Shown here one piece after another: positions 1-64,000 of a stretch of 64,000 nt of DNA; positions within the stretch are counted from its first letter, which is position 1, and every line of letters starts with the position of its first letter. Source of the DNA: an uncultured Candidatus Saccharibacteria bacterium. Lineage in GTDB: Bacteria; Patescibacteriota; UBA1384; DTJR01. The DNA lies in NCBI GenBank assembly GCA_964580065.1, contig CAZOJE010000003.1, forward strand, positions 18,441-82,440. Reading direction: 5' to 3'. The position numbers and the translations under genes are program-made. The notes beneath the pieces are model-generated. The model saw only the letters and a program-made list of their open reading frames with translations. It had not been told where the DNA came from and made no database searches.

Positions 1-21
1 TTAGTATCATTTTCTATTCTT

Positions 22-687
22 TCAAATTCCTCTTGTCTTGACAAGACCAAGAGCAAACTCGCCTTTTTCACTCAAGGCCGCTAAGGCCTCTTTGTCCGTT
101 AGTTTAAGATATAAAATCTGTTCAAATTTTTTCGTTAATTCCCGACCGATTAAAATATGATATTCGGGCAAATTCTCCGACAAAAGCTGAAGAGTTTTTT
201 TAATTCTGTGACAGGATTCAAAAAAGAAAACTGGATATTCTTGATTTTGAATAGTTTTAATCATAGTTACCCGCCCCTTTTTCTTGGGGAAAAATCCCAA
301 AAAGATAAATCGGCTGCAATCAAACGGCGCCACCGAAATAAGGGTTGTTAAAGCACTCGCCCCGGGAATGGGGCTGACTTCGATATTATGCAAAAAAGCT
401 TGTTCGACTAATTTGCCGCCCGGGTCAGACAGGTTCGGCGTGCCGGCATCTGAAACGTAACAAATATTTTTTCCCTTTTCTAAATCGCTGATAACATCTT
501 TAATCTTGGCTTCGTTAGAATGCTGATGAATGCTTATGAGCGGTTTTTTGATCCCCAATAAAGATAAAAGTTTGCCGGTGTTGCGGGTATCTTCGCTTGC
601 AACATAATCGCAACAATTCAAAGTTTCAAGCGCCCTAGCGCTCATATCCGATAAATTGCCAATTGGTGTTGAAATTAAATAAAGCAT
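22..687 (-). CDS. rsmI: 16S rRNA (cytidine1402-2'-O)-methyltransferase RsmI (tetrapyrrole methylase fold)
   Basis: N-terminus MLYLISTPIGNLSDMS...ETL and the overall layout are typical of RsmI/TP-methylase family proteins. 221 aa ORF. Confidence 0.7.
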   Translation of the reverse strand: MLYLISTPIGNLSDMSARALETLNCCDYVASEDTRNTGKLLSLLGIKKPLISIHQHSNEAKIKDVISDLEKGKNICYVSDAGTPNLSDPGGKLVEQAFLHNIEVSPIPGASALTTLISVAPFDCSRFIFLGFFPKKKGRVTMIKTIQNQEYPVFFFESCHRIKKTLQLLSENLPEYHILIGRELTKKFEQILYLKLTDKEALAALSEKGEFALGLVKTRGI

Positions 688-738
688 CTCGATATAATAT
701 CGAAGTAACGAGAAAAAGTCAAAGCTGGCACCCTTGAA

Positions 739-1017
739 ATGAAAGGATTATTTGCTAGTATGTTCTCGTTGGGCTGTTTTATGAAAAAAAGTCTTTTTTT
801 TGTTTTGACACTTTACGCAAAGGTCGGAATCGTCACTGCCGCGCCGGCTGTGATTTTAGGCCTTTTAGGAAGGTATCTAGACAAAAGATTTGGCACCAGC
901 CCTGTTTTCATTATTGTTTTAATGGTGCTCGCTCTCGTCTTAACGTTGTATGAGCTTAAAAAAATCGTTGACGAGGCCACCAAAAATTTAAACGACTTTG
1001 ACAAAAACGATAAATAA
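739..1017 (+). CDS. Small hydrophobic protein directly upstream of atpB, AtpZ/AtpI-like
   Basis: 92 aa with two TM helices, placed as the first gene of the atp operon. The start may be the internal Met (MKKSLFF). Confidence 0.35.
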   Translation: MKGLFASMFSLGCFMKKSLFFVLTLYAKVGIVTAAPAVILGLLGRYLDKRFGTSPVFIIVLMVLALVLTLYELKKIVDEATKNLNDFDKNDK

Positions 1018-1022
1018 ATAAT

Positions 1023-1760
1023 ATGGAAATATCTTTAGCCGCAGAAAAAATCGCTTACATTGGCAGTTTCGCCCTCACCAACAGTATTTTGATGAGCTGG
1101 ATTACTTCTATCGTTTTGATTATTATCGCGGTGCTAGTCAGCCGAAAACACGATTTAATGCCCAAGGGTTTGCAAAATTTCGTCGAAATGGTCATTGAAT
1201 TTCTTTACAATACAGTCAACGACGTCATCGAAGACGACAAAAAAACTAAAAAATATCTCCCAATTTTGGCAACGATTTTTATTTTCATTGTTTTTAATAA
1301 CTGGATGGGACTTTTGCCGGGGATCGGGCCCATTGGCATCAGTGAGATAAAAGAAGGTGAAAATGTTTTGATTCCCCTTTTTCGCAGTACTAATGCTGAT
1401 TTAAGCACCACTTTGGCCTTAGCTATAGTGGCCGTAATCGGCATTCAGGTTTTTGGCTGTGCCGCTATCGGCACCCTTAAATACGCCAAAAAATTCATCA
1501 ATTTTAGTAGCCCGATCAATTTCTTCTTGGGCTTTTTGGAATTAATTGGGGAATTTTCGAGAATGATTTCCTTCTCCTTTCGACTTTTTGGTAATATTTT
1601 TGCCGGAGAGGTTTTGTTGATGGTTATTGCTCACCTTGTCCCGCTAGTGGCTTCTTTGCCGTTTTTCTTTTTGGAATTATTTGTCGGATTAATTCAGGGA
1701 TTAGTTTTTATGATGCTTACACTTGTGTTTATTAAAAGCGCCACAGTCGAAGCGCATTAA
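1023..1760 (+). CDS. atpB: F0F1 ATP synthase subunit a
   Basis: 245 aa polytopic membrane protein with the conserved a-subunit C-terminal region (...FRLFGNIFAGE...). Operon context. Confidence 0.85.
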   Translation: MEISLAAEKIAYIGSFALTNSILMSWITSIVLIIIAVLVSRKHDLMPKGLQNFVEMVIEFLYNTVNDVIEDDKKTKKYLPILATIFIFIVFNNWMGLLPGIGPIGISEIKEGENVLIPLFRSTNADLSTTLALAIVAVIGIQVFGCAAIGTLKYAKKFINFSSPINFFLGFLELIGEFSRMISFSFRLFGNIFAGEVLLMVIAHLVPLVASLPFFFLELFVGLIQGLVFMMLTLVFIKSATVEAH

Positions 1761-1780
1761 ATTAACAAAAAAATAAATAA

Positions 1781-2035
<255 letters not shown>

Positions 2036-2039
2036 GCCG

Positions 2040-2525
2040 ATGGATATATTAGGGAGCTTAGGAATTGACTTTAAGGCCCTATTAGCGCAGATTATCAATT
2101 TTCTGCTTCTGCTTTTCATTCTCAAAAAATTTCTTTATGGTCCGGTCGTGCAAATGCTGGACAAAAGAAAAAAGACTATTGCCGAGGGCTTGGAAAACGC
2201 TGAAAAAGCCAAAGCAATGATCGAGAAAACCGAGCGAGAAACACAAGAAAAAATTAATCTTGCCGTACAAGAGGCCGACAAGGTAATCAACGAGGCCAAA
2301 GCGCAAGCCAAAAAAGAGGCCGAAAAGATTATTCTTTCAGCCAACGAAACCAGCACGATGATGCTGGAAAAAACCAAAAAGCAAATCGAGCTCGAAAAAG
2401 AAAAAATCATCGCTGACGCCAAAAAGGATTTATCCGGTTTGGTAATGAGCGCGGTCGAAAAAATTGTTGAATCGAGCCCAAGCAAAGATGACGTTGAAAG
2501 GGCGATTAGTAAAATAAATGAATAA
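2040..2525 (+). CDS. atpF: F0F1 ATP synthase subunit b
   Basis: 161 aa with an N-terminal TM helix followed by a long charged coiled coil. Operon position. Confidence 0.75.
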   Translation: MDILGSLGIDFKALLAQIINFLLLLFILKKFLYGPVVQMLDKRKKTIAEGLENAEKAKAMIEKTERETQEKINLAVQEADKVINEAKAQAKKEAEKIILSANETSTMMLEKTKKQIELEKEKIIADAKKDLSGLVMSAVEKIVESSPSKDDVERAISKINE

Positions 2526-2916
2526 AGCCACTATCAAATTGGCTGATTTTGTCGCTGACAGACTAGATAAAGTCGAACCAAAAACTCTCGCTGTCTCCAT
2601 CTATCGAATTATGGAGAAAAGCAAGAAATTGCGCGAGTTGCCGGAATTAATTAAGCTAATCGAGCAAAAATATGATCTTCTCAAGGGAAGAAAAGTTGTT
2701 GAAATAACAACGGCTCGCAGTTTGACGCCGGACGAAATCGACAAAATCAAAAAAGTCCTTTCAAAAAAAATCGGAGGTGACGTTAAGCTCAACCTATTCT
2801 TAAGTGAAAAACTAATCGGTGGAATTAAAATCAAATATCCCGATGATGAAGTGGTTGATTTGACGACCAAAAATAAGCTGAAAAAATTAAGGGAAAAACT
2901 AGCAGGTACATTATGA
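2518..2916 (+). CDS. atpH: F0F1 ATP synthase subunit delta (OSCP), short form
   Basis: 132 aa in the operon position between b and alpha. The C-terminal [13 protein letters not shown]...DLT motif resembles the delta C-terminal region. It is shorter than the canonical ~180 aa. Confidence 0.6.
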
Positions 2917-4445
2917 CAAATTTAGTGGAAGAACTAAAAAAAGAAATTACCGAATTTCAAGATAAGGCCGAAAAGAAAAAAGTTGGGGAAATTGCGGAAG
3001 TCGCCGATGGTATTGCCAGAATCTACGGCTTACAAGACGCTAAATTCGGCGAGCTTTTGAAAATTTCATCCTCCGAGGGCGAAGTTTCGGCAATGGCCTT
3101 GAGTTTGGAAGAAGGTTTCATCGGAGCCATTATTTTGGGCGATTTTGCCAAAGTTAAAGCTGGTGATGAAGTTTTGGAAACCGGCGAGGTTCTCACAGTG
3201 CCGGCCGGCCAAGAAATGATCGGTCGCGTTATTAACGCTCTGGGCGAACAAATTGACGGCAAAGGTAAAATCAAAGCCGAAAAAATGATGGAAGTTGAAA
3301 AAGTCGCCCCGGGAGTTGTCACCAGAGAAAAAGTTAACACGCCTTTACAGACTGGTATTCGTGCCATTGACGCCCTTATCCCGATTGGCCGCGGCCAGCG
3401 AGAATTGATTATCGGCGACAGAGGCACGGGCAAAACGGCCATCGTTTTGGACACCATTATCAATCAAAAAAATGTCCCTGAAGAATCCCGACCAATTTGC
3501 ATTTATGTTTCAATCGGACAAAAGCGGTCAAAAATTGCCCGCCTCGTGGCCACTTTAGAGGAAAACGGCGCCATGGATTACACGATTATTGTCAGCGCAA
3601 CTTCGTCTGATCCCGCCGCCGCCAACTACCTAGCCCCATATACCGGCTGTGCTATCGCCGAATTTTTTATGGAGCAAGGCCGCGATGTTTTAATCGCCTA
3701 TGACGATTTATCTAAACAAGCTTGGGCCTATCGTGAGATTTCTCTACTTTTGCGCCGCCCGCCAGGACGCGAGGCCTACCCGGGAGATATTTTTTATCTT
3801 CACTCAAGATTGCTGGAACGCTCGGCTAAATTAAATGAGGATTACGGTGGCGGTTCAATAACGGCTTTGCCAATAATCGAAACGCAGTCGGGTGACGTTT
3901 CCGCCTACATTCCAACCAACGTTATTTCGATTACCGACGGTCAAATTTTCTTAGAGCCGGATCTGTTTTATAAAGGTATTCGGCCGGCAATCAATATTGG
4001 TATTTCCGTTTCGCGTGTTGGTGGATCGGCTCAAATCAAAGCGATGAAAAAAGTGGCCGGAAAATTAAAGCTTGATTTGGCACAGTTTCGCGAAATGGAG
4101 GCCTTTACCCAATTTGGCGGCGATTTGGACGAAAAAACCAAAACTCAAATCGAAAGAGGCAAACGCTTGACCGAGCTCACCAAACAACAGCAATTTGAGC
4201 CGATGTTGGTAGAAGATCAAGTTATTGTGTTGTTTGCCGCCACCAACGGCCTACTCGACAACGTGGCTGTTGATAAAACACTTGAGGTTTCGGCCAAGGC
4301 TCTGCAAGCCGTTAAAACTCGGGCGAAACAAATAATTGAAAAAATCAAAAAAACTGGTGACTTTGACGACGATGACGCCAAAAAAATGACCGAAATCATC
4401 AAAGAAACCGTTAAACCGTTCGAATCGGAAAACAAAGACAAATAG
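2913..4445 (+). CDS. atpA: F0F1 ATP synthase subunit alpha
   Basis: 510 aa with Walker A GDRGTGKT and overall alpha-subunit similarity. Confidence 0.95.
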
Positions 4446-4446
4446 T

Positions 4447-6700
<2,254 letters not shown>

Positions 6701-6701
6701 A

Positions 6702-7127
6702 ATGGCGAAAAAATTTCATTTGCTTTTAGACAGCCCTGAAGAGATGCTTTTCGACCAAGAAGTCGAACAAATTAGCTTACCCACCGCGCAAGGTGAGATC
6801 GGGATTATGGCCGATCACACTCCTTTGATTGCCCTTGTTTCTTCGGGTGTCATCACAGTAAACGACGGCCAGAAAGAGTATTTTCTTTCTAGCGGCGGCG
6901 GCTTCATTGAATTCAAAAATAATACCGCTAATATTTTTGTGCAAAGCGCGGAATTTGCCGACTCGATTGACGCCGAGCGCGCTCTCGCCGCCGCCGAAAA
7001 AGCCAAAAAAGAAATGGCGGAAAATGTTGACGAAATTAGTTTGGCCGACGCCACCGCCGTCCTAGAAAGAAATATCGCCCGACTAAAAACAATCGAAAAA
7101 AGAAAACGCCGTTCGGGGACGCGCTAA
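6702..7127 (+). CDS. atpC: F0F1 ATP synthase subunit epsilon
   Basis: 141 aa in the operon position, with a beta-sandwich N-terminus and a helical C-terminus. Confidence 0.8.
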   Translation: MAKKFHLLLDSPEEMLFDQEVEQISLPTAQGEIGIMADHTPLIALVSSGVITVNDGQKEYFLSSGGGFIEFKNNTANIFVQSAEFADSIDAERALAAAEKAKKEMAENVDEISLADATAVLERNIARLKTIEKRKRRSGTR

Positions 7128-7170
7128 TTTTTTTATCTAATCAGTCTTAAGCGTTCTAAATTATCAGCAA

Positions 7171-7647
7171 TTATTTTGCTGGTGGTATTGCCAGATCCGA
7201 AATCGTTGAAGCAATTTTTTTAGGACGAGCCACATTGGTAAAATCGACTTCACGATTCGAGCCGGAGGCCTTTATGATAACCGTGCCAAAACCAAAGATT
7301 GCACCCCATAGGGTTTGGTCAACGTCAACGGCTTGAATATCGTCCAGAGAAATTTCCTCTTCGCGGGAGCCGAAAATTCCCACCCTATTTTCAACACGCC
7401 TGTTAGTAAGGTGATAAATTGTGTAGTACCAGTTGAAAAAGATCACTACTCCAACAAAAACAATCACCAAAACAATAATTAAATAGACCCACCACGTTCT
7501 TAATCCGGCGGTGTATAAAATATAATCGAAAGCAACAAGGAGAACTATGAGGGGCAAAAGCTGGCCGGCAAGAATCAAAAAACTTGGCCTAATCTCAAGA
7601 ATTGTTTCCTCTCCCGGTATATATTTTTTCATTTTTTGATCTGCCAT
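7171..7647 (-). CDS. Membrane protein with bacterial PH domain (bPH_2/YdbS-like)
   Basis: 158 aa with two N-terminal TM helices, then Y.LTNRRV...GIFG......I....I.....QT pattern typical of bPH_2 domains. Confidence 0.5.
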   Translation of the reverse strand: MADQKMKKYIPGEETILEIRPSFLILAGQLLPLIVLLVAFDYILYTAGLRTWWVYLIIVLVIVFVGVVIFFNWYYTIYHLTNRRVENRVGIFGSREEEISLDDIQAVDVDQTLWGAIFGFGTVIIKASGSNREVDFTNVARPKKIASTISDLAIPPAK

Positions 7648-7785
7648 TTTGTCTCTCCTCTAAAACTAAATATTATATTAACTATAAACAGGACCTTCTT
7701 CAGAAGTTTATTTTACCAAAAAGTCCTACAAAAGCACACAAATATTGGTTAATTGAGTTTTTTTGGGTTGGTTTTGGGGTTGATA

Positions 7786-8439
7786 CTATTTAGTGAATCT
7801 AAATGTATTTGCGATTTGATTGAATGTCTCAACTATTAAAGCCCCAGGAGAAGCCGGAGTCAATTGGATTGTGTATTCAATCCCATCATTAACAGCAATA
7901 TAAACTAAATCGTTAATATACCCGCCTACATCGGAAGTTTCATTAGTTCTATCAATCAAGTAAAAGTCAACACCATTTATTGTTTTTTTAGTTTTATTGG
8001 CGTAGCTACTTACAATCTGATTGAGAATTTGATCAGTTGGGTTTGTACTAATAAAAATTACTGCCTCACCTGATTTTTTCGAATAACCAGGATCATAGGT
8101 AAATTGATAGTTAGCAAGACGAAAAGCAACCCTTTGAGAATCAACGGCATTTTCATCATTATTAAATGGCATCCAACCAGAAGAAGGATATTTGATTGAA
8201 TACGAGTATTTATCGTTAGCGTAGGTTTTCCAATTAACTGTCGCATCGGCTGTGGCTGAAGTATTTATGGAGACAGTTGAAGTTGCCGTAGCTGACTCTA
8301 GGGCAGTGGTTTCGCTGGTAGCTGAATTTTTTCCTGCCATAAAACCAATCGCCAAAAATATTACTGCTGTTACCACGATAAAAATTGTTGTCATGACAAT
8401 TTTATGGCCGTCAATCTGCTTGGTTTTTCCTTCTTCCAT
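7786..8439 (-). CDS. Membrane-anchored secreted protein, paralog family member 1 (divergent N-terminus)
   Basis: 217 aa: N-terminal TM anchor, S/T/A-rich linker, C-terminal domain with WKTY.NDKYSYSIKYP motif shared with the 8544 and 9949 genes, ending F.FTK. Confidence 0.55.
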   Translation of the reverse strand: MEEGKTKQIDGHKIVMTTIFIVVTAVIFLAIGFMAGKNSATSETTALESATATSTVSINTSATADATVNWKTYANDKYSYSIKYPSSGWMPFNNDENAVDSQRVAFRLANYQFTYDPGYSKKSGEAVIFISTNPTDQILNQIVSSYANKTKKTINGVDFYLIDRTNETSDVGGYINDLVYIAVNDGIEYTIQLTPASPGALIVETFNQIANTFRFTK

Positions 8440-8543
8440 TATTTGTCTCCTTTTATAATATATTTTTTACCTGGTTAACTCAACGAAAGATATTACCCTT
8501 GTTCACAAAACTTTGCCAGACTAACTCTTTGGCGGCAAATTCT

Positions 8544-9176
8544 TTATTGGGTGAATTTAAATGTAGTTAGGATTTTATCGAATTCCGTCAATGGTTGAGT
8601 GTCAGAATCTTCCATGTAGAAGAAATACAGATACTCATTTGAGCCCACTGTCAAATTTCCCACTGCCAAAGTCCTACTATCTTTAGAGTTCTCGTCAGAT
8701 GAAATTGTTTTTGTGGATTTGATCTTTCCTCCAGTATAGTCCATAGCGTATTGAACGTCAGGGAAAAACGGACCAAAGCCGTCAGGGTTTACATAAAGAT
8801 CCATAGTTGAAGTATTGCTTTTTATGGATAACTTCCTCTCTGGGACCGAGGTAGTATTCTTTTCGAGTTCGTCAGTTGCTGTATAGGTGTTCGGATACTT
8901 AAAACTAAACCCATACTTGTCGTTAGTATATGTCTTCCAGCTTGCTGTTTCATCGGCTGCCGTAGCGCTTGTTGATGTGGTAGCCGACGCTGTTGTTTGC
9001 AAACTGGTCACTTTACTCTGAAGATCGGTGATTTGGGCATTGAGATCATTTTTCTCTTTTGTGGCCTTGTTATTAACGTAGACGTAAGCACCACCACCAA
9101 AAACAACTGCTGTAAGTAAGATTAGCAAAGTAATAGTTACACCAGACATGCCTTTTTTAGCTATTTGCTCGTCCAT
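8544..9176 (-). CDS. Membrane-anchored secreted protein, paralog family member 2
   Basis: 210 aa. N-terminal ~65 aa (TM helix + NDLNAQITDLQSKVTSLQ coiled coil) is nearly identical to the 9230 and 9949 genes. C-terminal domain is variable. Confidence 0.6.
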   Translation of the reverse strand: MDEQIAKKGMSGVTITLLILLTAVVFGGGAYVYVNNKATKEKNDLNAQITDLQSKVTSLQTTASATTSTSATAADETASWKTYTNDKYGFSFKYPNTYTATDELEKNTTSVPERKLSIKSNTSTMDLYVNPDGFGPFFPDVQYAMDYTGGKIKSTKTISSDENSKDSRTLAVGNLTVGSNEYLYFFYMEDSDTQPLTEFDKILTTFKFTQ

Positions 9177-9229
9177 GAAATCTCCTTCAATTTTTATTTG
9201 ATAAATGTTTTTTTATTTTTTCCAACTCT

Positions 9230-9925
9230 TTAAAGGAATTTAAAGCTTGACAATACGTGTTGAAAAACACTGTAATTTATATCACTAGACATTCCTAAGT
9301 AAGAAATTTCATACGTCGCAGTGCCATTAGTTACAAGCACCCCAACCCCAGGGTCTGTGCCTGCCCAGACTGCTTCTAGAGCTGACTGTCCAGCAACAGT
9401 AATATTTTTTTCGGATAAATGCGGTTGCGGTGTAAACTTTTTTAATTGGTCATACCATTGCGAGGCTGTCTCGTCCGAGGGTTTGTTTGCTAATACTTGA
9501 ACCATAATCATATTCGTTGTGTCAGTCTTTGGCGGTGAGAAATCAACAAAAACGCCTGCGTCAGTCGGATCGTTACATAATATGCAGCTCGAAATTTCCC
9601 AGTCGTGGGGATATTCACTGCTCCAGCCGCTTTTACTCGTAAATAAAGACCATTGCGAGCTGTCGCTTGATAGAGATTTCGCCGAGTTAGCGGACGCCGA
9701 ACTCGTTGCACTAGCAGATGGACTAATTGACGATCTTGTCGTTTGCAAACTGGTCACTTGGCTTTGCAGCTCGGTGATTTGGGCATTTAGGTCGTTCTTT
9801 TCTTTCGTGGCTTTGTTATTTACATAAGCATAAGCACCACCACCAAAAACAACTGCTGTGAGTAAGATTAGTAAAGTAACAGTTACACCAGACATGCCAT
9901 TCTTGGTTTGCATTTGCTCATCCAT
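9230..9925 (-). CDS. Membrane-anchored secreted protein, paralog family member 3
   Basis: 231 aa with the same conserved N-terminal module and a different C-terminal domain containing CxxC (SSCILCNDP). Confidence 0.6.
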   Translation of the reverse strand: MDEQMQTKNGMSGVTVTLLILLTAVVFGGGAYAYVNNKATKEKNDLNAQITELQSQVTSLQTTRSSISPSASATSSASANSAKSLSSDSSQWSLFTSKSGWSSEYPHDWEISSCILCNDPTDAGVFVDFSPPKTDTTNMIMVQVLANKPSDETASQWYDQLKKFTPQPHLSEKNITVAGQSALEAVWAGTDPGVGVLVTNGTATYEISYLGMSSDINYSVFQHVLSSFKFL

Positions 9926-9948
9926 AGTGCTTTCCTTTCTAATTTATT

Positions 9949-10590
9949 TTACTTGGTTAATTGGAAGGTGGAGAGGATTTGGGTTAAGACAGCATCAACA
10001 TCCGCCTCATTGATATCAATATTATAATACGCCCTTACACTAACGATGTGATTACTATCTTTGTATTCGGCTTCTGTATATCGATCTTTTTCGTAACTCC
10101 CAATACCTTTTAAATTGGTAATTTTCCAACTAAGTCCATTATATGAGGGGGTTTTTTCTGAAATTATATTATAGCCCTCTGGTCCGCCAGCGTTATCTGT
10201 TATCTCAAAAACTTCTATTGAAACATTTTTATATTTTTCAGACGCAGAAGTTAGTTTCACACCGTCTAGACTGGGTGTATTTATGCTATTTTCCAACCAT
10301 CCGTTGGGGTATTTGAAACTAAAATTATATTTAGAATTGATATACTTTGTCAATTCAGCCGTCGCGCTTGTCGTGGCACTTGTTGATGTGGTAGCCGACG
10401 CTGTCGTTTGCAGACTGGCCACTTGGCTTTGTAGATCGGTGATTTGCGCATTCAGGCCGTTCTTTTCTTTCGTGGCTTTGTTATTTACATAAGCATAAGC
10501 ACCACCACCAAAAACAACTGCCGCTAGTAAGATCAGCAAAGTGATCATTGCACCAGACATGCCTTTTTTGGTTTGCATTTGCTCATCCAT
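9949..10590 (-). CDS. Membrane-anchored secreted protein, paralog family member 4
   Basis: 213 aa with the conserved N-terminal module and a C-terminal KYNFSFKYPNGW motif domain. Confidence 0.6.
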   Translation of the reverse strand: MDEQMQTKKGMSGAMITLLILLAAVVFGGGAYAYVNNKATKEKNGLNAQITDLQSQVASLQTTASATTSTSATTSATAELTKYINSKYNFSFKYPNGWLENSINTPSLDGVKLTSASEKYKNVSIEVFEITDNAGGPEGYNIISEKTPSYNGLSWKITNLKGIGSYEKDRYTEAEYKDSNHIVSVRAYYNIDINEADVDAVLTQILSTFQLTK

Positions 10591-10699
10591 AGTGCTTTCC
10601 TTTCTAATTTATTTATCAGTTTATTATAAATATTATCTTACAGCGCCAAGGAAAACGCAACTTTTTATATTACAACCTCGAGAAGTTTGTGGAATTTTG

Positions 10700-10910
10700 A
10701 CCTGACTCGAACCTTCCCGTTTAGGCGCAGATAAAGAGAAAGTGCGCAAATAGGTTAGGGTTGGTGCCGGGGCTTTGGCGGGGTGGAACCGCCAAATTCC
10801 TGACTCGAACCTAATATTGAGTTTGTGTAAAAATAATAAGTACGCGATAAATTTTGAATTTGGTGCCGGGGCTTTGGCGGGGTGGAACCGCCAAATTCCT
10901 GACTCGAACC
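10700..10910. repeat. Direct repeats resembling a tRNA 3' end (two full ~50-bp X units at 10762-10811 and 10861-10910, plus a partial unit at ~10700, each followed by a ~45-bp related Y unit)
   Basis: Reverse complement of X ends ...GGTTCGAGTC...CCCCGGCACCA, the same T-arm and acceptor/CCA end as the adjacent tRNA-Leu, but with a ~25-nt insertion. Seen directly in the sequence. Confidence 0.5.
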
Positions 10911-10957
10911 TCCGCGTTAGGTGCAGATAAAGGGAAAGTGTGCAAACGTTTTAGTGA

Positions 10958-11044
10958 TGGTGCCGGGGAGAGGACTCGAACCTCCACACTTTTGCAAGCG
11001 CCAGCTCCTAAAGCTGGTGCGTCTACCAATTTCGCCACCCCGGC
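10958..11044 (-). tRNA. tRNA-Leu (anticodon TAG), class II with long variable arm, CCA encoded
   Basis: Reverse complement reads GCCGGGGTGGCGAAATTGGTAGACGCACCAGCTTTAGGAGCTGG...GGAGGTTCGAGTCCTCTCCCCGGCACCA. 7-bp acceptor stem, anticodon loop TTTAGGA. Confidence 0.8.
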
Positions 11045-11145
11045 ATATCAAACATTTGCTATCTCGGAGAGATTATAGAACAAAATCCCCCTTCTGCCAA
11101 GAGAAAAGACTATTTTTCAAAAAATTTTGTACTATACTAATATAT

Positions 11146-11616
11146 ATGAAAAAAGACGAGAATAATTACGACGTTTCAAAAATTCTCGCCGTGGTAATTT
11201 TGGCTATCGTTGGTATTTCTGGCTGTTTTTTTGTTCTTTGGCAAATGTCAAGCCAAAAATCTGCCGCTAACGCCAAAAACACTCAAGCCGTTGCCACCCA
11301 AAAAGAAATTGATGAACTCAATCAAAAAATCGACGAACTCAACGCTTCACTGCAAGAGGTGCAAAACAGCAATTCCGACGATAGCTCTGGCACAGTCAAG
11401 GGTGATTCAACCTCGTCCGTCACCGACAAAATAAACATTAATACGGCCTCTTTGAGCGATCTCGATAAATTAGACGGAATCGGCCCCACCTACGCCCAGA
11501 GAATTATTGATTATCGTTCATCTAACAACGGATTTAAATCAATTGAGGAAATTAAAAACGTTAAAGGCATTGGCGATAAAACTTTTGAAAAACTCAAAAA
11601 TCAAATCACTATCTAG
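11146..11616 (+). CDS. comEA: Competence protein ComEA (helix-hairpin-helix DNA-binding)
   Basis: Internal Met start (MKKDENNY...). N-terminal TM helix. C-terminal ININTASLSDLDKLDGIGPTYAQRIIDYR...GIGDKTFEKLK tandem HhH motifs. Confidence 0.7.
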   Translation: MKKDENNYDVSKILAVVILAIVGISGCFFVLWQMSSQKSAANAKNTQAVATQKEIDELNQKIDELNASLQEVQNSNSDDSSGTVKGDSTSSVTDKININTASLSDLDKLDGIGPTYAQRIIDYRSSNNGFKSIEEIKNVKGIGDKTFEKLKNQITI

Positions 11617-13668
11617 CTATTCTAAATGATCCGTTTCAAGAACTTTTTCAACCTTTTTTGACATTGCGCTAAATTCGTCTAACCGCCCAATATATTTTTC
11701 CGCTGCCGCTTGAGCACTTTTTAAAAGCGCTGTATCTTCCAGCCAAAGAGGGTTAATTTCGCTATAGCCCGATTGTACTAACCCCAAAATTGCCCCCGGC
11801 CCGCGCAACTGAAGGTCAATCTTTGATAGCTCAAATCCGTCCGTTGAGCCAACAAAGGCTTTGAGCCGTTTTTTTGTTTTTTCATTTTGAATGTTTTCCG
11901 AAAAAATAAAACAATACGATTGCAAATCATTACGACCGACGCGTCCCCTGAATTGATGCAATTGCGCCAGCCCAAATTTGTCCGCGTCCTCAATTATCAT
12001 CACCGTCGCGTTTGGAATATCCACTCCAACTTCAACGACACTCGTTGAAACAAGCACATCAATTTCACCCTTTTTCATTCGAGACATGATAGCCTCTTTT
12101 TCCGACGCCTTCATTTTGCCATGCAATTTTTCTATTCTCGTCGTCCCCAAAATCGTCTTAGCCAAATCGGCAAATTCCGTTTCAACCGCTTTTCGATCAT
12201 CGAGATCAAAAAGCGAATCGGAATTTTTCTGTTCAATAAAAGGACAGATCACAAACGCCTGCTGGCCAGCTTTTATTAAATTGAAAATAAATTTATAAGC
12301 GTCGGCTCTTTTTTGTTCGCTGATCAAATAAGTTTTAACCGGCAATCGGCCCGCTGGCTTCGAACGGATTATTGAAATATCCAAATTACCGAACAAAATG
12401 TGAGCCAAGGTACGAGGAATCGGCGTAGCCGATAGCGACAAAAAGTGGGGCGCTATATTTCCCGAAGCTAATTTTGCTCTTTGTTCAACGCCAAAACGAT
12501 GCTGTTCGTCCACCACCACCAAACCGACCTTTTCCAAGATAATGTCTTTTTGCAAAAGGGCGTGTGTACCGATTATTAAATCTGCATCTTCCAATTTTTC
12601 GGCTTGTTTTTTCATTTCTTTTTTCGTTGTAGCCGTTACAAGAGAAATTTTTATTTTCGTATCAGCTAAAAAACGGCGGGCTGTTTCATAATGTTGTTGA
12701 GATAGAATTTCGGTTGGCGCCAGCCAAACCGCTTTTAAACCATTAGAGGCAACCGCCACCGTGCCGGCAAGCGCCACCACAGTTTTGCCCGAACCAACAT
12801 CACCTTCAATGAGGCGGCTTGCCGGCACCTCTTTTTGCAAATCAGTTTTAATTTCGTCGATAACATTTTTTTGATCCTGTGTCAGTTTAAACGGTAATTT
12901 TGCAATAAAATCGTCCATTGCATCAAAATTTTTGATTTTATAAGCTGGCGACTGCTGATTTTTTTGTCTTTGCAAAAGATTGGCCAGCATAAAAATAAAA
13001 AGCTCACCAAAAATCAGCCGTCTTTTAGAAAGCCAAAATTCTTCCAACAAGCGCGGAAAATGCATCATTCGAATAGCTTGATTAATTTCGGGCAAATTAT
13101 TTTTTTTCAAAACTTCCGCCGGAATAAATTCCTCAACTTCATAATTCATTTTAAGAGCATTTTTCACCGCCCGAGAGATAATTTTTTGCGACAATTTGCC
13201 TGTTAGGGGATAAACCGGAATGATCGCGGCCGCGGCGTGCATTTCGGGGTTCGAAATAAAAATTTGTTTTTTTATAAAATCAAATTCTACTTGGCCGTAA
13301 AAAATCAGCTCCTGAGCGACTTTTAAAGATTGTTTTAAAAAAGGTTGGTTAAACCAGCGCGCCGGTATTTCACCAGTTTCATCAGACAAAGTTGCTTCAG
13401 TTAACCAAATTCTTTTACGCGCTGTTTTTGTTTGATTGACTTTTTCGATTGTCGCTTTAACCGCGACTTTTTCACCCCGCATACGCGGCAGATTCTTAAT
13501 TTCGGTCGTTTTGGTTAAATCGATAAAAGTACGCGGTTTGTATAAAAGCAAATCTTCGATCGTCACAACAGAGCATCGGGCAAAATCAGCTGCTAAGCGT
13601 TCGCCAATATAGGGGATTGCGCTAACCCGAGGCGGCCTATTTGTTTTTTCCGACATGGGCGAGAACAT
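11617..13668 (-). CDS. recG: ATP-dependent DNA helicase RecG
   Basis: 683 aa with helicase motifs (GDVGSGKT, DEQHRFG) and RecG wedge-domain architecture. Confidence 0.9.
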   Translation of the reverse strand: MFSPMSEKTNRPPRVSAIPYIGERLAADFARCSVVTIEDLLLYKPRTFIDLTKTTEIKNLPRMRGEKVAVKATIEKVNQTKTARKRIWLTEATLSDETGEIPARWFNQPFLKQSLKVAQELIFYGQVEFDFIKKQIFISNPEMHAAAAIIPVYPLTGKLSQKIISRAVKNALKMNYEVEEFIPAEVLKKNNLPEINQAIRMMHFPRLLEEFWLSKRRLIFGELFIFMLANLLQRQKNQQSPAYKIKNFDAMDDFIAKLPFKLTQDQKNVIDEIKTDLQKEVPASRLIEGDVGSGKTVVALAGTVAVASNGLKAVWLAPTEILSQQHYETARRFLADTKIKISLVTATTKKEMKKQAEKLEDADLIIGTHALLQKDIILEKVGLVVVDEQHRFGVEQRAKLASGNIAPHFLSLSATPIPRTLAHILFGNLDISIIRSKPAGRLPVKTYLISEQKRADAYKFIFNLIKAGQQAFVICPFIEQKNSDSLFDLDDRKAVETEFADLAKTILGTTRIEKLHGKMKASEKEAIMSRMKKGEIDVLVSTSVVEVGVDIPNATVMIIEDADKFGLAQLHQFRGRVGRNDLQSYCFIFSENIQNEKTKKRLKAFVGSTDGFELSKIDLQLRGPGAILGLVQSGYSEINPLWLEDTALLKSAQAAAEKYIGRLDEFSAMSKKVEKVLETDHLE

Positions 13669-14203
13669 ATTTTATCTTTTCCTGAACTGTTTTTTTGTCT
13701 TCAGGAATTTTACTTAAATAGGGGATAATTTCTTGGCGTTTATAACCCAAACTGGTTAACGCTTCAAGCGTTTCGTCGTTTTCTCCCATTAAATCAGCTA
13801 TATCGCCAGACGCCTTGCCTTTAAGCTCAACAATAATTTTGGCCGCAACCTTTGTTCCTACGCCGCTAACTGCCCGAAAAGCATTTGAATCAGATTTGGC
13901 TAAAGCGGTCGTAAATTTTTCTTGGCCTAGTGTACCGATAATCGCCAAAGCCACCTTCGGACCAACCCCTGAAACCCCCAAAAGAAGTTCAAAAATTTTT
14001 AGCTCGCTAGGGGAGTCGAATCCGTAAAGATCGTCAGTGTCTTCTCTTATAAGATGATAGATAAAAAACTCCGCCTCGTCGCCCTCTTTTTTTCGCTCAA
14101 TTAAATCGGGTTTGGCGAAAACCTTATACCCCACTGCGCTATCCCCTACGGCCACATAATTGGCCCCTTTATAAATAATTTTTCCCTTAAGATAAGCTAT
14201 CAT
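13637..14203 (-). CDS. ruvA: Holliday junction DNA helicase RuvA
   Basis: 188 aa with MIAYLKGKI... N-terminus and GVSGVGPKVALAI HhH motifs. Confidence 0.85.
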   Translation of the reverse strand: MIAYLKGKIIYKGANYVAVGDSAVGYKVFAKPDLIERKKEGDEAEFFIYHLIREDTDDLYGFDSPSELKIFELLLGVSGVGPKVALAIIGTLGQEKFTTALAKSDSNAFRAVSGVGTKVAAKIIVELKGKASGDIADLMGENDETLEALTSLGYKRQEIIPYLSKIPEDKKTVQEKIKYVLAHVGKNK

Positions 14204-15080
14204 GTCTTGTCCTGCTAGTTGCGCGCATTTTTAAATTGTTTATGGCATTATATCCGGCAATCGCCGCTCCCACTGCCGGACCGATTTTGCCCAATGGCGA
14301 TTTTTTGACCTTTACACCGAGCTCGATAAAAGACGGCTCAAAGGCCGAAAAATTTTCTAAAATGTCGCCCGAAAGAATAAAAATCTCCGGATCAAAAAGC
14401 ATTTTTATATTAACCAAACCCGTCAACAAACTTTCTTTAAGATCTTTTAAAATCTGCTTTGAAACCAGTTCGCTTTGCGGATTTTCTTTGAGAATTTGAT
14501 AAATCGATCGGCCGGTTAGCGCTTCAATCCCCTCACCCGAAACCAACGCACCAAAACTGCCCGCGCTGTGCCGCTTTTCGCGAGTAATATCTAAAACCAT
14601 TTCGCGGATATTGCCCGAAGCATTGTGCTTGCCGCGATAAACTTTGCCGCCAACCACAAAGGCCGCCCCAACATCGCGGCCAATTTCCACAAAAGCAATG
14701 TCGCCAAATTCTTTGGCCGCTCCGAATGCCCTTTCCGCCAAGATCGAGCAAAATTCTCGTCTTTGGATAAAAATCGGTAAATTTAGCTTACGCGAAAGCA
14801 TTTGATAAATATCCGCCCCTTCGAGTTCTTTGATCGGCGAGCTGACAACTTTTTTACCGCTAGAATCAAAAACCGCCGGCAAAGCCACACCCACCGCTAT
14901 CGCTTGATGGAAATTTGGCAATGAAGTAACAGTTTTTTCGATTTTAGAAATAATTGATTCGCGTCCCAGTTTGGGAATATAAGGACGAGCCAGTTTTTCA
15001 ACCGTGGCAAAATTCCCGTCCAAAAGAACGGCTTCGATCCCGCCAAGCCCATAGCTGACACCCGCAATATATTTGTTCAT
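14187..15080 (-). CDS. ROK family sugar kinase/regulator
   Basis: 297 aa with ROK-type N-terminal ATPase motifs (GVSYGLGGIEAVLLD). Confidence 0.65.
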   Translation of the reverse strand: MNKYIAGVSYGLGGIEAVLLDGNFATVEKLARPYIPKLGRESIISKIEKTVTSLPNFHQAIAVGVALPAVFDSSGKKVVSSPIKELEGADIYQMLSRKLNLPIFIQRREFCSILAERAFGAAKEFGDIAFVEIGRDVGAAFVVGGKVYRGKHNASGNIREMVLDITREKRHSAGSFGALVSGEGIEALTGRSIYQILKENPQSELVSKQILKDLKESLLTGLVNIKMLFDPEIFILSGDILENFSAFEPSFIELGVKVKKSPLGKIGPAVGAAIAGYNAINNLKMRATSRTRHDSLS

Positions 15081-15180
15081 ATGCTTAAAATACTACGCGC
15101 TAACCTTAAACACAACCCTAACCCTTAAGGGTAATCTTGTATTCAAGAAACAAAGTCCTGTGTCGCTCGAGCCAAAATAA

Positions 15181-16119
15181 TTATTTTTTGAGATTTTCGT
15201 AAATTTCTCTTATTCCGTCTTCTAGCTCAACGGTCGGACTGTAACCAAGTTCGGTGGAAATTTTGTTGATATCGGCTAATTGCGATCTAACGTAGCCCTC
15301 TTTGACTGGATTAGGAATAAAATTCGGCTCGATATTCTTGCCCATGACTTTATTAATCACACCAACCAGATCAATTAAATTGATACATTTATTGGTGCCG
15401 ATATTAAAGACTGTAAAGCCATATTTTTTTTCATTCAACATCGCTTTTTCAATACCTTGAACGACATCTTTGACGTTAGTAAAGTCGCGCTCTTGCTTTC
15501 CGTCGCCGTACAAAACTGGCTGTTCGTCTTTAGCCATAAGCCAAATAAATTGCGAAACAAGATTAGCAAAAGTGCCCTTATGGTTTTCGTTCAAACCATA
15601 AATTGACATAAAACGAAAAGCAATTATTTCTAATTCCTCCGAGGAAGAAAACACGCGCGATGCGCCTTCTTGGGCAAATTTTGTGACCGAATAATGATTC
15701 GGCGGCGTGACTTGCTGATCTTCAGTCAACGGCGTGGGATTGTTACCGTAAATCGAACTGGTCGAAGCAAACAGCATTTTTTTGGCGCCGATTTCCTTAG
15801 CAAACTGCATCACGCGAATGTGGCCAGCGACGTTATTTTGATAGGCCCAATACATATCATTAGCAAACATCGGCGCCGAGGAAGAGGCCGCCAAATGAAC
15901 AATATAATCAAAGCTGTTGCCCGTTCGCTCAAGATCTTCTTTTTTATTTACGTCACCCTCAACAAATCTCACTTTATCCGAAAGATTTTCTGTTTTGCCC
16001 AAAGACAAATTATCAATCACAACAACTTCATGGCCTTTTTCAGCCATCATGTTAGCAAGATTACTGCCGATAAATCCCGCCCCGCCCGTTACTAAAATTT
16101 TTGCCATATTTTCCTCCAT
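15181..16119 (-). CDS. NAD-dependent nucleotide-sugar epimerase/dehydratase (SDR, UDP-glucose 4-epimerase-like)
   Basis: Rossmann GGAGFIGSNL motif and extended SDR layout. The likely start is MAKILVTGG (coordinate 16107). Confidence 0.75.
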   Translation of the reverse strand: MEENMAKILVTGGAGFIGSNLANMMAEKGHEVVVIDNLSLGKTENLSDKVRFVEGDVNKKEDLERTGNSFDYIVHLAASSSAPMFANDMYWAYQNNVAGHIRVMQFAKEIGAKKMLFASTSSIYGNNPTPLTEDQQVTPPNHYSVTKFAQEGASRVFSSSEELEIIAFRFMSIYGLNENHKGTFANLVSQFIWLMAKDEQPVLYGDGKQERDFTNVKDVVQGIEKAMLNEKKYGFTVFNIGTNKCINLIDLVGVINKVMGKNIEPNFIPNPVKEGYVRSQLADINKISTELGYSPTVELEDGIREIYENLKK

Positions 16120-16161
16120 TTCAGGCCGATTAGCAACCAGCCCAAAATCTCATTTACGTTT

Positions 16162-17523
16162 TTATTTTTCAATTAATTCTTTAACTTCTTGCGTTTTTGC
16201 CTTCAATAGTTTTTCATTTTTTGCTTCCAAATTCAACTTGGCCGCTGGCTCGGTGTTGGAAGCGCGAAAATTCATTCGCCAGTCGGGATATTCTATTGTC
16301 AGACCGTCAAGATCATCTTGTTTGGCATCAGTATACTTGGTTTTTAGCTTACTGATAATTGCCGAGGGGTCTTCAATTTTGAATTTAATTTCGTCAATCA
16401 TGAAATGATCTTTTTGAAACGGCGCCACCAATTCGGAAATTTTTTTGCCCGATTTAGACAACAACTCCCAAATCAACAAAAACGGAATAATGCCATTATC
16501 CATGAAATGTGTTTCTTCAAAAAAATAATGGGCGGTCATTTCAGCGCCAAATGAAGCCCCAACCCGCCCCATCGTTTCTTTCATAAAACGATAGCCCGAT
16601 TTAGAAGTCACCATTTCAACCCCTACTTTTTGGCAGGCGTTTTGTAGCGGCCAAATAATGCGCGGGTCGCAAACAATTGGTCTTTTGCCATGCTTAGACA
16701 CAATCGTTTCAACTAAAGCGGCTGTGATATAGGGAGCATTGATGAAATTGCCTTTTTCGTCCAAGAAAAAAACCCGATCGCCGTCGCCGTCCCACATTAA
16801 GGTAAAATCATAATCACCCGCCGCCGCTTTTTGCAAAGCTTCCTTTTGAATTTCCGGATTTAGAGGATTTGGTTCACAAAGACCGCCGAATTTGAAATCG
16901 GGCTGTTTGTGAATGAAATCTGCCTCAACCGGCAAATCTTTCAAAATTTTATCAATAATCAATCCGACCGATCCATGCGTCGTGTCAAAAAGAAGTTTTT
17001 TTCGGCTAAGCTTTTTTTCATCAATCAAAGAGCGGACAAAATTAACGTAATCGTCAAAAATATCAACTTTCTTCACTGTACCTTTGGGCCCATCATACGG
17101 CTCCACACCCTCGAGAGAAAATTTTTTCAACTGCTCGTCATTACCAGCAATCGTAACAGCGTCCTCTCGCATCATCTTCATACCGCCATAGCCGACCGGA
17201 TTGTGCGAAGCGGACAAAATAATTCCACCATCAAGGCCGTAATTAAAAACGGCAAAACCAATCATCGGGTTAGTCATTTGCCCCGCGTCTTGAACATTTA
17301 CACCACGATCAGTTAAGGCCTTAACCACCGCCGCAAACATTTTGTCGCTAGCTTCGCGCAAGTCCCGTCCCACCACCACCATTTTCGGTTTTATTTTTTC
17401 CGCATAAGCCGAGGCGATTTTGTAAGCCACCTCTTCATTTACTTGATCCGGGTAAGTGCCCCTGATGTCATAAGCGCGAAATATTTTTTCGTCCACTGTA
17501 CCCTCCGATTTTAGTTTTATCAA
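16162..17523 (-). CDS. Phosphomannomutase/phosphoglucomutase
   Basis: 453 aa with active-site SASHNP motif and a metal-binding DGDGDR loop. Confidence 0.85.
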   Translation of the reverse strand: MIKLKSEGTVDEKIFRAYDIRGTYPDQVNEEVAYKIASAYAEKIKPKMVVVGRDLREASDKMFAAVVKALTDRGVNVQDAGQMTNPMIGFAVFNYGLDGGIILSASHNPVGYGGMKMMREDAVTIAGNDEQLKKFSLEGVEPYDGPKGTVKKVDIFDDYVNFVRSLIDEKKLSRKKLLFDTTHGSVGLIIDKILKDLPVEADFIHKQPDFKFGGLCEPNPLNPEIQKEALQKAAAGDYDFTLMWDGDGDRVFFLDEKGNFINAPYITAALVETIVSKHGKRPIVCDPRIIWPLQNACQKVGVEMVTSKSGYRFMKETMGRVGASFGAEMTAHYFFEETHFMDNGIIPFLLIWELLSKSGKKISELVAPFQKDHFMIDEIKFKIEDPSAIISKLKTKYTDAKQDDLDGLTIEYPDWRMNFRASNTEPAAKLNLEAKNEKLLKAKTQEVKELIEK

Positions 17524-18611
17524 AGATATAAATGCTTCCCTTCGTCTTTGAGTTTTTCAAGCAATTTCTTTACATCTTGGGCTTTGTTTCTGTTGGCAAT
17601 TAATATTGCATCGGGAGTATCTATCACAATTACGTCCTCCAGCCCCAATGTTGCAATCATTTTGTCGCCGGCATAAATGAGAGAATTCTGACTATCAACA
17701 TCGAGATGGTAACCTCGCGAAATCATTTTTGTGCTGTAATGCTCGCTTAAAACATCAAATAATGTCCCCCAGTTGCCAATGTCGCTCCAACCCAAATCAG
17801 CCGGAATAACTAAAATCTTCTTAAAATCAGGTTGCTCGATAATAGCGTTCTCGAACTGTTCCGATTCTAACGAACCATAAAGGTTCTTTATTTTGATTTG
17901 GGTAGCGCCGTTCCCCGTTCCAGTCAATTTGCCGATTTCGCTTATGACTTCGGCCATTTCGGGACGATATTTTTTGATCCAGCCGCTTAACTTTGCCGCT
18001 TTGAAAAAGTAATAAGCGCCGTTCCAGAGATATTCCCAGCTCTGCAAATATTTTTCGGCCGTTTTTTGGTCTGGTTTTTCGACAAATTTTTCCACTTCAA
18101 AAATCTTTTCGGAATCAATTTCACACAAAGACGAGCCGATTTTGATGTAGCCCAACCCCGTGTCTGGCTTAGTTGGGTTGATACCAACCGCCACTAAATG
18201 ATCGGGATATTTTTTCACTGCTTCAAAAGCAATCTTGACGGTGTTGACAAAAATATCAACATTTTTGACAATGTGGTCTGAAGCAATGGTGGCAATGACA
18301 GCGTCTTTATCGCGCTTGCCGATAATTTCAGCAATATATGCTAGAGCTGGCGCGGTATTTTTGCCCGAGGGCTCAATGATGAAATTTTCTTCCGGAACAT
18401 TTGGCAGCTGTTTTTTGACTTCCTCGGCATATTGAGAAACCGTCGAGACAAAAATATTTTTTTCCGCTAAAGCCCTGGATAGGCGACTATATGTCTCCTG
18501 AATCAAAGTTTTTTCCGAAACTAAATTATGAAACTGTTTTGGTTTCTTTTTGCGGCTCATCGGCCAAAGTCTGGTACCCGACCCACCCGCCATTATCACG
18601 GCATAATTCAT
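17520..18611 (-). CDS. manC: Mannose-1-phosphate guanylyltransferase
   Basis: 363 aa with MNYAVIMAGGSGTRLWP... nucleotidyltransferase N-terminus. Confidence 0.8.
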   Translation of the reverse strand: MNYAVIMAGGSGTRLWPMSRKKKPKQFHNLVSEKTLIQETYSRLSRALAEKNIFVSTVSQYAEEVKKQLPNVPEENFIIEPSGKNTAPALAYIAEIIGKRDKDAVIATIASDHIVKNVDIFVNTVKIAFEAVKKYPDHLVAVGINPTKPDTGLGYIKIGSSLCEIDSEKIFEVEKFVEKPDQKTAEKYLQSWEYLWNGAYYFFKAAKLSGWIKKYRPEMAEVISEIGKLTGTGNGATQIKIKNLYGSLESEQFENAIIEQPDFKKILVIPADLGWSDIGNWGTLFDVLSEHYSTKMISRGYHLDVDSQNSLIYAGDKMIATLGLEDVIVIDTPDAILIANRNKAQDVKKLLEKLKDEGKHLYL

Positions 18612-18758
18612 ATCTCCTCGCTTTCGTTTGCTTAATTTAATTAATTATAAAACTATATTAGCGAAATAACATAAAAAATAGCTTTATTGTTAATTAAATC
18701 GATGCTTAATAACTATATGATATTATCATAAAAAGCAAATAGGGCACAAGATTTTTGC

Positions 18759-20270
18759 CTATTTTTTTGTCTTCGGCGAGACCAAAGAATCAACCAAAGC
18801 AACCAGTTTTTTGTAATAGTTTTTAGCTTCCTCTCTCGAGTGGCCAATACAAACCGCGCCGAAACGACCAAGTTCAGTTATCATACCGGGCATAAATAAA
18901 ATGACGCCCTTCTTTGTATCTTTATTGAAAGAGATTTTGCTAGAAGCAACTGTCTCAATCAAAGTTTTTGGTGTTAATTTTTTATACTTTTCCGATTCTA
19001 TAAAGTCCATAGAGTAGTAATAAATTGGAGTATCACCGCATTGTAGCAGACCTGTTTTGCGGTTATATTTCGCTCCAGTCAAGAAATAAGTAATCCTAAA
19101 TGGATGTGTCGTCCCGCCTTTACGCAAATTAATTTCGATGGGATAAACCGTAAAATTGTCTGACTGTTTAACGGCTAGAAAATCTATCGAAAAATTTCCT
19201 ACCATACCTTTTTTCGACATCCAATTTGCAACTAATTCAGCTTGTTTGATTATCTCTTTTTTATAATTCTCGTTGGCAGGGAATTCACATCCCGCATAGC
19301 GCTGGCTACCCGGGCCGCCCAATATTTGCTCATGCGTAGAAACTATATTCACTTTTCCCGATGGCAAAAGCTGGATTTGAACGCTCGGAGAATGATTTTT
19401 TCCTCCTATATAAAGTTCGCAAATCCCTCCCAACCTATCAAATTCTTTTTTAAATCCTGCATAATTTTGTTTTTCTGATTGAAAAATGGCATATTTATCA
19501 AATCTTTTTTCAAAAATATCAAAAGCTGTCTTACTGGAAATTTTTCCTTGATTATTCAATTCATCCGATAAAAAATCGCCCATATTAAAAATACAGTTTC
19601 CCTTGCCAGACGAGCTTTCATTAAGTTTAATCATAATCTTTTCAGATCCAGGAGAATCTTCGTATAATTTAACCATTTTTTCGAAAAGCAAAACGGTGCT
19701 TTTGATATAAGCAAAACCATTAATCAGCTTTAAACCGACAAGTTGAAATATTTTCCTAGCACCACTTTTAGTGCCAATATAGTCAAACTTTTCCCGATGG
19801 CCAAAAATAGAAATGCCTAATTCTTTAGCTATAGCCCTTTCTTGTGCTGTTGTATTATAACAACGCAACATTGCCATCGCTTTATTCGGAATGCTGTCTG
19901 ATATTTTTTTCAACGCACCCTCATCCTTCAGCAATCTTTCCGATAAAGATTGAACTGAAGCGGCGCTTGTTTTGTTTACTTCAATATGTACTAATCTTGC
20001 AAACGCACTCTTAATTTCGTTTGGCTTGGTAAAAATTGTCGATATGTAATATTCAAAAAGCTCTGTGTTAAATCCTTCAGAAGTAACATATATAATTCGG
20101 GTTTTTTTATACTTTAAAAGGAACAAGAAAAACAACATCCTTTCCTCATAGAAGTCGAGTCCTTTAACCAGCGAAAGATTAAAACTGTCAGAATTCAAAC
20201 CAGACAACACGACAAAGGTACGCTCGTCGCGACAGTCTAAATCGGCTATTTTTTTGGCTATTTTTTTCAT
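18759..20270 (-). CDS. Hypothetical protein, possible ATP-grasp-like ligase (sugar-transfer-associated type?)
   Basis: 503 aa. The C-terminal half has ...SIDFLAVKQSDNFTVYPIEINLRKGG..., reminiscent of the ATP-grasp E-x-N metal site. Assignment is inference only. Confidence 0.45.
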   Translation of the reverse strand: MKKIAKKIADLDCRDERTFVVLSGLNSDSFNLSLVKGLDFYEERMLFFLFLLKYKKTRIIYVTSEGFNTELFEYYISTIFTKPNEIKSAFARLVHIEVNKTSAASVQSLSERLLKDEGALKKISDSIPNKAMAMLRCYNTTAQERAIAKELGISIFGHREKFDYIGTKSGARKIFQLVGLKLINGFAYIKSTVLLFEKMVKLYEDSPGSEKIMIKLNESSSGKGNCIFNMGDFLSDELNNQGKISSKTAFDIFEKRFDKYAIFQSEKQNYAGFKKEFDRLGGICELYIGGKNHSPSVQIQLLPSGKVNIVSTHEQILGGPGSQRYAGCEFPANENYKKEIIKQAELVANWMSKKGMVGNFSIDFLAVKQSDNFTVYPIEINLRKGGTTHPFRITYFLTGAKYNRKTGLLQCGDTPIYYYSMDFIESEKYKKLTPKTLIETVASSKISFNKDTKKGVILFMPGMITELGRFGAVCIGHSREEAKNYYKKLVALVDSLVSPKTKK

Positions 20271-20360
20271 TGTAAAAATTGTTTTTACTGTCTTACGGAT
20301 TGATTATCAGATTAAATATAGGTATAATTTACACTGGAAAACTAAGTTTGGCAACCAAAA

Positions 20361-21230
20361 ATGATTAAAATTGCAATTATTACAACTGATAATCCCAGAA
20401 CCGACCCCAGTATTACGTTACTAGTGTCCCAGCAGGAGGAGTTTGGGGTACAATTCATTATAATTAATCCATATAAAAAATATGATGGCGGAACTTTCGA
20501 TGATATAGATATTTTTTACCCCAGAATAACTGGCAGAGACGAAAAAGATATCGAAAACCAAATAAATTTTTACATCAAATTGGTAAAAAAATATCACAAA
20601 CCGTACATCGGCAATCTTAAATATCTGCCACACCAGAAAGACAAATACTACCAAAGCAAATGGGCAACAGAAACAGGTCTAACAGTACCAGCCACGTTCA
20701 AATACTCACCATTTTTTTTATCAAGAAAAATAGAAAAATTAGGTGGTTTGCCAATTGTCTTGAAAGCAAGAGAGTCATTTGGTGGCGCAGATGTTCACCT
20801 TGTTGAAAGCATGTCTGACTTCAGAAAAAAAATTGCTCCTGACAAAAAATATATAGTACAGCAATTTTTAAAATCCAAAGACCTAGCTAAAGATTATAGG
20901 GTGTACATAGTTGGCAACAGAATTGTTGGAGGGCTAATAAGAACCAGTCAATCAGAAACCGAATTTAGGTCAAACACATCGTTAGGCGCGATAGCAGAAT
21001 TCAACAACCCGGGGTCAGGCCTTTCCGCTTTGGCAAAAAAATATGTCAAATCGTTTGGATTTGAAATAATGTGTGTTGATTTTATGAAATATAAAGGCCG
21101 ATATTATTTCGTCGAAGCCAATGATGCATTTTCCGTTAAAACCGATAATGAACCACAAAAAATCGTTGTTTCCCGCTCAATAATAAGCTACCTTAAAAAT
21201 AAAGTTAATGAGTACAAAAATGGAAAGTAA
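20361..21230 (+). CDS. RimK-family ATP-grasp ligase (alpha-L-glutamate ligase-like)
   Basis: 289 aa: N-terminal pre-ATP-grasp, LPIVLKA..SFGG.DVHLVES, DYRVYIVGNRIVGG.IRTS, N.S.GAIAE, YYFVEANDAFSV, typical RimK organisation. Confidence 0.7.
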   Translation: MIKIAIITTDNPRTDPSITLLVSQQEEFGVQFIIINPYKKYDGGTFDDIDIFYPRITGRDEKDIENQINFYIKLVKKYHKPYIGNLKYLPHQKDKYYQSKWATETGLTVPATFKYSPFFLSRKIEKLGGLPIVLKARESFGGADVHLVESMSDFRKKIAPDKKYIVQQFLKSKDLAKDYRVYIVGNRIVGGLIRTSQSETEFRSNTSLGAIAEFNNPGSGLSALAKKYVKSFGFEIMCVDFMKYKGRYYFVEANDAFSVKTDNEPQKIVVSRSIISYLKNKVNEYKNGK

Positions 21231-22188
21231 ATTAATCGAACACAAATCACTTGCTTACATTATCGACGAATGTAAGAAAAGGGGCGTAGCTTGCAAGATT
21301 TTGTTCATAAACGTCCTCGAGTTAGAGTATGGCGGGAGAAAAGAGATTTTATATGATATTTTGAGTCCTAAAACGTCTGCTACTGCCTATTGTATCTGCA
21401 AATCCAAAGATACCGCAAAATATTTTCTCAAAAAAGCCGGTCTCTCAACTCCCAATGGGATTTCGTTCGATCGTAGCAAAGAGGATCATGCTTTGGATTA
21501 TATCCGAAAAGAGAACTTTAATTGCGTAATGAAACCCAATGATGGTTTGGGCGGCGATTTGGTTTTCACTGACATCGACTCGATCAGCGACTTTAAAAAT
21601 GCCTGGAAAGAAATCTTAAGTAAATACGAAAGAGTTCTGATTGAAAAAAAAGTGGCCGGAGATGAATACAGGTTCTTAGCCACAAAAAATAAGACCCTGT
21701 CTATTACTAAAAGGGTTCCTGCATATATTATAGGAAACGGTAAAAATTCCATCAGACAACTCATAGATATAAAAAATGACCGCGCCATCAGCGAAGGACG
21801 TAAAAATATTTCGCCCGACAATCCTATGGCCAATCATTTGGCCAAACAAGGTCTGACTCTTGATTCTATAATCGAAAACAAAAAAACTGTTTATCTAAGA
21901 CAAAACACAAATACTTCAACGGGTGGTGAAAGCATTAGCTTCGCCAAATATATCAATTCAAGTTTAGCTGATGTAGCAGTTAAAGCAGTCAACGCGATTC
22001 CAGGTTTAGAGTGGGCGGGGGTAGATATTATGACAGAGAATATTGATGGTAGTGAAAATTACAATATTATCGAAATAAATGCCAGCCCCGGAATCAATAT
22101 TCACCAAAACCCAACCGTCGGTGAAAAAGTTAACGTCGCCTCCGACATACTAGAAACAATTTTTCCGGAGTTAAAAAAGAAGTTTTAA
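21208..22188 (+). CDS. Stand-alone ATP-grasp ligase homologous to cyanophycin synthetase (CphA) G domain, paralog 1
   Basis: RVPAYIIGNGKNSIRQLID..N...R......P..K...........G...DS........V.LR.NTNTSTGGES...........A..A..AIPGL..AGVDIM......NIIEINASPGI..H..P..G matches the CphA ATP-grasp core. No M or N domain. The start may be Met at 21220. Confidence 0.65.
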   Translation: MSTKMESKLIEHKSLAYIIDECKKRGVACKILFINVLELEYGGRKEILYDILSPKTSATAYCICKSKDTAKYFLKKAGLSTPNGISFDRSKEDHALDYIRKENFNCVMKPNDGLGGDLVFTDIDSISDFKNAWKEILSKYERVLIEKKVAGDEYRFLATKNKTLSITKRVPAYIIGNGKNSIRQLIDIKNDRAISEGRKNISPDNPMANHLAKQGLTLDSIIENKKTVYLRQNTNTSTGGESISFAKYINSSLADVAVKAVNAIPGLEWAGVDIMTENIDGSENYNIIEINASPGINIHQNPTVGEKVNVASDILETIFPELKKKF

Positions 22189-22189
22189 A

Positions 22190-23182
22190 ATGAGATTTAG
22201 TAATTTTTGCATTGCAGCTCGTCTAATCCTCGAAGAAGCTTATTCAAGAAAAATCATTATTGATGAAATTTCTAGCGGAGAAGTTTGTGAATTAAAGTTT
22301 GGCGACCACAAAGAGTATCTTCGTTCTCGATGTAGTTCTAAAACAACCTCTGTAGCTAATTACATATGTAGACACAAGGATATCTCAAAGGACTTCTTAA
22401 GTTTAGCCGGTTTATCCCTCGCCCAAGGAAAAACATTCATGAACGACCAATTAAATAAAGCTATTTCTTATTGCGAGAAGGAAAAACTATGGCCCATTGT
22501 CGCGAAACCAGTCTCCGCCGGGAACGGAAGGTCCGTGTTTGTAGGTATTAAAAACAAAAAAGAACTCAAGAAAATATGGGGTGAAATTGATGACAAAGAA
22601 GGTAAAAATCTAATTGAAGAGTGCCACGAGGGTGTCGAAACAAGGGTTTTGGTAACAAGAGAAAAAGCGCTGGCCGCGATACAGAGGGTACCAGCTAATG
22701 TGACAGGTAATGGCAAATCAACCATACAAGATCTGATATATGAAAAAAATCTTGACCCTAGAAGAAAAGAAAGCGAAGATGAGCCAATCGTAAAAATAAA
22801 AATAGATGCCGCAATGTTACTCAAATTAGAAAGCGAAGGGCTGAATCTTGACTCTATAGTCGAAAAAGACAAGACTGTTTTTCTTAGAAATAATTCTAAT
22901 ATTTCTACTGGTGGCGACAGTTACGATGTAACAGATGAAGTACACGAATCTGTCAAAGAGATCGCTCTAAAAGCAATAAATTCCATTCCGGGCCTTCTAT
23001 ATGCAGGTGTTGATATATTATCAAAGGACTTTAGAAAACCGCAAACTAAGGACAGCTATATAGTCGTAGAAATAAATTCTAACCCAGGAATTGATATGCA
23101 TCATTTCCCATATTCTGGAAAACCCAGGAATGTTGCCAAGGACATTGTGGACGTAATTTTTCCCGAGACCAAAACCGACTAA
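22190..23182 (+). CDS. Stand-alone ATP-grasp ligase homologous to cyanophycin synthetase (CphA) G domain, paralog 2
   Basis: VTGNGKSTIQDLIYEKNLDPRRKESEDEPIVKIKID...LRNNSNISTGGDSYDVTDEVH......A.....GL.YAGVDIL....IVVEINSNPGIDMHHFPYSGKPRNVAKDIVDVIFP closely matches the CphA G domain including the C-terminal PRNVA..I.D..FP. Confidence 0.7.
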   Translation: MRFSNFCIAARLILEEAYSRKIIIDEISSGEVCELKFGDHKEYLRSRCSSKTTSVANYICRHKDISKDFLSLAGLSLAQGKTFMNDQLNKAISYCEKEKLWPIVAKPVSAGNGRSVFVGIKNKKELKKIWGEIDDKEGKNLIEECHEGVETRVLVTREKALAAIQRVPANVTGNGKSTIQDLIYEKNLDPRRKESEDEPIVKIKIDAAMLLKLESEGLNLDSIVEKDKTVFLRNNSNISTGGDSYDVTDEVHESVKEIALKAINSIPGLLYAGVDILSKDFRKPQTKDSYIVVEINSNPGIDMHHFPYSGKPRNVAKDIVDVIFPETKTD

Positions 23183-23658
23183 GTATTGATGTGGCAGAGG
23201 GCAACCGCGATGGCATCAACTGTGTCGTCTTGAGTAATTTTGCATCCTCGTAAGTGGAGCGAGACCATTTTTATCATCTGCTCCTTGGTGGCGTGGCCAT
23301 AACCAGCGATAGCAAGTTTGATTGCGTTCGGTTTGTATTCAGAAATTATTAAACCGGCTTTCTTAGCCACCAGCATAGCCACACCGCGCGCGTGAGCTAC
23401 TGAAATTCCGGTTTTTACATTCTTCATAAAGAATATTTCTTCAATCGCCAACTCGCAAGGCGCGTATTTTTTGATAACTTTTTCGAGTTCCGAAGCAATT
23501 AATTCTAATCTATCCGCCAAGGGTGTGTTCGCCTTGGTTTCAACGCAACCGCAATCCAAAAGTTTGACCGCGCTGGCCTGATGCAAAACCGCCCAACCCA
23601 GCTTTCCTGTTCCCGGGTCAACCCCAAGCACTATCCGTTCTTTTTTCCCCTGCGTCAC
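23179..23658 (-). CDS. ruvC: Crossover junction endodeoxyribonuclease RuvC
   Basis: 159 aa with GVDPGTGKLGWAVL N-terminus (RNase H fold) and catalytic D/E/D/D layout. Confidence 0.85.
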   Translation of the reverse strand: MTQGKKERIVLGVDPGTGKLGWAVLHQASAVKLLDCGCVETKANTPLADRLELIASELEKVIKKYAPCELAIEEIFFMKNVKTGISVAHARGVAMLVAKKAGLIISEYKPNAIKLAIAGYGHATKEQMIKMVSLHLRGCKITQDDTVDAIAVALCHINT

Positions 23659-23674
23659 TTCCCTCCCTATAAAT

Positions 23675-24388
23675 TCATCCTAAATTGCTGCTAACATTTG
23701 TAACGTCATCAAGTTCGTCAAGAGCTTCGAGCAGTTTGATTGCCTTAGCTTCATCAGTTTCAGAAAGAGCAGTGGTGGTTTTGGGCTGCCAAACCAATTC
23801 AGCCGATTCACATGTTAGCCCAGCCGCCGCCAAAGCATCTCGAACCGCCGCCAATTCCTCCGGTTTTGAATATATCAGATAATCATTACCGGCCTTTTGG
23901 TAATCCTCCGCTCCAGAGTCAATAATAATCAGCTCAATTTCATCGTTAGTTTTGCCTTGGCTACTGATTTTAATTTCCCCTTTTCGCTCAAAAAGATAAG
24001 CCACCGAGCCAGAACCGGCTTGTTTGCCACCGTGCTTGTTTAAAACCGCTTTAATTTCCGATGAAGCGCGATTGCGATTATCAGTGAGAGATTCGATTAA
24101 AATGGCAATGCCGGAAGGGCCATAGGCCTCATATAAAACTTCTTCAATTTGCGTACCACCCAGCTCACCCGTTCCGCGCTTGATGGCGCGTTCGATTTTA
24201 TCTTTGGGCATATTAGCCGCGCGGGCTTTATCAATCGCCAGACGAAGTTGAAAGTTCATCGTTGGATCGCCGCCGGTTCGAGCCGCAACCGAAATCAAGT
24301 TAGAAATTTTTGTAAATAAACTACTGCGGCGCGCGTCCGTCACCGCTTTTTGGTGCTTGGTGGTTGCCCATTTTGAATGACCTGACAT
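23675..24388 (-). CDS. yebC: YebC/PmpR family DNA-binding transcriptional regulator
   Basis: MSGHSKWATTKHQKA... hallmark N-terminus. The ORF-track start at 24421 is probably an upstream extension. Confidence 0.85.
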   Translation of the reverse strand: MSGHSKWATTKHQKAVTDARRSSLFTKISNLISVAARTGGDPTMNFQLRLAIDKARAANMPKDKIERAIKRGTGELGGTQIEEVLYEAYGPSGIAILIESLTDNRNRASSEIKAVLNKHGGKQAGSGSVAYLFERKGEIKISSQGKTNDEIELIIIDSGAEDYQKAGNDYLIYSKPEELAAVRDALAAAGLTCESAELVWQPKTTTALSETDEAKAIKLLEALDELDDVTNVSSNLG

Positions 24389-24490
24389 ATTCCTCCAATC
24401 TATAGAAGTCTTGAATCGCAAGCGATACAGGTTTACATTATAATAAATTAGGCCTTGTTTTCAAGCAGGCAGATCCTTGACAAGGAGGTT

Positions 24491-24841
24491 ATGTCTGTGG
24501 GTGCTCATGCGAGCCGTCACGATCCTCACGTCATTGTCGCAGTCGAGAATCTAGACCCCCTTTTAGTCGAGGAAGCCGCTTCCCTCGCCTGTGCTCGCGT
24601 ACACTTTTTACGCTCTGACCAGCTTGGCAACAAGCCCTACCCTGCCAACGCTGTCATTGCCGATCACGAAGTGTCCCGTTGGGTCGCCCAGCAGATTACT
24701 AATGGGCTGATTCCACCGGAAACAACCGTTTTCTGCGTTCATCCGGAAAGTGAGTACGAACCCCAAACTGACCCCAAAGGAGTACACCATTGCAGTCTTC
24801 GCGATCTCGTCAACGTGATTCAGAGCGCACACTTCGCTTAG
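24491..24841 (+). CDS. Hypothetical protein encoded on high-GC island 1
   Basis: ATG at 24491 preceded by AAGGAGG. 117 aa. Local GC is much higher than the flanks. No recognisable family. Confidence 0.4.
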   Translation: MSVGAHASRHDPHVIVAVENLDPLLVEEAASLACARVHFLRSDQLGNKPYPANAVIADHEVSRWVAQQITNGLIPPETTVFCVHPESEYEPQTDPKGVHHCSLRDLVNVIQSAHFA

Positions 24842-24927
24842 GGGCTTGACTTCTAGGCGGAAAAAGCGCACAATTAGCTGTTTTGTCGCACCTTGCCATA
24901 AAAAAAACCAGGAAGGAGGTGGATGGC

Positions 24928-25389
24928 ATGTCCATCCACCAGCAGCCCAGTCGGACGACGGTTCTGGCGGCCGCGATCTTGGTCGCGGCCGTGATCTTCG
25001 CATTGTTCCTCCTGCTTGCGCCTCCGGCGCACGCGGGAAGGATCGCTGTCTGGATCGGCGGGCCGCCGCCGTGCCCGCCGCCGTTCCAGGCACATTGCCC
25101 ACCCCCGTGGGCAATGTGTTCACCTCCACCCCCTTACTGTCCACCCCCGCCGCCGTGCGCCCCGCCATGGGCGGGCCCGGGGCCCTTCGGCCCCATCGAA
25201 ATGCGGCCCGGCCCGGCGCCTTGGGGCTTTCCGGCCCAAGGCGGTGTCGACTACTACCACCGCGACGAGACGTACTCCCGTCGCGGTGGGCTCACGGTCG
25301 ACGAGACTATTCGTTTCCGCGATCAGTTCGGAAACTCGGTCCGGATCAACCGATCCGGACCCGTTCCGCCGCCTCCCCGCTTCTGGTAG
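24928..25389 (+). CDS. Secreted Pro/Cys-rich hypothetical protein on high-GC island 1
   Basis: ATG at 24928 preceded by GGAGGTG. Signal-anchor helix plus AHA-G cleavage-like site, then PPPCPPP/CPPPPPC repeats. A terminator hairpin follows at 25487. Confidence 0.45.
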   Translation: MSIHQQPSRTTVLAAAILVAAVIFALFLLLAPPAHAGRIAVWIGGPPPCPPPFQAHCPPPWAMCSPPPPYCPPPPPCAPPWAGPGPFGPIEMRPGPAPWGFPAQGGVDYYHRDETYSRRGGLTVDETIRFRDQFGNSVRINRSGPVPPPPRFW

Positions 25390-25486
25390 CTCAACCGCCA
25401 GAAGCAAAATGTCCTAAAAGCGGCCAGTCAGTTGGTACCGCCCCTCACCCTCCCTCGCGGGCCAACTGGCTGATCACCGCTTTCAG

Positions 25487-25524
25487 GGCCCCGGCAGTCT
25501 ATTTGTCGGGGCCTTTTTCTTTTT
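25487..25524 (+). terminator. Rho-independent terminator (GGCCCCG...CGGGGCC + T-run) closing the high-GC island operon
   Basis: Stem GGCCCCG/CGGGGCC followed by TTTTTCTTTTT. Confidence 0.5.
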
Positions 25525-25532
25525 ATCAGCTA

Positions 25533-26414
25533 TTAGTTCAACGCCGCCCAGCCGTCGCTTTTTAGCCCAAACCTGACCGTGCCCATTTCATCCGTTCGAA
25601 AAATTTTAATATTTATGGAGGTCAAATATTCCAGCACTGTTTTGGCCGGATGGCCGTACTTATTGTTGGCGCCAACCGAAATAATCGCCTTTTTCGCTCC
25701 CGTCGCCTGAATAAATTGCTTGTTCAAACCATTCGACGAGCCGTGATGCGATATTTTAACAACGTCACTTTTTAGCTCCGTTTTTAACTTTTTTACTACA
25801 ATTTCACCCTGTATTTCGGTTTCGGCGTCACCCAACAGTATTACATCACCCTCTGGAGTATCAAATTTGGCCACAATCGAACTATCATTCGAAGACAAGC
25901 TAGTCAAGTCGCCTTTGGGCGGAGAATAAATATCAATATTATCAAAGTCATTGATCTTAATTGTTGTCCCGTCCGAGACAATTTCATGGGGAATTTTTTT
26001 ATCACTAATCTTCTTGGCCACCGTTTGGTAAATTTTCGAATCTGCCTGCTTGTCCGAGCTATAAAGATTTTTAATCGAAAAAGAGTCCAAAACATAATTG
26101 AATCCGCCAATATGGTCGTAATCCGGATGAGTCATAAAGGCATATTCAATCGTTCGATCGTTAGAAGGCATATATTTTTCTAGCCCTTCTAAGACAGAAT
26201 TATCCGGCCCGGCATCTACCAAAATTTGCACCGAACCGGGGAGCGAAAAAAGCGTCGCGTCGCCCTGCCCCACGTCCAAAAAAAATGCTTTGGCCAGAAT
26301 TTGTGAATCAGGGTTGGCCTGAACAGAAGAAAAATAATGAAACCAAATGCCAAAACAAATAATAGTCAGAAGAATAATTGTTGTTTCAAATGTTTTCTGC
26401 CCATTTTTTTTCAT
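25533..26414 (-). CDS. comEC: ComEC/Rec2 C-terminal metallo-beta-lactamase domain (separate ORF)
   Basis: FFLDVGQGDATLF, HPDYDHIGG and ISHHGSSNG MBL motifs. The start overlaps an A8 homopolymer. It fuses in-frame with the upstream ORF if one A is removed. Confidence 0.7.
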   Translation of the reverse strand: MKKNGQKTFETTIILLTIICFGIWFHYFSSVQANPDSQILAKAFFLDVGQGDATLFSLPGSVQILVDAGPDNSVLEGLEKYMPSNDRTIEYAFMTHPDYDHIGGFNYVLDSFSIKNLYSSDKQADSKIYQTVAKKISDKKIPHEIVSDGTTIKINDFDNIDIYSPPKGDLTSLSSNDSSIVAKFDTPEGDVILLGDAETEIQGEIVVKKLKTELKSDVVKISHHGSSNGLNKQFIQATGAKKAIISVGANNKYGHPAKTVLEYLTSINIKIFRTDEMGTVRFGLKSDGWAALN

Positions 26415-27834
26415 AGAAAAATTTTATGAAATATGCCGTCGCTATCAGCAAAATATAATAGACAATTGCCCATGGCCACGTTAAAGCGCCAGCGTTAAAT
26501 TGGCCAAAAGGTAAAAGGGCAAAAAGGTCTATAACCAACTTAACATAACCGACAACTAATCCCAAAAAAACATTCAGCACAAGGGCTAGTTTAATGCTCA
26601 CAAGTCCAAAGGCCAACGCCAAAGCCGCCAGAAGCATTCCTAAAGGTAAAACAGGCAAAACGAATATATTAGAAATAAAGCCAATCAAGGTGAGGGAGCC
26701 AAAATGATACAAAATGATGCCAAAACAAAGAACTTGGGCCGAAAGAGTTTGAGCCAGCATCGCTAAAAGCTCTTTAAGGTATTTATTTTTTGTTTTGGCC
26801 AATACCGATAAGCTTTCCGATAAAACCAGCCCAACCGTGGCGGCAAAGCTAAGTTGAAAACCAATATCGTAAACAACAAATGGATTGACCAATAGCATAA
26901 TCATTGCTGCTAAAACTAAATCGTTTATCAGCAACGCTCTTCGCCCAATCATTTTTCCGATAATTACGACAAGGCCCATAATTGCCGCGCGCGTCACCGA
27001 ACTAGCGCCGCCGGTAAGAAAAAAGAATGCGACCAGAATAAACACACTGGCGTAAAAAGCAAATTTTTTGCCCGCCGCCGCGCGCAAAGCGCCAAACATC
27101 ACCACTAATATTATTGAAATATTGAACCCTGACACTGCCGTTATATGAGTCAAGCCAGTTTTTTTTATTTTTTCAGCAAAGGCATCTGAAAAATTTGGGT
27201 CGCCTAAAATTAGCCCCTTAGCCAGTTGCCCCTTGTCTCCCGGCCAAATCACGGCAAAAACGCGATCAACACGGAGTCTAATGTTGTTAAAAAAATTCTC
27301 GATCGACGGGCGGTGGCCAACAATTTCAAATTGAGGGTTTTTAATAACCTGCACCGTTTTATAGTTAGCCAGATAATATCCAGCCATTTGCGGTTCGGCT
27401 TTGATTATTTGTTTGCTTTCAAGACAAATTTTGAGCTGATCGCCAGAACGAATTTCATTAAAATTTTCCGTTTGCGCCACCAAAGCGCCATAGTTCGATT
27501 TCAGCTCGACCTTAGCCGCGGTATCTTTCTGTTTTATTTTGCCCACCGCAAAAATATAACAGCCGTCAGCAAAATCAGTTCGAGTAAAATTGCCAAAAAC
27601 GCTCGCATAACAGAATCCGCTGAAAAACGTTAATATCAAAAAAATTGGCAATGCCTTTTTCCAAAAAGCAAAAATAATCGCCGCGGCTAAGACCGCCAGC
27701 AAAAGAGCGAAAATTATTTTGAGATCGATTTGACTAACAAGCAAAACCGCTACCGCCATTCCCGTGCAACTAGCGGACATAAAAAGAAGCGGCCTGTTGA
27801 TAAATGGAAGCTTTTTTGACACAGAGCTCCTCAT
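26386..27834 (-). CDS. comEC: ComEC/Rec2 N-terminal part (DUF4131 + competence channel domain)
   Basis: Polytopic membrane protein with ...GLTHITAVSGFNISIILVV... competence-domain motif. It ends 29 nt inside the start of the MBL ORF. Confidence 0.7.
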   Translation of the reverse strand: MRSSVSKKLPFINRPLLFMSASCTGMAVAVLLVSQIDLKIIFALLLAVLAAAIIFAFWKKALPIFLILTFFSGFCYASVFGNFTRTDFADGCYIFAVGKIKQKDTAAKVELKSNYGALVAQTENFNEIRSGDQLKICLESKQIIKAEPQMAGYYLANYKTVQVIKNPQFEIVGHRPSIENFFNNIRLRVDRVFAVIWPGDKGQLAKGLILGDPNFSDAFAEKIKKTGLTHITAVSGFNISIILVVMFGALRAAAGKKFAFYASVFILVAFFFLTGGASSVTRAAIMGLVVIIGKMIGRRALLINDLVLAAMIMLLVNPFVVYDIGFQLSFAATVGLVLSESLSVLAKTKNKYLKELLAMLAQTLSAQVLCFGIILYHFGSLTLIGFISNIFVLPVLPLGMLLAALALAFGLVSIKLALVLNVFLGLVVGYVKLVIDLFALLPFGQFNAGALTWPWAIVYYILLIATAYFIKFFYEKKWAENI

Positions 27835-27857
27835 CTATCATAATATTAACAGTATTT

Positions 27858-28451
27858 ATGAAGAATCGAAAAAAACTTTTTAATATTCTTTTTTCCTGTT
27901 TTTTGGTCGTCGGCGTAACGGCTTTAGGATTATTTGTAAACTCAAAAATCGAAGCTGACGTCATTTACCCCGGCTACGCCACAGTTCAGGTTCAGCTCAA
28001 AACAACCGCCGCACAAGCAAAAAAATTTACCGCCGAAGTTAAAATCCTTCCTACCGATGGAACCAAAAAATTCAATTTCAAAAAAAGAAGTTTTTCGGTT
28101 AAAGCCGGCCAAACAACGATTAACTGGACGATCAAAAAAGTCATTCCGGGTACAAAAAACATTGTTGTTAGCTCTCCCAACGGCGAATTTGAATCTGTTA
28201 GTGCCACAATCGCTTTGCCTTCTGACGCAAAAACCGTCGCCGGCCCGTTAGCCGTTAGTTTGCAATCAACCGGTTACGATGGTTTGCAAGATTCTCTAAA
28301 TCAAGCTCTTGCAAGCCCTACACCCAATGCTTCAAATAGCACAACCGCCTCCGTGCCTGTGCCACCCGCTCCAGCCGCCCCAACCGAAAGCACTACAAGC
28401 ACAGCCAGCTTGAACTCTAGCGACAGTCTTTCTCTCCCAGGCGGCTTCTAA
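27858..28451 (+). CDS. Hypothetical membrane-anchored/secreted protein
   Basis: Start at the internal Met (MKNRKKLFNILF...). N-terminal TM, beta-rich middle, S/T/P-rich tail. Confidence 0.45.
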   Translation: MKNRKKLFNILFSCFLVVGVTALGLFVNSKIEADVIYPGYATVQVQLKTTAAQAKKFTAEVKILPTDGTKKFNFKKRSFSVKAGQTTINWTIKKVIPGTKNIVVSSPNGEFESVSATIALPSDAKTVAGPLAVSLQSTGYDGLQDSLNQALASPTPNASNSTTASVPVPPAPAAPTESTTSTASLNSSDSLSLPGGF

Positions 28452-28502
28452 GTCTGGACAAAACCGCCAAAATTGAGTAGTTTATTGTCTTAGGAGTTTT
28501 GA

Positions 28503-28961
28503 ATGAAAGAAAAAAAGACCAAAGTAAAGCCAGAACAAATAATTGAAGAGATGCGCCTCGGCTGGCAAAGAACCCAAGCCGATTTTGATAATTACCGTAA
28601 ACGAACCGAGACAGAAAAAGCTAGTTGGGTTCAAGACGGAAAAATCGCCGCTTTCGAATCCCTTTTGCCGGTTTTAGACAATTTGACCATTGCCGTTGCT
28701 CATATGGAAAATTGCCAAAATGATGGTTGGGCGCAAGGTATTGTCCATATCGCTAATCAAATAGAAAGTACCCTTGCCGAACTCGGTATTGAAAAAATTG
28801 CTCCAAAACCCGGGGATCAATTCAACCCCAATTTTGAGGAAGCCGTTGCAACGCAAAAAAGTGAAAACTTTACAAAAGGGTGTATAATTAGTATCGAAGT
28901 GGTCGGATATAAAATTGGCCAAAGACTAATTAGGCCAGCTAAAGTAAAGGTAAGTGAGTAA
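28503..28961 (+). CDS. grpE: Nucleotide exchange factor GrpE
   Basis: DFDNYRKR motif and a C-terminal beta-domain (...GY.IG.RLIRPAKVKV). Confidence 0.75.
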   Translation: MKEKKTKVKPEQIIEEMRLGWQRTQADFDNYRKRTETEKASWVQDGKIAAFESLLPVLDNLTIAVAHMENCQNDGWAQGIVHIANQIESTLAELGIEKIAPKPGDQFNPNFEEAVATQKSENFTKGCIISIEVVGYKIGQRLIRPAKVKVSE

Positions 28962-28963
28962 AT

Positions 28964-29407
28964 ATGGCTCAAGAAGTAAAAAAATTACGACGTTCTAAAA
29001 CAGATCGCGTTATTGGCGGTGTGTGTGGTGGTTTAGGGGAATATTTTGACATTGATCCTCTCATTTTCCGACTGATTTTTGTCATTGCGGTACTTTTTGG
29101 CGGCACGGGCGTTGTTGCTTATTTAATTCTCTGGATTGTTATTCCCGAAGAAGGTGAATCGGCCAGAGAAAAAGATCTCGGCGAAAATATTAAAAAAGGT
29201 GCCAACAAAATGGCCGAAGAAATTAAACAGGTAGAAACAAAACGGAATGGCCGTTTTCTGGCAGGTGCCATTATCCTAACCGTCGGCATTATTTTTCTGC
29301 TTAGCAATTTCTTTCCTTTTCTCGGCCTCGGAATGAAAAAACTCTGGCCGCTCATCATTGTTGTCATTGGGGCCAGCATTTTACTTAATCCGTCAAGGAG
29401 GGAGTAA
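28964..29407 (+). CDS. PspC-domain membrane protein
   Basis: RSKTDRVIGGVCGGLGEYFDIDPLIFRLIFVI matches the PspC N-terminal domain. Confidence 0.7.
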   Translation: MAQEVKKLRRSKTDRVIGGVCGGLGEYFDIDPLIFRLIFVIAVLFGGTGVVAYLILWIVIPEEGESAREKDLGENIKKGANKMAEEIKQVETKRNGRFLAGAIILTVGIIFLLSNFFPFLGLGMKKLWPLIIVVIGASILLNPSRRE

Positions 29408-30312
29408 TGAACTTTGGCAAATACCTTTGGGGACTAATCCTTATTTTGATAGGGGTGGCTTTTTTATTAGTGAATTTTGGCGCTATCAGCTGGTCTACGC
29501 TTGAACAACTCTGGAGATTATGGCCTGTTCTTTTAGTGGCCTTGGGGCTTTCGATTATGAGCCAAAATTGCGGAAAAATTGTCCGTGGCATTATCAATTT
29601 AATTATCGTTATTTTTATTTTAGGACTTTTCGCAATTTTCGTTTATCCGGGAACTCGAGAATATTTGACTACGCGCTCGGTCAGCAGCGAAAATACTAAC
29701 ATCTCCGAGCCATTAGGGGCTGATACCGATTCGGCCGATATCACTCTAAATACCGGTGCCGCTAAAATAAATATCGGCGGAGGGTCGCAATTATTAGTTT
29801 CTGGTACAGTTGAAAGTAATATTTCTCGGGTTATTACCGAAAGAACAGTTAGAAACAAAACCGATGTCTTATCAATCAAGAGCGAGGAAATAGTTCCTCA
29901 AATTTTCTGGAGCCACAAAAACACTTGGAATTTGAATTTAAATGATTCCCTTCCGACTAAGCTCAACCTAAATACTGGCGCCGTTGACACCGATCTCGAC
30001 CTTCATGAAACAGCTGTCAATGAGCTATCGGTCAAAAGTGGTGCCTCAACATATAAGCTTACTCTTGGCGACAAAGTCAGTTCTTTCAAAGGCGAAATCA
30101 GTCTAGGGGCAGGTTCTCTAAAAATAAAAACGCCAGAAAATGTTGGCCTTAGAATAGTGAACGATAGTGGCGCTAGCTCGAACAACTTCGAAAAACTTGG
30201 ATTAAATAAAAACGACAAAACTTACGAAAGTAAAAATTATCAAACTGCCGAGAAAAAAATCGATCTTACCTTAAAAACCGTTGCTTCATCAATTGAATTG
30301 ACTTTATATTAA
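29407..30312 (+). CDS. Membrane protein with DUF4097/LiaF-like beta-repeat domain (putative envelope stress module with PspC)
   Basis: N-terminal multi-TM region, then repeated L.L.TGA.....G. beta-helix-like units. Adjacent to and translationally coupled with the PspC gene. Confidence 0.4.
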   Translation: MNFGKYLWGLILILIGVAFLLVNFGAISWSTLEQLWRLWPVLLVALGLSIMSQNCGKIVRGIINLIIVIFILGLFAIFVYPGTREYLTTRSVSSENTNISEPLGADTDSADITLNTGAAKINIGGGSQLLVSGTVESNISRVITERTVRNKTDVLSIKSEEIVPQIFWSHKNTWNLNLNDSLPTKLNLNTGAVDTDLDLHETAVNELSVKSGASTYKLTLGDKVSSFKGEISLGAGSLKIKTPENVGLRIVNDSGASSNNFEKLGLNKNDKTYESKNYQTAEKKIDLTLKTVASSIELTLY

Positions 30313-30356
30313 ATCTGTTTACATCGTCTGACATATTAATTTGTTAGAGCAAAACA

Positions 30357-31496
30357 GTGGAAAATCTCGACAAAAAAATTATTGCCGTTCAAAAAAGCAC
30401 TCGCACCACTTTTTCGTGTTTTAATCCGTTGCACAATAAACTTCGGGCCAAATTCCCATGGTATTATTCGTGGCATGTCAAATCATTTGCTAATTTTGCC
30501 CATAAGTTAGTTTTGCTCGCCTACACCTTAAACATTGTCGCCTTCGTCCTTTTTTCCAGTGTGCTTGTTTACAACAAAACGGCCACTAATATTGCTATGA
30601 AGGCCGCTTCGGAGCAGACGGGTCTCAACACAAAAACAATATGGGAGGCAGGAACTTTAGACAATATCGACACGACGTCTTCGGTAAACCAAATGAAAAT
30701 AGCAGATTTAAGCAGTAGCCCTATTGATTTATCTAATAAAACAATCGCTGTGACTTACGATGAGGCAAACAAAGCTAGTGCTAATGACAAAAACGAAAAC
30801 ACTTATTGGTCTGTTACCGATCTTATCTGGCCGAATAACCAATCATGGACTATCGATATAGGAGAAAATTACACTGTTGCGAAAATGAAATCATTAACTT
30901 CTACCAGTACAACAGCATGGACCAACCTCATATATTCATATAGCACGGATGGGACAAGTTTCACCCCTACGGCCGACAACTATACTGTAACCACCGGCAC
31001 CCCCGCGTGGGATGAAAGTGCAGATATAAATGCTACGGCTCGTTATCTCCGAATAACTTTTTCAGGCAACGATCCCGATAATTCGTCTGACGGTTATCTC
31101 TACGAATTTCAGGCATACGGGCCGGGTTATGCCACCCACACCACCGCCGCTAATCAATTAGACGGAGGAAGCAATTTTCTGACATGGGAAACTTTTACTC
31201 CTACTCAAACGGTCTCGGACAATGCAACGATACAATATAGATTTAGAACTTCTACCGATGGAAGCACTTGGACCGCTTGGACGGCTTATCAATCAGGAAC
31301 ATCATTTGATTTATCTAAATTAGTCACAAACAGTGTTGGAACAGGAGAAGATATTACTTATTATAAATATCTTCAGATTGAAGCTAAACTAACTTCTTTA
31401 GATGGGGTATCAACGCCGATCATTACTGACTATACGGTTAATCATCATACCAATCGGGCGCCTACGGCGCCCGCGGAGCCGAGTGCCGCTCTCTAA
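30357..31496 (+). CDS. Membrane-anchored surface protein with F5/8 type C (discoidin)-like domains, paralog A
   Basis: GTG start. TM helix. NENTYWSVTD...QSWTIDIGENYTV...YSYSTDGTSFT matches the discoidin pattern. The C-terminal 120 aa is identical to paralog B. Confidence 0.6.
   Translation: MENLDKKIIAVQKSTRTTFSCFNPLHNKLRAKFPWYYSWHVKSFANFAHKLVLLAYTLNIVAFVLFSSVLVYNKTATNIAMKAASEQTGLNTKTIWEAGTLDNIDTTSSVNQMKIADLSSSPIDLSNKTIAVTYDEANKASANDKNENTYWSVTDLIWPNNQSWTIDIGENYTVAKMKSLTSTSTTAWTNLIYSYSTDGTSFTPTADNYTVTTGTPAWDESADINATARYLRITFSGNDPDNSSDGYLYEFQAYGPGYATHTTAANQLDGGSNFLTWETFTPTQTVSDNATIQYRFRTSTDGSTWTAWTAYQSGTSFDLSKLVTNSVGTGEDITYYKYLQIEAKLTSLDGVSTPIITDYTVNHHTNRAPTAPAEPSAAL
31131..31487 (+). repeat. 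~357-bp segment >98% identical to 32401-32757 (shared 3' coding module of the two discoidin-protein genes)
   Basis: Direct comparison finds only about three mismatches over ~357 bp. Confidence 0.8.
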
Positions 31497-31557
31497 AGTG
31501 CTCTCCAATACCTTTTAGCGAGGCGACATAATCACTAAAATTTGTTAAAATGGACGA

Positions 31558-32799
31558 GTGAAAAATCTCGACCAAAAAATTATTGCCGTTCAAAAAAGCA
31601 CTCGCACCACCTTCTCTCGCTTATCGGCACTACACAATAAACTTCGCGCCAAATTCCCATGGTATTATTCGTGGCATGTAAAACCCTTTGCTAACATTAC
31701 ACATCAATTAACTCTTCTTATATATGTTTTGAATATTGTCGTTTTTGTGCTCTTTTCCAGCGTGCTCACCTACCGTCCCGCTACAAATATCGCTATGAAA
31801 GCCGCTTCAGAGCAGACAACACTCAACACTAAAGCAGTGTGGGAGGCAGGAACTTCAGATAATATCGATACGACATCTTCGGTAAATCAAATGAAAATGG
31901 CTAATTTTAGTAATGGCCCCGTTGATTTATCAAGCGCTGTCACTAGTGTGATTGGCGACACGCCTGTTACTTACGATGACACTAATATTGACCATTACGA
32001 CACCGCCGCTATTAGCCAAAATGACTATGCCGCTATGTTTGACAACGACCAATCGACTTATTACACAATGTCGGGCATAACGGGTTTGCCCTGGCCATGG
32101 CATATTCACGTAACACTTGATTTTGGCGACGATATAAATATCATTTCCCAATCGCATTGTTTGGGCTTCAGCGGCGAAGGATACGGCAATACTTCCTCAA
32201 TAGAAATATCTGGTGATGGCAGTAATTGGACGACGGTTTTGGAGGCGGCTGATTATGTTACGGACTCTTGTAATGTCGCTTATCCGCTAACCAATGGGCC
32301 GGCGGGAAATAATCGTTACGCTCGGCTGACAATATCTTCGCCGATGGAAGGTCAGCAAGTTAATATTAAAGAATTGGGGCTAAACGCTCTTCCGGCTACC
32401 GCCACCCACACCACCGCCGCTGATCAATTAGACGGGGGAAGCAATTTTCTGACATGGGAAACTTTTACTCCTACTCAAACGGTCTCGGACAATGCAACGA
32501 TACAATATAGATTTAGAACTTCTACCGATGGAAGCACTTGGACCGCTTGGACGGCTTATCAATCAGGAACATCATTTGATTTATCTAAATTAGTCACAAA
32601 CAGTGTTGGAACAGGAGAAGATATTACTTATTATAAATATCTTCAGATTGAAGCTAAACTAACTTCTTTAGATGGAGTATCAACGCCGATCATTACTGAC
32701 TATACGGTTAATCATCATACTAATCGGGCGCCTACGGCGCCCGCGGAGCCGAGTACTACAGTAGATTCGGGGAAAATGATTTCTCTTCCACCGTCTTAA
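31558..32799 (+). CDS. Membrane-anchored surface protein with F5/8 type C (discoidin)-like domains, paralog B
   Basis: GTG start. MFDNDQSTYYTMSGI..LPWPWHIHVTLDFGDDINI...ISGDGSNWTTV is a strong discoidin signature. It shares the C-terminal module with paralog A. Confidence 0.6.
   Translation: MKNLDQKIIAVQKSTRTTFSRLSALHNKLRAKFPWYYSWHVKPFANITHQLTLLIYVLNIVVFVLFSSVLTYRPATNIAMKAASEQTTLNTKAVWEAGTSDNIDTTSSVNQMKMANFSNGPVDLSSAVTSVIGDTPVTYDDTNIDHYDTAAISQNDYAAMFDNDQSTYYTMSGITGLPWPWHIHVTLDFGDDINIISQSHCLGFSGEGYGNTSSIEISGDGSNWTTVLEAADYVTDSCNVAYPLTNGPAGNNRYARLTISSPMEGQQVNIKELGLNALPATATHTTAADQLDGGSNFLTWETFTPTQTVSDNATIQYRFRTSTDGSTWTAWTAYQSGTSFDLSKLVTNSVGTGEDITYYKYLQIEAKLTSLDGVSTPIITDYTVNHHTNRAPTAPAEPSTTVDSGKMISLPPS
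32401..32757 (+). repeat. Second copy of the ~357-bp near-identical coding repeat
   Basis: See 31131-31487. Confidence 0.8.
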
Positions 32800-32913
32800 G
32801 TTTCGCCAAGCGGCGAATTACCCTAAAACCAACCCAGCTCTTGACAAAATGTAAAGTTCTCTTTACAATTTCTATTGTAGAAAATAAAAAATATAAATAT
32901 TTAGAGGAGCGTT

Positions 32914-34797
32914 ATGGGTAAAATAATTGGAATCGATCTTGGAACAACCAACTCTGTGGCCGCTTTCATTGAAGGCGGAAAACCTAAAGTCATCCCTTCA
33001 GCCGAGGGCGGAAATATAATCCCCTCCATCGTAGCTGAAACAAAAAGTGGCGAACGTCTTGTCGGTCAATTAGCTAAACGTCAAGCTGTCACTAACCCAG
33101 AAAACACAATCTTTTCGGCTAAAAGATTAATCGGTCGTCGCTTTTCCGACAAAGAAGTCCAAGCCGATAAAAAGGCCGTTCCTTTCGAAATTAAAGAAGG
33201 TCGCAACGAATCAGTCGAAGTAGTCGCTGGCAGCAAGTCTTATACACCTCAAGAAGTTTCCGCTTTCATTTTGCAAAAAATCAAAAAAGATGCCGAAGAT
33301 TATCTAGGTGAAAAAATCAGCGAAGCTGTCATTACTGTTCCGGCTTATTTTAACGATTCGCAACGCCAAGCGACAAAAGATGCGGGCGTGATTGCCGGTT
33401 TCGACGTAAAAAGAATTATCAACGAGCCAACCGCCGCCGCCCTAGCTTACGGTTTAGACAAGAAAAAAGAAGGTAATATTGCCGTCTTTGACCTTGGCGG
33501 CGGAACATTCGATATCACCATTCTGGAAATTGGTGATGGCGTTTTTGAAGTTAAAGCCACCAACGGGGACACTCACCTTGGTGGTGACGACTTCGACCAA
33601 AAAATTATGGAATATCTTGTCAGCGAATTCAAAAAAGACCAAGGCATTGATATTTCAAGCGACAATTCGGCTATTCAAAGAGTTAAAGAAGCGGCCGAAA
33701 AAGCTAAAATCGAGCTTTCTACTAAGCAAGAAACCGAAATTAATCTGCCATTTATTACGGCTGACTCTAGTGGCCCAAAACACTTAGTCATGAGTTTATC
33801 GCGCGCCAAATTAGTTTCTTTGGTAAGTGATCTGGTAAGCAAAACCGAAAAACCTTGTCTATCGGCAATTAAGGATTCTGGCATTAGCACTAAAGACATC
33901 GACGAAGTCATTCTAGTCGGTGGTATGACCAGAATGCCTGCTGTCCAAGAAAAAGTTAAAGAGATTTTTGATCGCGAACCGTCCAAGGGTGTCAATCCCG
34001 ATGAAGCCGTGGCGATCGGTGCCGCAATTCAAGGCGGTGTTTTAACTGGCGACGTTAAGGATTTGCTTTTGCTCGACGTTACTCCCCTTTCACTCGGCAT
34101 TGAAACTCTCGGCGGCGTTATGACTAAATTAATCGAAAAGAATACAACAATTCCAACCAACAAATCGCAAATCTTTTCGACTGCCGCCGACAGCCAAACC
34201 CAAGTCGAAATTCATGTTCTTCAGGGTGAAAGAGAAATGGCCGCCGATAACCGCACTTTGGGAAGGTTCATTCTCGATGGCATTCCGCCAGCACCAAGAG
34301 GCATTCCTCAAGTCGAAGTCAGTTTCGATCTCGATGCTAATGGCATTCTCAATGTAAAGGCGGTCGACAAAGCTACAAACAAAGAGCAAAAAATCACCAT
34401 TACGGCTTCAAGCGGGTTAAGCAAAGAAGAAATCGAAAAAATGACCAAGGACGCTGAAGCTCACGCCGAAGAAGACAAAAAAAGACGTGAAGAAATAGAA
34501 GTGAAAAACACCACCGAATCCCTCGTTTACTCCAGTGAAAAAGCTCTCAAAGATGCCGGCGATAAGGTTAAAAAAGAAACTGTCGATCAGGTACAAGAAA
34601 AAATCGACGCCGCTAAAAAAGCTCTCAAAGGCGACGATGTAGAAAAGATTAAGTCTGCCGGCGAAGATCTATCGGCCACTATTCAAAAAGTTGGTCAAGA
34701 GCTTTATAGCGCCGCTGGTGCAAAAGAAGAAAAACCCGAAGATAAAGAAGATAAAAAAGACGACGAAAAAGACACTAAAGACGAATCGAAAAAGTAA
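32914..34797 (+). CDS. dnaK: Molecular chaperone DnaK (Hsp70)
   Basis: 627 aa with [18 protein letters not shown] and a C-terminal EEDKK tail. Confidence 0.95.
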
Positions 34798-34899
34798 ATC
34801 AGCTACAACAAAATAAAACCAAGAAAACCCCGACAGATTTCAGCCGTTTTTGTCGGGGTTTTCCATTTTTGCCACCTCTTTTGTGGTAAAATAATGTAG

Positions 34900-35637
34900 A
34901 TGAAAAGAAAATTTTTTGTTTTTTTGCTTGCAACATTAGCCATTTCTTTAACCGGCTGTAGCTTCCAAAAGAAATCAGATATCACCACAAGTAACGCTAA
35001 TTCAAACCAAATTTCCCAAGAGGCCGCAGGCGCTTCGGCTGTGCCTGAAGCCACCGGTTCAGGCACGAGCACGACAGGCGCTTTAGTCCAAGATTCGGCG
35101 GGGTCAGTTTTAGATCTCAATTTTGACTCGGACACAATTGACGACACTTTCAACCAAAGCTACCAAGAGGCCTATTCCGATGCAAATTCTACACTCAAAG
35201 GACAAGCAAAATTCTGCAACGTCATGGTAGAAATGTCTCCCACCCAAAACCCGGCAACAGCCAAATTAAATTTCTTTTTCACCACCGATAGCCAAAAAGA
35301 TTGGTATTGGCTCAACCAAAAAGATTTGCTTGAAAATATCAAAAAAAGAATGTTCGCGGCCAAAAGAGATTTTTCCGAAATCAGTTGCGTCAGCACCACT
35401 GTCAACAGTATATCTGTGAATTATGCCGATGCTCTTAAAGAAGCCGTTGATTCTGGTGGCGCTTCTTTAAACTCAACCGATATCGCCAAGATAAAAATAT
35501 ATTTAGAAGGCACGAATTGGAAAATAGACGGTTGGAAAAACGACAGCACGATTGCTTCGCAGTCTGTTCCATTTTCCAGCACCGCCGCCGCCAGCACATC
35601 GTCTAGCTCAAGCTCCACTAAATCAACCACCAAGTAG
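34900..35637 (+). CDS. Hypothetical lipoprotein
   Basis: Signal peptide with lipobox LTGC, followed by an S/T-rich tail. Confidence 0.55.
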   Translation: MKRKFFVFLLATLAISLTGCSFQKKSDITTSNANSNQISQEAAGASAVPEATGSGTSTTGALVQDSAGSVLDLNFDSDTIDDTFNQSYQEAYSDANSTLKGQAKFCNVMVEMSPTQNPATAKLNFFFTTDSQKDWYWLNQKDLLENIKKRMFAAKRDFSEISCVSTTVNSISVNYADALKEAVDSGGASLNSTDIAKIKIYLEGTNWKIDGWKNDSTIASQSVPFSSTAAASTSSSSSSTKSTTK

Positions 35638-35703
35638 TGTAAAGATCTCTTTACTTATGGCGCATAAAATAGTAAAATTTCTCTGTTGTTAATCAGATAA
35701 TTT

Positions 35704-36342
35704 ATGAGTAAAGATTATTACGAAATTTTAGGCGTAAGCCGCTCGGCCAGCGACGCCGAGATAAAAAAGGCCTACCGTAAACTTGCCCTTGAACACCACC
35801 CCGACCGCGGCGGCGATCAAGAAAAGTTCAAGCAGGTCAATGAGGCCTATCAAATCCTTTCCGACCCACAAAAACGCGCTCAATACGACCGTTTTGGCTC
35901 GGCTGGATTTAACGGCGGCTATTCCCAAGGCCGTTCTGGCGGTTTTGAAGGGTTTGATTTTTCCGATTTCCAATCCGGTTTTTCAAGCGGCGGATTCAGT
36001 TTTGGCGGCGGCTTGGGCGACATCTTCGGCGATTTTTTTTCGCAAGCTTTCTCCACTGTGCAAGCCGAGGTTGAAATATCGCCAGCCCAAGCTGTGCTAG
36101 GCGACAAGCTACGCATTAACGTTAATGGACAGGAGATAGATTTAGATATTCCCGCCGGTACTCAAGATGGTACCCAATTTCGTATCCGCGGCGGCGGCCG
36201 CGAAATAAGAAACGGCCAAAAAGGCGATCTTATTTTGTCAATCAGAATTAAATTCCCCAAAAAATTGACTCAAGAACAGAAGGAGCTTTGGGAAAAGCTA
36301 AAAGATCTCGATCAGAAAAAATCTCGCTGGTGGAAACACTAA
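35704..36342 (+). CDS. dnaJ: DnaJ-like J-domain co-chaperone lacking the Zn-finger domain
   Basis: J domain with HPD ([14 protein letters not shown]), a G/F-rich region, and a DnaJ C-terminal-like beta domain. No CxxCxGxG repeats. 212 aa. Confidence 0.75.
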
Positions 36343-36523
36343 AAAGCTTTAAAGCGCGATATGTTATAGTTGATTGTACGTATGATGTGCTATAATTTCT
36401 TATAGAACATTCCGAAAGGGGTGTTTAAGGCAAAAGCCGCTTGTCTATGATGTTTTGGCGGCGCAAATTCCATATTTTCTTCCTTTGCGGGAAGTAAAAT
36501 TCTAAATTGGAGGGGAAAATTCA

Positions 36524-37034
36524 AGTGGCATCTACTGTACCTACATGGGATTTGTTTTTAGCAATATTCATTGCCATTACTGTGTTGTATGGTTTCATGA
36601 TGCAACGCGAAAAAATAATGGCAGCCCTTTTAGCTTCGTATATGGGCATAGTCATCGTTAGCGTTTGGTCAAGCCCAATCAAAGATTTTTTCGAAGGTAA
36701 AAAAACTGTTGCTAACACCTGGATCCAAGCCGATGCTTCACCCGCAACGATTAAAATAATTATTTTCCTGTTGATTGTTGGCCTGGTCGCTTCCAAGGCA
36801 GATCTTTCAATCGGACGTGAAAATACTTTGGCGCCGTTTGAAATCTTGCTTTACTCGGCCGCCACCGGAATTTTAATTGCTGCAACAATTTTTTCTTACT
36901 TGCCCTCCGAGGTTCAGGGATCCATTATCGCCCAAACCAAAGTTATTCACTTTTTGAAAGATTATTATTCTTTGTGGCTCATCATTCCGGTTATTTTAAT
37001 GGTTTTCGTCACTTCTAGGCGGCGAAACTATTAG
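36524..37034 (+). CDS. Hypothetical polytopic membrane protein (CvpA-like?)
   Basis: GTG start 9 nt after GGAGGGG, preceded by an extended -10 (TGcTATAAT) promoter at ~36395. Four to five TM helices. Confidence 0.45.
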
Positions 37035-37131
37035 CTCAACCAGTTGGGTTGATAACAATGAGGATTTTTGTTATTATTTTCCCAGCAAAAATGTTTGCTT
37101 TGTTTTTTTGTAATTTTGATGTTTGAAACTT

Positions 37132-37176
37132 GGGCCAGTAGCTCAGTGGTAGAGCAGGAGCCTTTTAAGCTTCGTG
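37132..37176 (+). pseudogene. 5' fragment of tRNA-Lys (45 nt: acceptor through anticodon arm to variable loop), duplicate of the intact gene
   Basis: Identical to nt 1-45 of the downstream tRNA-Lys. It lacks the T-arm and 3' acceptor strand. Confidence 0.6.
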
Positions 37177-37309
37177 CAAGGGCTTGAGCGGGTAGAACGC
37201 TCAAGTGCCGGACCGCGACGGCGGGAGGCGGGGTCGCGCAAAAATTCAGCAGAATTTTATGCGTGACCGATCCCCAAGGAGATCGAACATTATAAATATA
37301 GGTTAGTTT

Positions 37310-37384
37310 GGGCCAGTAGCTCAGTGGTAGAGCAGGAGCCTTTTAAGCTTCGTGTCGAGGGTTCGATCCCCTCCTGGCCCTCCA
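37310..37384 (+). tRNA. tRNA-Lys (anticodon TTT), CCA encoded
   Basis: GGGCCAG/CTGGCCC acceptor, D-arm TAGCTCAGTGGTAGAGCA, anticodon loop CTTTTAA, T-arm GAGGGTTCGATCCCCTC, CCA. Confidence 0.85.
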
Positions 37385-37512
37385 AGCAAGTACCCCACGC
37401 AAGTGGGGTTTTTGCTTGGAGTGATTTTGGCGCGGGGATCGAAGGCCGCAGGGCTGACTGAGTCCGAGGCCCGCCCCGAAGAAATTTCAGCAGAAATTTA
37501 CTGAGGGGGAGC

Positions 37513-37529
37513 CCCTCCTGGCCCTCCAA
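37513..37529 (+). repeat. Duplicate of the tRNA-Lys 3' end (CCCCTCCTGGCCCTCCA), ~130 bp downstream of the intact gene
   Basis: Exact 17-nt match to the T-stem 3' strand + acceptor + CCA of tRNA-Lys. Confidence 0.55.
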
Positions 37530-37643
37530 ACCTATTTTGCGCAAGCAAAGAGGTTTGTCCTCCGTAGTCCGCCAACTGGCGGACGAAGGATGGACTACCC
37601 GTAACCCATAACTTTACGCGACGGGTTGCGAAATAATAAGTGT

Positions 37644-37882
37644 ATGTATTACGTTTATCTTCTGGAACTGGTCGACAGATCAATCTACGCTGGGTCAACT
37701 AGCGACATAAAGAAAAGATTTACCAAACATAACAAAGGCGATGTTCTGGCAACCAAAGGCAAAAGACCAATCAAATTGGTCTTTTATTGTGTTTTTCCAA
37801 CTAAAGAGGGTTATCAAGTTTGAAAAATATCTCAAATTTGGTTCTGGTCAATCCTTTAGGGACAGGCACTTGGTGAAGTAAG
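37644..37882 (+). pseudogene. GIY-YIG nuclease family small protein (YhbQ/UPF0213-like), apparently frameshifted near 37815-37825
   Basis: MYYVYLLE...SIYAGSTSDIKKRFTKHNKG....KGKRPIKLVFY is a GIY-YIG core. The expected C-terminus (..KFEKYLKFGSGQSFRDRHLVK) continues in the +2 frame after a premature TGA. Confidence 0.45.
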
Positions 37883-37966
37883 CCCAAGTGATACAGCCCG
37901 AACTGATAACCGGCTAAAAGCTGGTTTTTGCTTTATAAATTCGCTAATATTTTGAGCAGGAGGAAA

Positions 37967-39316
37967 ATGGTTAATCACCACGAACTAACTGAAACAAGCT
38001 TTATTCCTGAAGAAACGACCAACGCGCAAGAGCTAAATTTATCAACCGAAGAATCCCCCAAAGAAGAATCGCTTAAGAATGTAGAAGAGGAAAAGGGCAG
38101 AAGGTTTGAAGTCATCGTTTTGCCCAAAATTGCCGAGGATGCAGAAGGAAATGATTATCTAGAACACGCCAAGATTGATCAAGAAAATTTGGCAGACTTG
38201 GAAACACTCATTGATTATCTTAAAAGAATACCGCCAAAATTAGTGTCTGAATACTATAGAGGGCAAATAAAATTCATCATTGATCTATACGATGAATATG
38301 AAAGACGATTGGCCGGCATCCAAAATGCCAGACAAACAGGAGAGTTGGTTGATGAAAAAATAGCAAAACAAACAAAACTATCCGAGCAAGAGGTAGCGCC
38401 CGCAGACGAAATTTACGAAAAACTGTTGCATCATTTTGAAACTTCACCAACAGAGATGATTACCTTGGCTGAAAGTCATATGTCAAGTTATGATTCAATC
38501 AGTGCGGCCCAAGAAGCCGCCGAGTTCAGAGAACCACAGACGGCCGTTATCGTGTTTGATAACCATCAAGACACCCTTGGTAGAGACCGTCCATGGAAAG
38601 GGAATATTTTCCGACTTTTAAGAGAAAAAGGACAGATAGCCGGCGCCATTTTTTTCGGAAATTTTCAGGACACCGTTACCCTCTATTATTCTAAAAGCGA
38701 GGAAAGCTATATTGTGCCAGAGGTTTCCAGCCCAAATACTAAAGGAAAAGAAAGGGTTAAAATTATTGTCCGCCAAGCGTTAGAAGAATTTGCCAAACGC
38801 GGCATTACTAATATGGTTATTTCGATAGACATTGACGTTTTAAGAGCTAGGGAAATCGGCTATACTGCCACGGAATACAACCCCCGAACAATTTTGGGAT
38901 ATTTATCTTCGATAGATTTGTCAGAGGTTGGGCTTAACAAAAAACCCGAAGGATTAACCACAGAAGAAGTGACACAATTAATCAAATATGTCTTCAATTT
39001 CAGCAATAGGAAAAGATTGCTTAACCCCCTTATAGCTTTAGATCACAATCAGAATTCCATGGATCCCATTGGCGCCAGATTATCCGAAATCGGAACGGCA
39101 TTAGAAACAATTTATTCAGAATGTAGCCGCATGGGGATAGAAATCGGGATCAAGCTTAAAGGTGGCGGCCGATATATTGGCGATATTGTCGAACTAAGCG
39201 GTTATGATTATAAAGGACACACCACCCGAGCCGTATCAGCGCTAGCAAAAAAAATAGAAAATCTCTCCGCTGTTAAAAACCCCAAAGAATCTTCAGAGGG
39301 ACCCGAAAGCCAGTAA
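37967..39316 (+). CDS. Hypothetical protein, possible arginase/deacetylase-fold (ureohydrolase-like) domain
   Basis: ATG at 37967 after GGAGG. VFDNHQD (DxHxD) and ISIDIDVL (SxDxD) motifs resemble the metal sites of the arginase superfamily. Inference only. Confidence 0.45.
   Translation: MVNHHELTETSFIPEETTNAQELNLSTEESPKEESLKNVEEEKGRRFEVIVLPKIAEDAEGNDYLEHAKIDQENLADLETLIDYLKRIPPKLVSEYYRGQIKFIIDLYDEYERRLAGIQNARQTGELVDEKIAKQTKLSEQEVAPADEIYEKLLHHFETSPTEMITLAESHMSSYDSISAAQEAAEFREPQTAVIVFDNHQDTLGRDRPWKGNIFRLLREKGQIAGAIFFGNFQDTVTLYYSKSEESYIVPEVSSPNTKGKERVKIIVRQALEEFAKRGITNMVISIDIDVLRAREIGYTATEYNPRTILGYLSSIDLSEVGLNKKPEGLTTEEVTQLIKYVFNFSNRKRLLNPLIALDHNQNSMDPIGARLSEIGTALETIYSECSRMGIEIGIKLKGGGRYIGDIVELSGYDYKGHTTRAVSALAKKIENLSAVKNPKESSEGPESQ
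39178..39260 (+). repeat. Direct repeat copy 1 (~80 bp; 3' coding end of the 37967 gene)
   Basis: CTAAGCGGTTATGATTATAAAGGACACACCACCCGAGCCGTATCAGCGCTAGCAAAAAAAATAGAAA is exactly repeated at 40681-40747. Similarity with mismatches extends ~14 bp further upstream. Confidence 0.8.
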
Positions 39317-39354
39317 ACCGATTTGCGATCTAAACAAATCCTTAAGCAAAATTA

Positions 39355-40188
39355 ATGGCCGAAACAATATTTTCAGCAATGAACACGATCGTCCAAATTA
39401 GAATCGAAGGCAAAGACGATAGCGTGGCTGTAGAAAAAGCTAAAGCGACTATTCTAGATTGCGAGAAACGCTTTAATTGTTTTTCCCGACAAAGTGAGGT
39501 TTCAAAGCTTTGCCGCCACATCGAAACCAACACGGAATACTCAATTGGCCGTGACTTATATGAGATCCTTCTTATCGCGCAAAAAATCAGTAAAAAAACC
39601 AACGGCCTATTTGATGTTGATTTTGAAAATCACGAAAAACACAAACAATATCATTTAGCCAACCCAAATTTAATAAGCTTTGAATCCAAAAAAACCAAAA
39701 TTAATCTAGGTGCAATCGCCAAAGGGTACGCGGCCGATAAAACAATGGAAAACATCAAAAAATTCAATGTTGGTCGAGCCATGATTAGCATGGGCGGACA
39801 AGTGACTTGTTTTAGCCGAACTCAAGCGTGGCAAGTCGGCTTACAAAATCCTAATAAAAAGTTTGGCCAAATTATCGGGTTAATCGCAATGTCAAACGGG
39901 TCACTCTCCACCTCGGCGGAAAATTATCGGGGGAAACATATAAAAAATCCCCAATCAACAAATTGGGAAAAAAACATTGATTCTATTTCAGTTTTTTCGG
40001 ATTCAGGAAGCTTGGCCGATGCTTATTCCACCGCCTTATTTTTAGCCGACCCAAAAACGAGAAAAAAACTGGCGCAAAAAAACAACCTAAATGTTATAAT
40101 TATTAATGGTGAGATTATAAAAATATCGGCCAATTTGCTAAACAAGTTCGTTTTGGTCGATAAAAAGTGCAAAGTAGAAAAATATTAA
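39355..40188 (+). CDS. apbE: FAD:protein FMN transferase (ApbE/Ftp family)
   Basis: 277 aa. INLGAIAKGYAAD and MISMGGQV motifs are typical of ApbE. Confidence 0.75.
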   Translation: MAETIFSAMNTIVQIRIEGKDDSVAVEKAKATILDCEKRFNCFSRQSEVSKLCRHIETNTEYSIGRDLYEILLIAQKISKKTNGLFDVDFENHEKHKQYHLANPNLISFESKKTKINLGAIAKGYAADKTMENIKKFNVGRAMISMGGQVTCFSRTQAWQVGLQNPNKKFGQIIGLIAMSNGSLSTSAENYRGKHIKNPQSTNWEKNIDSISVFSDSGSLADAYSTALFLADPKTRKKLAQKNNLNVIIINGEIIKISANLLNKFVLVDKKCKVEKY

Positions 40189-40202
40189 CTTCGGGAGGGA
40201 GG

Positions 40203-40598
40203 ATGAAAATGGCCCTAAAAATTATCGGAGCGATTTTCCTTGTTATAATTATTGCGATTGGAATTGCGGTTGTGAGAACCCTAAATTATCACAAAAAACT
40301 TAAAGCCGAGCCCGTCAAAGATATTGATTTTTCTAAAGTTAAAGATGGAGAATATGAAGGCAAGTTTGACGCTAGTTTATGGACAAACAATGTTCAGGTC
40401 GTTGTCGCGAACCACAAAATTACCAAAATCACGCTGCTTAAAGCCAACAACACCCCTATGGCCGATAAAGAAAATGAGATTATATCTAAAATTATTAGCC
40501 AGCAAAATTTAAAGGTTGACGTCGTTGCCGGAGCCACTATCACGACAAAAACAATCTTAAAATCAACCGAAATCGCCCTAGAAAAGGGATTGAATTAG
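40203..40598 (+). CDS. Membrane-anchored FMN-binding domain protein (NqrC/RnfG-like FMN_bind), probable ApbE substrate
   Basis: Start MKMALK after GGGAGGGAGG. N-terminal TM helix. DVVAGATITTK matches the Dxx(s/t)GAT flavinylation motif. Confidence 0.6.
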   Translation: MKMALKIIGAIFLVIIIAIGIAVVRTLNYHKKLKAEPVKDIDFSKVKDGEYEGKFDASLWTNNVQVVVANHKITKITLLKANNTPMADKENEIISKIISQQNLKVDVVAGATITTKTILKSTEIALEKGLN

Positions 40599-40666
40599 AG
40601 CCGTAAACAGAAAAACCCAGAGAAACGCAACATGTTTTTTCGGCTTTTATTTTCAGTGCATATGCT

Positions 40667-40747
40667 GCGACATTATCAAACTAAGCGGTTATGATTATAA
40701 AGGACACACCACCCGAGCCGTATCAGCGCTAGCAAAAAAAATAGAAA
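40667..40747 (+). repeat. Direct repeat copy 2 (non-coding copy of the 3' end of the 37967 gene)
   Basis: See 39178-39260. No in-frame start codon upstream. Confidence 0.8.
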
Positions 40748-40852
40748 TTTTATCAGCTAGCTAAAATTTGCAGATAAAATTTCGCCACAAAAAACTCGCG
40801 TTGACATTTTATGTCAAAAACATAATTTGAATGTTATAATTATTAACAAAAT

Positions 40853-41167
40853 ATGAGCGATAAAGCACAACCCCAAAATACATCGAAGGGACGAGAGGAA
40901 ATCGGCTTCAAAATACTTCTTGTTATTATTGAAGCCATATCTATATTCAGAATACTTATTTGTGTTGTTGTTATGGGAAGCAACTATGGCGCTGAGTCTG
41001 CGCTTCCCTATATGCTGACAGGGTTAATTATCTTCGTCATTCTTCAAATTATTCTTTTTAAAAATAAGAGGGTCAGACAAAGCACTGGCCTCTCACTGTT
41101 AATTTTGATAGGTATATTGTTGACGGCCATTGTTACGTCTAATTCTTCTTTCAGATTTTTTGACTAA
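40853..41167 (+). CDS. Small hypothetical membrane protein (2-3 TM)
   Basis: 104 aa hydrophobic ORF in an intergenic gap. No family recognised. Confidence 0.35.
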   Translation: MSDKAQPQNTSKGREEIGFKILLVIIEAISIFRILICVVVMGSNYGAESALPYMLTGLIIFVILQIILFKNKRVRQSTGLSLLILIGILLTAIVTSNSSFRFFD

Positions 41168-41242
41168 ATTTAAATATATATTGACAAAACTAGATTGTGG
41201 CATCTGGTATAATTGACGTGTACAAGTTTTAATAGGAGAAAA

Positions 41243-41719
41243 ATGACCGCACAAAATGACAATTGTATTTTTTGCAAAATTGCCAAAGGTGAAATGCCCG
41301 CTCATAAAGTTTGGGAAGACGAAAATTATTTGGCTTTTTTAAGCATTTTTCCTAATACCGAAGGATTCACCGTGGTGATTCCCAAAAAACATTATTCGAG
41401 TTACGCTTTCGCTCAAAGCGATGAAATATTATCAAATTTAATTTTAGCGGCAAAAAAAGTAGCTCGAAAAATTGATAATGCATTTGAAGACGTCGGCCGC
41501 ACCGGCCTAATTTTAGAAGGGTTCGGGGTTGACCATCTGCACGCAAAACTTTTTCCGATGCATTCGACCAGCGCTGAAAGTTGGCAGCCAGTTGAATCCG
41601 ACATTGATATTTACTTTGAAAAATACCTCGGCTACATCAGCTCGCATGATTCAAGCAGGGCTGACGATGAGGCCCTCGCCGTTACTGCCAAAAAAATTCG
41701 TCAAGCAAAAGGTAACTAA
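41243..41719 (+). CDS. HIT family hydrolase
   Basis: Start MTAQNDNCIFCKI... Contains the C.FCKI.GE nucleotide-binding motif and a histidine-triad region (VDHLHAKLFP). Confidence 0.7.
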   Translation: MTAQNDNCIFCKIAKGEMPAHKVWEDENYLAFLSIFPNTEGFTVVIPKKHYSSYAFAQSDEILSNLILAAKKVARKIDNAFEDVGRTGLILEGFGVDHLHAKLFPMHSTSAESWQPVESDIDIYFEKYLGYISSHDSSRADDEALAVTAKKIRQAKGN

Positions 41720-41721
41720 AT

Positions 41722-42645
41722 ATGGCCGAAATAACCGAAATTAAACCAAGAAAATCCCGTTGGGGAGTATTAGCGTTTTTAGTGGTTTTGCTCGCCGGCG
41801 GATATTTTGGCGTTTTATATTATTTATATTTGCCCAAATGTGCCCTACCAACCGAATACAGCGTCGGTGCGATTGACTCGCGTTTCAAAATATCAGCGGC
41901 CGAGTTCTCGGCCGCCGCCGGCGACGCCGGGAAGCTTTGGGACGACCAAACAGCCAAAAATATTTTACAATTAGGCGCAAATGCTCCCATTAAAATAAAT
42001 CTCATTTACGACGATCGCCAAGCTCAAATTGACAAGATAAACGAGGAGGCGGGCCAAATCGTATCCGATCAAGAAGATCTTGTATCTCTGAACCAAAAAT
42101 TTGACGAGCTATACGCTCAATATCAACAAAACCTTAAATCTTTTAATGAAAAGGTGAGTTACTGGAATACACAAGGCGGCGCACCCGAACCGACTTACAG
42201 CGAGCTGAAAACACAACAAGAGCAGTTAGAAAAAACTCGGCTTACTTTGGTCGCCATGAATAATGTTTTGAATACAAAAATCGATCAGCACAATCTTTCG
42301 GTCGACAGCTTTAACCAAACAGTCGAAAAAAACCGCAATAAAATTATCACGCAAGGGGAATATAATCCCACTGATCGGTCAATTAATATTTATACATTTG
42401 GCGACGTAAAAGAGCTTAAATTTGTTATTGCTCACGAAATCGGCCACGCCCTTGGACTTAATCATGTCGATAATTCAAAATCGCTCATGTATTATCTTAT
42501 TCAAGATCAAGATGTCGATAACCCTGTTTTAACCACCGAAGACAAGCAAGCCCTCGGCAAAAAATGCAATCTCGACGCTGACTTTTTCCATCCGAATTGG
42601 CAAAACTTGAAGTCTCTCTTTCCCAACAAAGCCACAATCGAGTAA
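41722..42645 (+). CDS. Membrane-anchored zinc metalloprotease, matrixin (M10)-like
   Basis: N-terminal TM plus coiled coil. VIAHEIGHALGLNHV matches HExxHxxGxxH with the downstream Met-turn region (SLMYY). Confidence 0.55.
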   Translation: MAEITEIKPRKSRWGVLAFLVVLLAGGYFGVLYYLYLPKCALPTEYSVGAIDSRFKISAAEFSAAAGDAGKLWDDQTAKNILQLGANAPIKINLIYDDRQAQIDKINEEAGQIVSDQEDLVSLNQKFDELYAQYQQNLKSFNEKVSYWNTQGGAPEPTYSELKTQQEQLEKTRLTLVAMNNVLNTKIDQHNLSVDSFNQTVEKNRNKIITQGEYNPTDRSINIYTFGDVKELKFVIAHEIGHALGLNHVDNSKSLMYYLIQDQDVDNPVLTTEDKQALGKKCNLDADFFHPNWQNLKSLFPNKATIE

Positions 42646-42654
42646 GATAAAACA

Positions 42655-43518
42655 ATGGACAAAATAATATTAGCGATTGATATCGGCGGGGCTACCATCA
42701 AAACGGCTCTCGTTAAAGGAACCGAAGTGTTGCAGTACAAAAATTTTGCGACATCATCTAGTTTGAACGAATTATTGGAGATTATAAAATTAACCAGCGG
42801 CCAATATCGGAAAATTCATAATTTTGACGGTATCGGAATTGGCCTCCCGGGATTAATCGACTTTGCTAACCAAAAAGCGCTCTTCTGCCCCAACCTCCCC
42901 TATTTGAACGGTTTTTCGCCCGACCTTTTGGGTGAAAATGTTAAAATTGCCAACGACGCTGACTTGGCTTTGTGTGGCGAAGTCATCATTAACCAACTAA
43001 AAAAAACCACCGCTATGTTCACTCTCGGCACAGGTATTGGCGGCGCGCTCTTTTTTTCGGGAGCTTGGCCTTTCGAGTTACCTTTTGCCGGTGAATTTGG
43101 GCACCTCAAAATTGCCCCCAGCGGACCAATTTGCGGTTGTGGACAAAGAGGATGTTTAGAGGCCTTTATCGGAAGCAAATCCTTGCTCGGCGAGGCCAAA
43201 GCGAGAATCTCTCCGCAAATCGATTCGGTCAAAGAAATTTTTTCGCTTGCTAGGGACGGCAATCCTAAGGCCGCCCAAATAGTCAGAGAATTTTCCGAAT
43301 ATCTTGGCCTCGGCATTGCCAATGTCGTTAATATTACCGGCGCCGAAGTTATTATTTTGGGCGGCCAAATCGCTAAATCAGCCGACGTTTTTCTATCTCA
43401 CTTGCCCGCCACTGTCGGCGGAAAAATATCTTTTGCCAAACTTAGATCAATCGAAATAAGATCGGCTTTTGATCCAGAAAAAAACGCCCTCATCGGCGCA
43501 ACGGCCTTATTTGATTAG
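42655..43518 (+). CDS. ROK family glucokinase
   Basis: ILAIDIGGATIKTAL N-terminus and CGCGQRGCLEAF zinc motif of ROK kinases. Confidence 0.7.
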   Translation: MDKIILAIDIGGATIKTALVKGTEVLQYKNFATSSSLNELLEIIKLTSGQYRKIHNFDGIGIGLPGLIDFANQKALFCPNLPYLNGFSPDLLGENVKIANDADLALCGEVIINQLKKTTAMFTLGTGIGGALFFSGAWPFELPFAGEFGHLKIAPSGPICGCGQRGCLEAFIGSKSLLGEAKARISPQIDSVKEIFSLARDGNPKAAQIVREFSEYLGLGIANVVNITGAEVIILGGQIAKSADVFLSHLPATVGGKISFAKLRSIEIRSAFDPEKNALIGATALFD

Positions 43519-43521
43519 TAA

Positions 43522-44802
<1,281 letters not shown>

Positions 44803-44924
44803 TTAGTCCTCCTAACTACAAATGAATTTAACATTTACCGCTGACAAAATAAATACTACCGGTAAATTTTGCTTTTTTGAACTAAACATACTAAGATCGA
44901 AGTAATAATAATTGAGGAGGTCTA

Positions 44925-45257
44925 ATGGAAGAAAAGAAAAAAAGTTTTATAAAAGGAACAGCGACTGGCGTGGCAATCGGCGCCTTGGCTGGAGCAGTAG
45001 CCGGGATTCTCTTAGCTCCTAAAAGCGGCAAGCAAACACGCAAAGATATTGCCAAATATCTCGACAAGATGAAAGATGAAGTCGCCGAAGGATTAGAAAA
45101 AGCAGGCGATTTTACCAAAGAAAAATATGCCGAAGTTGTTGAGGCAGTCGTAGCAACATACGAAAAGGCCAAAAAAATTACTTCAAAAGAAGCGGCTGAA
45201 ATTAAAGAAGATCTTAATGCCGGCTACGATAAGGTAAAAAAATCAGTCAAAAAGTAA
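44925..45257 (+). CDS. YtxH-like (DUF948) small stress protein
   Basis: GTATGVAIGALAGAVAGILLAPKSGKQTRKDI N-terminal motif followed by a charged helix. Confidence 0.5.
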   Translation: MEEKKKSFIKGTATGVAIGALAGAVAGILLAPKSGKQTRKDIAKYLDKMKDEVAEGLEKAGDFTKEKYAEVVEAVVATYEKAKKITSKEAAEIKEDLNAGYDKVKKSVKK

Positions 45258-45269
45258 ATAACACCGATC

Positions 45270-45836
45270 TCAAAAAGCTCCCTCATTGGGAGCTTTTTGA
45301 TTTTTCCTACTTTTATAATAGGCAAAAATGCCAGCAACTACGCTGATGATAATTGCCAAAATAAATAACTTAGTAAAATTTTTACTACTCAATCGTTCAA
45401 CCTCTAAATAACCAAAACTAGCAAATCGGTAATCTAAAATAAATTTTCCAACAAGATAAGCAACTGTCGCAATAATGGGCAAGAGATAAAATTTTTCCCG
45501 TCTAATTAAATAAGCCCCTTGCAACCCGTAAAATAAAACCCAAAAAATCTGTCCCGTGTCTTGCCAAGCAAATCCTTTGTCTGCCATTAACACTGGGTAG
45601 TATACAACCGCCATCGCCCCAAAAACGATACTGCCAATGGTGGCAAAAGCCAACAAATATGGATTGACTGGTTTGTTTTTGGCTTTTTGCCAGAAACAAA
45701 TTGCCAGCGCCAAAGGATATATCGGACAAATAGGGGCAAAAAAATATGCCCAAACCGGCATAAAGAAAAATTTTGGCCAATCGACTATTAAAGCCGCTAC
45801 CGACCAGAACAAATCCGCTAAGGATAAAAAATACAT
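45270..45836 (-). CDS. Hypothetical polytopic membrane protein
   Basis: 188 aa with ~5 TM helices. No confident family assignment. Confidence 0.4.
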   Translation of the reverse strand: MYFLSLADLFWSVAALIVDWPKFFFMPVWAYFFAPICPIYPLALAICFWQKAKNKPVNPYLLAFATIGSIVFGAMAVVYYPVLMADKGFAWQDTGQIFWVLFYGLQGAYLIRREKFYLLPIIATVAYLVGKFILDYRFASFGYLEVERLSSKNFTKLFILAIIISVVAGIFAYYKSRKNQKAPNEGAF

Positions 45837-45894
45837 TTAATTATTATAGCCAATCGTCCTTGCTTGAACAACAGATATTTGGCACAATGGGACA

Positions 45895-47457
45895 ATGAAT
45901 CAACATCTAGAAAAAGTTATTAAAATAGTTACTCTGCGATACCAAAAACCCGCCGTCAAGCAAGAAGAAGCCACTGTTAAAATTAACGAGTCTGTGGCTA
46001 AAGCCGCTTTCTATTACGAAAAACTACGCAATGTAATTGACTACCAAGATGAGCATCTCTTCCTTAAAAATGCCATTAAGCGGATTTTAAAGCGCTTCAA
46101 AGTTCTGCCTTTTGGCGACATTCCTTCAAAACTTTTGCGCGAATTAGTTTGGGCCGGATATTTTAAAAACGATGCCTTGCCCTTGCGATATATCGAAGAT
46201 ATTGACCAAATTTTAAAAAAATACGAATTTATCCAAACACACTTGGGGGACAAAAAAGCCAGTCATAAAAAAGTCCGGTCAATTCTATCAGGTTTGATCG
46301 CTTGCGATATCGAAACTTTGCTTTCTCCGGCTGTTGCTCACGATGAATTTATCAAATTCGCCAAGCAAACTATCGCTCAAAATATCCAAATCAGTGAAGC
46401 AGAAATGGGTAAGGAAGCGGTTGACATTCAAATTGACATTGCCATTGAACGGCTCCTGTTTAAAGCCGATTACGACCAACTTTTTTTCAAAATGCTCAAA
46501 CACTTTTACCCTGACTGGCCCGATATCACCAAAGAAGAAGGCGAAGATTTGGCTAAAAATTTCACTAAAATTCGCGGCGCGATTGATTCATGGATTGTTT
46601 TTAATAAAAAAACTAAGATTCAAAATTACGTCAAAAAACAACTGCCTGTTTTTTTAGTTTTATGGAATATTTTAGTAAATAACACTAACCCAAATTCGCT
46701 TTTTCAGTCCCCCGCTCGGGTGCGAGAAGTTTCCCAATTATTTATTAATTCTCGCAACAAAGAACTTTTTAAAAAAGTAATGCGCGCCCTAGTCAGAGGT
46801 GTAGTTTTTATTCTGCTGACTAAAACGATTCTTGTATTATTGATTGAATATCCTTACGAAGCGCGCATAATTCAAGATGTCAATTATTTTGCCCTTGGCG
46901 TGAATATGATTTTACCGCCGCTAATTCTCCTTATCGCCGGTTCGTTTATTAAAATTCCCGGCCGGCGCAATAATGAAAAATTAGTTGATTCTATCGAGAC
47001 AGTTGTTTTTCAAGAAAAACTGCCAGCCAAACCCCTGCTAACTTTAAAGATAAAAAAATCAAAAGGTTACGCCATTTTTAATGTGGCCTACTCTATCCTC
47101 TCGCTGGCCATTCTCATATTGGTGGGCTGGGGACTTTACAAAATCCACTTCAACCCTGTTAGCATCGCTTTTTTCTATATTTTTGTTTCTATCGTCAGCT
47201 TTCTTGCTTTTCGCACTCGCGCTACCGCCAAAGAACTAGAAATTGAATTTACCGAAGATAGCTGGCTGGTCGGCATTATTAATTTTGTTTTGCTCCCCTT
47301 TGTTTCAATCGGCAAATATCTTTCCGATAAGTGGAGTGAATATAATTTTATGCTGTTTTTTTGGGACTTCATTATCGAAGCGCCTTTTAAAACCGTCATT
47401 AGCGTCTTTGAGTCCTGGCTCTCGTTTACTCGCGAAAAACGAGAAAAATTCGAGTGA
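45895..47457 (+). CDS. Hypothetical protein, soluble N-terminal half plus C-terminal multi-TM domain
   Basis: 520 aa ORF with coding-like composition. No family recognised. Confidence 0.5.
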   Translation: MNQHLEKVIKIVTLRYQKPAVKQEEATVKINESVAKAAFYYEKLRNVIDYQDEHLFLKNAIKRILKRFKVLPFGDIPSKLLRELVWAGYFKNDALPLRYIEDIDQILKKYEFIQTHLGDKKASHKKVRSILSGLIACDIETLLSPAVAHDEFIKFAKQTIAQNIQISEAEMGKEAVDIQIDIAIERLLFKADYDQLFFKMLKHFYPDWPDITKEEGEDLAKNFTKIRGAIDSWIVFNKKTKIQNYVKKQLPVFLVLWNILVNNTNPNSLFQSPARVREVSQLFINSRNKELFKKVMRALVRGVVFILLTKTILVLLIEYPYEARIIQDVNYFALGVNMILPPLILLIAGSFIKIPGRRNNEKLVDSIETVVFQEKLPAKPLLTLKIKKSKGYAIFNVAYSILSLAILILVGWGLYKIHFNPVSIAFFYIFVSIVSFLAFRTRATAKELEIEFTEDSWLVGIINFVLLPFVSIGKYLSDKWSEYNFMLFFWDFIIEAPFKTVISVFESWLSFTREKREKFE

Positions 47458-47459
47458 TT

Positions 47460-49196
47460 TTAGTACTTGAGCAGTTTGATAAAAACTTCTGTTGGCAAGC
47501 TTACTCGGCCGACCATTGCCATTTTCTTTTTGCCTTTTTTCTGTTTTTCTAGTAGTTTTCGCTTTCGCGTTACATCACCGCCATAAAGTTTTTCGGTAAC
47601 ATCTTTTCTAAATGGCGAAATTCTTTCGCTGGCAATTATTCGGCCGCCAACAGCCGCTTGAATTTTAACTTCAAAATTCTGACGCGGGATAAATTCTTTC
47701 ATCCTGCTAACAACCGACTTGGCCACCCGATCAGAAAAACCACGATAAACCATGCGGGAAAAAGCGTCGATTTTTTCTCCGGCAATATAAAAATCCAGTT
47801 GAATTAAATCGGATTCCCTGAACCCAATAAACTCATAATTGATTGAGCCGTACCCTTGAGTAGCCGATTTCAAAACGTCATAAAAATCAACGATAATTTC
47901 ACTCAAAGGCAATTCATATTCCAAAATAGTTTTTTCGTCCAGATGGCGAATATTTTTTTGGATGCCGCGCCGCGATTCCAAAATTTCGATAACACGACCT
48001 AAAAAATTTTTCGGCGTAATCAGCTCGGCTCTGACCCATGGTTCGAGCGTTTTGCCATCTTCAAAACGATATTCCACCGTCGGCGTTGTCACCACCAGTT
48101 CTAAATCATACTCTCTCTCCAGCCGTTCTTTGACAATTTCCAAATGCAATAGGCCCAAAAAACCGCACCTAAAACCAAAGCCAAAGGCCTTGGAATTAGT
48201 CGGCTCATAAATAATCGAAGAATCAGACAACTTTAGTTTCGACAAACTTTCGCGCAAGCGGTTGTAATCCTCGCCGCTAGAAGAATAAATTTCGGCATAT
48301 ACCATCGAGCGCGGTTCCTTGTATCCTTCAAGCGGCTCAATATCACCCGCCTCGGTTCTTTTATCTTCAATGGTCACCGTGTCGCCGATTCTCGCTTCAG
48401 CCACTTCCTTAAAAGAAGTAACAATGTAGCCAATTTCGCCAGCCGAAATCTTACCAGTTGGTTTCAGACCAAGTTGAATTGCCCCAACATCGCCAGCATT
48501 GGTTGCTTTCCCTTGATAAATAAATCTAATTTCGTCATTTTTGGTAATTTCACCGTCAAAAACCCTGACATAAGCCACAACCCCGCGGTAATCATCAAAA
48601 TAGGAATCAAACACCAAGGCCCGCGGATAACCAACGCTCGAATCTCGTGGCGAAGGAATTTTATTGACGACTTCTTCAAGCAATTCCTCAACACCTTGCC
48701 CTGTTTTAGCCGAAATTAATTTCACGTCTTCAATTTCACAGCCCAATATTTCGGCAATTTCAAAAACCGCCTCTTCTACCCTCGCCTCCGGCAAATCGAT
48801 TTTGTTAATTGCGGGAATTATTTTAAGGCCGACTTTCTTGGCTAATTCAAGATTGGCCAAAGTTTGCGCCTGTACGCCCTTGGTTGCATCGACTAAAAGA
48901 ATTGCCCCTTCCACCGCCTGAAGACTACGCGAAACTTCGTAAGAAAAGTCCACGTGCCCGGGCGTGTCAATCAGATTCAGCTCAAATTCCGCCCCATTCA
49001 GCTTATAGCTCATTCTTACCGGTTGAAGTTTAATCGTAATACCCCGCTCCCTTTCTAAATCCATTGAATCGAGAATTTGCTGATGCATTTTTCTTTGCTC
49101 AACCGTGTGGGTAATTTCCAAAAGACGGTCAGCCAAGGTTGACTTACCATGATCAATATGAGAAATAATGCAAAAATTTCTGATGTTTTTGGGCAT
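47460..49196 (-). CDS. lepA: Elongation factor 4 (LepA)
   Basis: 578 aa. IRNFCIISHIDHGKSTLADRLL GTPase N-terminus and LepA-specific C-terminal domain. Confidence 0.9.
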   Translation of the reverse strand: MPKNIRNFCIISHIDHGKSTLADRLLEITHTVEQRKMHQQILDSMDLERERGITIKLQPVRMSYKLNGAEFELNLIDTPGHVDFSYEVSRSLQAVEGAILLVDATKGVQAQTLANLELAKKVGLKIIPAINKIDLPEARVEEAVFEIAEILGCEIEDVKLISAKTGQGVEELLEEVVNKIPSPRDSSVGYPRALVFDSYFDDYRGVVAYVRVFDGEITKNDEIRFIYQGKATNAGDVGAIQLGLKPTGKISAGEIGYIVTSFKEVAEARIGDTVTIEDKRTEAGDIEPLEGYKEPRSMVYAEIYSSSGEDYNRLRESLSKLKLSDSSIIYEPTNSKAFGFGFRCGFLGLLHLEIVKERLEREYDLELVVTTPTVEYRFEDGKTLEPWVRAELITPKNFLGRVIEILESRRGIQKNIRHLDEKTILEYELPLSEIIVDFYDVLKSATQGYGSINYEFIGFRESDLIQLDFYIAGEKIDAFSRMVYRGFSDRVAKSVVSRMKEFIPRQNFEVKIQAAVGGRIIASERISPFRKDVTEKLYGGDVTRKRKLLEKQKKGKKKMAMVGRVSLPTEVFIKLLKY

Positions 49197-49203
49197 AGTG
49201 TGA

Positions 49204-49794
49204 CTATTTTTTTACTGATACGGTCATAACGCCGTCTTGCAAATATACACTTTCTACCGAGGAGTTGGCAAGATCTGGATAGCTATCCGAGATCACCTTG
49301 GAAATGGATCGCGACAATCCCGCCGCCAAAAAATCGGGAGCTTTTATTGTCCCAATCATTACTTCGGTTAATTTAACATTTAATTTTCCGCCATCTGCCT
49401 CCGGCTTGAAACAGCTAGTCAGATTAGCGGGGGCTAAATAACTTGTTTTTCCTGATAAATAAATGCCTTCGGGGCTAATACGGCAACCGAAATTCTTTTT
49501 TTTCGTTAGTTCGGCCAGCTTGCTACACAATGTTCCTTCCTGAATAATCAGATCGGTTTTGTTTTCTTGACTGATAGCGGAAAAATTAGAGCTGGAAGAA
49601 ATATTCGGGCGAGTTATGTCTTCTACTGCACCCGAAAAACGTAGTTTACCGGCAAAAATAAATAAGCAAGTTTCAGCCAATATCAAAATCAGCAAAAGGG
49701 CCACAGCCATGCTGGCACAACTGCAACCTGAAGATCGCTGTTTATTTTCGTCCAATTCGTTATAGAACTTGTCCGTTTGCACGGTTTTTTTCAT
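49204..49794 (-). CDS. Hypothetical membrane-anchored protein
   Basis: 196 aa with one TM helix and an extracytoplasmic domain with several Cys. Confidence 0.45.
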   Translation of the reverse strand: MKKTVQTDKFYNELDENKQRSSGCSCASMAVALLLILILAETCLFIFAGKLRFSGAVEDITRPNISSSSNFSAISQENKTDLIIQEGTLCSKLAELTKKKNFGCRISPEGIYLSGKTSYLAPANLTSCFKPEADGGKLNVKLTEVMIGTIKAPDFLAAGLSRSISKVISDSYPDLANSSVESVYLQDGVMTVSVKK

Positions 49795-49800
49795 TTTTGT

Positions 49801-51360
49801 CTAATTTCTGACTTCTTTTAATTTAAAAATCCAAGCACACGATAGATAGACCACTGCTCCCACGGTTAGCGAAATAACTGCCTGAAGGAGCAAAAATCTA
49901 ACGCGATTGATGTCAAACACTCCGGCCACCGCCGTTTTGGTGGCTTGCATAGCCGAAGCCGCAACTAAGGTTAAAACCGAAACAATGGCTGTATGCCAAG
50001 AAAGTTCCCTCACACGCAGATGAACCGATTCTTGAATATGATAAAACAGCAAAATTAGGTTTATCCAAGAGCCAATACTGAAAGCCAGGGCCAAGCCCGC
50101 TACAGGCCCGCTAGTCAGAAAACCTCCGCGAGAAAAAATATAACCAAAAACAATGCTGGCTAAAATCGAAAAAAGACTAATCGTCATTGGCGTCTTAGTA
50201 TCATGCATGGCGTAAAAACCACGGGCAAAGATCGGAATCAATCCTTGAGCGACCACCGACAAAGCAAAGAAACCCAAAGCCGCTGAAGCTGATTTAGTAT
50301 CTGCCCAGCCAAAAAAACCATAGCCCAAAATAAGACGAATAATTTGGGCGCGAAGAACAAAAATCACTGCCGTGGCCGGAATCAGAAAAAACAAGGCCGC
50401 CTTAATCGCTTTGACAAAAACATTGCAAAACCTCTCCCTTTCTTCTTTTTCCTTGATCGAGAGCTCCGCTAAAGTTGGGAAAACAGCGGTCGCAAAAGAA
50501 TTGCCAAAGATTGCCGACGGAACCGTTTGAATATTGTCAGTTAAATTATAAATAGCAATCGCCCCCGGAAAAGCGGAAGCAAAACCGGTGTACGCAAACA
50601 GCAATATCTGGTTGGCGCCTAGGCCAATCGCTCGCGGCACCATTAAACGAATAATTCGAATGACATTTTTGTCGAAAAAATTTGGTTTAAATCCTATCTT
50701 GAGACCGACCCGCAGTGAAGCTGGAAGTTGGGTCAACATGTGTAAAAACGCGCCGGTTATCACCCCGATAATCACTCCTCGCACGCCATATCTGTCTGAT
50801 AAAAACAAAATGCTTAAGATGATCGAAAGGTTGTAAACAATCGGTGCCAAAGCATAAGATACAAATCTTTTTCGGGCGTTTAAAACACCGCCCAAAAAAT
50901 AAGAAACGGTAAAAATGAGTGGTGATATGAGCAACCAGCGTGCCGCTTGAATAGTTTCGGCCATCTTTTCCGGCGAAAAACTTGGTACCAATACATGCAT
51001 GAGATAAGGCATCAAGAAAAATAACACCGCCAAGGCCGCCGCCACTATAACCACGGCCACACTAATGGTGGTTGTGGCTAATTCATTGGCCTTTTCTTCG
51101 CCTTCTTCTTTCATACATTTCGAGTAAACTGGAACAAAAGCCGCCGCTACTGAACCCAAAATTAAAACATTAAAAATAAGATCCGGCCAACGAAAAGCGG
51201 CATAATATATATCAAGCCGATCAGTGGGGATTTTTTGGGCCAAAAAATGATCTCGAATGACGCCTAGAACATTTGAAGCGGCAAAAGTAATCATCAAAAT
51301 TAAACTGGCAGAACGGATAGAGTTCTCTTTTAAGAACATCTTTTTTATTTGACTGAACAT
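49801..51360 (-). CDS. murJ: Lipid II flippase MurJ (MviN)
   Basis: 519 aa, ~14 TM helices. The N-terminal SASLILMITFAASNVLGVIRD...YYAAFRWPDL region is typical of MurJ. Confidence 0.85.
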   Translation of the reverse strand: MFSQIKKMFLKENSIRSASLILMITFAASNVLGVIRDHFLAQKIPTDRLDIYYAAFRWPDLIFNVLILGSVAAAFVPVYSKCMKEEGEEKANELATTTISVAVVIVAAALAVLFFLMPYLMHVLVPSFSPEKMAETIQAARWLLISPLIFTVSYFLGGVLNARKRFVSYALAPIVYNLSIILSILFLSDRYGVRGVIIGVITGAFLHMLTQLPASLRVGLKIGFKPNFFDKNVIRIIRLMVPRAIGLGANQILLFAYTGFASAFPGAIAIYNLTDNIQTVPSAIFGNSFATAVFPTLAELSIKEKEERERFCNVFVKAIKAALFFLIPATAVIFVLRAQIIRLILGYGFFGWADTKSASAALGFFALSVVAQGLIPIFARGFYAMHDTKTPMTISLFSILASIVFGYIFSRGGFLTSGPVAGLALAFSIGSWINLILLFYHIQESVHLRVRELSWHTAIVSVLTLVAASAMQATKTAVAGVFDINRVRFLLLQAVISLTVGAVVYLSCAWIFKLKEVRN

Positions 51361-51431
51361 ATGATGATATTAGCATTAAAGGAAAAAAAACTGAATACTT
51401 GCCCGTACATCGCCCATCAATGCAAAAGGAC

Positions 51432-51460
51432 TTGACAAGTTATATAACATTAGCTATGAT
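51432..51460 (+). promoter_or_regulatory. Sigma70-like promoter (TTGACA-17-TATGAT)
   Basis: Consensus -35 at 51432-51437, 17-nt spacer, -10 at 51455-51460. No ORF downstream. Confidence 0.45.
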
Positions 51461-51466
51461 GAACAA

Positions 51467-51694
51467 TGTAGGATCGAGAAGGAGGGCAAGTTCGGTCAAA
51501 AGTACTATCTTCTCACCTGCAAGTCTAGCACCTTAGATCCGAAAAGTTCTCTTTAACAGCCGAAACGAATTTCTTACAAAGACGTTACCCCATTGTAGGA
51601 TAACAGTTTTGGCCGAAAACAGAGCGCACAGCGAGCGGTTCATACAATAAAAATTTTATAACCGATTACTCGCCACCAAGTGCGCTCTTTTTTG
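51467..51694 (+). ncRNA. Candidate small RNA (~230 nt) between murJ and dnaB, promoter- and terminator-bounded
   Basis: Strong promoter upstream. No ORF with an RBS. It ends in a large symmetric hairpin AGAGCGCAC...GTGCGCTCT + T6 that also serves convergent dnaB. Identity unknown. Confidence 0.3.
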
Positions 51695-51697
51695 TTG

Positions 51698-53065
51698 TTA
51701 TTCCGGAGAATCCTCGCGTTTTTTGTCCAGCGTCAAAAATCGTCTGTATTCCGGATGGAAATAAAGCTCAACGTCGCCAATCGGGCCATTACGGTGTTTT
51801 TTAATCAATATTTGAGTAATCCCTTTCCTTTCGGTGTCAGGTTCATAATAGTCTTCTCTATAAATAAACATCACCACATCAGCGTCTTGCTCAATTGAAC
51901 CGCTTTCACGTAAGTCAGCCAGCTGGGGAATTTTCGGCGAGCGCATTTCCACGGCGCGCGACAGCTGTGACAGGGCAATCACCGGCACGGTTAGCTCGCG
52001 AGCCAAGGCCTTAAGCCCTCGAGAGATTTCTGATACTTCCTGAACCCTGTTGGCTTCTCCCGAAGATCCCTTTGAGTCGATTAACTGGAGGTAGTCGACG
52101 ATAATCATGCCTAAACCATTTTCGGCCTGCAAACGACGCGCTTTAGACCTAATATCCATAACAGTCATAAGCGGCGTGTCATCAATATAAATTGGCGATT
52201 CCGAGAGAACGCCCATAGCATAGTTTATTTTGGAAAAGTCATCTTCTCGCAGATTTCCCGTTCGCATGCGCCAAGAATCGATACCGGCTTCAATTGTCAG
52301 CAAGGAATCAACCAGCTGATCACGGCTCATTTCAAGAGAAAAAACGCCAACTGGTATTTTGGCATCGCGAGCGGCATTCAGGGCAATATTCAAAGCCAAA
52401 GATGTTTTACCCATTGACGGGCGGGCGGCTAAAATTATCAAGTCAGATTTTTGAAACCCCGCTAACAAGTTGTCTAAATCACGAAAGCCACTAGTCACCC
52501 CGCGCAATTGGCCTTTATTTTCGTGCAATTCATTAATACGCTCAAAAGTTTCCGATAAAACATCTTTAATCGGCACAAAATCGTTGGAAATAAAGCGTTC
52601 CGAAACAGAAAAAAGGGATTGCTCCGACTTATCCAGCAGAGCTGTAACCTCATCTTTTTCATCGTAACTCCGTTCGATTATTTCGGTAGCCGCCTTAATC
52701 AAACGTCGCAAAACCGATTTTTGAGCCACAATTTCAGCATGTTCAACAATGTGAGCTGACGACAAAACTTGGTTAGCTAAATGAGCCAAATAAGTCGCCC
52801 CGCCTGCCCGCTCAAGCCTTTTGTTTTTTCTTAGCCCTTCAGTCAAAGTGACTAAATCGATTGGAATTCTTTTTTCGCTAAGCTGAAGCATATGGCGATA
52901 AATTTCCTGATGGTCGTCGCGATAAAAGTCTTCACCCTGCAAAATTGTTGAAACTTTAAAAATCGCGTCCTTATCGAGCAAAATTGCTCCCAAAACCGAC
53001 GCTTCCGCCTCAACATTTTGCGGCGGCACCTTGCCCAACTGATCTTTTGCTCTTGTTTCCGGCAC
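51698..53065 (-). CDS. dnaB: Replicative DNA helicase DnaB
   Basis: 455 aa with Walker A ARPSMGKTS and an N-terminal primase-interaction domain. Confidence 0.9.
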   Translation of the reverse strand: MPETRAKDQLGKVPPQNVEAEASVLGAILLDKDAIFKVSTILQGEDFYRDDHQEIYRHMLQLSEKRIPIDLVTLTEGLRKNKRLERAGGATYLAHLANQVLSSAHIVEHAEIVAQKSVLRRLIKAATEIIERSYDEKDEVTALLDKSEQSLFSVSERFISNDFVPIKDVLSETFERINELHENKGQLRGVTSGFRDLDNLLAGFQKSDLIILAARPSMGKTSLALNIALNAARDAKIPVGVFSLEMSRDQLVDSLLTIEAGIDSWRMRTGNLREDDFSKINYAMGVLSESPIYIDDTPLMTVMDIRSKARRLQAENGLGMIIVDYLQLIDSKGSSGEANRVQEVSEISRGLKALARELTVPVIALSQLSRAVEMRSPKIPQLADLRESGSIEQDADVVMFIYREDYYEPDTERKGITQILIKKHRNGPIGDVELYFHPEYRRFLTLDKKREDSPE

Positions 53066-53086
53066 TTTTTGCTCCAGTTAAATTAA

Positions 53087-54520
53087 TTATTCGTTTGCAA
53101 AACCAAAAACTTCCCCAATCTCCTGCGCCAAATCTTCTTCCTTAATAATGCGACAAGAAATTTGTTTTTTTCCTTCTAGCACAGAATCAACCGCTAGACA
53201 AATAGAAGCAAAATTATTTTTATTTGTAATTGTATCTTTGTGAAAAGGATATTCTACCGAAATGACCAACTCGTCGTCTAAAAGCGCCCAAGAGGCCGAA
53301 CCCAACAAGTTAGCTAACGGCTTGTTTTTTTGGCTGATTTGCTCAATGATGGCAATTTTAGCTTCGCTGGAAAAAACGCTGAATTTTTTAGCATTCGTTG
53401 GCGGGGTTTTTTCTGTTTTGATATCTTTAGCGTTTGTTTTAACGGTTTTTTCCGACGGCGAGCCCTCTTCACCCGATAAAGACTTCTCCGTTTCCACTGC
53501 TAAACCAGTGGCGCACAATTCGATTGCCGCCAGCTCCAATGGCAAAGCACCAATTGGTGAAAGTTTGCTGTCAGAAACCGCCACCAAAAGACGCCTAATC
53601 GCTCTTAATTCAAAGGTGACATCTGATCCGTTAATTGCTCCTTCAACCGCATTTTCCCGCAAGCGAACAATCAGACTGTTTAAAAAATGCTCAAAATCAA
53701 TTCCCCGAGTGCCCAAGGCCTCAATCACCGTAAGAGACTGCTTCAAATTTTTAGTTTTTATAAGTTCGATAAACTCATCAATTTCCCCACTTTGAGTCAA
53801 ATTGAGGATCTTTTTGGCCATCTCAATCGAAAAATCTTCTTTGTTAAGGTGGGGCAGAATTTGGTCAAAAACCGATTGAGCATCACGAAATGAACCACCG
53901 CTTGAGCGATAAATTAAATCCATCAGCTCATCAGTGATTTTAACGCCCTCCGCTTTAGCAATCTGATTCAAATTTTTTTCGATCATTTCTTTTTTGCCCA
54001 AGCGAAAATCAAACTTTTGGCAACGAGAAATAATCGTTTCCGGCACTTTGTGGATTTCAGTTGTCGCAAAAATAAAAATGCTGTGGCTGGGCGGTTCTTC
54101 GAGGGTTTTAAGTAGAGCATTAAACGCTTCTTTCGTTAGCATGTGCACTTCGTCGATAATGTAAACTTTTTTCTTGCCCACACTTGGTGAAAAATTAATT
54201 TTTTCTCGCAAATCCCTAATATCATCAACGCTTCGATTCGAAGCGGCATCTATCTCAATCAGATCAATGAAATGCCCTTGAGCAATGGCCTTGCAGTTGG
54301 CACAAACGCCGCAGGGCTTATTTTTTTCGTCCAAACAATTCACCGCTTTGGCCAAAAGCCGTGCGATACTGGTTTTCCCCACACCACGCGGACCGGTAAA
54401 AAGATAAGCGTGACCGACATGGCCGGATTTAAGAGCATTTTCTAGCGTCTTAACCACATGCTCTTGACCGACAACATCTTTAAAAGTTTGGGGGCGATAT
54501 TTGCGATAAATTGTAGACAT
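53087..54520 (-). CDS. dnaX: DNA polymerase III subunit gamma/tau
   Basis: YRPQTF..VVGQEHVV...GHAYLFTGPRGVGKTS clamp-loader AAA+ motifs plus a CxxC zinc module. Confidence 0.9.
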   Translation of the reverse strand: MSTIYRKYRPQTFKDVVGQEHVVKTLENALKSGHVGHAYLFTGPRGVGKTSIARLLAKAVNCLDEKNKPCGVCANCKAIAQGHFIDLIEIDAASNRSVDDIRDLREKINFSPSVGKKKVYIIDEVHMLTKEAFNALLKTLEEPPSHSIFIFATTEIHKVPETIISRCQKFDFRLGKKEMIEKNLNQIAKAEGVKITDELMDLIYRSSGGSFRDAQSVFDQILPHLNKEDFSIEMAKKILNLTQSGEIDEFIELIKTKNLKQSLTVIEALGTRGIDFEHFLNSLIVRLRENAVEGAINGSDVTFELRAIRRLLVAVSDSKLSPIGALPLELAAIELCATGLAVETEKSLSGEEGSPSEKTVKTNAKDIKTEKTPPTNAKKFSVFSSEAKIAIIEQISQKNKPLANLLGSASWALLDDELVISVEYPFHKDTITNKNNFASICLAVDSVLEGKKQISCRIIKEEDLAQEIGEVFGFANE

Positions 54521-54644
54521 AAAAAGATACCCAAGTTAATTTTGCGCCAATGTACAAAGCCAATCTAATAAAAAAACTCTGTAATTATAAATTACACAAT
54601 GACATATTTAAGTCAAAACTTTTAGGTGTTATTCTATAGTTACA

Positions 54645-55556
54645 ATGTCCAAATCGATTTTACGCCAAGCCCTAGTAAAAGAAATAGCACCGGAGTTAAA
54701 ATTATCTGGAGCAAAAACCAGATCTCTTGTTTTGGCCGTCGAAAATATTGTTGCTAATGAGATTAAAGACAAGGGGCGCGTACAAATAACTCGTTTCGGC
54801 ACTTTTTACAAACGAACCCGTCCCAGCCGTGTTATCAAAACTGTTCGCGGCCAAAAAAGCAAACTCTTGCTCGAAAAAGAAGCCCTTAAATTCATCGCCT
54901 CCAAGGATTTTAAAGACGTTTTATTAAATAAAACGAGAAAAAAACCGAAGCCAAAAAAATTGTCCGAGACATCTTCAGCGAATGAATCAACCTTTATCCC
55001 GATAAAAATAAACGGCCAAATTGTTAAAAAAATTTCTGAAAAAGCGGCGCAACAGATAGAAGAAAATATTGAAAAAATTAAAACCTTAAAGCCGACTCAA
55101 AAAATCAAATTGCCGCCTTTAGCCATTCACACTCGAGTAGAAAAAGACAAAATCGTTTCTTCGATTAAAAAAAGGATTGCCGCCGCCGCGCGCGCCAATG
55201 CCAAAAGCACCCCCCTTAAAAAAGAGTTATCAGCGGCCGAAAAAATCTTCAGCCGATTCGTCCGGCAGACTGCTCGGTTAGATAAAAAGTGCATGGACTT
55301 TTCGATCCCCTGCCAAAAAGCCAATCCGATGGAAAAAACTACTATTTTTGCCGGTCGCCCCAGAATAATCATCGGGCACATTCCCACTGTCAATTTGCAA
55401 AACTATTTATTTGACGTCGCCGACTTGCACGAATCCAGTCTGCCTCAAGTAAGGTTTGTCGCCATCAAAAAAGACGGTTATGATAAAAATATCATGCTCG
55501 AAATTCACAGTCTTCCAGTCAATAACGGTTTAAGTGTTCACATTAATTTGCGATGA
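54645..55556 (+). CDS. HU/IHF-family DNA-binding domain protein with ~200-aa Lys-rich C-terminal extension
   Basis: N-terminal ~90 aa matches the HU fold (RFGTF..R..R.GRNP.T arm pattern RFGTFYKRTRPSRV). The remainder is a K-rich tail of unknown domain. Confidence 0.55.
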   Translation: MSKSILRQALVKEIAPELKLSGAKTRSLVLAVENIVANEIKDKGRVQITRFGTFYKRTRPSRVIKTVRGQKSKLLLEKEALKFIASKDFKDVLLNKTRKKPKPKKLSETSSANESTFIPIKINGQIVKKISEKAAQQIEENIEKIKTLKPTQKIKLPPLAIHTRVEKDKIVSSIKKRIAAAARANAKSTPLKKELSAAEKIFSRFVRQTARLDKKCMDFSIPCQKANPMEKTTIFAGRPRIIIGHIPTVNLQNYLFDVADLHESSLPQVRFVAIKKDGYDKNIMLEIHSLPVNNGLSVHINLR

Positions 55557-55942
55557 GTAAAAAATCGATTTTATATACTTTCCTTGGCGCCTTAGCAGTC
55601 TTTTTTCTGATTACGGCCTTTGCGGCTGCTGTATATTATTCGCGTCCTTCGGCCGACAGCTTTGCCGCCACCGTTCCTTTGCCGCCAAAATGGGCGCCCG
55701 AAGCCACTCCGCCAACACCGGCCGAGCCAATCGTTTTAGGCGATTCGACCGATGACGGTATTGTCAACTCAATGGATATTAACGCTCTTTTGGCTCGCTG
55801 GAAAACAGTTGACGCCGATTACGATATTGCCTCCAGCGGCGACAAAAACTTGATTAACGGTGAGGACTTAACTCAAATTTTTAAATATTGGCATTGCCAA
55901 GAACTCCTAACAGATAAAGATTGTCCTTATAAAACGGATTAA
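55553..55942 (+). CDS. Small membrane-anchored dockerin-like (Ca-binding repeat) domain protein
   Basis: N-terminal TM. DSTDDGIVNSMDINALLARW and SGDKNLINGEDLTQIFKYW resemble the duplicated dockerin type I Ca-binding segments. Confidence 0.5.
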   Translation: MSKKSILYTFLGALAVFFLITAFAAAVYYSRPSADSFAATVPLPPKWAPEATPPTPAEPIVLGDSTDDGIVNSMDINALLARWKTVDADYDIASSGDKNLINGEDLTQIFKYWHCQELLTDKDCPYKTD

Positions 55943-56034
55943 GTTTTAGCCAATTGCCCTTTTTGAAATTAAAATTTTTGGTTTTTTTTCAAAACGTGTA
56001 CACCGGCTTTAGTCGGTGGTTTTGTCTTATAAAA

Positions 56035-56445
56035 CGGAAAAGGCCACTTCTTTCCGTTCAGCGAATGCTGATTGGATGAAGTGGCCTTGGTGATGCCCGG
56101 GATATCCGAGGCGATGATGGCGGGAGGCCCAAGAGGGCCTCCCGATGACCGACCGTGATTTCCCCGCCATAAGGCGGGGTAAACTGTGAGAGGACTCTGG
56201 AGGCAATCAGAGTCCCCTCACCAACGGCTCGACATGCCCGCTGCGCTTCCGCCACATTGCTGGGGTGGCGGAAAACTATGCGAGGGTCCTGTTTCTTGGA
56301 CCGTTAACCTGCACATGCAGGACCCTCGCCGCCCTCCGTAAGGGAACTGTCCCGGTAGCAGAGGGCAAAAAAGGAGATTATGATAGCAGGTTGAACCCGA
56401 TGAACTGGGCCCAACCCTTCGGCGGCACAACTCAATAAGCTGGCC
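56035..56445 (+). ncRNA. rnpB: Probable RNase P RNA (bacterial type)
   Basis: GC-rich, structured, ORF-free. GATGCCCGGGATATCC resembles the P4 5' strand (GGAAAGUCCGGGCUCC). CCAAGAGGGCC resembles GUAAGAGCGCACC. GGGGTAAACTGTGAG resembles the GGUAAAC(U)CCACC module. AGCAGGTTGAACCCGATGAA resembles the P4 3' strand (ACAGAACCCGGCUUA). A terminator hairpin follows. Confidence 0.45.
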
Positions 56446-56473
56446 GTTAGCCCTTCAAAGGGCTAACCTTTTG
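56446..56473 (+). terminator. Hairpin GTTAGCCCTT-caa-AGGGCTAAC + CTTTT
   Basis: Perfect 9-10 bp stem followed by a T-rich tract immediately after the RNase P RNA candidate. Confidence 0.5.
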
Positions 56474-56590
56474 CGAGGATCTTCCCGACCCTCGCAGGTG
56501 TCCTAACAACCGGTTTTTTTGCGAGGATTCCGAATCCTCGCCCGTCTGCTATCTGTCTTTTGACTTCGCTAGGCCTCCCACCCAGCGAAG
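56473..56590. repeat. Cluster of three related hairpins with GCGAGG...CCTCGC arms
   Basis: GCGAGGATCTTCCCGACCCTCGC, GCGAGGATTCCGAATCCTCGC and CTTCGCTAGGCCTCCCACCCAGCGAAG lie in the dnaE 3' intergenic region. Confidence 0.4.
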
Positions 56591-56711
56591 CTCAAGTTTT
56601 CAAATTACTTAGCTAAATTGTATGACAATATAATAAAAATGCAATATCTGTCAAGACCCAAACCCTAATTAAAAATAACGCCGCACCTTAGCCAATACTT
56701 TTGGCAAAAAA

Positions 56712-59700
56712 TTACTCAAAAATTTTCTTTAGTTCATCGACCAAATCGTCAGAAAGGGCAATCTTGGTTTTAGTTTTGGCAAATTCAAAATGATTATTCT
56801 TTTTATAAGAAAGTACGAGTTCATCCTCACCCATATTTTCATCTACTATCGTTTTTATTTTTAAAATTTTTTCCTTGCCTGTGCCCTTGGGCAAAATAAC
56901 ATACACTTTTCCGTCAAAAGCAAAAGCATACTGTTTTTTCTTCAAGGCGGCATTTAGTTTTTCCGTAATATCTTCCGTTTCAGGCGCCTCATTCAAATCA
57001 ATTTCAACGATTTTATCCTCGTCTGTGCCAAGCGTTACAACGTGTTGCTCCTGTTGAGCATACTTGCTTCCACTATAAGCTTCAAATTTCAAATCGCGAA
57101 TTTTACTCGGATCAAATTTTTCCCCTTTTTCGGCCAAAATCTTAATTTCGTTGTCTTTGGTAGAAATTTTCCCCGTTACCAAAACAACATTGTCAGCTTG
57201 CCAAACTTCACCGTCTTGCTCGAGTGTTTTGGGAAAAACAAGAACTTCCGTTTTGCCAGACAAGTCCTCGATCGTGGCAAAGGCCATTGTTGAACCGTTT
57301 TTCGTGTTTATTTTTTTAACCGTTTGAATTATACCGCCCACTTTGACTTTTTTCCCTTCCATTCCCAACGTCAAAGTGTTAATCGGGTGCGACACGGCTA
57401 AATTCAGTTTCGGCCCCAGCTCTTTCAGAGGGTGTTCGCTAATATAAATGCCCAAAAGCTCTTTTTCCCATGCCAGTTTGTCATCACGGCTAGCTTCGGC
57501 AACCTCCGGTAAATCAAGTTTACCTATTTCAATATCGGCCGAAAGCACTTCGCCAAACAAACCAATTTGCGACGATTTAATTTGTTTAGCCGTGTCCTGA
57601 ATTCTTTTTAAAATTACTTCCATACCTTGCAAAACCCGATTGCGTTCCACCAATGAATCAAGAGCGCCAGACTTAGCTAAGGCCTCGAGAATTTTTTTAT
57701 TTAAAACCGTTCTTTCGCCTGTGCCTTCAACGTCAGTTTTGCTCATACGATCAATAAAATCTTCAAAATTTTTGAAACGGCCATTTTTTTTACGTTCACG
57801 AACGATCACCCGAGCCGGATTGGTCCCAATATTTTTAATTGCCGCCAAGCCAAAGCGAATATTACCCGATTCTTTAACCACACCAAAATCAACAAAACTT
57901 TCGTTGATATCGGGCGGCAAAACCTCAATGCCCATTCTCTCGCATTCGCCGATCTCAATCGCAATTCGATCAATATCGTCAAGATCATTTGTGAGAAGCG
58001 CCGCCATGAAACACTGTGGGTAGTTGGCCTTAAGATAGGCCGTTTGATAAGCAATCATGGCATAGCAAACCGCGTGAGATTTATTAAACCCATAGGCGGC
58101 GAAATCCTGCAACATGGCAAAAACTTTCTCGGCATCAGCTTTAGTGACACCATTGTTTTGTGAACCAGCAATAAATTTGACTTTCATTTCCGCCATCAGT
58201 TTGGCGATTTTTTTGCCCATGGCTTTGCGCAATTTGTCCGCTTCGCCACCGGTGAAACCAGCCATATCGCGAGAAATCTGCATCACCTGTTCCTGATAAA
58301 CCGGAATGCCATAAGTAACTTCGAGGGCCTTTTTGGTCATCGCGTGAGGATAGTTGATCGGCTCTCGGCCATTTTTGCGTGCAATGAAGGTGTCGATAAA
58401 CTGCATTGGACCGGGACGATATAAAGCCACCATCACAGCCACATCATCAAGCGTAGTCGGCTTCAATTCTCTGATATAACGTTTCATACCTGAAGACTCA
58501 AGCTGAAATACGCCTGTTGTTTCACCCTTACCCAAAAGTTCAAAAGTTTTTTTGTCGTCCAAAGGAAGATTGTGAATATCCAGTTTGTCGCCCGCCACCG
58601 CTTCGATTATTTCCAAAGCGCGCTCAATCGTGGTTAAGTTTGACAAACCCAAAAAGTCCATTTTGAGCAATCCCAGCTCCGCTACCGGATACATCGAATA
58701 TTGAGTCACCTGCTTCACACCCTCTTTTTGCGCCTGTTGTAGCGGCACGTAGCAGGTTAGCTCGTCCTTAGTGATAACGAAAGCACTGGCGTGTTGGCTG
58801 GCGTGACGCACCGTTCCCTCCAACTTAGTCGCCATATTAATGAGACGTTTGGCGCGAGGATCGCTTTCGTAAACGGCACGTAATTCCGGCGCATCTTTGA
58901 CTGATTTCTCCAAGGGAATGTGGCGGCCCTGCACCGGCGGCGGGACCACTTTAGCGATCGCGTCAACCTCCGCATAAGGATAACCGAGAGCGCGGCCAAC
59001 ATCTCTCACAGCCGCGCGCGCCGCCATCGTTCCAAAAGTAATAATGCCCGCCACCTTTTCTTCACCGTAGCGGCCGACAACATAGCCAAGCACTTCGGCG
59101 CGCCGGTGGTCAGCAAAGTCAAGATCGATATCAGGCATTTCGTGGCGATCAGGATTTAAAAATCTTTCAAAAAGTAAATCGTATTTCAGCGGATCGGCAT
59201 CAGCAATCTGCGTCAAATAAGTCACCAATGAGCCTGCCGCCGAGCCCCTGCCCGGTCCCACCATAATGCCATTTTCTTTGGCCCAGTTAACGTAGTCGGA
59301 AACAATCAAAAAGTAGCTCGAAAAACCCATATCATTAATCACCGACAGCTCATAATTCATTCTTTCGGTGATAATTTTCATTTTTTCCGGACTGGCTTTA
59401 GGATATCTAACCGGAATCCCTTTTTGACAAAGCTCGCGTAAATATTCAGCATCTGTTTTACCCTTCGGCAAGGGAAAGCTTGGCAAAAGATTAGCTTCAA
59501 ACGGGATTTCCAAATCGCACTTGTCGGCAATTTCCCGCGTATTCGAAATGGCCTCCGGCGTTTCGGCAAAAACCTTAATTAATTCCTCTGGGTCGCGAAG
59601 CGAAAAGTCGCCGTCATAAGTCATTCGGTTAGCGTCATCAACTGTTTTCCCCGTTTGCACGCAAATTAAAATATCGTGCGCCTCGCGATCTTCACGGTTG

Positions 59701-60338
59701 ATATAGTGGGAATCGCAAGTGGCTATCAATTTGGTCTTTGTTTCTTCGGCCAATTTCTTTACCAAATCGTTAGCAATCGCCTGATCGGGAATATCGGAGT
59801 GATCCTGCAGCTCCAAATAAAAATCGTCTTCCCCAAAAATATCTTTGTATTCTTGCAAAACTTTTTTGGCCCCGTCAAAATCCTTGCTCATTAAAAGCCG
59901 CGGGATTTCTCCGGCCAAACAAGCCGAGCTAGCAATCACGCCCTTGGCGTATTTTTTTAAAGTTTCTTTATCTACTCGCGGCTTATAATAGAAGCCCTCT
60001 AATTGGGCAATGCTGTCGAGCTTCATGAGATTGCGATAGCCCTCGACATTTTTAGCAATTAGAACAAGGTGGTGCGGGCTAGAGTCAAGCTTTGAGACTT
60101 TGTCGGATAATTTTCGGGGCGCAACATAAATTTCCACGCCTACCAAGGGTTTAATACCTTCTTCTTTGGCCGCTTTATAAAATTCAATTGCGCCATACAT
60201 TGCCCCGTGATCAGTGAGTGCCACTGCTTCCATACCCAATTCTTTCGCTTTTTTGACAATGGCTGTGGGAGTACCCAAACCGTCTAAAAGCGAAAAATGA
60301 GAGTGAACATGCAGGTGGACAAAGTCGGATTTACGCAT
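56712..60338 (-). CDS. dnaE: DNA polymerase III alpha subunit DnaE
   Basis: 1208 aa. PHP domain VHLHVHSHFSLLDG, polymerase core, OB domain. Confidence 0.95.
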   Translation of the reverse strand: MRKSDFVHLHVHSHFSLLDGLGTPTAIVKKAKELGMEAVALTDHGAMYGAIEFYKAAKEEGIKPLVGVEIYVAPRKLSDKVSKLDSSPHHLVLIAKNVEGYRNLMKLDSIAQLEGFYYKPRVDKETLKKYAKGVIASSACLAGEIPRLLMSKDFDGAKKVLQEYKDIFGEDDFYLELQDHSDIPDQAIANDLVKKLAEETKTKLIATCDSHYINREDREAHDILICVQTGKTVDDANRMTYDGDFSLRDPEELIKVFAETPEAISNTREIADKCDLEIPFEANLLPSFPLPKGKTDAEYLRELCQKGIPVRYPKASPEKMKIITERMNYELSVINDMGFSSYFLIVSDYVNWAKENGIMVGPGRGSAAGSLVTYLTQIADADPLKYDLLFERFLNPDRHEMPDIDLDFADHRRAEVLGYVVGRYGEEKVAGIITFGTMAARAAVRDVGRALGYPYAEVDAIAKVVPPPVQGRHIPLEKSVKDAPELRAVYESDPRAKRLINMATKLEGTVRHASQHASAFVITKDELTCYVPLQQAQKEGVKQVTQYSMYPVAELGLLKMDFLGLSNLTTIERALEIIEAVAGDKLDIHNLPLDDKKTFELLGKGETTGVFQLESSGMKRYIRELKPTTLDDVAVMVALYRPGPMQFIDTFIARKNGREPINYPHAMTKKALEVTYGIPVYQEQVMQISRDMAGFTGGEADKLRKAMGKKIAKLMAEMKVKFIAGSQNNGVTKADAEKVFAMLQDFAAYGFNKSHAVCYAMIAYQTAYLKANYPQCFMAALLTNDLDDIDRIAIEIGECERMGIEVLPPDINESFVDFGVVKESGNIRFGLAAIKNIGTNPARVIVRERKKNGRFKNFEDFIDRMSKTDVEGTGERTVLNKKILEALAKSGALDSLVERNRVLQGMEVILKRIQDTAKQIKSSQIGLFGEVLSADIEIGKLDLPEVAEASRDDKLAWEKELLGIYISEHPLKELGPKLNLAVSHPINTLTLGMEGKKVKVGGIIQTVKKINTKNGSTMAFATIEDLSGKTEVLVFPKTLEQDGEVWQADNVVLVTGKISTKDNEIKILAEKGEKFDPSKIRDLKFEAYSGSKYAQQEQHVVTLGTDEDKIVEIDLNEAPETEDITEKLNAALKKKQYAFAFDGKVYVILPKGTGKEKILKIKTIVDENMGEDELVLSYKKNNHFEFAKTKTKIALSDDLVDELKKIFE

Positions 60339-60409
60339 AAAATATAGTTTTTTATGGAGTCGCGCAACTGTTGCGCGAATCCCATCGGCTTGATATTAAC
60401 GTATCATCT

Positions 60410-60458
60410 TCGTTTATAAACGAAAAGGGCCTCGGTTGCGTTGTCGCACCCGAGGCCC
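60410..60458 (-). terminator. Rho-independent terminator for the high-GC island 2 gene (GGGCCTCGG...CCGAGGCCC + TTTTCGTTTAT on minus strand)
   Basis: 9-bp GC stem at 60427-60458 followed, on the minus strand, by a T-rich tract. Confidence 0.5.
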
Positions 60459-60482
60459 CTAGTAGTTCTCCACTATCTTCAC

Positions 60483-61001
60483 TCATCGCCTTTCGGGGAA
60501 GCCGATGAGCTCGAGCGCCTCGACAACCGATCTGGCCCACGGCGCGCCCGCCTCTTCGGCGGCCCGCGCCAGCTCAAAGGCCTTCTCGAGGAGATAATCA
60601 ACGTCTTCCTCCCTCACCTCGAGGAGAAGCTTGGCCGTTACTTCTGGCTGGCCGTTCTTGTCTCTCGCGAGGCAATCAACGGCCCGAGTCACCTTATGGG
60701 GCTGCATGCTTTTCGGCAGGCGCTCGACAAGCTCCTCGAGCGCCTTCTCAATCAGCTTTGGGTCATCCGGCCCCACCAAGGCCCCGAAGTCGAGGCCGAC
60801 ACAAACCTTCGCTCCGACATAGATCCTCCCCTTATCAAAGATAGGGGTGGCCTGCACGGCGCTCCGGACAATGTAGGCCGCTCCCGCAAGGTCCATGTGC
60901 GGGAACATGCGGCGCAACCCTTGTGTCACGGTCGGCCAGACTACCCCCTCCATCGCTCTCTGAACGACCGCCTCAACGCCTGGGGAAAACCTCACAGTCA
61001 T
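60483..61001 (-). CDS. Hypothetical protein encoded on high-GC island 2
   Basis: ATG at 61001 preceded by GAAGGAG. 172 aa, Ala/Val/Glu-rich with high-GC codon usage. No family recognised. Confidence 0.45.
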   Translation of the reverse strand: MTVRFSPGVEAVVQRAMEGVVWPTVTQGLRRMFPHMDLAGAAYIVRSAVQATPIFDKGRIYVGAKVCVGLDFGALVGPDDPKLIEKALEELVERLPKSMQPHKVTRAVDCLARDKNGQPEVTAKLLLEVREEDVDYLLEKAFELARAAEEAGAPWARSVVEALELIGFPERR

Positions 61002-61080
61002 CACTCCTTCAAGGTTCTCTCCCGCTAAAGCGGGAGTTAATAGATGCAAAACGCATCGGCAAATAATATCTTTAAACCCC

Positions 61081-61109
61081 TTGAAAGTCAATCCTTTTTT
61101 TGCTAAAAT
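61081..61109 (+). promoter_or_regulatory. Sigma70-like promoter for rpmA-rplS (TTGAAA-17-TAAAAT)
   Basis: -35 at 61081-61086, 17-nt spacer, -10 at 61104-61109, ~75 nt upstream of the rpmA start. Confidence 0.45.
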
Positions 61110-61183
61110 GCTTTCTGTTGAGGTTGTTTAAAGGCAACTAAATGTTTGAGGTTGCATAACTAGATTTTTCAACCAAGGTTAAT

Positions 61184-61540
61184 ATGGCTCATACAAAAGC
61201 AAAAGGCACCACTAAATTAGGCCGCGATTCCGAATCAAAACGCTTAGGCGTTAAGATTTATGGTGGCTCGCCAATTAAGTGCGGTCAAATTATCATCCGC
61301 CAGCGCGGCACCGCTTATATGGCTGGAGAGGGAGTCAAAGTTGGCAAAGACGATACCCTTTATTCCCTGCGCGATGGCATCGTTGAATTTAAAAAAGTTC
61401 GCTACGTTAATTTTACCGGCAACACCAAAATCAAACAGAGAGTATCTGTTAACCAGCTAAAAACCAAAACCGCCACGGCTAAAGCTCCAGCCAAGCCAGT
61501 TAAAAAACCGGCTAAAGAAAAAGCGGCAACAAAGAAATAA
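61184..61540 (+). CDS. rpmA: 50S ribosomal protein L27 with Lys/Ala-rich C-terminal extension
   Basis: [24 protein letters not shown]... canonical L27. 118 aa versus ~85 typical. Confidence 0.85.
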
Positions 61541-61552
61541 ATTTAAAATATT

Positions 61553-62086
61553 ATGGATAGCACTATCACTCACGAACATTTTCAACTGAAAAAAAACGTC
61601 CCCAACATCAAACCGGGAGACCGTATTCGCGTTCATCAAAAAATCCACGAAGGCAACAAGGAAAGAATCCAGGTTTTTGAAGGTTTGGTCATCAAAACCC
61701 AACACGGTCGCGGTATCAACGGCACTTTCACGGTTCGCCGCATTGCTTCAGGTGTTGGCGTCGAAAAACTCTTCCCCTTACATTGCCCTGCTATTGTCAA
61801 AATTGAAAAAATTCGTTCCGCCAAAGTCAGGCGGGCCAAACTTTATTACGTTAGAGGTTTAATCGGCAAAGGCGCTAAGAGATTGAGCAAAGAAAAAGAA
61901 GACTTGGGCGTTTGGGAAGATGTCGTTGCTCCAGAAGAGCCGGCCGAAGAAGTTGAAACTGAAGAAACCGAAAATGAAGAAAGTGTTGAGCCGGAAGAAG
62001 AAACCGAACCTGTCGAAAAACCTGCTAAAGCTGAAGATAAAACTGAAGACAAAAAAGACAAAGCTGAAAAGCCAGAAAAAAAATAA
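61553..62086 (+). CDS. rplS: 50S ribosomal protein L19 with long Glu/Lys-rich C-terminal extension
   Basis: [27 protein letters not shown] is the L19 core. ~60 aa acidic/basic tail. Confidence 0.85.
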
Positions 62087-62149
62087 TTCTCAAATCAATT
62101 TCAAGTTAAAAAGCGATCTCGAAGGGTCGCTTTTTGCTAAAATTAAAAG

Positions 62150-62515
62150 ATGGCTTATTTCAAAAAACAAACCGGTGCTTGGGGCGAAGATTTAGCCGAG
62201 CGTTTTTTGCGGAACAAGGGTTATAAAATTATCGCTCGCAATTTGCGCTCCAAAGCAGGCGAAATTGATATCCTCGCTCGAAAGCGCGACATTCTCGTGG
62301 TGGCAGAAGTTAAAACCAAATCCGGCGATGAATTAGGCCAGGGCTGGGAGATGGTTAATTATTTTAAGAGAAAAAAGCTTGTCAATCTTGCGAAATCGCT
62401 TCAGATAAAGTACCCTAAATGTGTAATTAGAATTGATATTATTTCCATTGATGCCGCCAGCACGCCACCCGCAATCGAACACTTTGAAAACGCAGTTGAA
62501 GAAATTTTAAGCTAA
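62150..62515 (+). CDS. yraN: YraN family (UPF0102) endonuclease
   Basis: G.WGEDLAERFLRNKGYKIIARN.R...GEIDILA....ILVVAEVKT matches the YraN PD-(D/E)xK motif. Confidence 0.7.
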   Translation: MAYFKKQTGAWGEDLAERFLRNKGYKIIARNLRSKAGEIDILARKRDILVVAEVKTKSGDELGQGWEMVNYFKRKKLVNLAKSLQIKYPKCVIRIDIISIDAASTPPAIEHFENAVEEILS

Positions 62516-62520
62516 AAAAT

Positions 62521-63897
62521 ATGATCATCACACGTTTTGCTCCTTCGCCTACCGGCGATCCACACATCGGCAATATCCGAACCGCTTTTTTTAATTACCT
62601 TTTCGCCAAGCATTCCGGCGGTAAATTTTTGTTACGGATTGAAGATACCGATCAAAACCGTTACACGCGCGAATCGATCGAAACAATTAAAGAAGCTTTG
62701 CGCTGGCTCAATATTGCTCCGGAAAATATTGATAATCCCATTGTCCAATCGCAAAGATTAGATCTTTACCAAGCTGCAGCTCACAAACTGGTTGACGAAG
62801 GCAAGGCCTATGTTTGTAATTGTTCCAAGGAACGACTCGAACAAGTGCGTGCGGACCAAACGGCTAAAAAACTTTCGCCGCGATATGACGGCCACTGCCG
62901 CGACCTCAACCTTCCCTTTGCCGAAGGTTGCGTTATTAGAATGAAAATGCCCGAAAATCAAATAATTAAATTTGACGATTTAATTCGCGGCCAGATTAAG
63001 GTTAATTCTGACACTTTGGACGACCAAGTTTTACTAAAATCTGACGGTTTTCCAACCTATCATCTTGCCCACGCCATTGACGATCATGAGATGGGCACAA
63101 CCCACGTTTTTCGCGGCGAAGAGTGGCTTCCTTCAGCGCCCAAGCACATCCTTCTTTTTGAAATGTTCGGCTTTACGCCGCCTCAATACGCTCATTTGCC
63201 AGTCATTCTCTCCCCCACTAAAGGCAAACTTTCTAAACGCGACGGTGCCACGACAATTTTAGAATATAAAAAAACCGGTTATCTGCCCGAAGCAATTTTG
63301 AATTTTCTGGCTCTTTTGGGCTGGAATCCCAAAACCGACGAAGAATTTTTTTCACTTGAAGAGCTGGTGGAAAAATTCGATTTATCCGGCGTCAATAAGT
63401 CACCAGCCATTTTTGACATTAAAAAACTGAATAATTTTAATCGGCATTATCTTAGCCAAAAAGCGCCTGAAGAAATCGTGCTTTTGGCGAAATCGCACGG
63501 CTTAGAAGATGTAACAGGCGGCGAAGCAAAACTCATCAGCCGCGGCAGCCAAGATAATCTTAGAGAAGCGATCGAAAGCATCAGACTTCTGCGTCAAGCG
63601 CCTCAATTAGATAAAAATCTCTTGGTTTTTAGAAAATCGTCCGTTGAGGCCACTAAATTGGGTCTTAACGAAGCCAAAAAAGCTTTGTCACAGATCGAAC
63701 AATGGGATTCTGACAATATTCAAAAAGCCCTAACCGAAACAGTCGCAAAAAACAATTTACAAAACGGCGATGTTTTTTGGCCGATTCGCTATGCGTTGTC
63801 GGGAGCAGAAAAATCGCCTTCACCCGCTGAATTGGCCGAGGCAATCGGTCAAGATCAAACTATTTTAAGAATTAACGAAGCGCTTAAAATTTTATGA
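62521..63897 (+). CDS. gltX: Glutamate--tRNA ligase
   Basis: RFAPSPTG.PHIGN (HIGH) and KLSKR (KMSKS) class I motifs. 458 aa. Confidence 0.85.
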   Translation: MIITRFAPSPTGDPHIGNIRTAFFNYLFAKHSGGKFLLRIEDTDQNRYTRESIETIKEALRWLNIAPENIDNPIVQSQRLDLYQAAAHKLVDEGKAYVCNCSKERLEQVRADQTAKKLSPRYDGHCRDLNLPFAEGCVIRMKMPENQIIKFDDLIRGQIKVNSDTLDDQVLLKSDGFPTYHLAHAIDDHEMGTTHVFRGEEWLPSAPKHILLFEMFGFTPPQYAHLPVILSPTKGKLSKRDGATTILEYKKTGYLPEAILNFLALLGWNPKTDEEFFSLEELVEKFDLSGVNKSPAIFDIKKLNNFNRHYLSQKAPEEIVLLAKSHGLEDVTGGEAKLISRGSQDNLREAIESIRLLRQAPQLDKNLLVFRKSSVEATKLGLNEAKKALSQIEQWDSDNIQKALTETVAKNNLQNGDVFWPIRYALSGAEKSPSPAELAEAIGQDQTILRINEALKIL

Positions 63898-64000
63898 TCA
63901 AAGTAATTCAAATTTCCGGCGACTCATCTTCCACGGGTGCCCCATCGCATATTTTTCGTCTCTCTAAAGAGCTTAAAAAAAGAAATTTTAATGTCATTAT
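63894..64000 (+). CDS. Partial CDS (5' end only), hypothetical, possibly a glycosyltransferase
   Basis: ATGA overlap with the gltX stop. MIKVIQISGDSSSTGAPSHIF... is open to the window end. Confidence 0.3.
   Translation, partial: MIKVIQISGDSSSTGAPSHIFRLSKELKKRNFNVI

Follow-up and report, generated by a model that had tools for sequence, protein, structure and literature searches.

An ApbE and FMN_bind gene pair bounded by direct repeats at the 3' end of an arginase-fold gene in a Patescibacteria chromosome, and its empty site in sibling strains

A small cassette was located at the 3' end of a gene for an arginase-fold protein in the window, by which we mean the whole stretch of 64,000 nt that was analysed. 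Sibling strains carry the same site empty, and the occupied and empty alleles therefore represent a real, precisely bounded gene gain or loss, an event of a well-known general type. As to how it arose, we lean slightly towards a Campbell-type single-crossover insertion of DNA that carried a look-alike of the 3' end of the gene, reversible through the core shared by both copies. In such an event a CPR (Patescibacteria) chromosome would have received, inside the 3' end of its arginase-fold gene, 1,418 nt of cargo that encode a signal-less ApbE and its membrane-anchored FMN_bind substrate.

The two copies of the direct repeat, at 39180-39271 and 40667-40758 of the forward strand, could be aligned over 92 nt with 85/92 identical positions (92%), and their starts are 1,487 nt apart. 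The original prediction had described a repeat of about 80 bp with an exact core of 67 bp; the repeat was recovered on re-inspection, while the core had to be revised to 69 nt (39192-39260 = 40679-40747). With up to three mismatches allowed, this core occurs exactly twice in the window, and it was matched in none of 100 dinucleotide shuffles. The mismatches between the copies are confined to the edges, three in the first 12 nt and four in the last 11 nt.

The last 46 codons of the 449-aa gene at 37967-39316, which ends in GDIVELSGYDYKGHTTRAVSALAKKIENLSAVKNPKESSEGPESQ and a stop codon, contain copy 1 in frame. Copy 2 reads DIIKLSGYDYKGHTTRAVSALAKKIEILSAS and a stop codon in the same frame, with no gene body upstream; as a 3' fragment of the target gene, it is non-coding and retains the alternative ending ...KKIEILSAS. 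Alignment of both copies with three empty-site contigs (L001-L003, described below) revealed that each is a hybrid. Copy 1, which is attL-like, consists of the chromosomal left flank GCGATATTGTCG, the core and the incoming right flank AATCTCTCCGC; its left flank and core are the same as in the three contigs, and its right flank differs from theirs. In the attR-like copy 2, the incoming left flank GCGACATTATCA is followed by the core and the native right flank. The three mismatches in the left flank of copy 2 are all transitions, one of them synonymous, one V>I and one E>K. The displaced native gene end, ILSAS with its stop codon at 40762-40764, occupies 40747-40783 (+ strand) together with a hairpin (40744-40757/40770-40783; dG -12.1 kcal/mol, z = -3.0) that is followed by no U-run on the + strand. 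The sequence of this end and hairpin is identical in L001-L003, and in the empty-site allele the hairpin follows the gene.

An empty-site allele ending in ...KKIEILSAS had been predicted, and it was found in four independent metagenome assemblies, two from JGI (L001, 3300010344; L011, Ga0116161) and two from ENA (L002, ERZ27257404, with the prefix k141_; L003, ERZ795049). In all four contigs the target gene is present at 100% identity with this ending and is followed at once by the same set of genes, for the 104-aa, HIT, M10, ROK and enolase proteins. At the single empty site the core lies between the left flank of copy 1 and the right flank of copy 2, which is exactly what recombination at the core would leave or start from, in agreement with the claim that a resident gene received the module at its 3' end. 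All empty contigs have 23 SNPs in common against the window in the right flank, so they belong to another strain and are not a collapsed copy. From 37592 to 40869 no SNPs separate the occupied and empty haplotypes. This may be the mark of a recent event; equally, it may be due to later homologous exchange with ends set by the flanking heterologies. If the prefix k141_ of L002 means k = 141, the k-mers of the empty junction would all be in the reads, contrary to what a skipped loop would give. Variants of the neighbouring 104-aa protein occur in all four combinations at two sites, a pattern that fits recombination among strains. A scan of JGI metagenomes with a 41-nt core pattern returned one contig only, which was empty, and no alternative cargo at the site. 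Searches of PHROGs and NCBIfam with the neighbouring small proteins and with the 564-aa ORF of the empty-site contigs gave nothing informative.

The hybrid copies, one chromosomal on the left and donor on the right and the other the reverse, are as a Campbell-type crossover requires. In experiments, a single crossover with a circular molecule that bears a gene-end fragment has produced duplications of 109-950 bp at the locus (PMC3240628). Our locus shares with these integrants, and with those of suicide vectors, the geometry of two hybrid copies flanking foreign DNA and a structure that can be reversed by recombination between the copies; unlike suicide-vector integrations, it would be a natural event, and the homologous segment is short and identical only in the 69-nt core. 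The incoming look-alike would have measured about 90-150 nt, comprising an imperfect left arm of 15 nt, the identical core of 69 nt and a long alternative tail that brings a stop codon of its own. It was shown that a crossover in the core would keep the gene intact with the incoming tail and move the original end and hairpin 1,487 nt downstream. The exchange on the 69-nt identity would be catalysed by the homologous recombination machinery of the host. Since it would be reversible, deletion through the core would restore the short-tail gene and set free a circle of 1,487 nt. Through DNA uptake and homology of the flanks, strains could also pass on either state, occupied or empty, to one another. 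No recognisable promoter was seen in the cargo (1,418 nt). Both cassette genes would presumably be read through from the promoter of the target gene. The direction of the event appears to be backed by the ApbE-free relatives of the target gene and by six other contexts in which the pair is found.

Some features speak against the Campbell-type crossover. Identity is 100% in the core, about 65-75% in the arms and nil beyond them, a sharper fall than expected for two diverged homologues and more reminiscent of an att core flanked by imperfect arms. The integrated state is known only from the NCBI contig of the window itself, which is 130,053 nt long; neither a circular junction nor an excised product was seen, the window lacks recA, and a circular donor would be without replication or recombination genes.

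The target gene (37967-39316, + strand) encodes a divergent protein of the arginase/ureohydrolase fold. PF00491 was matched with 24.7 bits (cut-off 22), and the six metal ligands of the family, at H171, D198, H200, D202, D288 and D290, are invariant in an alignment of seven sequences. The best fold matches of a structure model, which is of low confidence (pLDDT 60.6), are formimidoylglutamase, guanidinase, agmatinase and arginase. Profile, ligands and the fold of this low-confidence model would together place the protein in the arginase/ureohydrolase family (PF00491). Its own family is rare: a search of 1.84 billion representatives yielded 154 clusters at E<=1e-3, and no relative was found when GTDB genomes were scanned with the arginase-like protein. 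Stand-alone C-terminal fragments of the same family were observed in other metagenomes (P0165, P0176, P0178 and P0192). The replacement C-terminal tail, NLSAVKNPKESSEGPESQ, is encoded at 39260-39316 (+ strand) by the last 18 codons and the stop codon, which come from the inserted DNA. In a protein alignment it is homologous to the long tail of P0002, a 48%-identical homologue, and in a DNA alignment with L005 GGGACCCGAAAGCCAGTAA stands against CGCACCCGAAATGAATTAA. By these alignments the incoming tail is a genuine 3' end of the arginase family. No ApbE was found beside the relatives of the target gene, and a conserved functional operon of the arginase-like gene and ApbE was rejected because the relatives have no such linkage.

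Between the repeat copies there are only two intact genes, apbE and FMN_bind, with gaps of 38, 14-20 and 68 nt. An ApbE and a small FMN_bind protein with a flavinylation-type motif had been proposed here, and PF02424, PF04205 and the motif DVVAGAT were indeed found. The apbE gene (39355-40188, + strand) encodes a 277-aa FAD:protein FMN transferase. Its match to PF02424 (E=4.8e-39) begins at residue 9 and covers profile positions 1-265 of 266, and a profile of the ApbE alignment matched solved FMN transferases with E=3e-57 (7esa, PDB). The motifs AKG, HI..P and ADxxST (K123, G124, H195, I196, P199, D222, S225 and T226) are invariant in the alignment, typical ApbEs included. On this sequence evidence the protein can be assigned to the ApbE/Ftp FAD:protein FMN transferase family PF02424. 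It belongs to a short clade without signal peptide or lipobox, as is also the case for its six closest homologues (P0010-P0015). The signal or lipoprotein leader of about 30 residues that is present in typical ApbEs (P0016, P0019, P0020 and P0030) is absent from all of these, as are an insertion of about 23 aa and 8 aa of the TSGDYERYF segment. Upstream extension of the ORF is blocked by an in-frame TAA 9 nt ahead of the ATG.

The FMN_bind protein (40209-40598, + strand; PF04205, 33.6 bits, cut-off 22) has 129 aa, or 131 aa if the start is at 40203; GGAGG precedes the ATG at 40209 by 6 nt. It has one N-terminal hydrophobic helix and the motif D106-V-V-A-G-A-T112, in which Thr112 (131-aa numbering) is the predicted FMN acceptor. 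The flavinylation motif is defined as D-x-x-[S/T]-G-A-[S/T] (PMC12052999), and here position 4 is Ala, not Ser/Thr. In five homologues, each adjoining a short-clade ApbE, YHKKxKA after the helix and VD(A/V)(I/V)AG(A/S)TITT are invariant, so that AG(A/S)T is kept. One Lys stands before the helix and R/K/K/K after it, a charge count that points weakly to a cytoplasmic domain. NqrC-type anchors are similarly ambiguous by charge count. ApbE would attach FMN to Thr112 of its partner on the cytoplasmic side. The non-coding right end of the cassette (40599-40666, + strand) contains a weak stem and then UUUUAUUUU; its fold is no better than that of shuffles (z = -0.22), and Rfam gave no match in the cassette. 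A compositional island was rejected, as the GC content of the cassette is 38.2% against 42.2 +/- 3.6% for the window (12th percentile).

The organism had been remarked to have a reduced genome, which is supported by LepA, whose best matches in the GTDB species representatives all come from CPR/Patescibacteria, with 60% to a MAG of Candidatus Berkelbacteria. Flavinylation systems are reported to be strikingly under-represented in the candidate phyla radiation (PMC8238504). The module had been described as an extracytoplasmic flavinylated unit, a claim that does not agree with an ApbE that has no export signal, an ORF that is not extendable upstream and the lack of a leader in the six closest homologues. 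Likewise, a minimal extracellular electron-transfer unit could not be sustained: Ndh2, EetAB, Rnf, Nqr or another membrane electron carrier was not found in the cassette or the 64 kb, nor were the parts of a Listeria-type locus (Ndh2, EetA/EetB, DmkA/B and an exported flavinylated lipoprotein). As in the ApbE/FmnB and FMN_bind pairs of NqrC, RnfG and Listeria PplA, the transferase gene adjoins a small FMN_bind gene with D-x-x-x-G-A-T (PMC8238504, PMC12052999), and the invariant motifs are those of typical ApbEs. In contrast to typical ApbE systems, the cassette ApbE lacks a signal peptide or lipobox and has two internal deletions, and the motif has Ala at position 4; in contrast to the NqrC, RnfG and PplA systems, no membrane redox partner such as Nqr, Rnf, Ndh2 or EetAB is near the cassette. 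Cytosolic ApbEs are known (PMC12052999), and the cassette ApbE is leaderless like that of Klebsiella, which serves a soluble fumarate reductase, whereas the substrate here is membrane-anchored.

The cassette was found at 99.9-100% identity in three other sequencing runs. Its Logan unitigs each stop 30 nt inside the core, as a graph with k=31 would break at the repeat, and the sole difference between one of them (L004) and the window is the length of an A-run at 40616. The integrated state, with left flank, core and incoming tail, was seen only in the window's own NCBI contig. Near the six other contexts in which the ApbE and FMN_bind pair is kept, no arginase-like fragments were found, and in three of the six (L012-L014) no repeats flank the pair. 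Viral contigs gave no match to the core DNA, ApbE or the arginase-like profile, and plasmid and phage collections none to the cassette DNA.

Pfam scans detected no integrase or transposase in the cassette or among ORFs of at least 150 aa across the 64 kb, and no inverted repeats were seen at the cassette ends. ComEC, RecG, RuvA and RuvC are encoded in the window; recA is absent from the 64 kb. Both tRNA genes of the window are followed by partial tRNA copies, at 37130-37176 and 37509-37529 for tRNA-Lys and at 10762-10811 and 10861-10910 for tRNA-Leu, and the synteny of the strains is lost exactly at the 3' fragment of tRNA-Lys. Rfam recognised only the two tRNAs and a sub-threshold tRNA-Lys fragment in the window. 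IS/transposons and integron cassettes resemble the locus in being small segments between direct repeats. A transposon target-site duplication was rejected on account of the length of the repeat (69-92 nt), the mismatches at its edges and the lack of a transposase and of terminal inverted repeats. An integron cassette was rejected as well, given that no attC or integron integrase was found and that the 3' end has no significant structure and no Rfam match.

A different origin, which we regard as unlikely, is a site-specific element without a recombinase of its own, similar to a cis-mobilizable element (CIME), in which the 92-nt repeats would be attL and attR and an integrase elsewhere in the genome, or from a visiting element, would insert and excise the cassette at the target gene's conserved 3' end. 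CIMEs retain attL and attR after loss of the integration and transfer genes (PMC5704250). The identical core with imperfect arms on both sides, a supplied replacement 3' end that keeps the target ORF intact and an empty site that fits attB all agree with such an element, and the tRNA fragments with the loss of synteny suggest that integrases act in the lineage. The likeness to CIMEs and other 3'-end integrative elements (PMC5704250) extends to repeats that duplicate the 3' end, a substitute gene end, an unoccupied site in siblings and an integrase-free interior. Yet no integrase was found in the cassette or the 64 kb, no stretch between the repeats resembles a decayed ICE/IME, the gaps being short, a 69-nt identity far exceeds the need of a recombinase, no other cargo was seen at the site (the one JGI core match being empty), and viral, plasmid and phage matches are lacking. 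Unlike those elements, moreover, the cargo of only 1.4 kb keeps no remnant of genes for integration, transfer or regulation, the core measures 69 nt, the target is a rare protein-coding gene in a CPR host, and no cognate integrase or partner element was found in the 64 kb.

The long tail, as a genuine tail of the family, and the similarity NLSA/ILSA at the right edge, as true homology between two tails, would also be accommodated by homology-facilitated illegitimate recombination (HFIR) during natural transformation, which has been described in bacteria with natural competence (PMC3240628). The donor would be a close relative, of which a linear fragment with the arginase-like gene (long tail), apbE and FMN_bind in this native order would be anchored by the homology of the gene; the far end of the fragment would join illegitimately, at a microhomology of 12 of 15 upstream of the anchor, and so duplicate the recipient's own gene 3' end. 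The presence of ComEC and the end of the similarity about 15 nt left of the core are in line with this. We nevertheless consider it improbable, as the three left-arm mismatches, all transitions and synonymous or conservative, look like diverged homology and not random microhomology, in each of the three independent cassette unitigs FMN_bind leads into the same left arm and core, with no donor-type right-hand context, and no relative has an arginase-like gene beside ApbE. Least credible of all, and indeed very improbable, is an assembly artefact, in which the chromosome is really empty and a separate 1.49-kb molecule or strain variant was threaded in through the 69-nt core, or in which the empty contigs skipped a loop. 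It is true that the integrated left junction appears in the window's contig alone, that the linkage is not visible in Logan unitigs that stop inside the core and that assemblers with short k can be confused by a repeat of 69 nt. Ordinary reads of 100-150 nt span the core, however; a k of 141, if this is what the prefix of L002 denotes, exceeds core plus flanks; the 23 shared right-flank SNPs point to another strain; and a 1.49-kb circle without a replication gene would not persist alone. The Campbell-type insertion is the reading to which we give narrow preference.

CPR bacteria rarely carry classical mobile elements. In CPR/Patescibacteria, whose genomes measure about 1 Mb and contain few recognisable mobile elements, the gain and loss of accessory genes is little understood, and this locus provides an example resolved to the base pair. 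Both alleles are in public data and the junctions are defined; therefore excision, circular forms and allele frequencies are directly testable. It may be, although we think it rather improbable, that CPR bacteria exchange small recombinase-free cassettes, each with about 70-150 nt that mimic the conserved 3' end of a host gene, and that these enter and leave through the recombination of the host itself once DNA has been taken up. If this were true, the arrays of tRNA fragments in the window and the fragments P0165, P0176, P0178 and P0192 would be footprints of the same process. The module itself is unusual in pairing a leaderless ApbE with a membrane-anchored FMN_bind protein, and protein flavinylation in CPR can be a strain-variable accessory trait.

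The cassette, composed of apbE (39355-40188) and an FMN_bind gene (40203/40209-40598), is bracketed by a direct repeat, which had been noticed by eye as an ~80-bp duplication and was confirmed here at 92 nt (39180-39271 and 40667-40758; 85/92 bases identical, 1,487 nt start to start). The exact core spans 69 nt (39192-39260 = 40679-40747). When up to 3 mismatches were allowed, its matches in the window numbered exactly two, and 100 dinucleotide shuffles gave none. The seven mismatches of the full repeat are restricted to its edges: the first 12 nt contain three and the last 11 nt the other four. Copy 1 belongs to the end of the 449-aa target gene (37967-39316) and is in frame with it. No gene body precedes copy 2, which reads ...DIIKLSGYDYKGHTTRAVSALAKKIEILSAS* in the same frame; a hairpin comes after it at 40744-40783 (dG -12.1 kcal/mol, z = -3.0). 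A second, small direct repeat was found at 40075-40106 and 40815-40846 (27/32 identical, 17 exact, AATGTTATAATTATTAA); a repeat of this kind would arise by chance in 5.5 kb with a probability of ~0.7%. Its first copy falls in ApbE codons QKNNLNVIIIN, and the other, also present in the empty allele, falls in the -10-like region upstream of a 104-aa gene.

The main point of the original prediction, an empty-site allele ending in ...KKIEILSAS, was found on four contigs. A homologue search returned a 436-aa protein with this ending, 100% identical to the target protein and encoded on contigs from JGI 3300010344 (L001), ENA ERZ27257404 (L002) and ENA ERZ795049; a DNA search with the core added a contig from JGI Ga0116161 (L011). 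In all four, the 104-aa, HIT, M10-peptidase, ROK and enolase genes directly follow the target gene, as in the window. By blastn, L001 2220-3991 corresponds to window 37508-39278 and L001 3892-8334 to window 40667-45110. The two matches overlap in a single repeat copy, whose left flank is that of copy 1 and whose right flank is that of copy 2. Copy 1 is chromosomal on the left and incoming on the right, and copy 2 is the reverse. This single-site geometry is that of an attB site or of a single-crossover target.

All empty contigs have 23 common SNPs against the window in the right flank, and therefore belong to a different strain. After in silico removal of the cassette, the occupied haplotype was identical to the empty one across 37592-40869 (P of no difference ~2e-5). 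This SNP-free tract covers the GIY-YIG and arginase-like genes, extending 1,669 nt to the left of the core and 122 nt to the right. Three SNPs lie at 37564-37591, and to the right of the tract divergence is 0.64%, with 28 differing sites in the next 4.2 kb. The tract reflects either a recent gain or loss, or a later homologous exchange that had its limits at the two flanking heterologies; on either reading, cassette carriers and non-carriers still recombine with each other. Among variants of the 104-aa membrane protein (window 40853-41167, P0048-P0052), residues 17 (I/V) and 36 (I/T) occur in all four combinations, a pattern that fits within-population recombination.

As for the direction of the event, no ApbE lies beside the relatives of the target gene (P0002, 48% identity; P0004, 32%). 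ApbEs of the short clade (41-58% identity) are always paired with an FMN_bind gene, in six unrelated contexts. No arginase-like fragment was found near the pair in any of these six other contexts, and no flanking repeats in the three tested (L012-L014). The two genes thus make up a portable unit, and the site into which it moved was of the empty type. In one relative, L012, a small HTH gene, itself flanked by two copies (4238-4270, 4563-4595) of a 33-nt palindrome-containing possible operator, precedes the pair. The right arm of the incoming DNA is not a random sequence: its tail, NLSAVKNPKESSEGPESQ*, is homologous to the long tail of P0002 at both protein and DNA levels. The three left-arm mismatches are all transitions (one synonymous, V>I, E>K). 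The incoming DNA therefore carried, adjoining apbE, a genuine 3' end from an arginase-family gene, only slightly diverged.

No stretch longer than 68 nt exists between the repeats apart from the two genes. Neither an integrase or transposase nor a terminal inverted repeat or attC-like structure was found in the cassette, and the ORFs of at least 150 aa in the 64-kb window include no recombinase. By a modest preference, we favour a Campbell-type event, in which the host recombination system would insert circular DNA into the chromosome by one crossover in the 69-nt core; integration would be reversible via the same repeat. Experiments with circular molecules that carried a fragment of a gene end have given this product geometry (PMC3240628). 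The main rival, a recombinase acting in trans in a situation like that of a cis-mobilizable element (PMC5704250), is rather unlikely. In its favour are the att-like identity profile of perfect core and imperfect arms, the partial tRNA copies downstream of both window tRNAs and the loss of strain synteny exactly at one of these copies.

Homology-facilitated illegitimate recombination is less probable still, and misassembly is the least probable. The cassette is present at 99.9-100% identity in Logan unitigs of SRR30200690, SRR28640815 and SRR9674392, each ending 30 nt inside the core because a k=31 graph must break at the repeat. If the k141_ prefix in the L002 name means k = 141, reads support the empty junction and it is no skipped loop. 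Both the repeat and the polymorphism of occupied and empty sites are genuine.

Around tRNA-Lys(UUU) (37310-37384), an exact 47-nt copy of the 5' part lies 178 nt upstream (37130-37176; its Rfam tRNA score of 23.7 bits is below threshold), and 144 nt downstream (start to start, from 37365 to 37509) lies a 21-nt copy of the 3' end (37509-37529). The spacers between these pieces are GC-rich and distantly related to each other, with common GGGGATCGAA..GCCG and ..TTCAGCAGAA.. motifs. All similarity between the empty-site contigs and the window ends exactly at the 3' fragment (window 37508 / L001 1-2219). Upstream the empty-site contigs have no tRNA; instead, a 564-aa ORF without Pfam or PHROG match lies between the two arms of a perfect 93-nt inverted repeat (L001 1-93, 1890-1982). 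L001, L002 and L011 start at the same point, which in L001 is within the inverted repeat. The site is thus structurally polymorphic as well, at a distance of 1.7 kb from the cassette. Within window 10700-11044 (minus strand), two exact 50-nt units (10861-10910, 10762-10811) come after tRNA-Leu, each composed of GGTTCGAGTC, a 29-nt hairpin-containing insert and CCCCGGCACCA, and so a look-alike of the T-arm/acceptor end of tRNA-Leu. A third, partial unit lies near 10700, and the spacers alternate and partly repeat.

The target gene product is a divergent ureohydrolase-fold protein. Its PF00491 score is barely over the cut-off; all six binuclear-metal ligand positions are invariant across the family alignment, and a low-confidence structure model gave formimidoylglutamase, guanidinase, agmatinase and arginase as top fold matches. 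The family is rare, with 8 word-sharing homologues among 5.8 billion clusters and 154 profile matches among 1.84 billion representatives. Stand-alone ORFs of 67-105 aa from other metagenomes (P0165, P0176, P0178, P0192) match only its C-terminal ~60 residues; they could be 3' ends displaced by similar insertions, or simply truncated genes.

The host is a CPR/Patescibacteria bacterium. The window holds core-chromosome genes (ATP synthase, DnaK/GrpE, RecG, RuvA, RuvC, ComEC, LepA, MurJ, DnaB, DnaX, DnaE, L19, GltX), and LepA is at most 60% identical to that of any GTDB species representative, with Berkelbacteria and Saccharibacteria MAGs as best matches. Tandem paralogues occur at 7786-10590 and 30357-32799, comprising a set of four PsbP_2-like genes, which have 213-nt repeats, and a pair of F5/8-type-C domain genes. 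The latter have a 300-nt stretch in common at 98% identity (31122-31421 / 32392-32691), which suggests recent gene conversion.

The cassette ApbE matches PF02424 (E=4.8e-39) and solved FMN transferases (E=3e-57). Its clade is small (273-277 aa; the window gene and P0010-P0015), with seven members only at ≥41% identity among 5.8 billion clusters. Typical ApbEs have a leader, an insertion of ~23 aa and a TSGDYERYF segment; these proteins lack the first two and 8 aa of the third, which reads TSA-ENYRG in the cassette ApbE. The leader is missing in the cassette ApbE and its six closest homologues, and no upstream extension of its ORF is possible. The second gene encodes an FMN_bind protein of 129-131 aa that has a single N-terminal helix and contains DVVAGAT. 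Cytosolic ApbEs are known (PMC12052999), and with a leaderless enzyme the predicted acceptor Thr112 of this substrate would have to be accessible from the cytoplasm. Behind the helix, an invariant basic stretch, YHKKxKA, is compatible with a cytoplasm-facing domain, though weak as evidence for it. With a leaderless ApbE and no membrane electron carrier near the cassette, the proposed minimal extracellular electron transfer unit was not borne out. Between the target gene and apbE there is no promoter-like site on the plus strand, nor any terminator-like structure, so the cassette is probably co-transcribed with the target gene.

Flavinylation components are reported to be strikingly under-represented in CPR (PMC8238504), and our literature search returned no mention of ApbE together with Patescibacteria. 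DNA inserted at a gene 3' end and flanked by a duplicate of that end is a well-known class of locus; what sets the present one apart is chiefly its small size, the absence of any recombinase, its CPR host and its cargo.

Follow-up and report, generated by a model that had tools for sequence, protein, structure and literature searches.

An orphan gene of high GC content in the dnaE-rpmA interval of a Saccharibacteria genome and its possible origins

How did a compact gene made of strongly GC-rich DNA come to lie between dnaE and rpmA in a CPR genome whose backbone is about 42% GC? We addressed this question in a 64-kb window (the whole stretch of 64,000 nucleotides that was analyzed), by recalculating the composition of the locus, examining its signals and its coding capacity, and comparing the interval between the two core genes with the equivalent interval in related genomes. 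The locus is referred to below as the island, or as island 2 where it is set beside a second GC-rich locus of the window, island 1; coordinates are collected in the table.

Composition and anatomy of the unit

Log-odds segmentation of the window gave a maximal-scoring GC-rich segment (60427-60985, GC 0.626) with a score of 47.9, compared with a maximum of 16.6 in 100 block-shuffles. In 200-nt windows, GC is 0.60 to 0.63 across 60400-60999 and 0.36 to 0.47 on either side, and in a 580-nt window the island stands at z = 4.25 above the mean of the 64-kb window. The GC3 of its open reading frame (ORF) is 0.75, against a median of 0.415 (median absolute deviation [MAD], 0.028) over 68 ORFs. Composition therefore deviates from that of the host genome, as in a horizontally acquired islet, and the GC excess claimed in the first-pass annotation, which had described a GC-rich segment of about 0.7 kb starting at 60339 in a backbone of about 40% GC, withstood recalculation. 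Its size did not: because the 88 nt at 60339-60426 are AT-rich backbone (GC 0.36), that left edge was too generous and the island measures about 0.61 kb, with the whole GC-rich unit, including the hairpin of its 5′ untranslated region (5′-UTR), extending to about 61036.

The minus-strand ORF 61001..60483 runs for 172 aa from an ATG at 61001 to a TGA at 60485..60483 and encodes an A/V/E/L/R-rich product of about 19 kDa (pI 5.5) with no transmembrane or hydrophobic segment. The Shine-Dalgarno (SD) sequence GAAGGAG lies 2 nt before this ATG and 8 nt before an in-frame GTG at 60995 (codon 3). Because NCBI and Logan both call the gene as 170 aa, the product starting at the GTG is likelier than the 172-aa form; of the Ala/Val/Glu-rich, 172-aa protein originally described, the reading frame, the composition, and the SD were borne out, and the start codon is probably a different one. 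Only 9 of the 64 window ORFs of at least 100 aa carry an SD-core match of at least 6 nt, and the strong SD of the island is therefore atypical for this genome.

A GC-rich stem-loop with a U-tract, as expected of a Rho-independent terminator, follows the stop codon; its stem (60459..60426, minus strand) starts 23 nt past the stop and leads into UUUUCGUUUAU, and for the 91-nt region the folding energy is -37 kcal/mol (z = -5.6). Overlapping the U-tract is a perfect palindrome of 16 nt, TTCGTTTATAAACGAA (60411-60426). In a second allele of the island the stem is intact, with the sole change in the loop. Upstream of the gene, the hairpin CTCCCGC-TAAA-GCGGGAG is present at the 5′ border, and the minus strand of 61002-61065 folds at -20.2 kcal/mol (z = -2.9). 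In an Rfam scan of the island and the sequence around it, the sole match was to ctRNA_p42d, below threshold and located on the terminator hairpin. The anatomy first proposed for the locus, a single-gene unit with its own SD, 5′ border hairpin, and terminator between dnaE and rpmA, is thus correct.

The sole good promoter-like site on the minus strand, TTGACT-17-TATTAT, lies in the AT-rich backbone and not in the island, where it overlaps back to back with the promoter-like site of rpmA. Each of these promoter-like sites matches 10 of 12 positions, and the consensus scan found four sites where 0.8 were expected. We infer that the minus-strand candidate drives the island gene, and it is probably the ancestral promoter on the dnaE side. 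A weak candidate promoter for dnaE, TTTATA-16-TAATAT (60420..60393), matches 8 of 12 positions and falls below the scan threshold. The dnaE leader also holds a palindrome of 13+13 nt, GGAGTCGCGCAAC-T-GTTGCGCGAATCC (60356-60382; 27 nt), a possible operator or leader hairpin, and the rpmA leader (61118-61159) holds a 14-nt direct repeat, TTGAGGTTGTTTAA / TTGAGGTTGCATAA. In relatives, the rpmA leader carries a small hairpin and T-run (AGTCC-ATT-GGACT TAACTTTTTT; L092, 4969-4991), possibly a ribosomal-protein leader or attenuator.

Table. Positions of the features discussed, in the window unless a related contig is named
Feature	Position	Strand	Basis or remark
GC-rich segment	60427..60985		62.6% GC, maximal-scoring segment
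Orphan protein gene	60483..61001	-	Translation, codon-position GC, NCBI and Logan gene calls
Shine-Dalgarno GAAGGAG	61004..61010	-	Sequence
5′-UTR hairpin CUCCCGC-UUUA-GCGGGAG	61019..61036	-	Fold
Small second hairpin GAUGC-N5-GCAUC	61043-61057	-	Fold
Promoter-like site TTGACT-17-TATTAT	61063..61091	-	Consensus scan
rpmA promoter-like site TTGAAA-17-TAAAAT	61081-61109	+	Consensus scan
Intrinsic terminator, 10+4 bp GC-rich stem then UUUUCGUUUAU	60416..60459	-	Fold, inverted repeat
AT-rich spacer, terminator to dnaE ATG (60338)	60339..60426	-	Sequence, GC 0.36
Island 1	24440-25530		GC-rich segment 24499-25513, score 80
Island 1 ORFs	24491..24841 (116 aa), 24928..25389 (153 aa)	+	
205-211 aa slot family	L092 4165-4791, L094 1392-2024, L175 8001-8618		
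Non-coding block of ~85 nt	L092 4792-4930, L093 2940-3060, L094 2025-2160, L175 7850-8000	-	

Coding evidence, strain variation, and homologue searches

GC at the three codon positions of the island ORF is.70/.42/.75, a pattern that is classic for genes from GC-rich DNA, while backbone genes have a GC3 of about 0.41. A frame might nevertheless be open merely since GC-rich DNA lacks stops, in which case the island would be a structured RNA or a decaying remnant; an antisense frame of 195 aa is indeed open in both alleles, a clearly non-coding structured GC-rich element lies 4 kb away (56030-56600), and there is no homologue to show conservation at the protein level. We consider such a non-protein origin of the frame highly improbable. 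The island ORF has strong three-base periodicity, which is missing from the non-coding element at 56 kb (.61/.53/.545); the SD, start codon, and terminator are all properly placed on the minus strand, and the antisense frame is without start and termination signals; and the amino acid composition is ordinary and globular. The two alleles differ at 31 nt and 16 aa, all in codons 97 to 161 and with no indel or stop, and these substitutions fall mostly at position 3 of the minus-frame codons (7/11/13 for the three positions). The corresponding dN/dS of about 0.62, which comes from only 31 differences, is weak evidence of constraint. The island ORF is best read as a genuine, lineage-restricted protein-coding gene.

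Sharp compositional edges, along with two Logan contigs (L084, L085) that stop within the island, are what an assembly or binning chimera, with foreign GC-rich DNA joined to a CPR contig, might leave behind. Both junctions are, however, spanned in Logan assemblies (SRR9674389, SRR9878565), JGI assemblies (3300010344, 3300009767), ENA assemblies (ERZ795049, ERZ27257404), and a 130-kb NCBI contig, with SRR33364246 spanning the rpmA-side junction only. Since both junctions are crossed in assemblies made independently from seven or more samples, the island is not a chimera; the same junctions recur across four assembly pipelines and in the second allele, which is 5% divergent, and this explanation is effectively refuted.

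All sampled strains carry the island, and no strain of the same species with an empty site was found among them. Compared with L087, whose genome is otherwise 99 to 100% identical, a tract inside the island ORF (60500-60800) is 83 to 94% identical and a second tract (61300-61800), covering the C-terminal tail of L27 and the N terminus of L19, is 74 to 87% identical. These mosaic tracts show active homologous recombination in and beside the island, and the mosaic tract within it implies that a more divergent lineage also carries the island.

Searches with the protein returned only itself and its closest kin. A word-indexed search of 5.8 billion clusters found its own 90% cluster, with four members from the same species; HMMER run in full against 1.84 billion representatives recovered the island protein alone; and there was no match in Pfam, NCBIfam, PHROG, or PDB sequences, nor in phages, plasmids, or IMG/VR. 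These collections thus hold no identifiable donor or homologue, and with none in relatives the proposal of a compositionally foreign gene survives this check as well. A match to DUF2795 was rejected (14.1 bits against a gathering threshold of 25; E = 0.044; only 20 residues). A single-sequence AF2 model (pLDDT 59.7) is alpha/beta, with its elements in the order H H E E H H E E E H H, and Foldseek found nothing under E = 1e-3 in PDB and BFVD. The model recalls the alpha/beta sandwich of phage tail-terminator and tail-completion proteins such as lambda gpU, at low model confidence, but its top match, like others that rank high, is a generic alpha/beta sandwich (collagenase subdomain, S6), and with no PHROG match and no nearby phage genes we rejected membership in that family. 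The product is predicted to be a small soluble acidic alpha/beta protein; our guess is that it serves as an accessory protein of conflict or interaction rather than in housekeeping.

The dnaE-rpmA slot in relatives and the origin of the island gene

We compared the interval between dnaE and rpmA (here, the slot) across related genomes, among which the best identity to the N-terminal part of DnaE was 58% for species representatives and 69% in metagenomes. In nine distant lineages (DnaE, 51 to 54%) the two genes diverge from a gap of 61 to 176 bp of AT-rich DNA, and in L097 (DnaE, 62%) the gap is 354 bp and again AT-rich. The gap is 845 bp in this species, where it holds the island gene, and ranges from 592 to about 3,500 bp in L093, L095, L096, L092, L094/ERZ1426829, and L175, where it holds one to five GC-rich genes without Pfam matches; the DnaE identity of 66 to 69% in this closer clade refers to L093, L095, and L092, the identity table being drawn up without L096, L094/ERZ1426829, and L175. 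Related genomes therefore lack the island at this site: 10 of them have only a short AT-rich gap, closer ones contain other genes, and the insertion proposed in the first-pass annotation fits this distribution.

The slot genes of the closer clade have a GC of 0.52 to 0.60, compared with 0.40 to 0.49 for their core neighbors, and all 16 of the 16 slot genes, from 7 lineages, are co-oriented with dnaE. A hairpin and T-run precedes dnaE wherever the dnaE-proximal end of the slot is present (L092, L093, L095, and L096); the terminator scan itself called this dnaE-side signal only in L092 and L095, and called none in L175. None of the slot genes is related to the island protein, and most have no relation to each other; when 34 GC-rich ORFs taken from 163 related loci were compared all against all, no common families emerged. 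The single common slot family is a protein of 205 to 211 aa, encoded by the first gene next to rpmA in L092, L094, and L175, with four clusters database-wide. Three slot proteins or families of relatives had no match in phages, plasmids, or IMG/VR.

Because the same slot in relatives holds other, unrelated GC-rich orphan genes, the reading we favor on balance is that the island is an accessory gene, inserted as a compact promoter-less unit into a slot that acts as a clade-specific hotspot. Ancestrally, dnaE and rpmA would have been separated by a short, AT-rich stretch with divergent promoters. The inserted unit would have brought a 5′-UTR hairpin, a strong SD, an ORF, and an intrinsic terminator but no promoter of its own, and transcription of the island may start from the backbone site at 61091..61063 that overlaps the rpmA promoter back to back. 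The island transcript would end at the terminator of the unit, which would insulate dnaE, and dnaE may then be served by the weak secondary promoter at 60420..60393 or by read-through. In the closer clade, unrelated GC-rich genes without Pfam matches would build up in the slot, all pointing the same way as dnaE. The unit probably entered the hotspot through recombination and not through a site-specific recombinase. Neither an integrase, a transposase, nor a tRNA target was found near the island, whose neighbors are dnaE on one side and rpmA-rplS-UPF0102-gltX on the other, with the nearest tRNA 23 kb off. Direct and inverted repeats at the borders are at chance level (the best flank repeat, 12/15, was equaled in 42 of 300 shuffles), in agreement with the earlier reading of borders devoid of integrase and repeats; the usual signatures of mobility are thus lacking. 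An origin of the island DNA outside the lineage is most likely, the probable donor being a pool of mobile or accessory genes of which little has been sampled. As no donor, mobility gene, target duplication, or island-less strain was found, the case for insertion is made by comparison between genera only.

Whether GC-richness by itself indicates transfer can be judged from the 205-211 aa family. Its copies are saturated at synonymous sites (pS, 0.66 to 0.79; pN, 0.30 to 0.52) and share 23 to 54% amino acid identity, yet every copy keeps a GC3 of 0.63 to 0.72, compared with 0.37 to 0.45 in the adjacent rpmA. Because the family keeps its GC3 despite saturated pS, GC-richness alone neither dates nor proves a transfer, and in this clade the GC-richness of slot genes is maintained or repeatedly re-imported and not simply the trace of a recent transfer that has yet to ameliorate. 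We also observed a non-coding block of about 85 nt (TACTTGACAAGCATYCGCTAAACGTATTGAATA...CCTGTCAAACGGCCT...TGCCCCATTTT) that is conserved in four lineages with saturated synonymous sites. It lies between the first slot gene and the rpmA promoter, includes two opposed TTGACA boxes, and has no Rfam match. Conservation of this upstream block in four lineages argues for vertical residence of the 205-211 aa family.

These properties raise an alternative in which the island gene is not foreign at all but is a resident, very fast-evolving positional orthologue of the 205-211 aa family, with its GC upheld by a locus-specific process (GC-biased gene conversion at a recombination hotspot, or selection). 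The slot and orientation are the same, the family evolves fast at the protein level while remaining GC-rich through saturation, AF2 models of the island protein and of the family (209 aa) have a similar order of predicted secondary-structure elements, every sampled strain has the island, and recombination tracts lie in and beside it. Sequence comparison speaks against orthology: hhalign gives the island protein and the family a probability of 0.2 to 0.3%, shuffled Smith-Waterman alignments give z-scores of -0.2 to 1.1, and the family HMM ranks the island protein below shuffled copies. Further, both AF2 models are of low confidence (pLDDT 59.7 and 45.8), the conserved Cys motif of the family is missing from the island protein, and the ~85-nt upstream block of the relatives is absent or diverged here. 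To our knowledge, no bacterial process produces a 30-point GC3 excess over one gene. We therefore hold a resident gene to be unlikely, though it is an alternative that deserves serious attention.

The promoter-less, co-oriented, and mutually unrelated ORFs at one fixed site also resemble integron cassettes, and capture by an integron-like or other site-specific system, as in a CALIN-type array (clusters of attC sites lacking integron-integrases) without a nearby integrase, would place such ORFs one way downstream of a resident promoter. The backbone promoter-like site and the shared orientation of 16/16 genes agree with that arrangement, as does a hairpin at the 3′ end of the unit. This hairpin is, however, a plain GC stem followed by a U-tract, that is, an ordinary intrinsic terminator; inspection found no attC at the 3′ end of the cassette and no R''/R' boxes (RYYYAAC / GTTRRRY). 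Some neighboring slot genes overlap as in operons, with no recombination sites between them, no IntI or other tyrosine recombinase adjoins the site, and flank repeats are no better than chance. Cassette capture of this kind is accordingly very unlikely.

Small islets in horizontal-transfer hotspots flanked by core genes have been described generally for bacteria. The island, which we still favor reading as an inserted accessory gene, shares with them its atypical composition, its orphan cargo, a fixed slot between core genes, a cargo that varies by lineage, and the dispensability of mobility genes. It differs in that the cargo is GC-richer than the core, where acquired genes are usually AT-richer, in that all cargo of the slot is co-oriented with one flank, and in that one older slot family stays GC-rich through saturated divergence. 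For Patescibacteria, both genomic islands and horizontal transfer have been documented (PMC12455944), and taken alone the island is one more orphan-gene islet of this kind.

The pattern across genomes is unusual, on preliminary evidence, in its fixed slots, single orientation, and persistent GC-richness. Several related genera fill one slot with different GC-rich orphans in one orientation, with a terminator before dnaE where that end is readable, and a literature search turned up no work dealing specifically with GC-rich orphans at hotspots in CPR. A broader and more speculative proposal, which we rate as rather improbable, is that the rpmA-dnaE gap belongs to a set of fixed slots (the others being 3′ of dnaE, at rplS/UPF0102, and after a GT4 gene) that house a distinct compartment of persistently GC-rich, very fast-evolving orphans, fed by an unrecognized, recombinase-free cassette capture from a GC-rich extrachromosomal or host-derived pool, or kept in composition by a locus-specific process. 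Island 2 would then belong to a "second genome," separate in composition, within an ultra-small symbiont. Should persistent GC-richness extend across whole genomes, the GC content of a gene would say little about when it was transferred in these organisms, and in CPR symbionts the accessory genes would make up a compartment with a composition of its own.

Other GC-rich stretches

Island 1 directly adjoins the comEC genes (25533..27834). Both of its ORFs have strong SDs, and it ends in a long hairpin and T-run terminator. The 153-aa protein, which has a transmembrane-like hydrophobic N terminus and a Pro/Cys-rich region of the PPPCPPP type, is confined to a four-member cluster from the same species, and a search of phages, plasmids, and IMG/VR found no match for an island 1 protein. 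The first-pass annotation had taken the likeness of islands 1 and 2 as a sign of a common donor or mechanism. The two are alike in architecture only (strong SD, GC-rich ORF, and hairpin plus T-run terminator): their proteins are unrelated, a search for shared border motifs gave nothing above chance, motifs shared among islands 1 and 2 and the 56-kb element are chance-level short matches, and a tetranucleotide comparison of the two islands gave no informative k-mer signature. A common mechanism is possible, and a common donor is unsupported.

The GC-rich element at 56030-56600 (GC, 0.56 to 0.62) lies between an ORF at 55553..55942 and the dnaE stop codon; the segment 56083-56587 scores 27, which, like the score of island 1, is well above the shuffle maximum of 16.6. 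No ORF in it exceeds 70 aa, codon periodicity is missing, and the element is made up of about a dozen near-perfect hairpins, with folding z-scores of about -10 on both strands. No Rfam family matched (best, RNaseP-T, E = 0.62), and no similar sequence was found in 175 related loci; the element is a candidate for a novel structured RNA or hairpin-repeat element. An ORF-poor, structured stretch of GC 0.65 (11080-11720; z = -4.1) occupies the equivalent place 3′ of dnaE in L095 (DnaE, 69% identical) and has no sequence similarity to the window element, and L175 is likewise GC-rich 3′ of dnaE (13300-14760). Within L175 and L093, further GC-rich orphans occur at fixed slots, namely, at rplS/UPF0102, after the GT4 gene, and 3′ of dnaE.

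Elsewhere in the window, a segment of GC 0.566 at 37132-37601 scores 17.3, just over the shuffle maximum, and surrounds tRNA-Lys (37310-37384), which leaves about 400 nt of the segment unaccounted for by the tRNA. Finally, the dnaE of L095 (5989-10731) encodes 1,580 aa rather than 1,208, with an insertion between the residues CLSGDT and VVHN that, judging from the translated sequence, looks like an intein.
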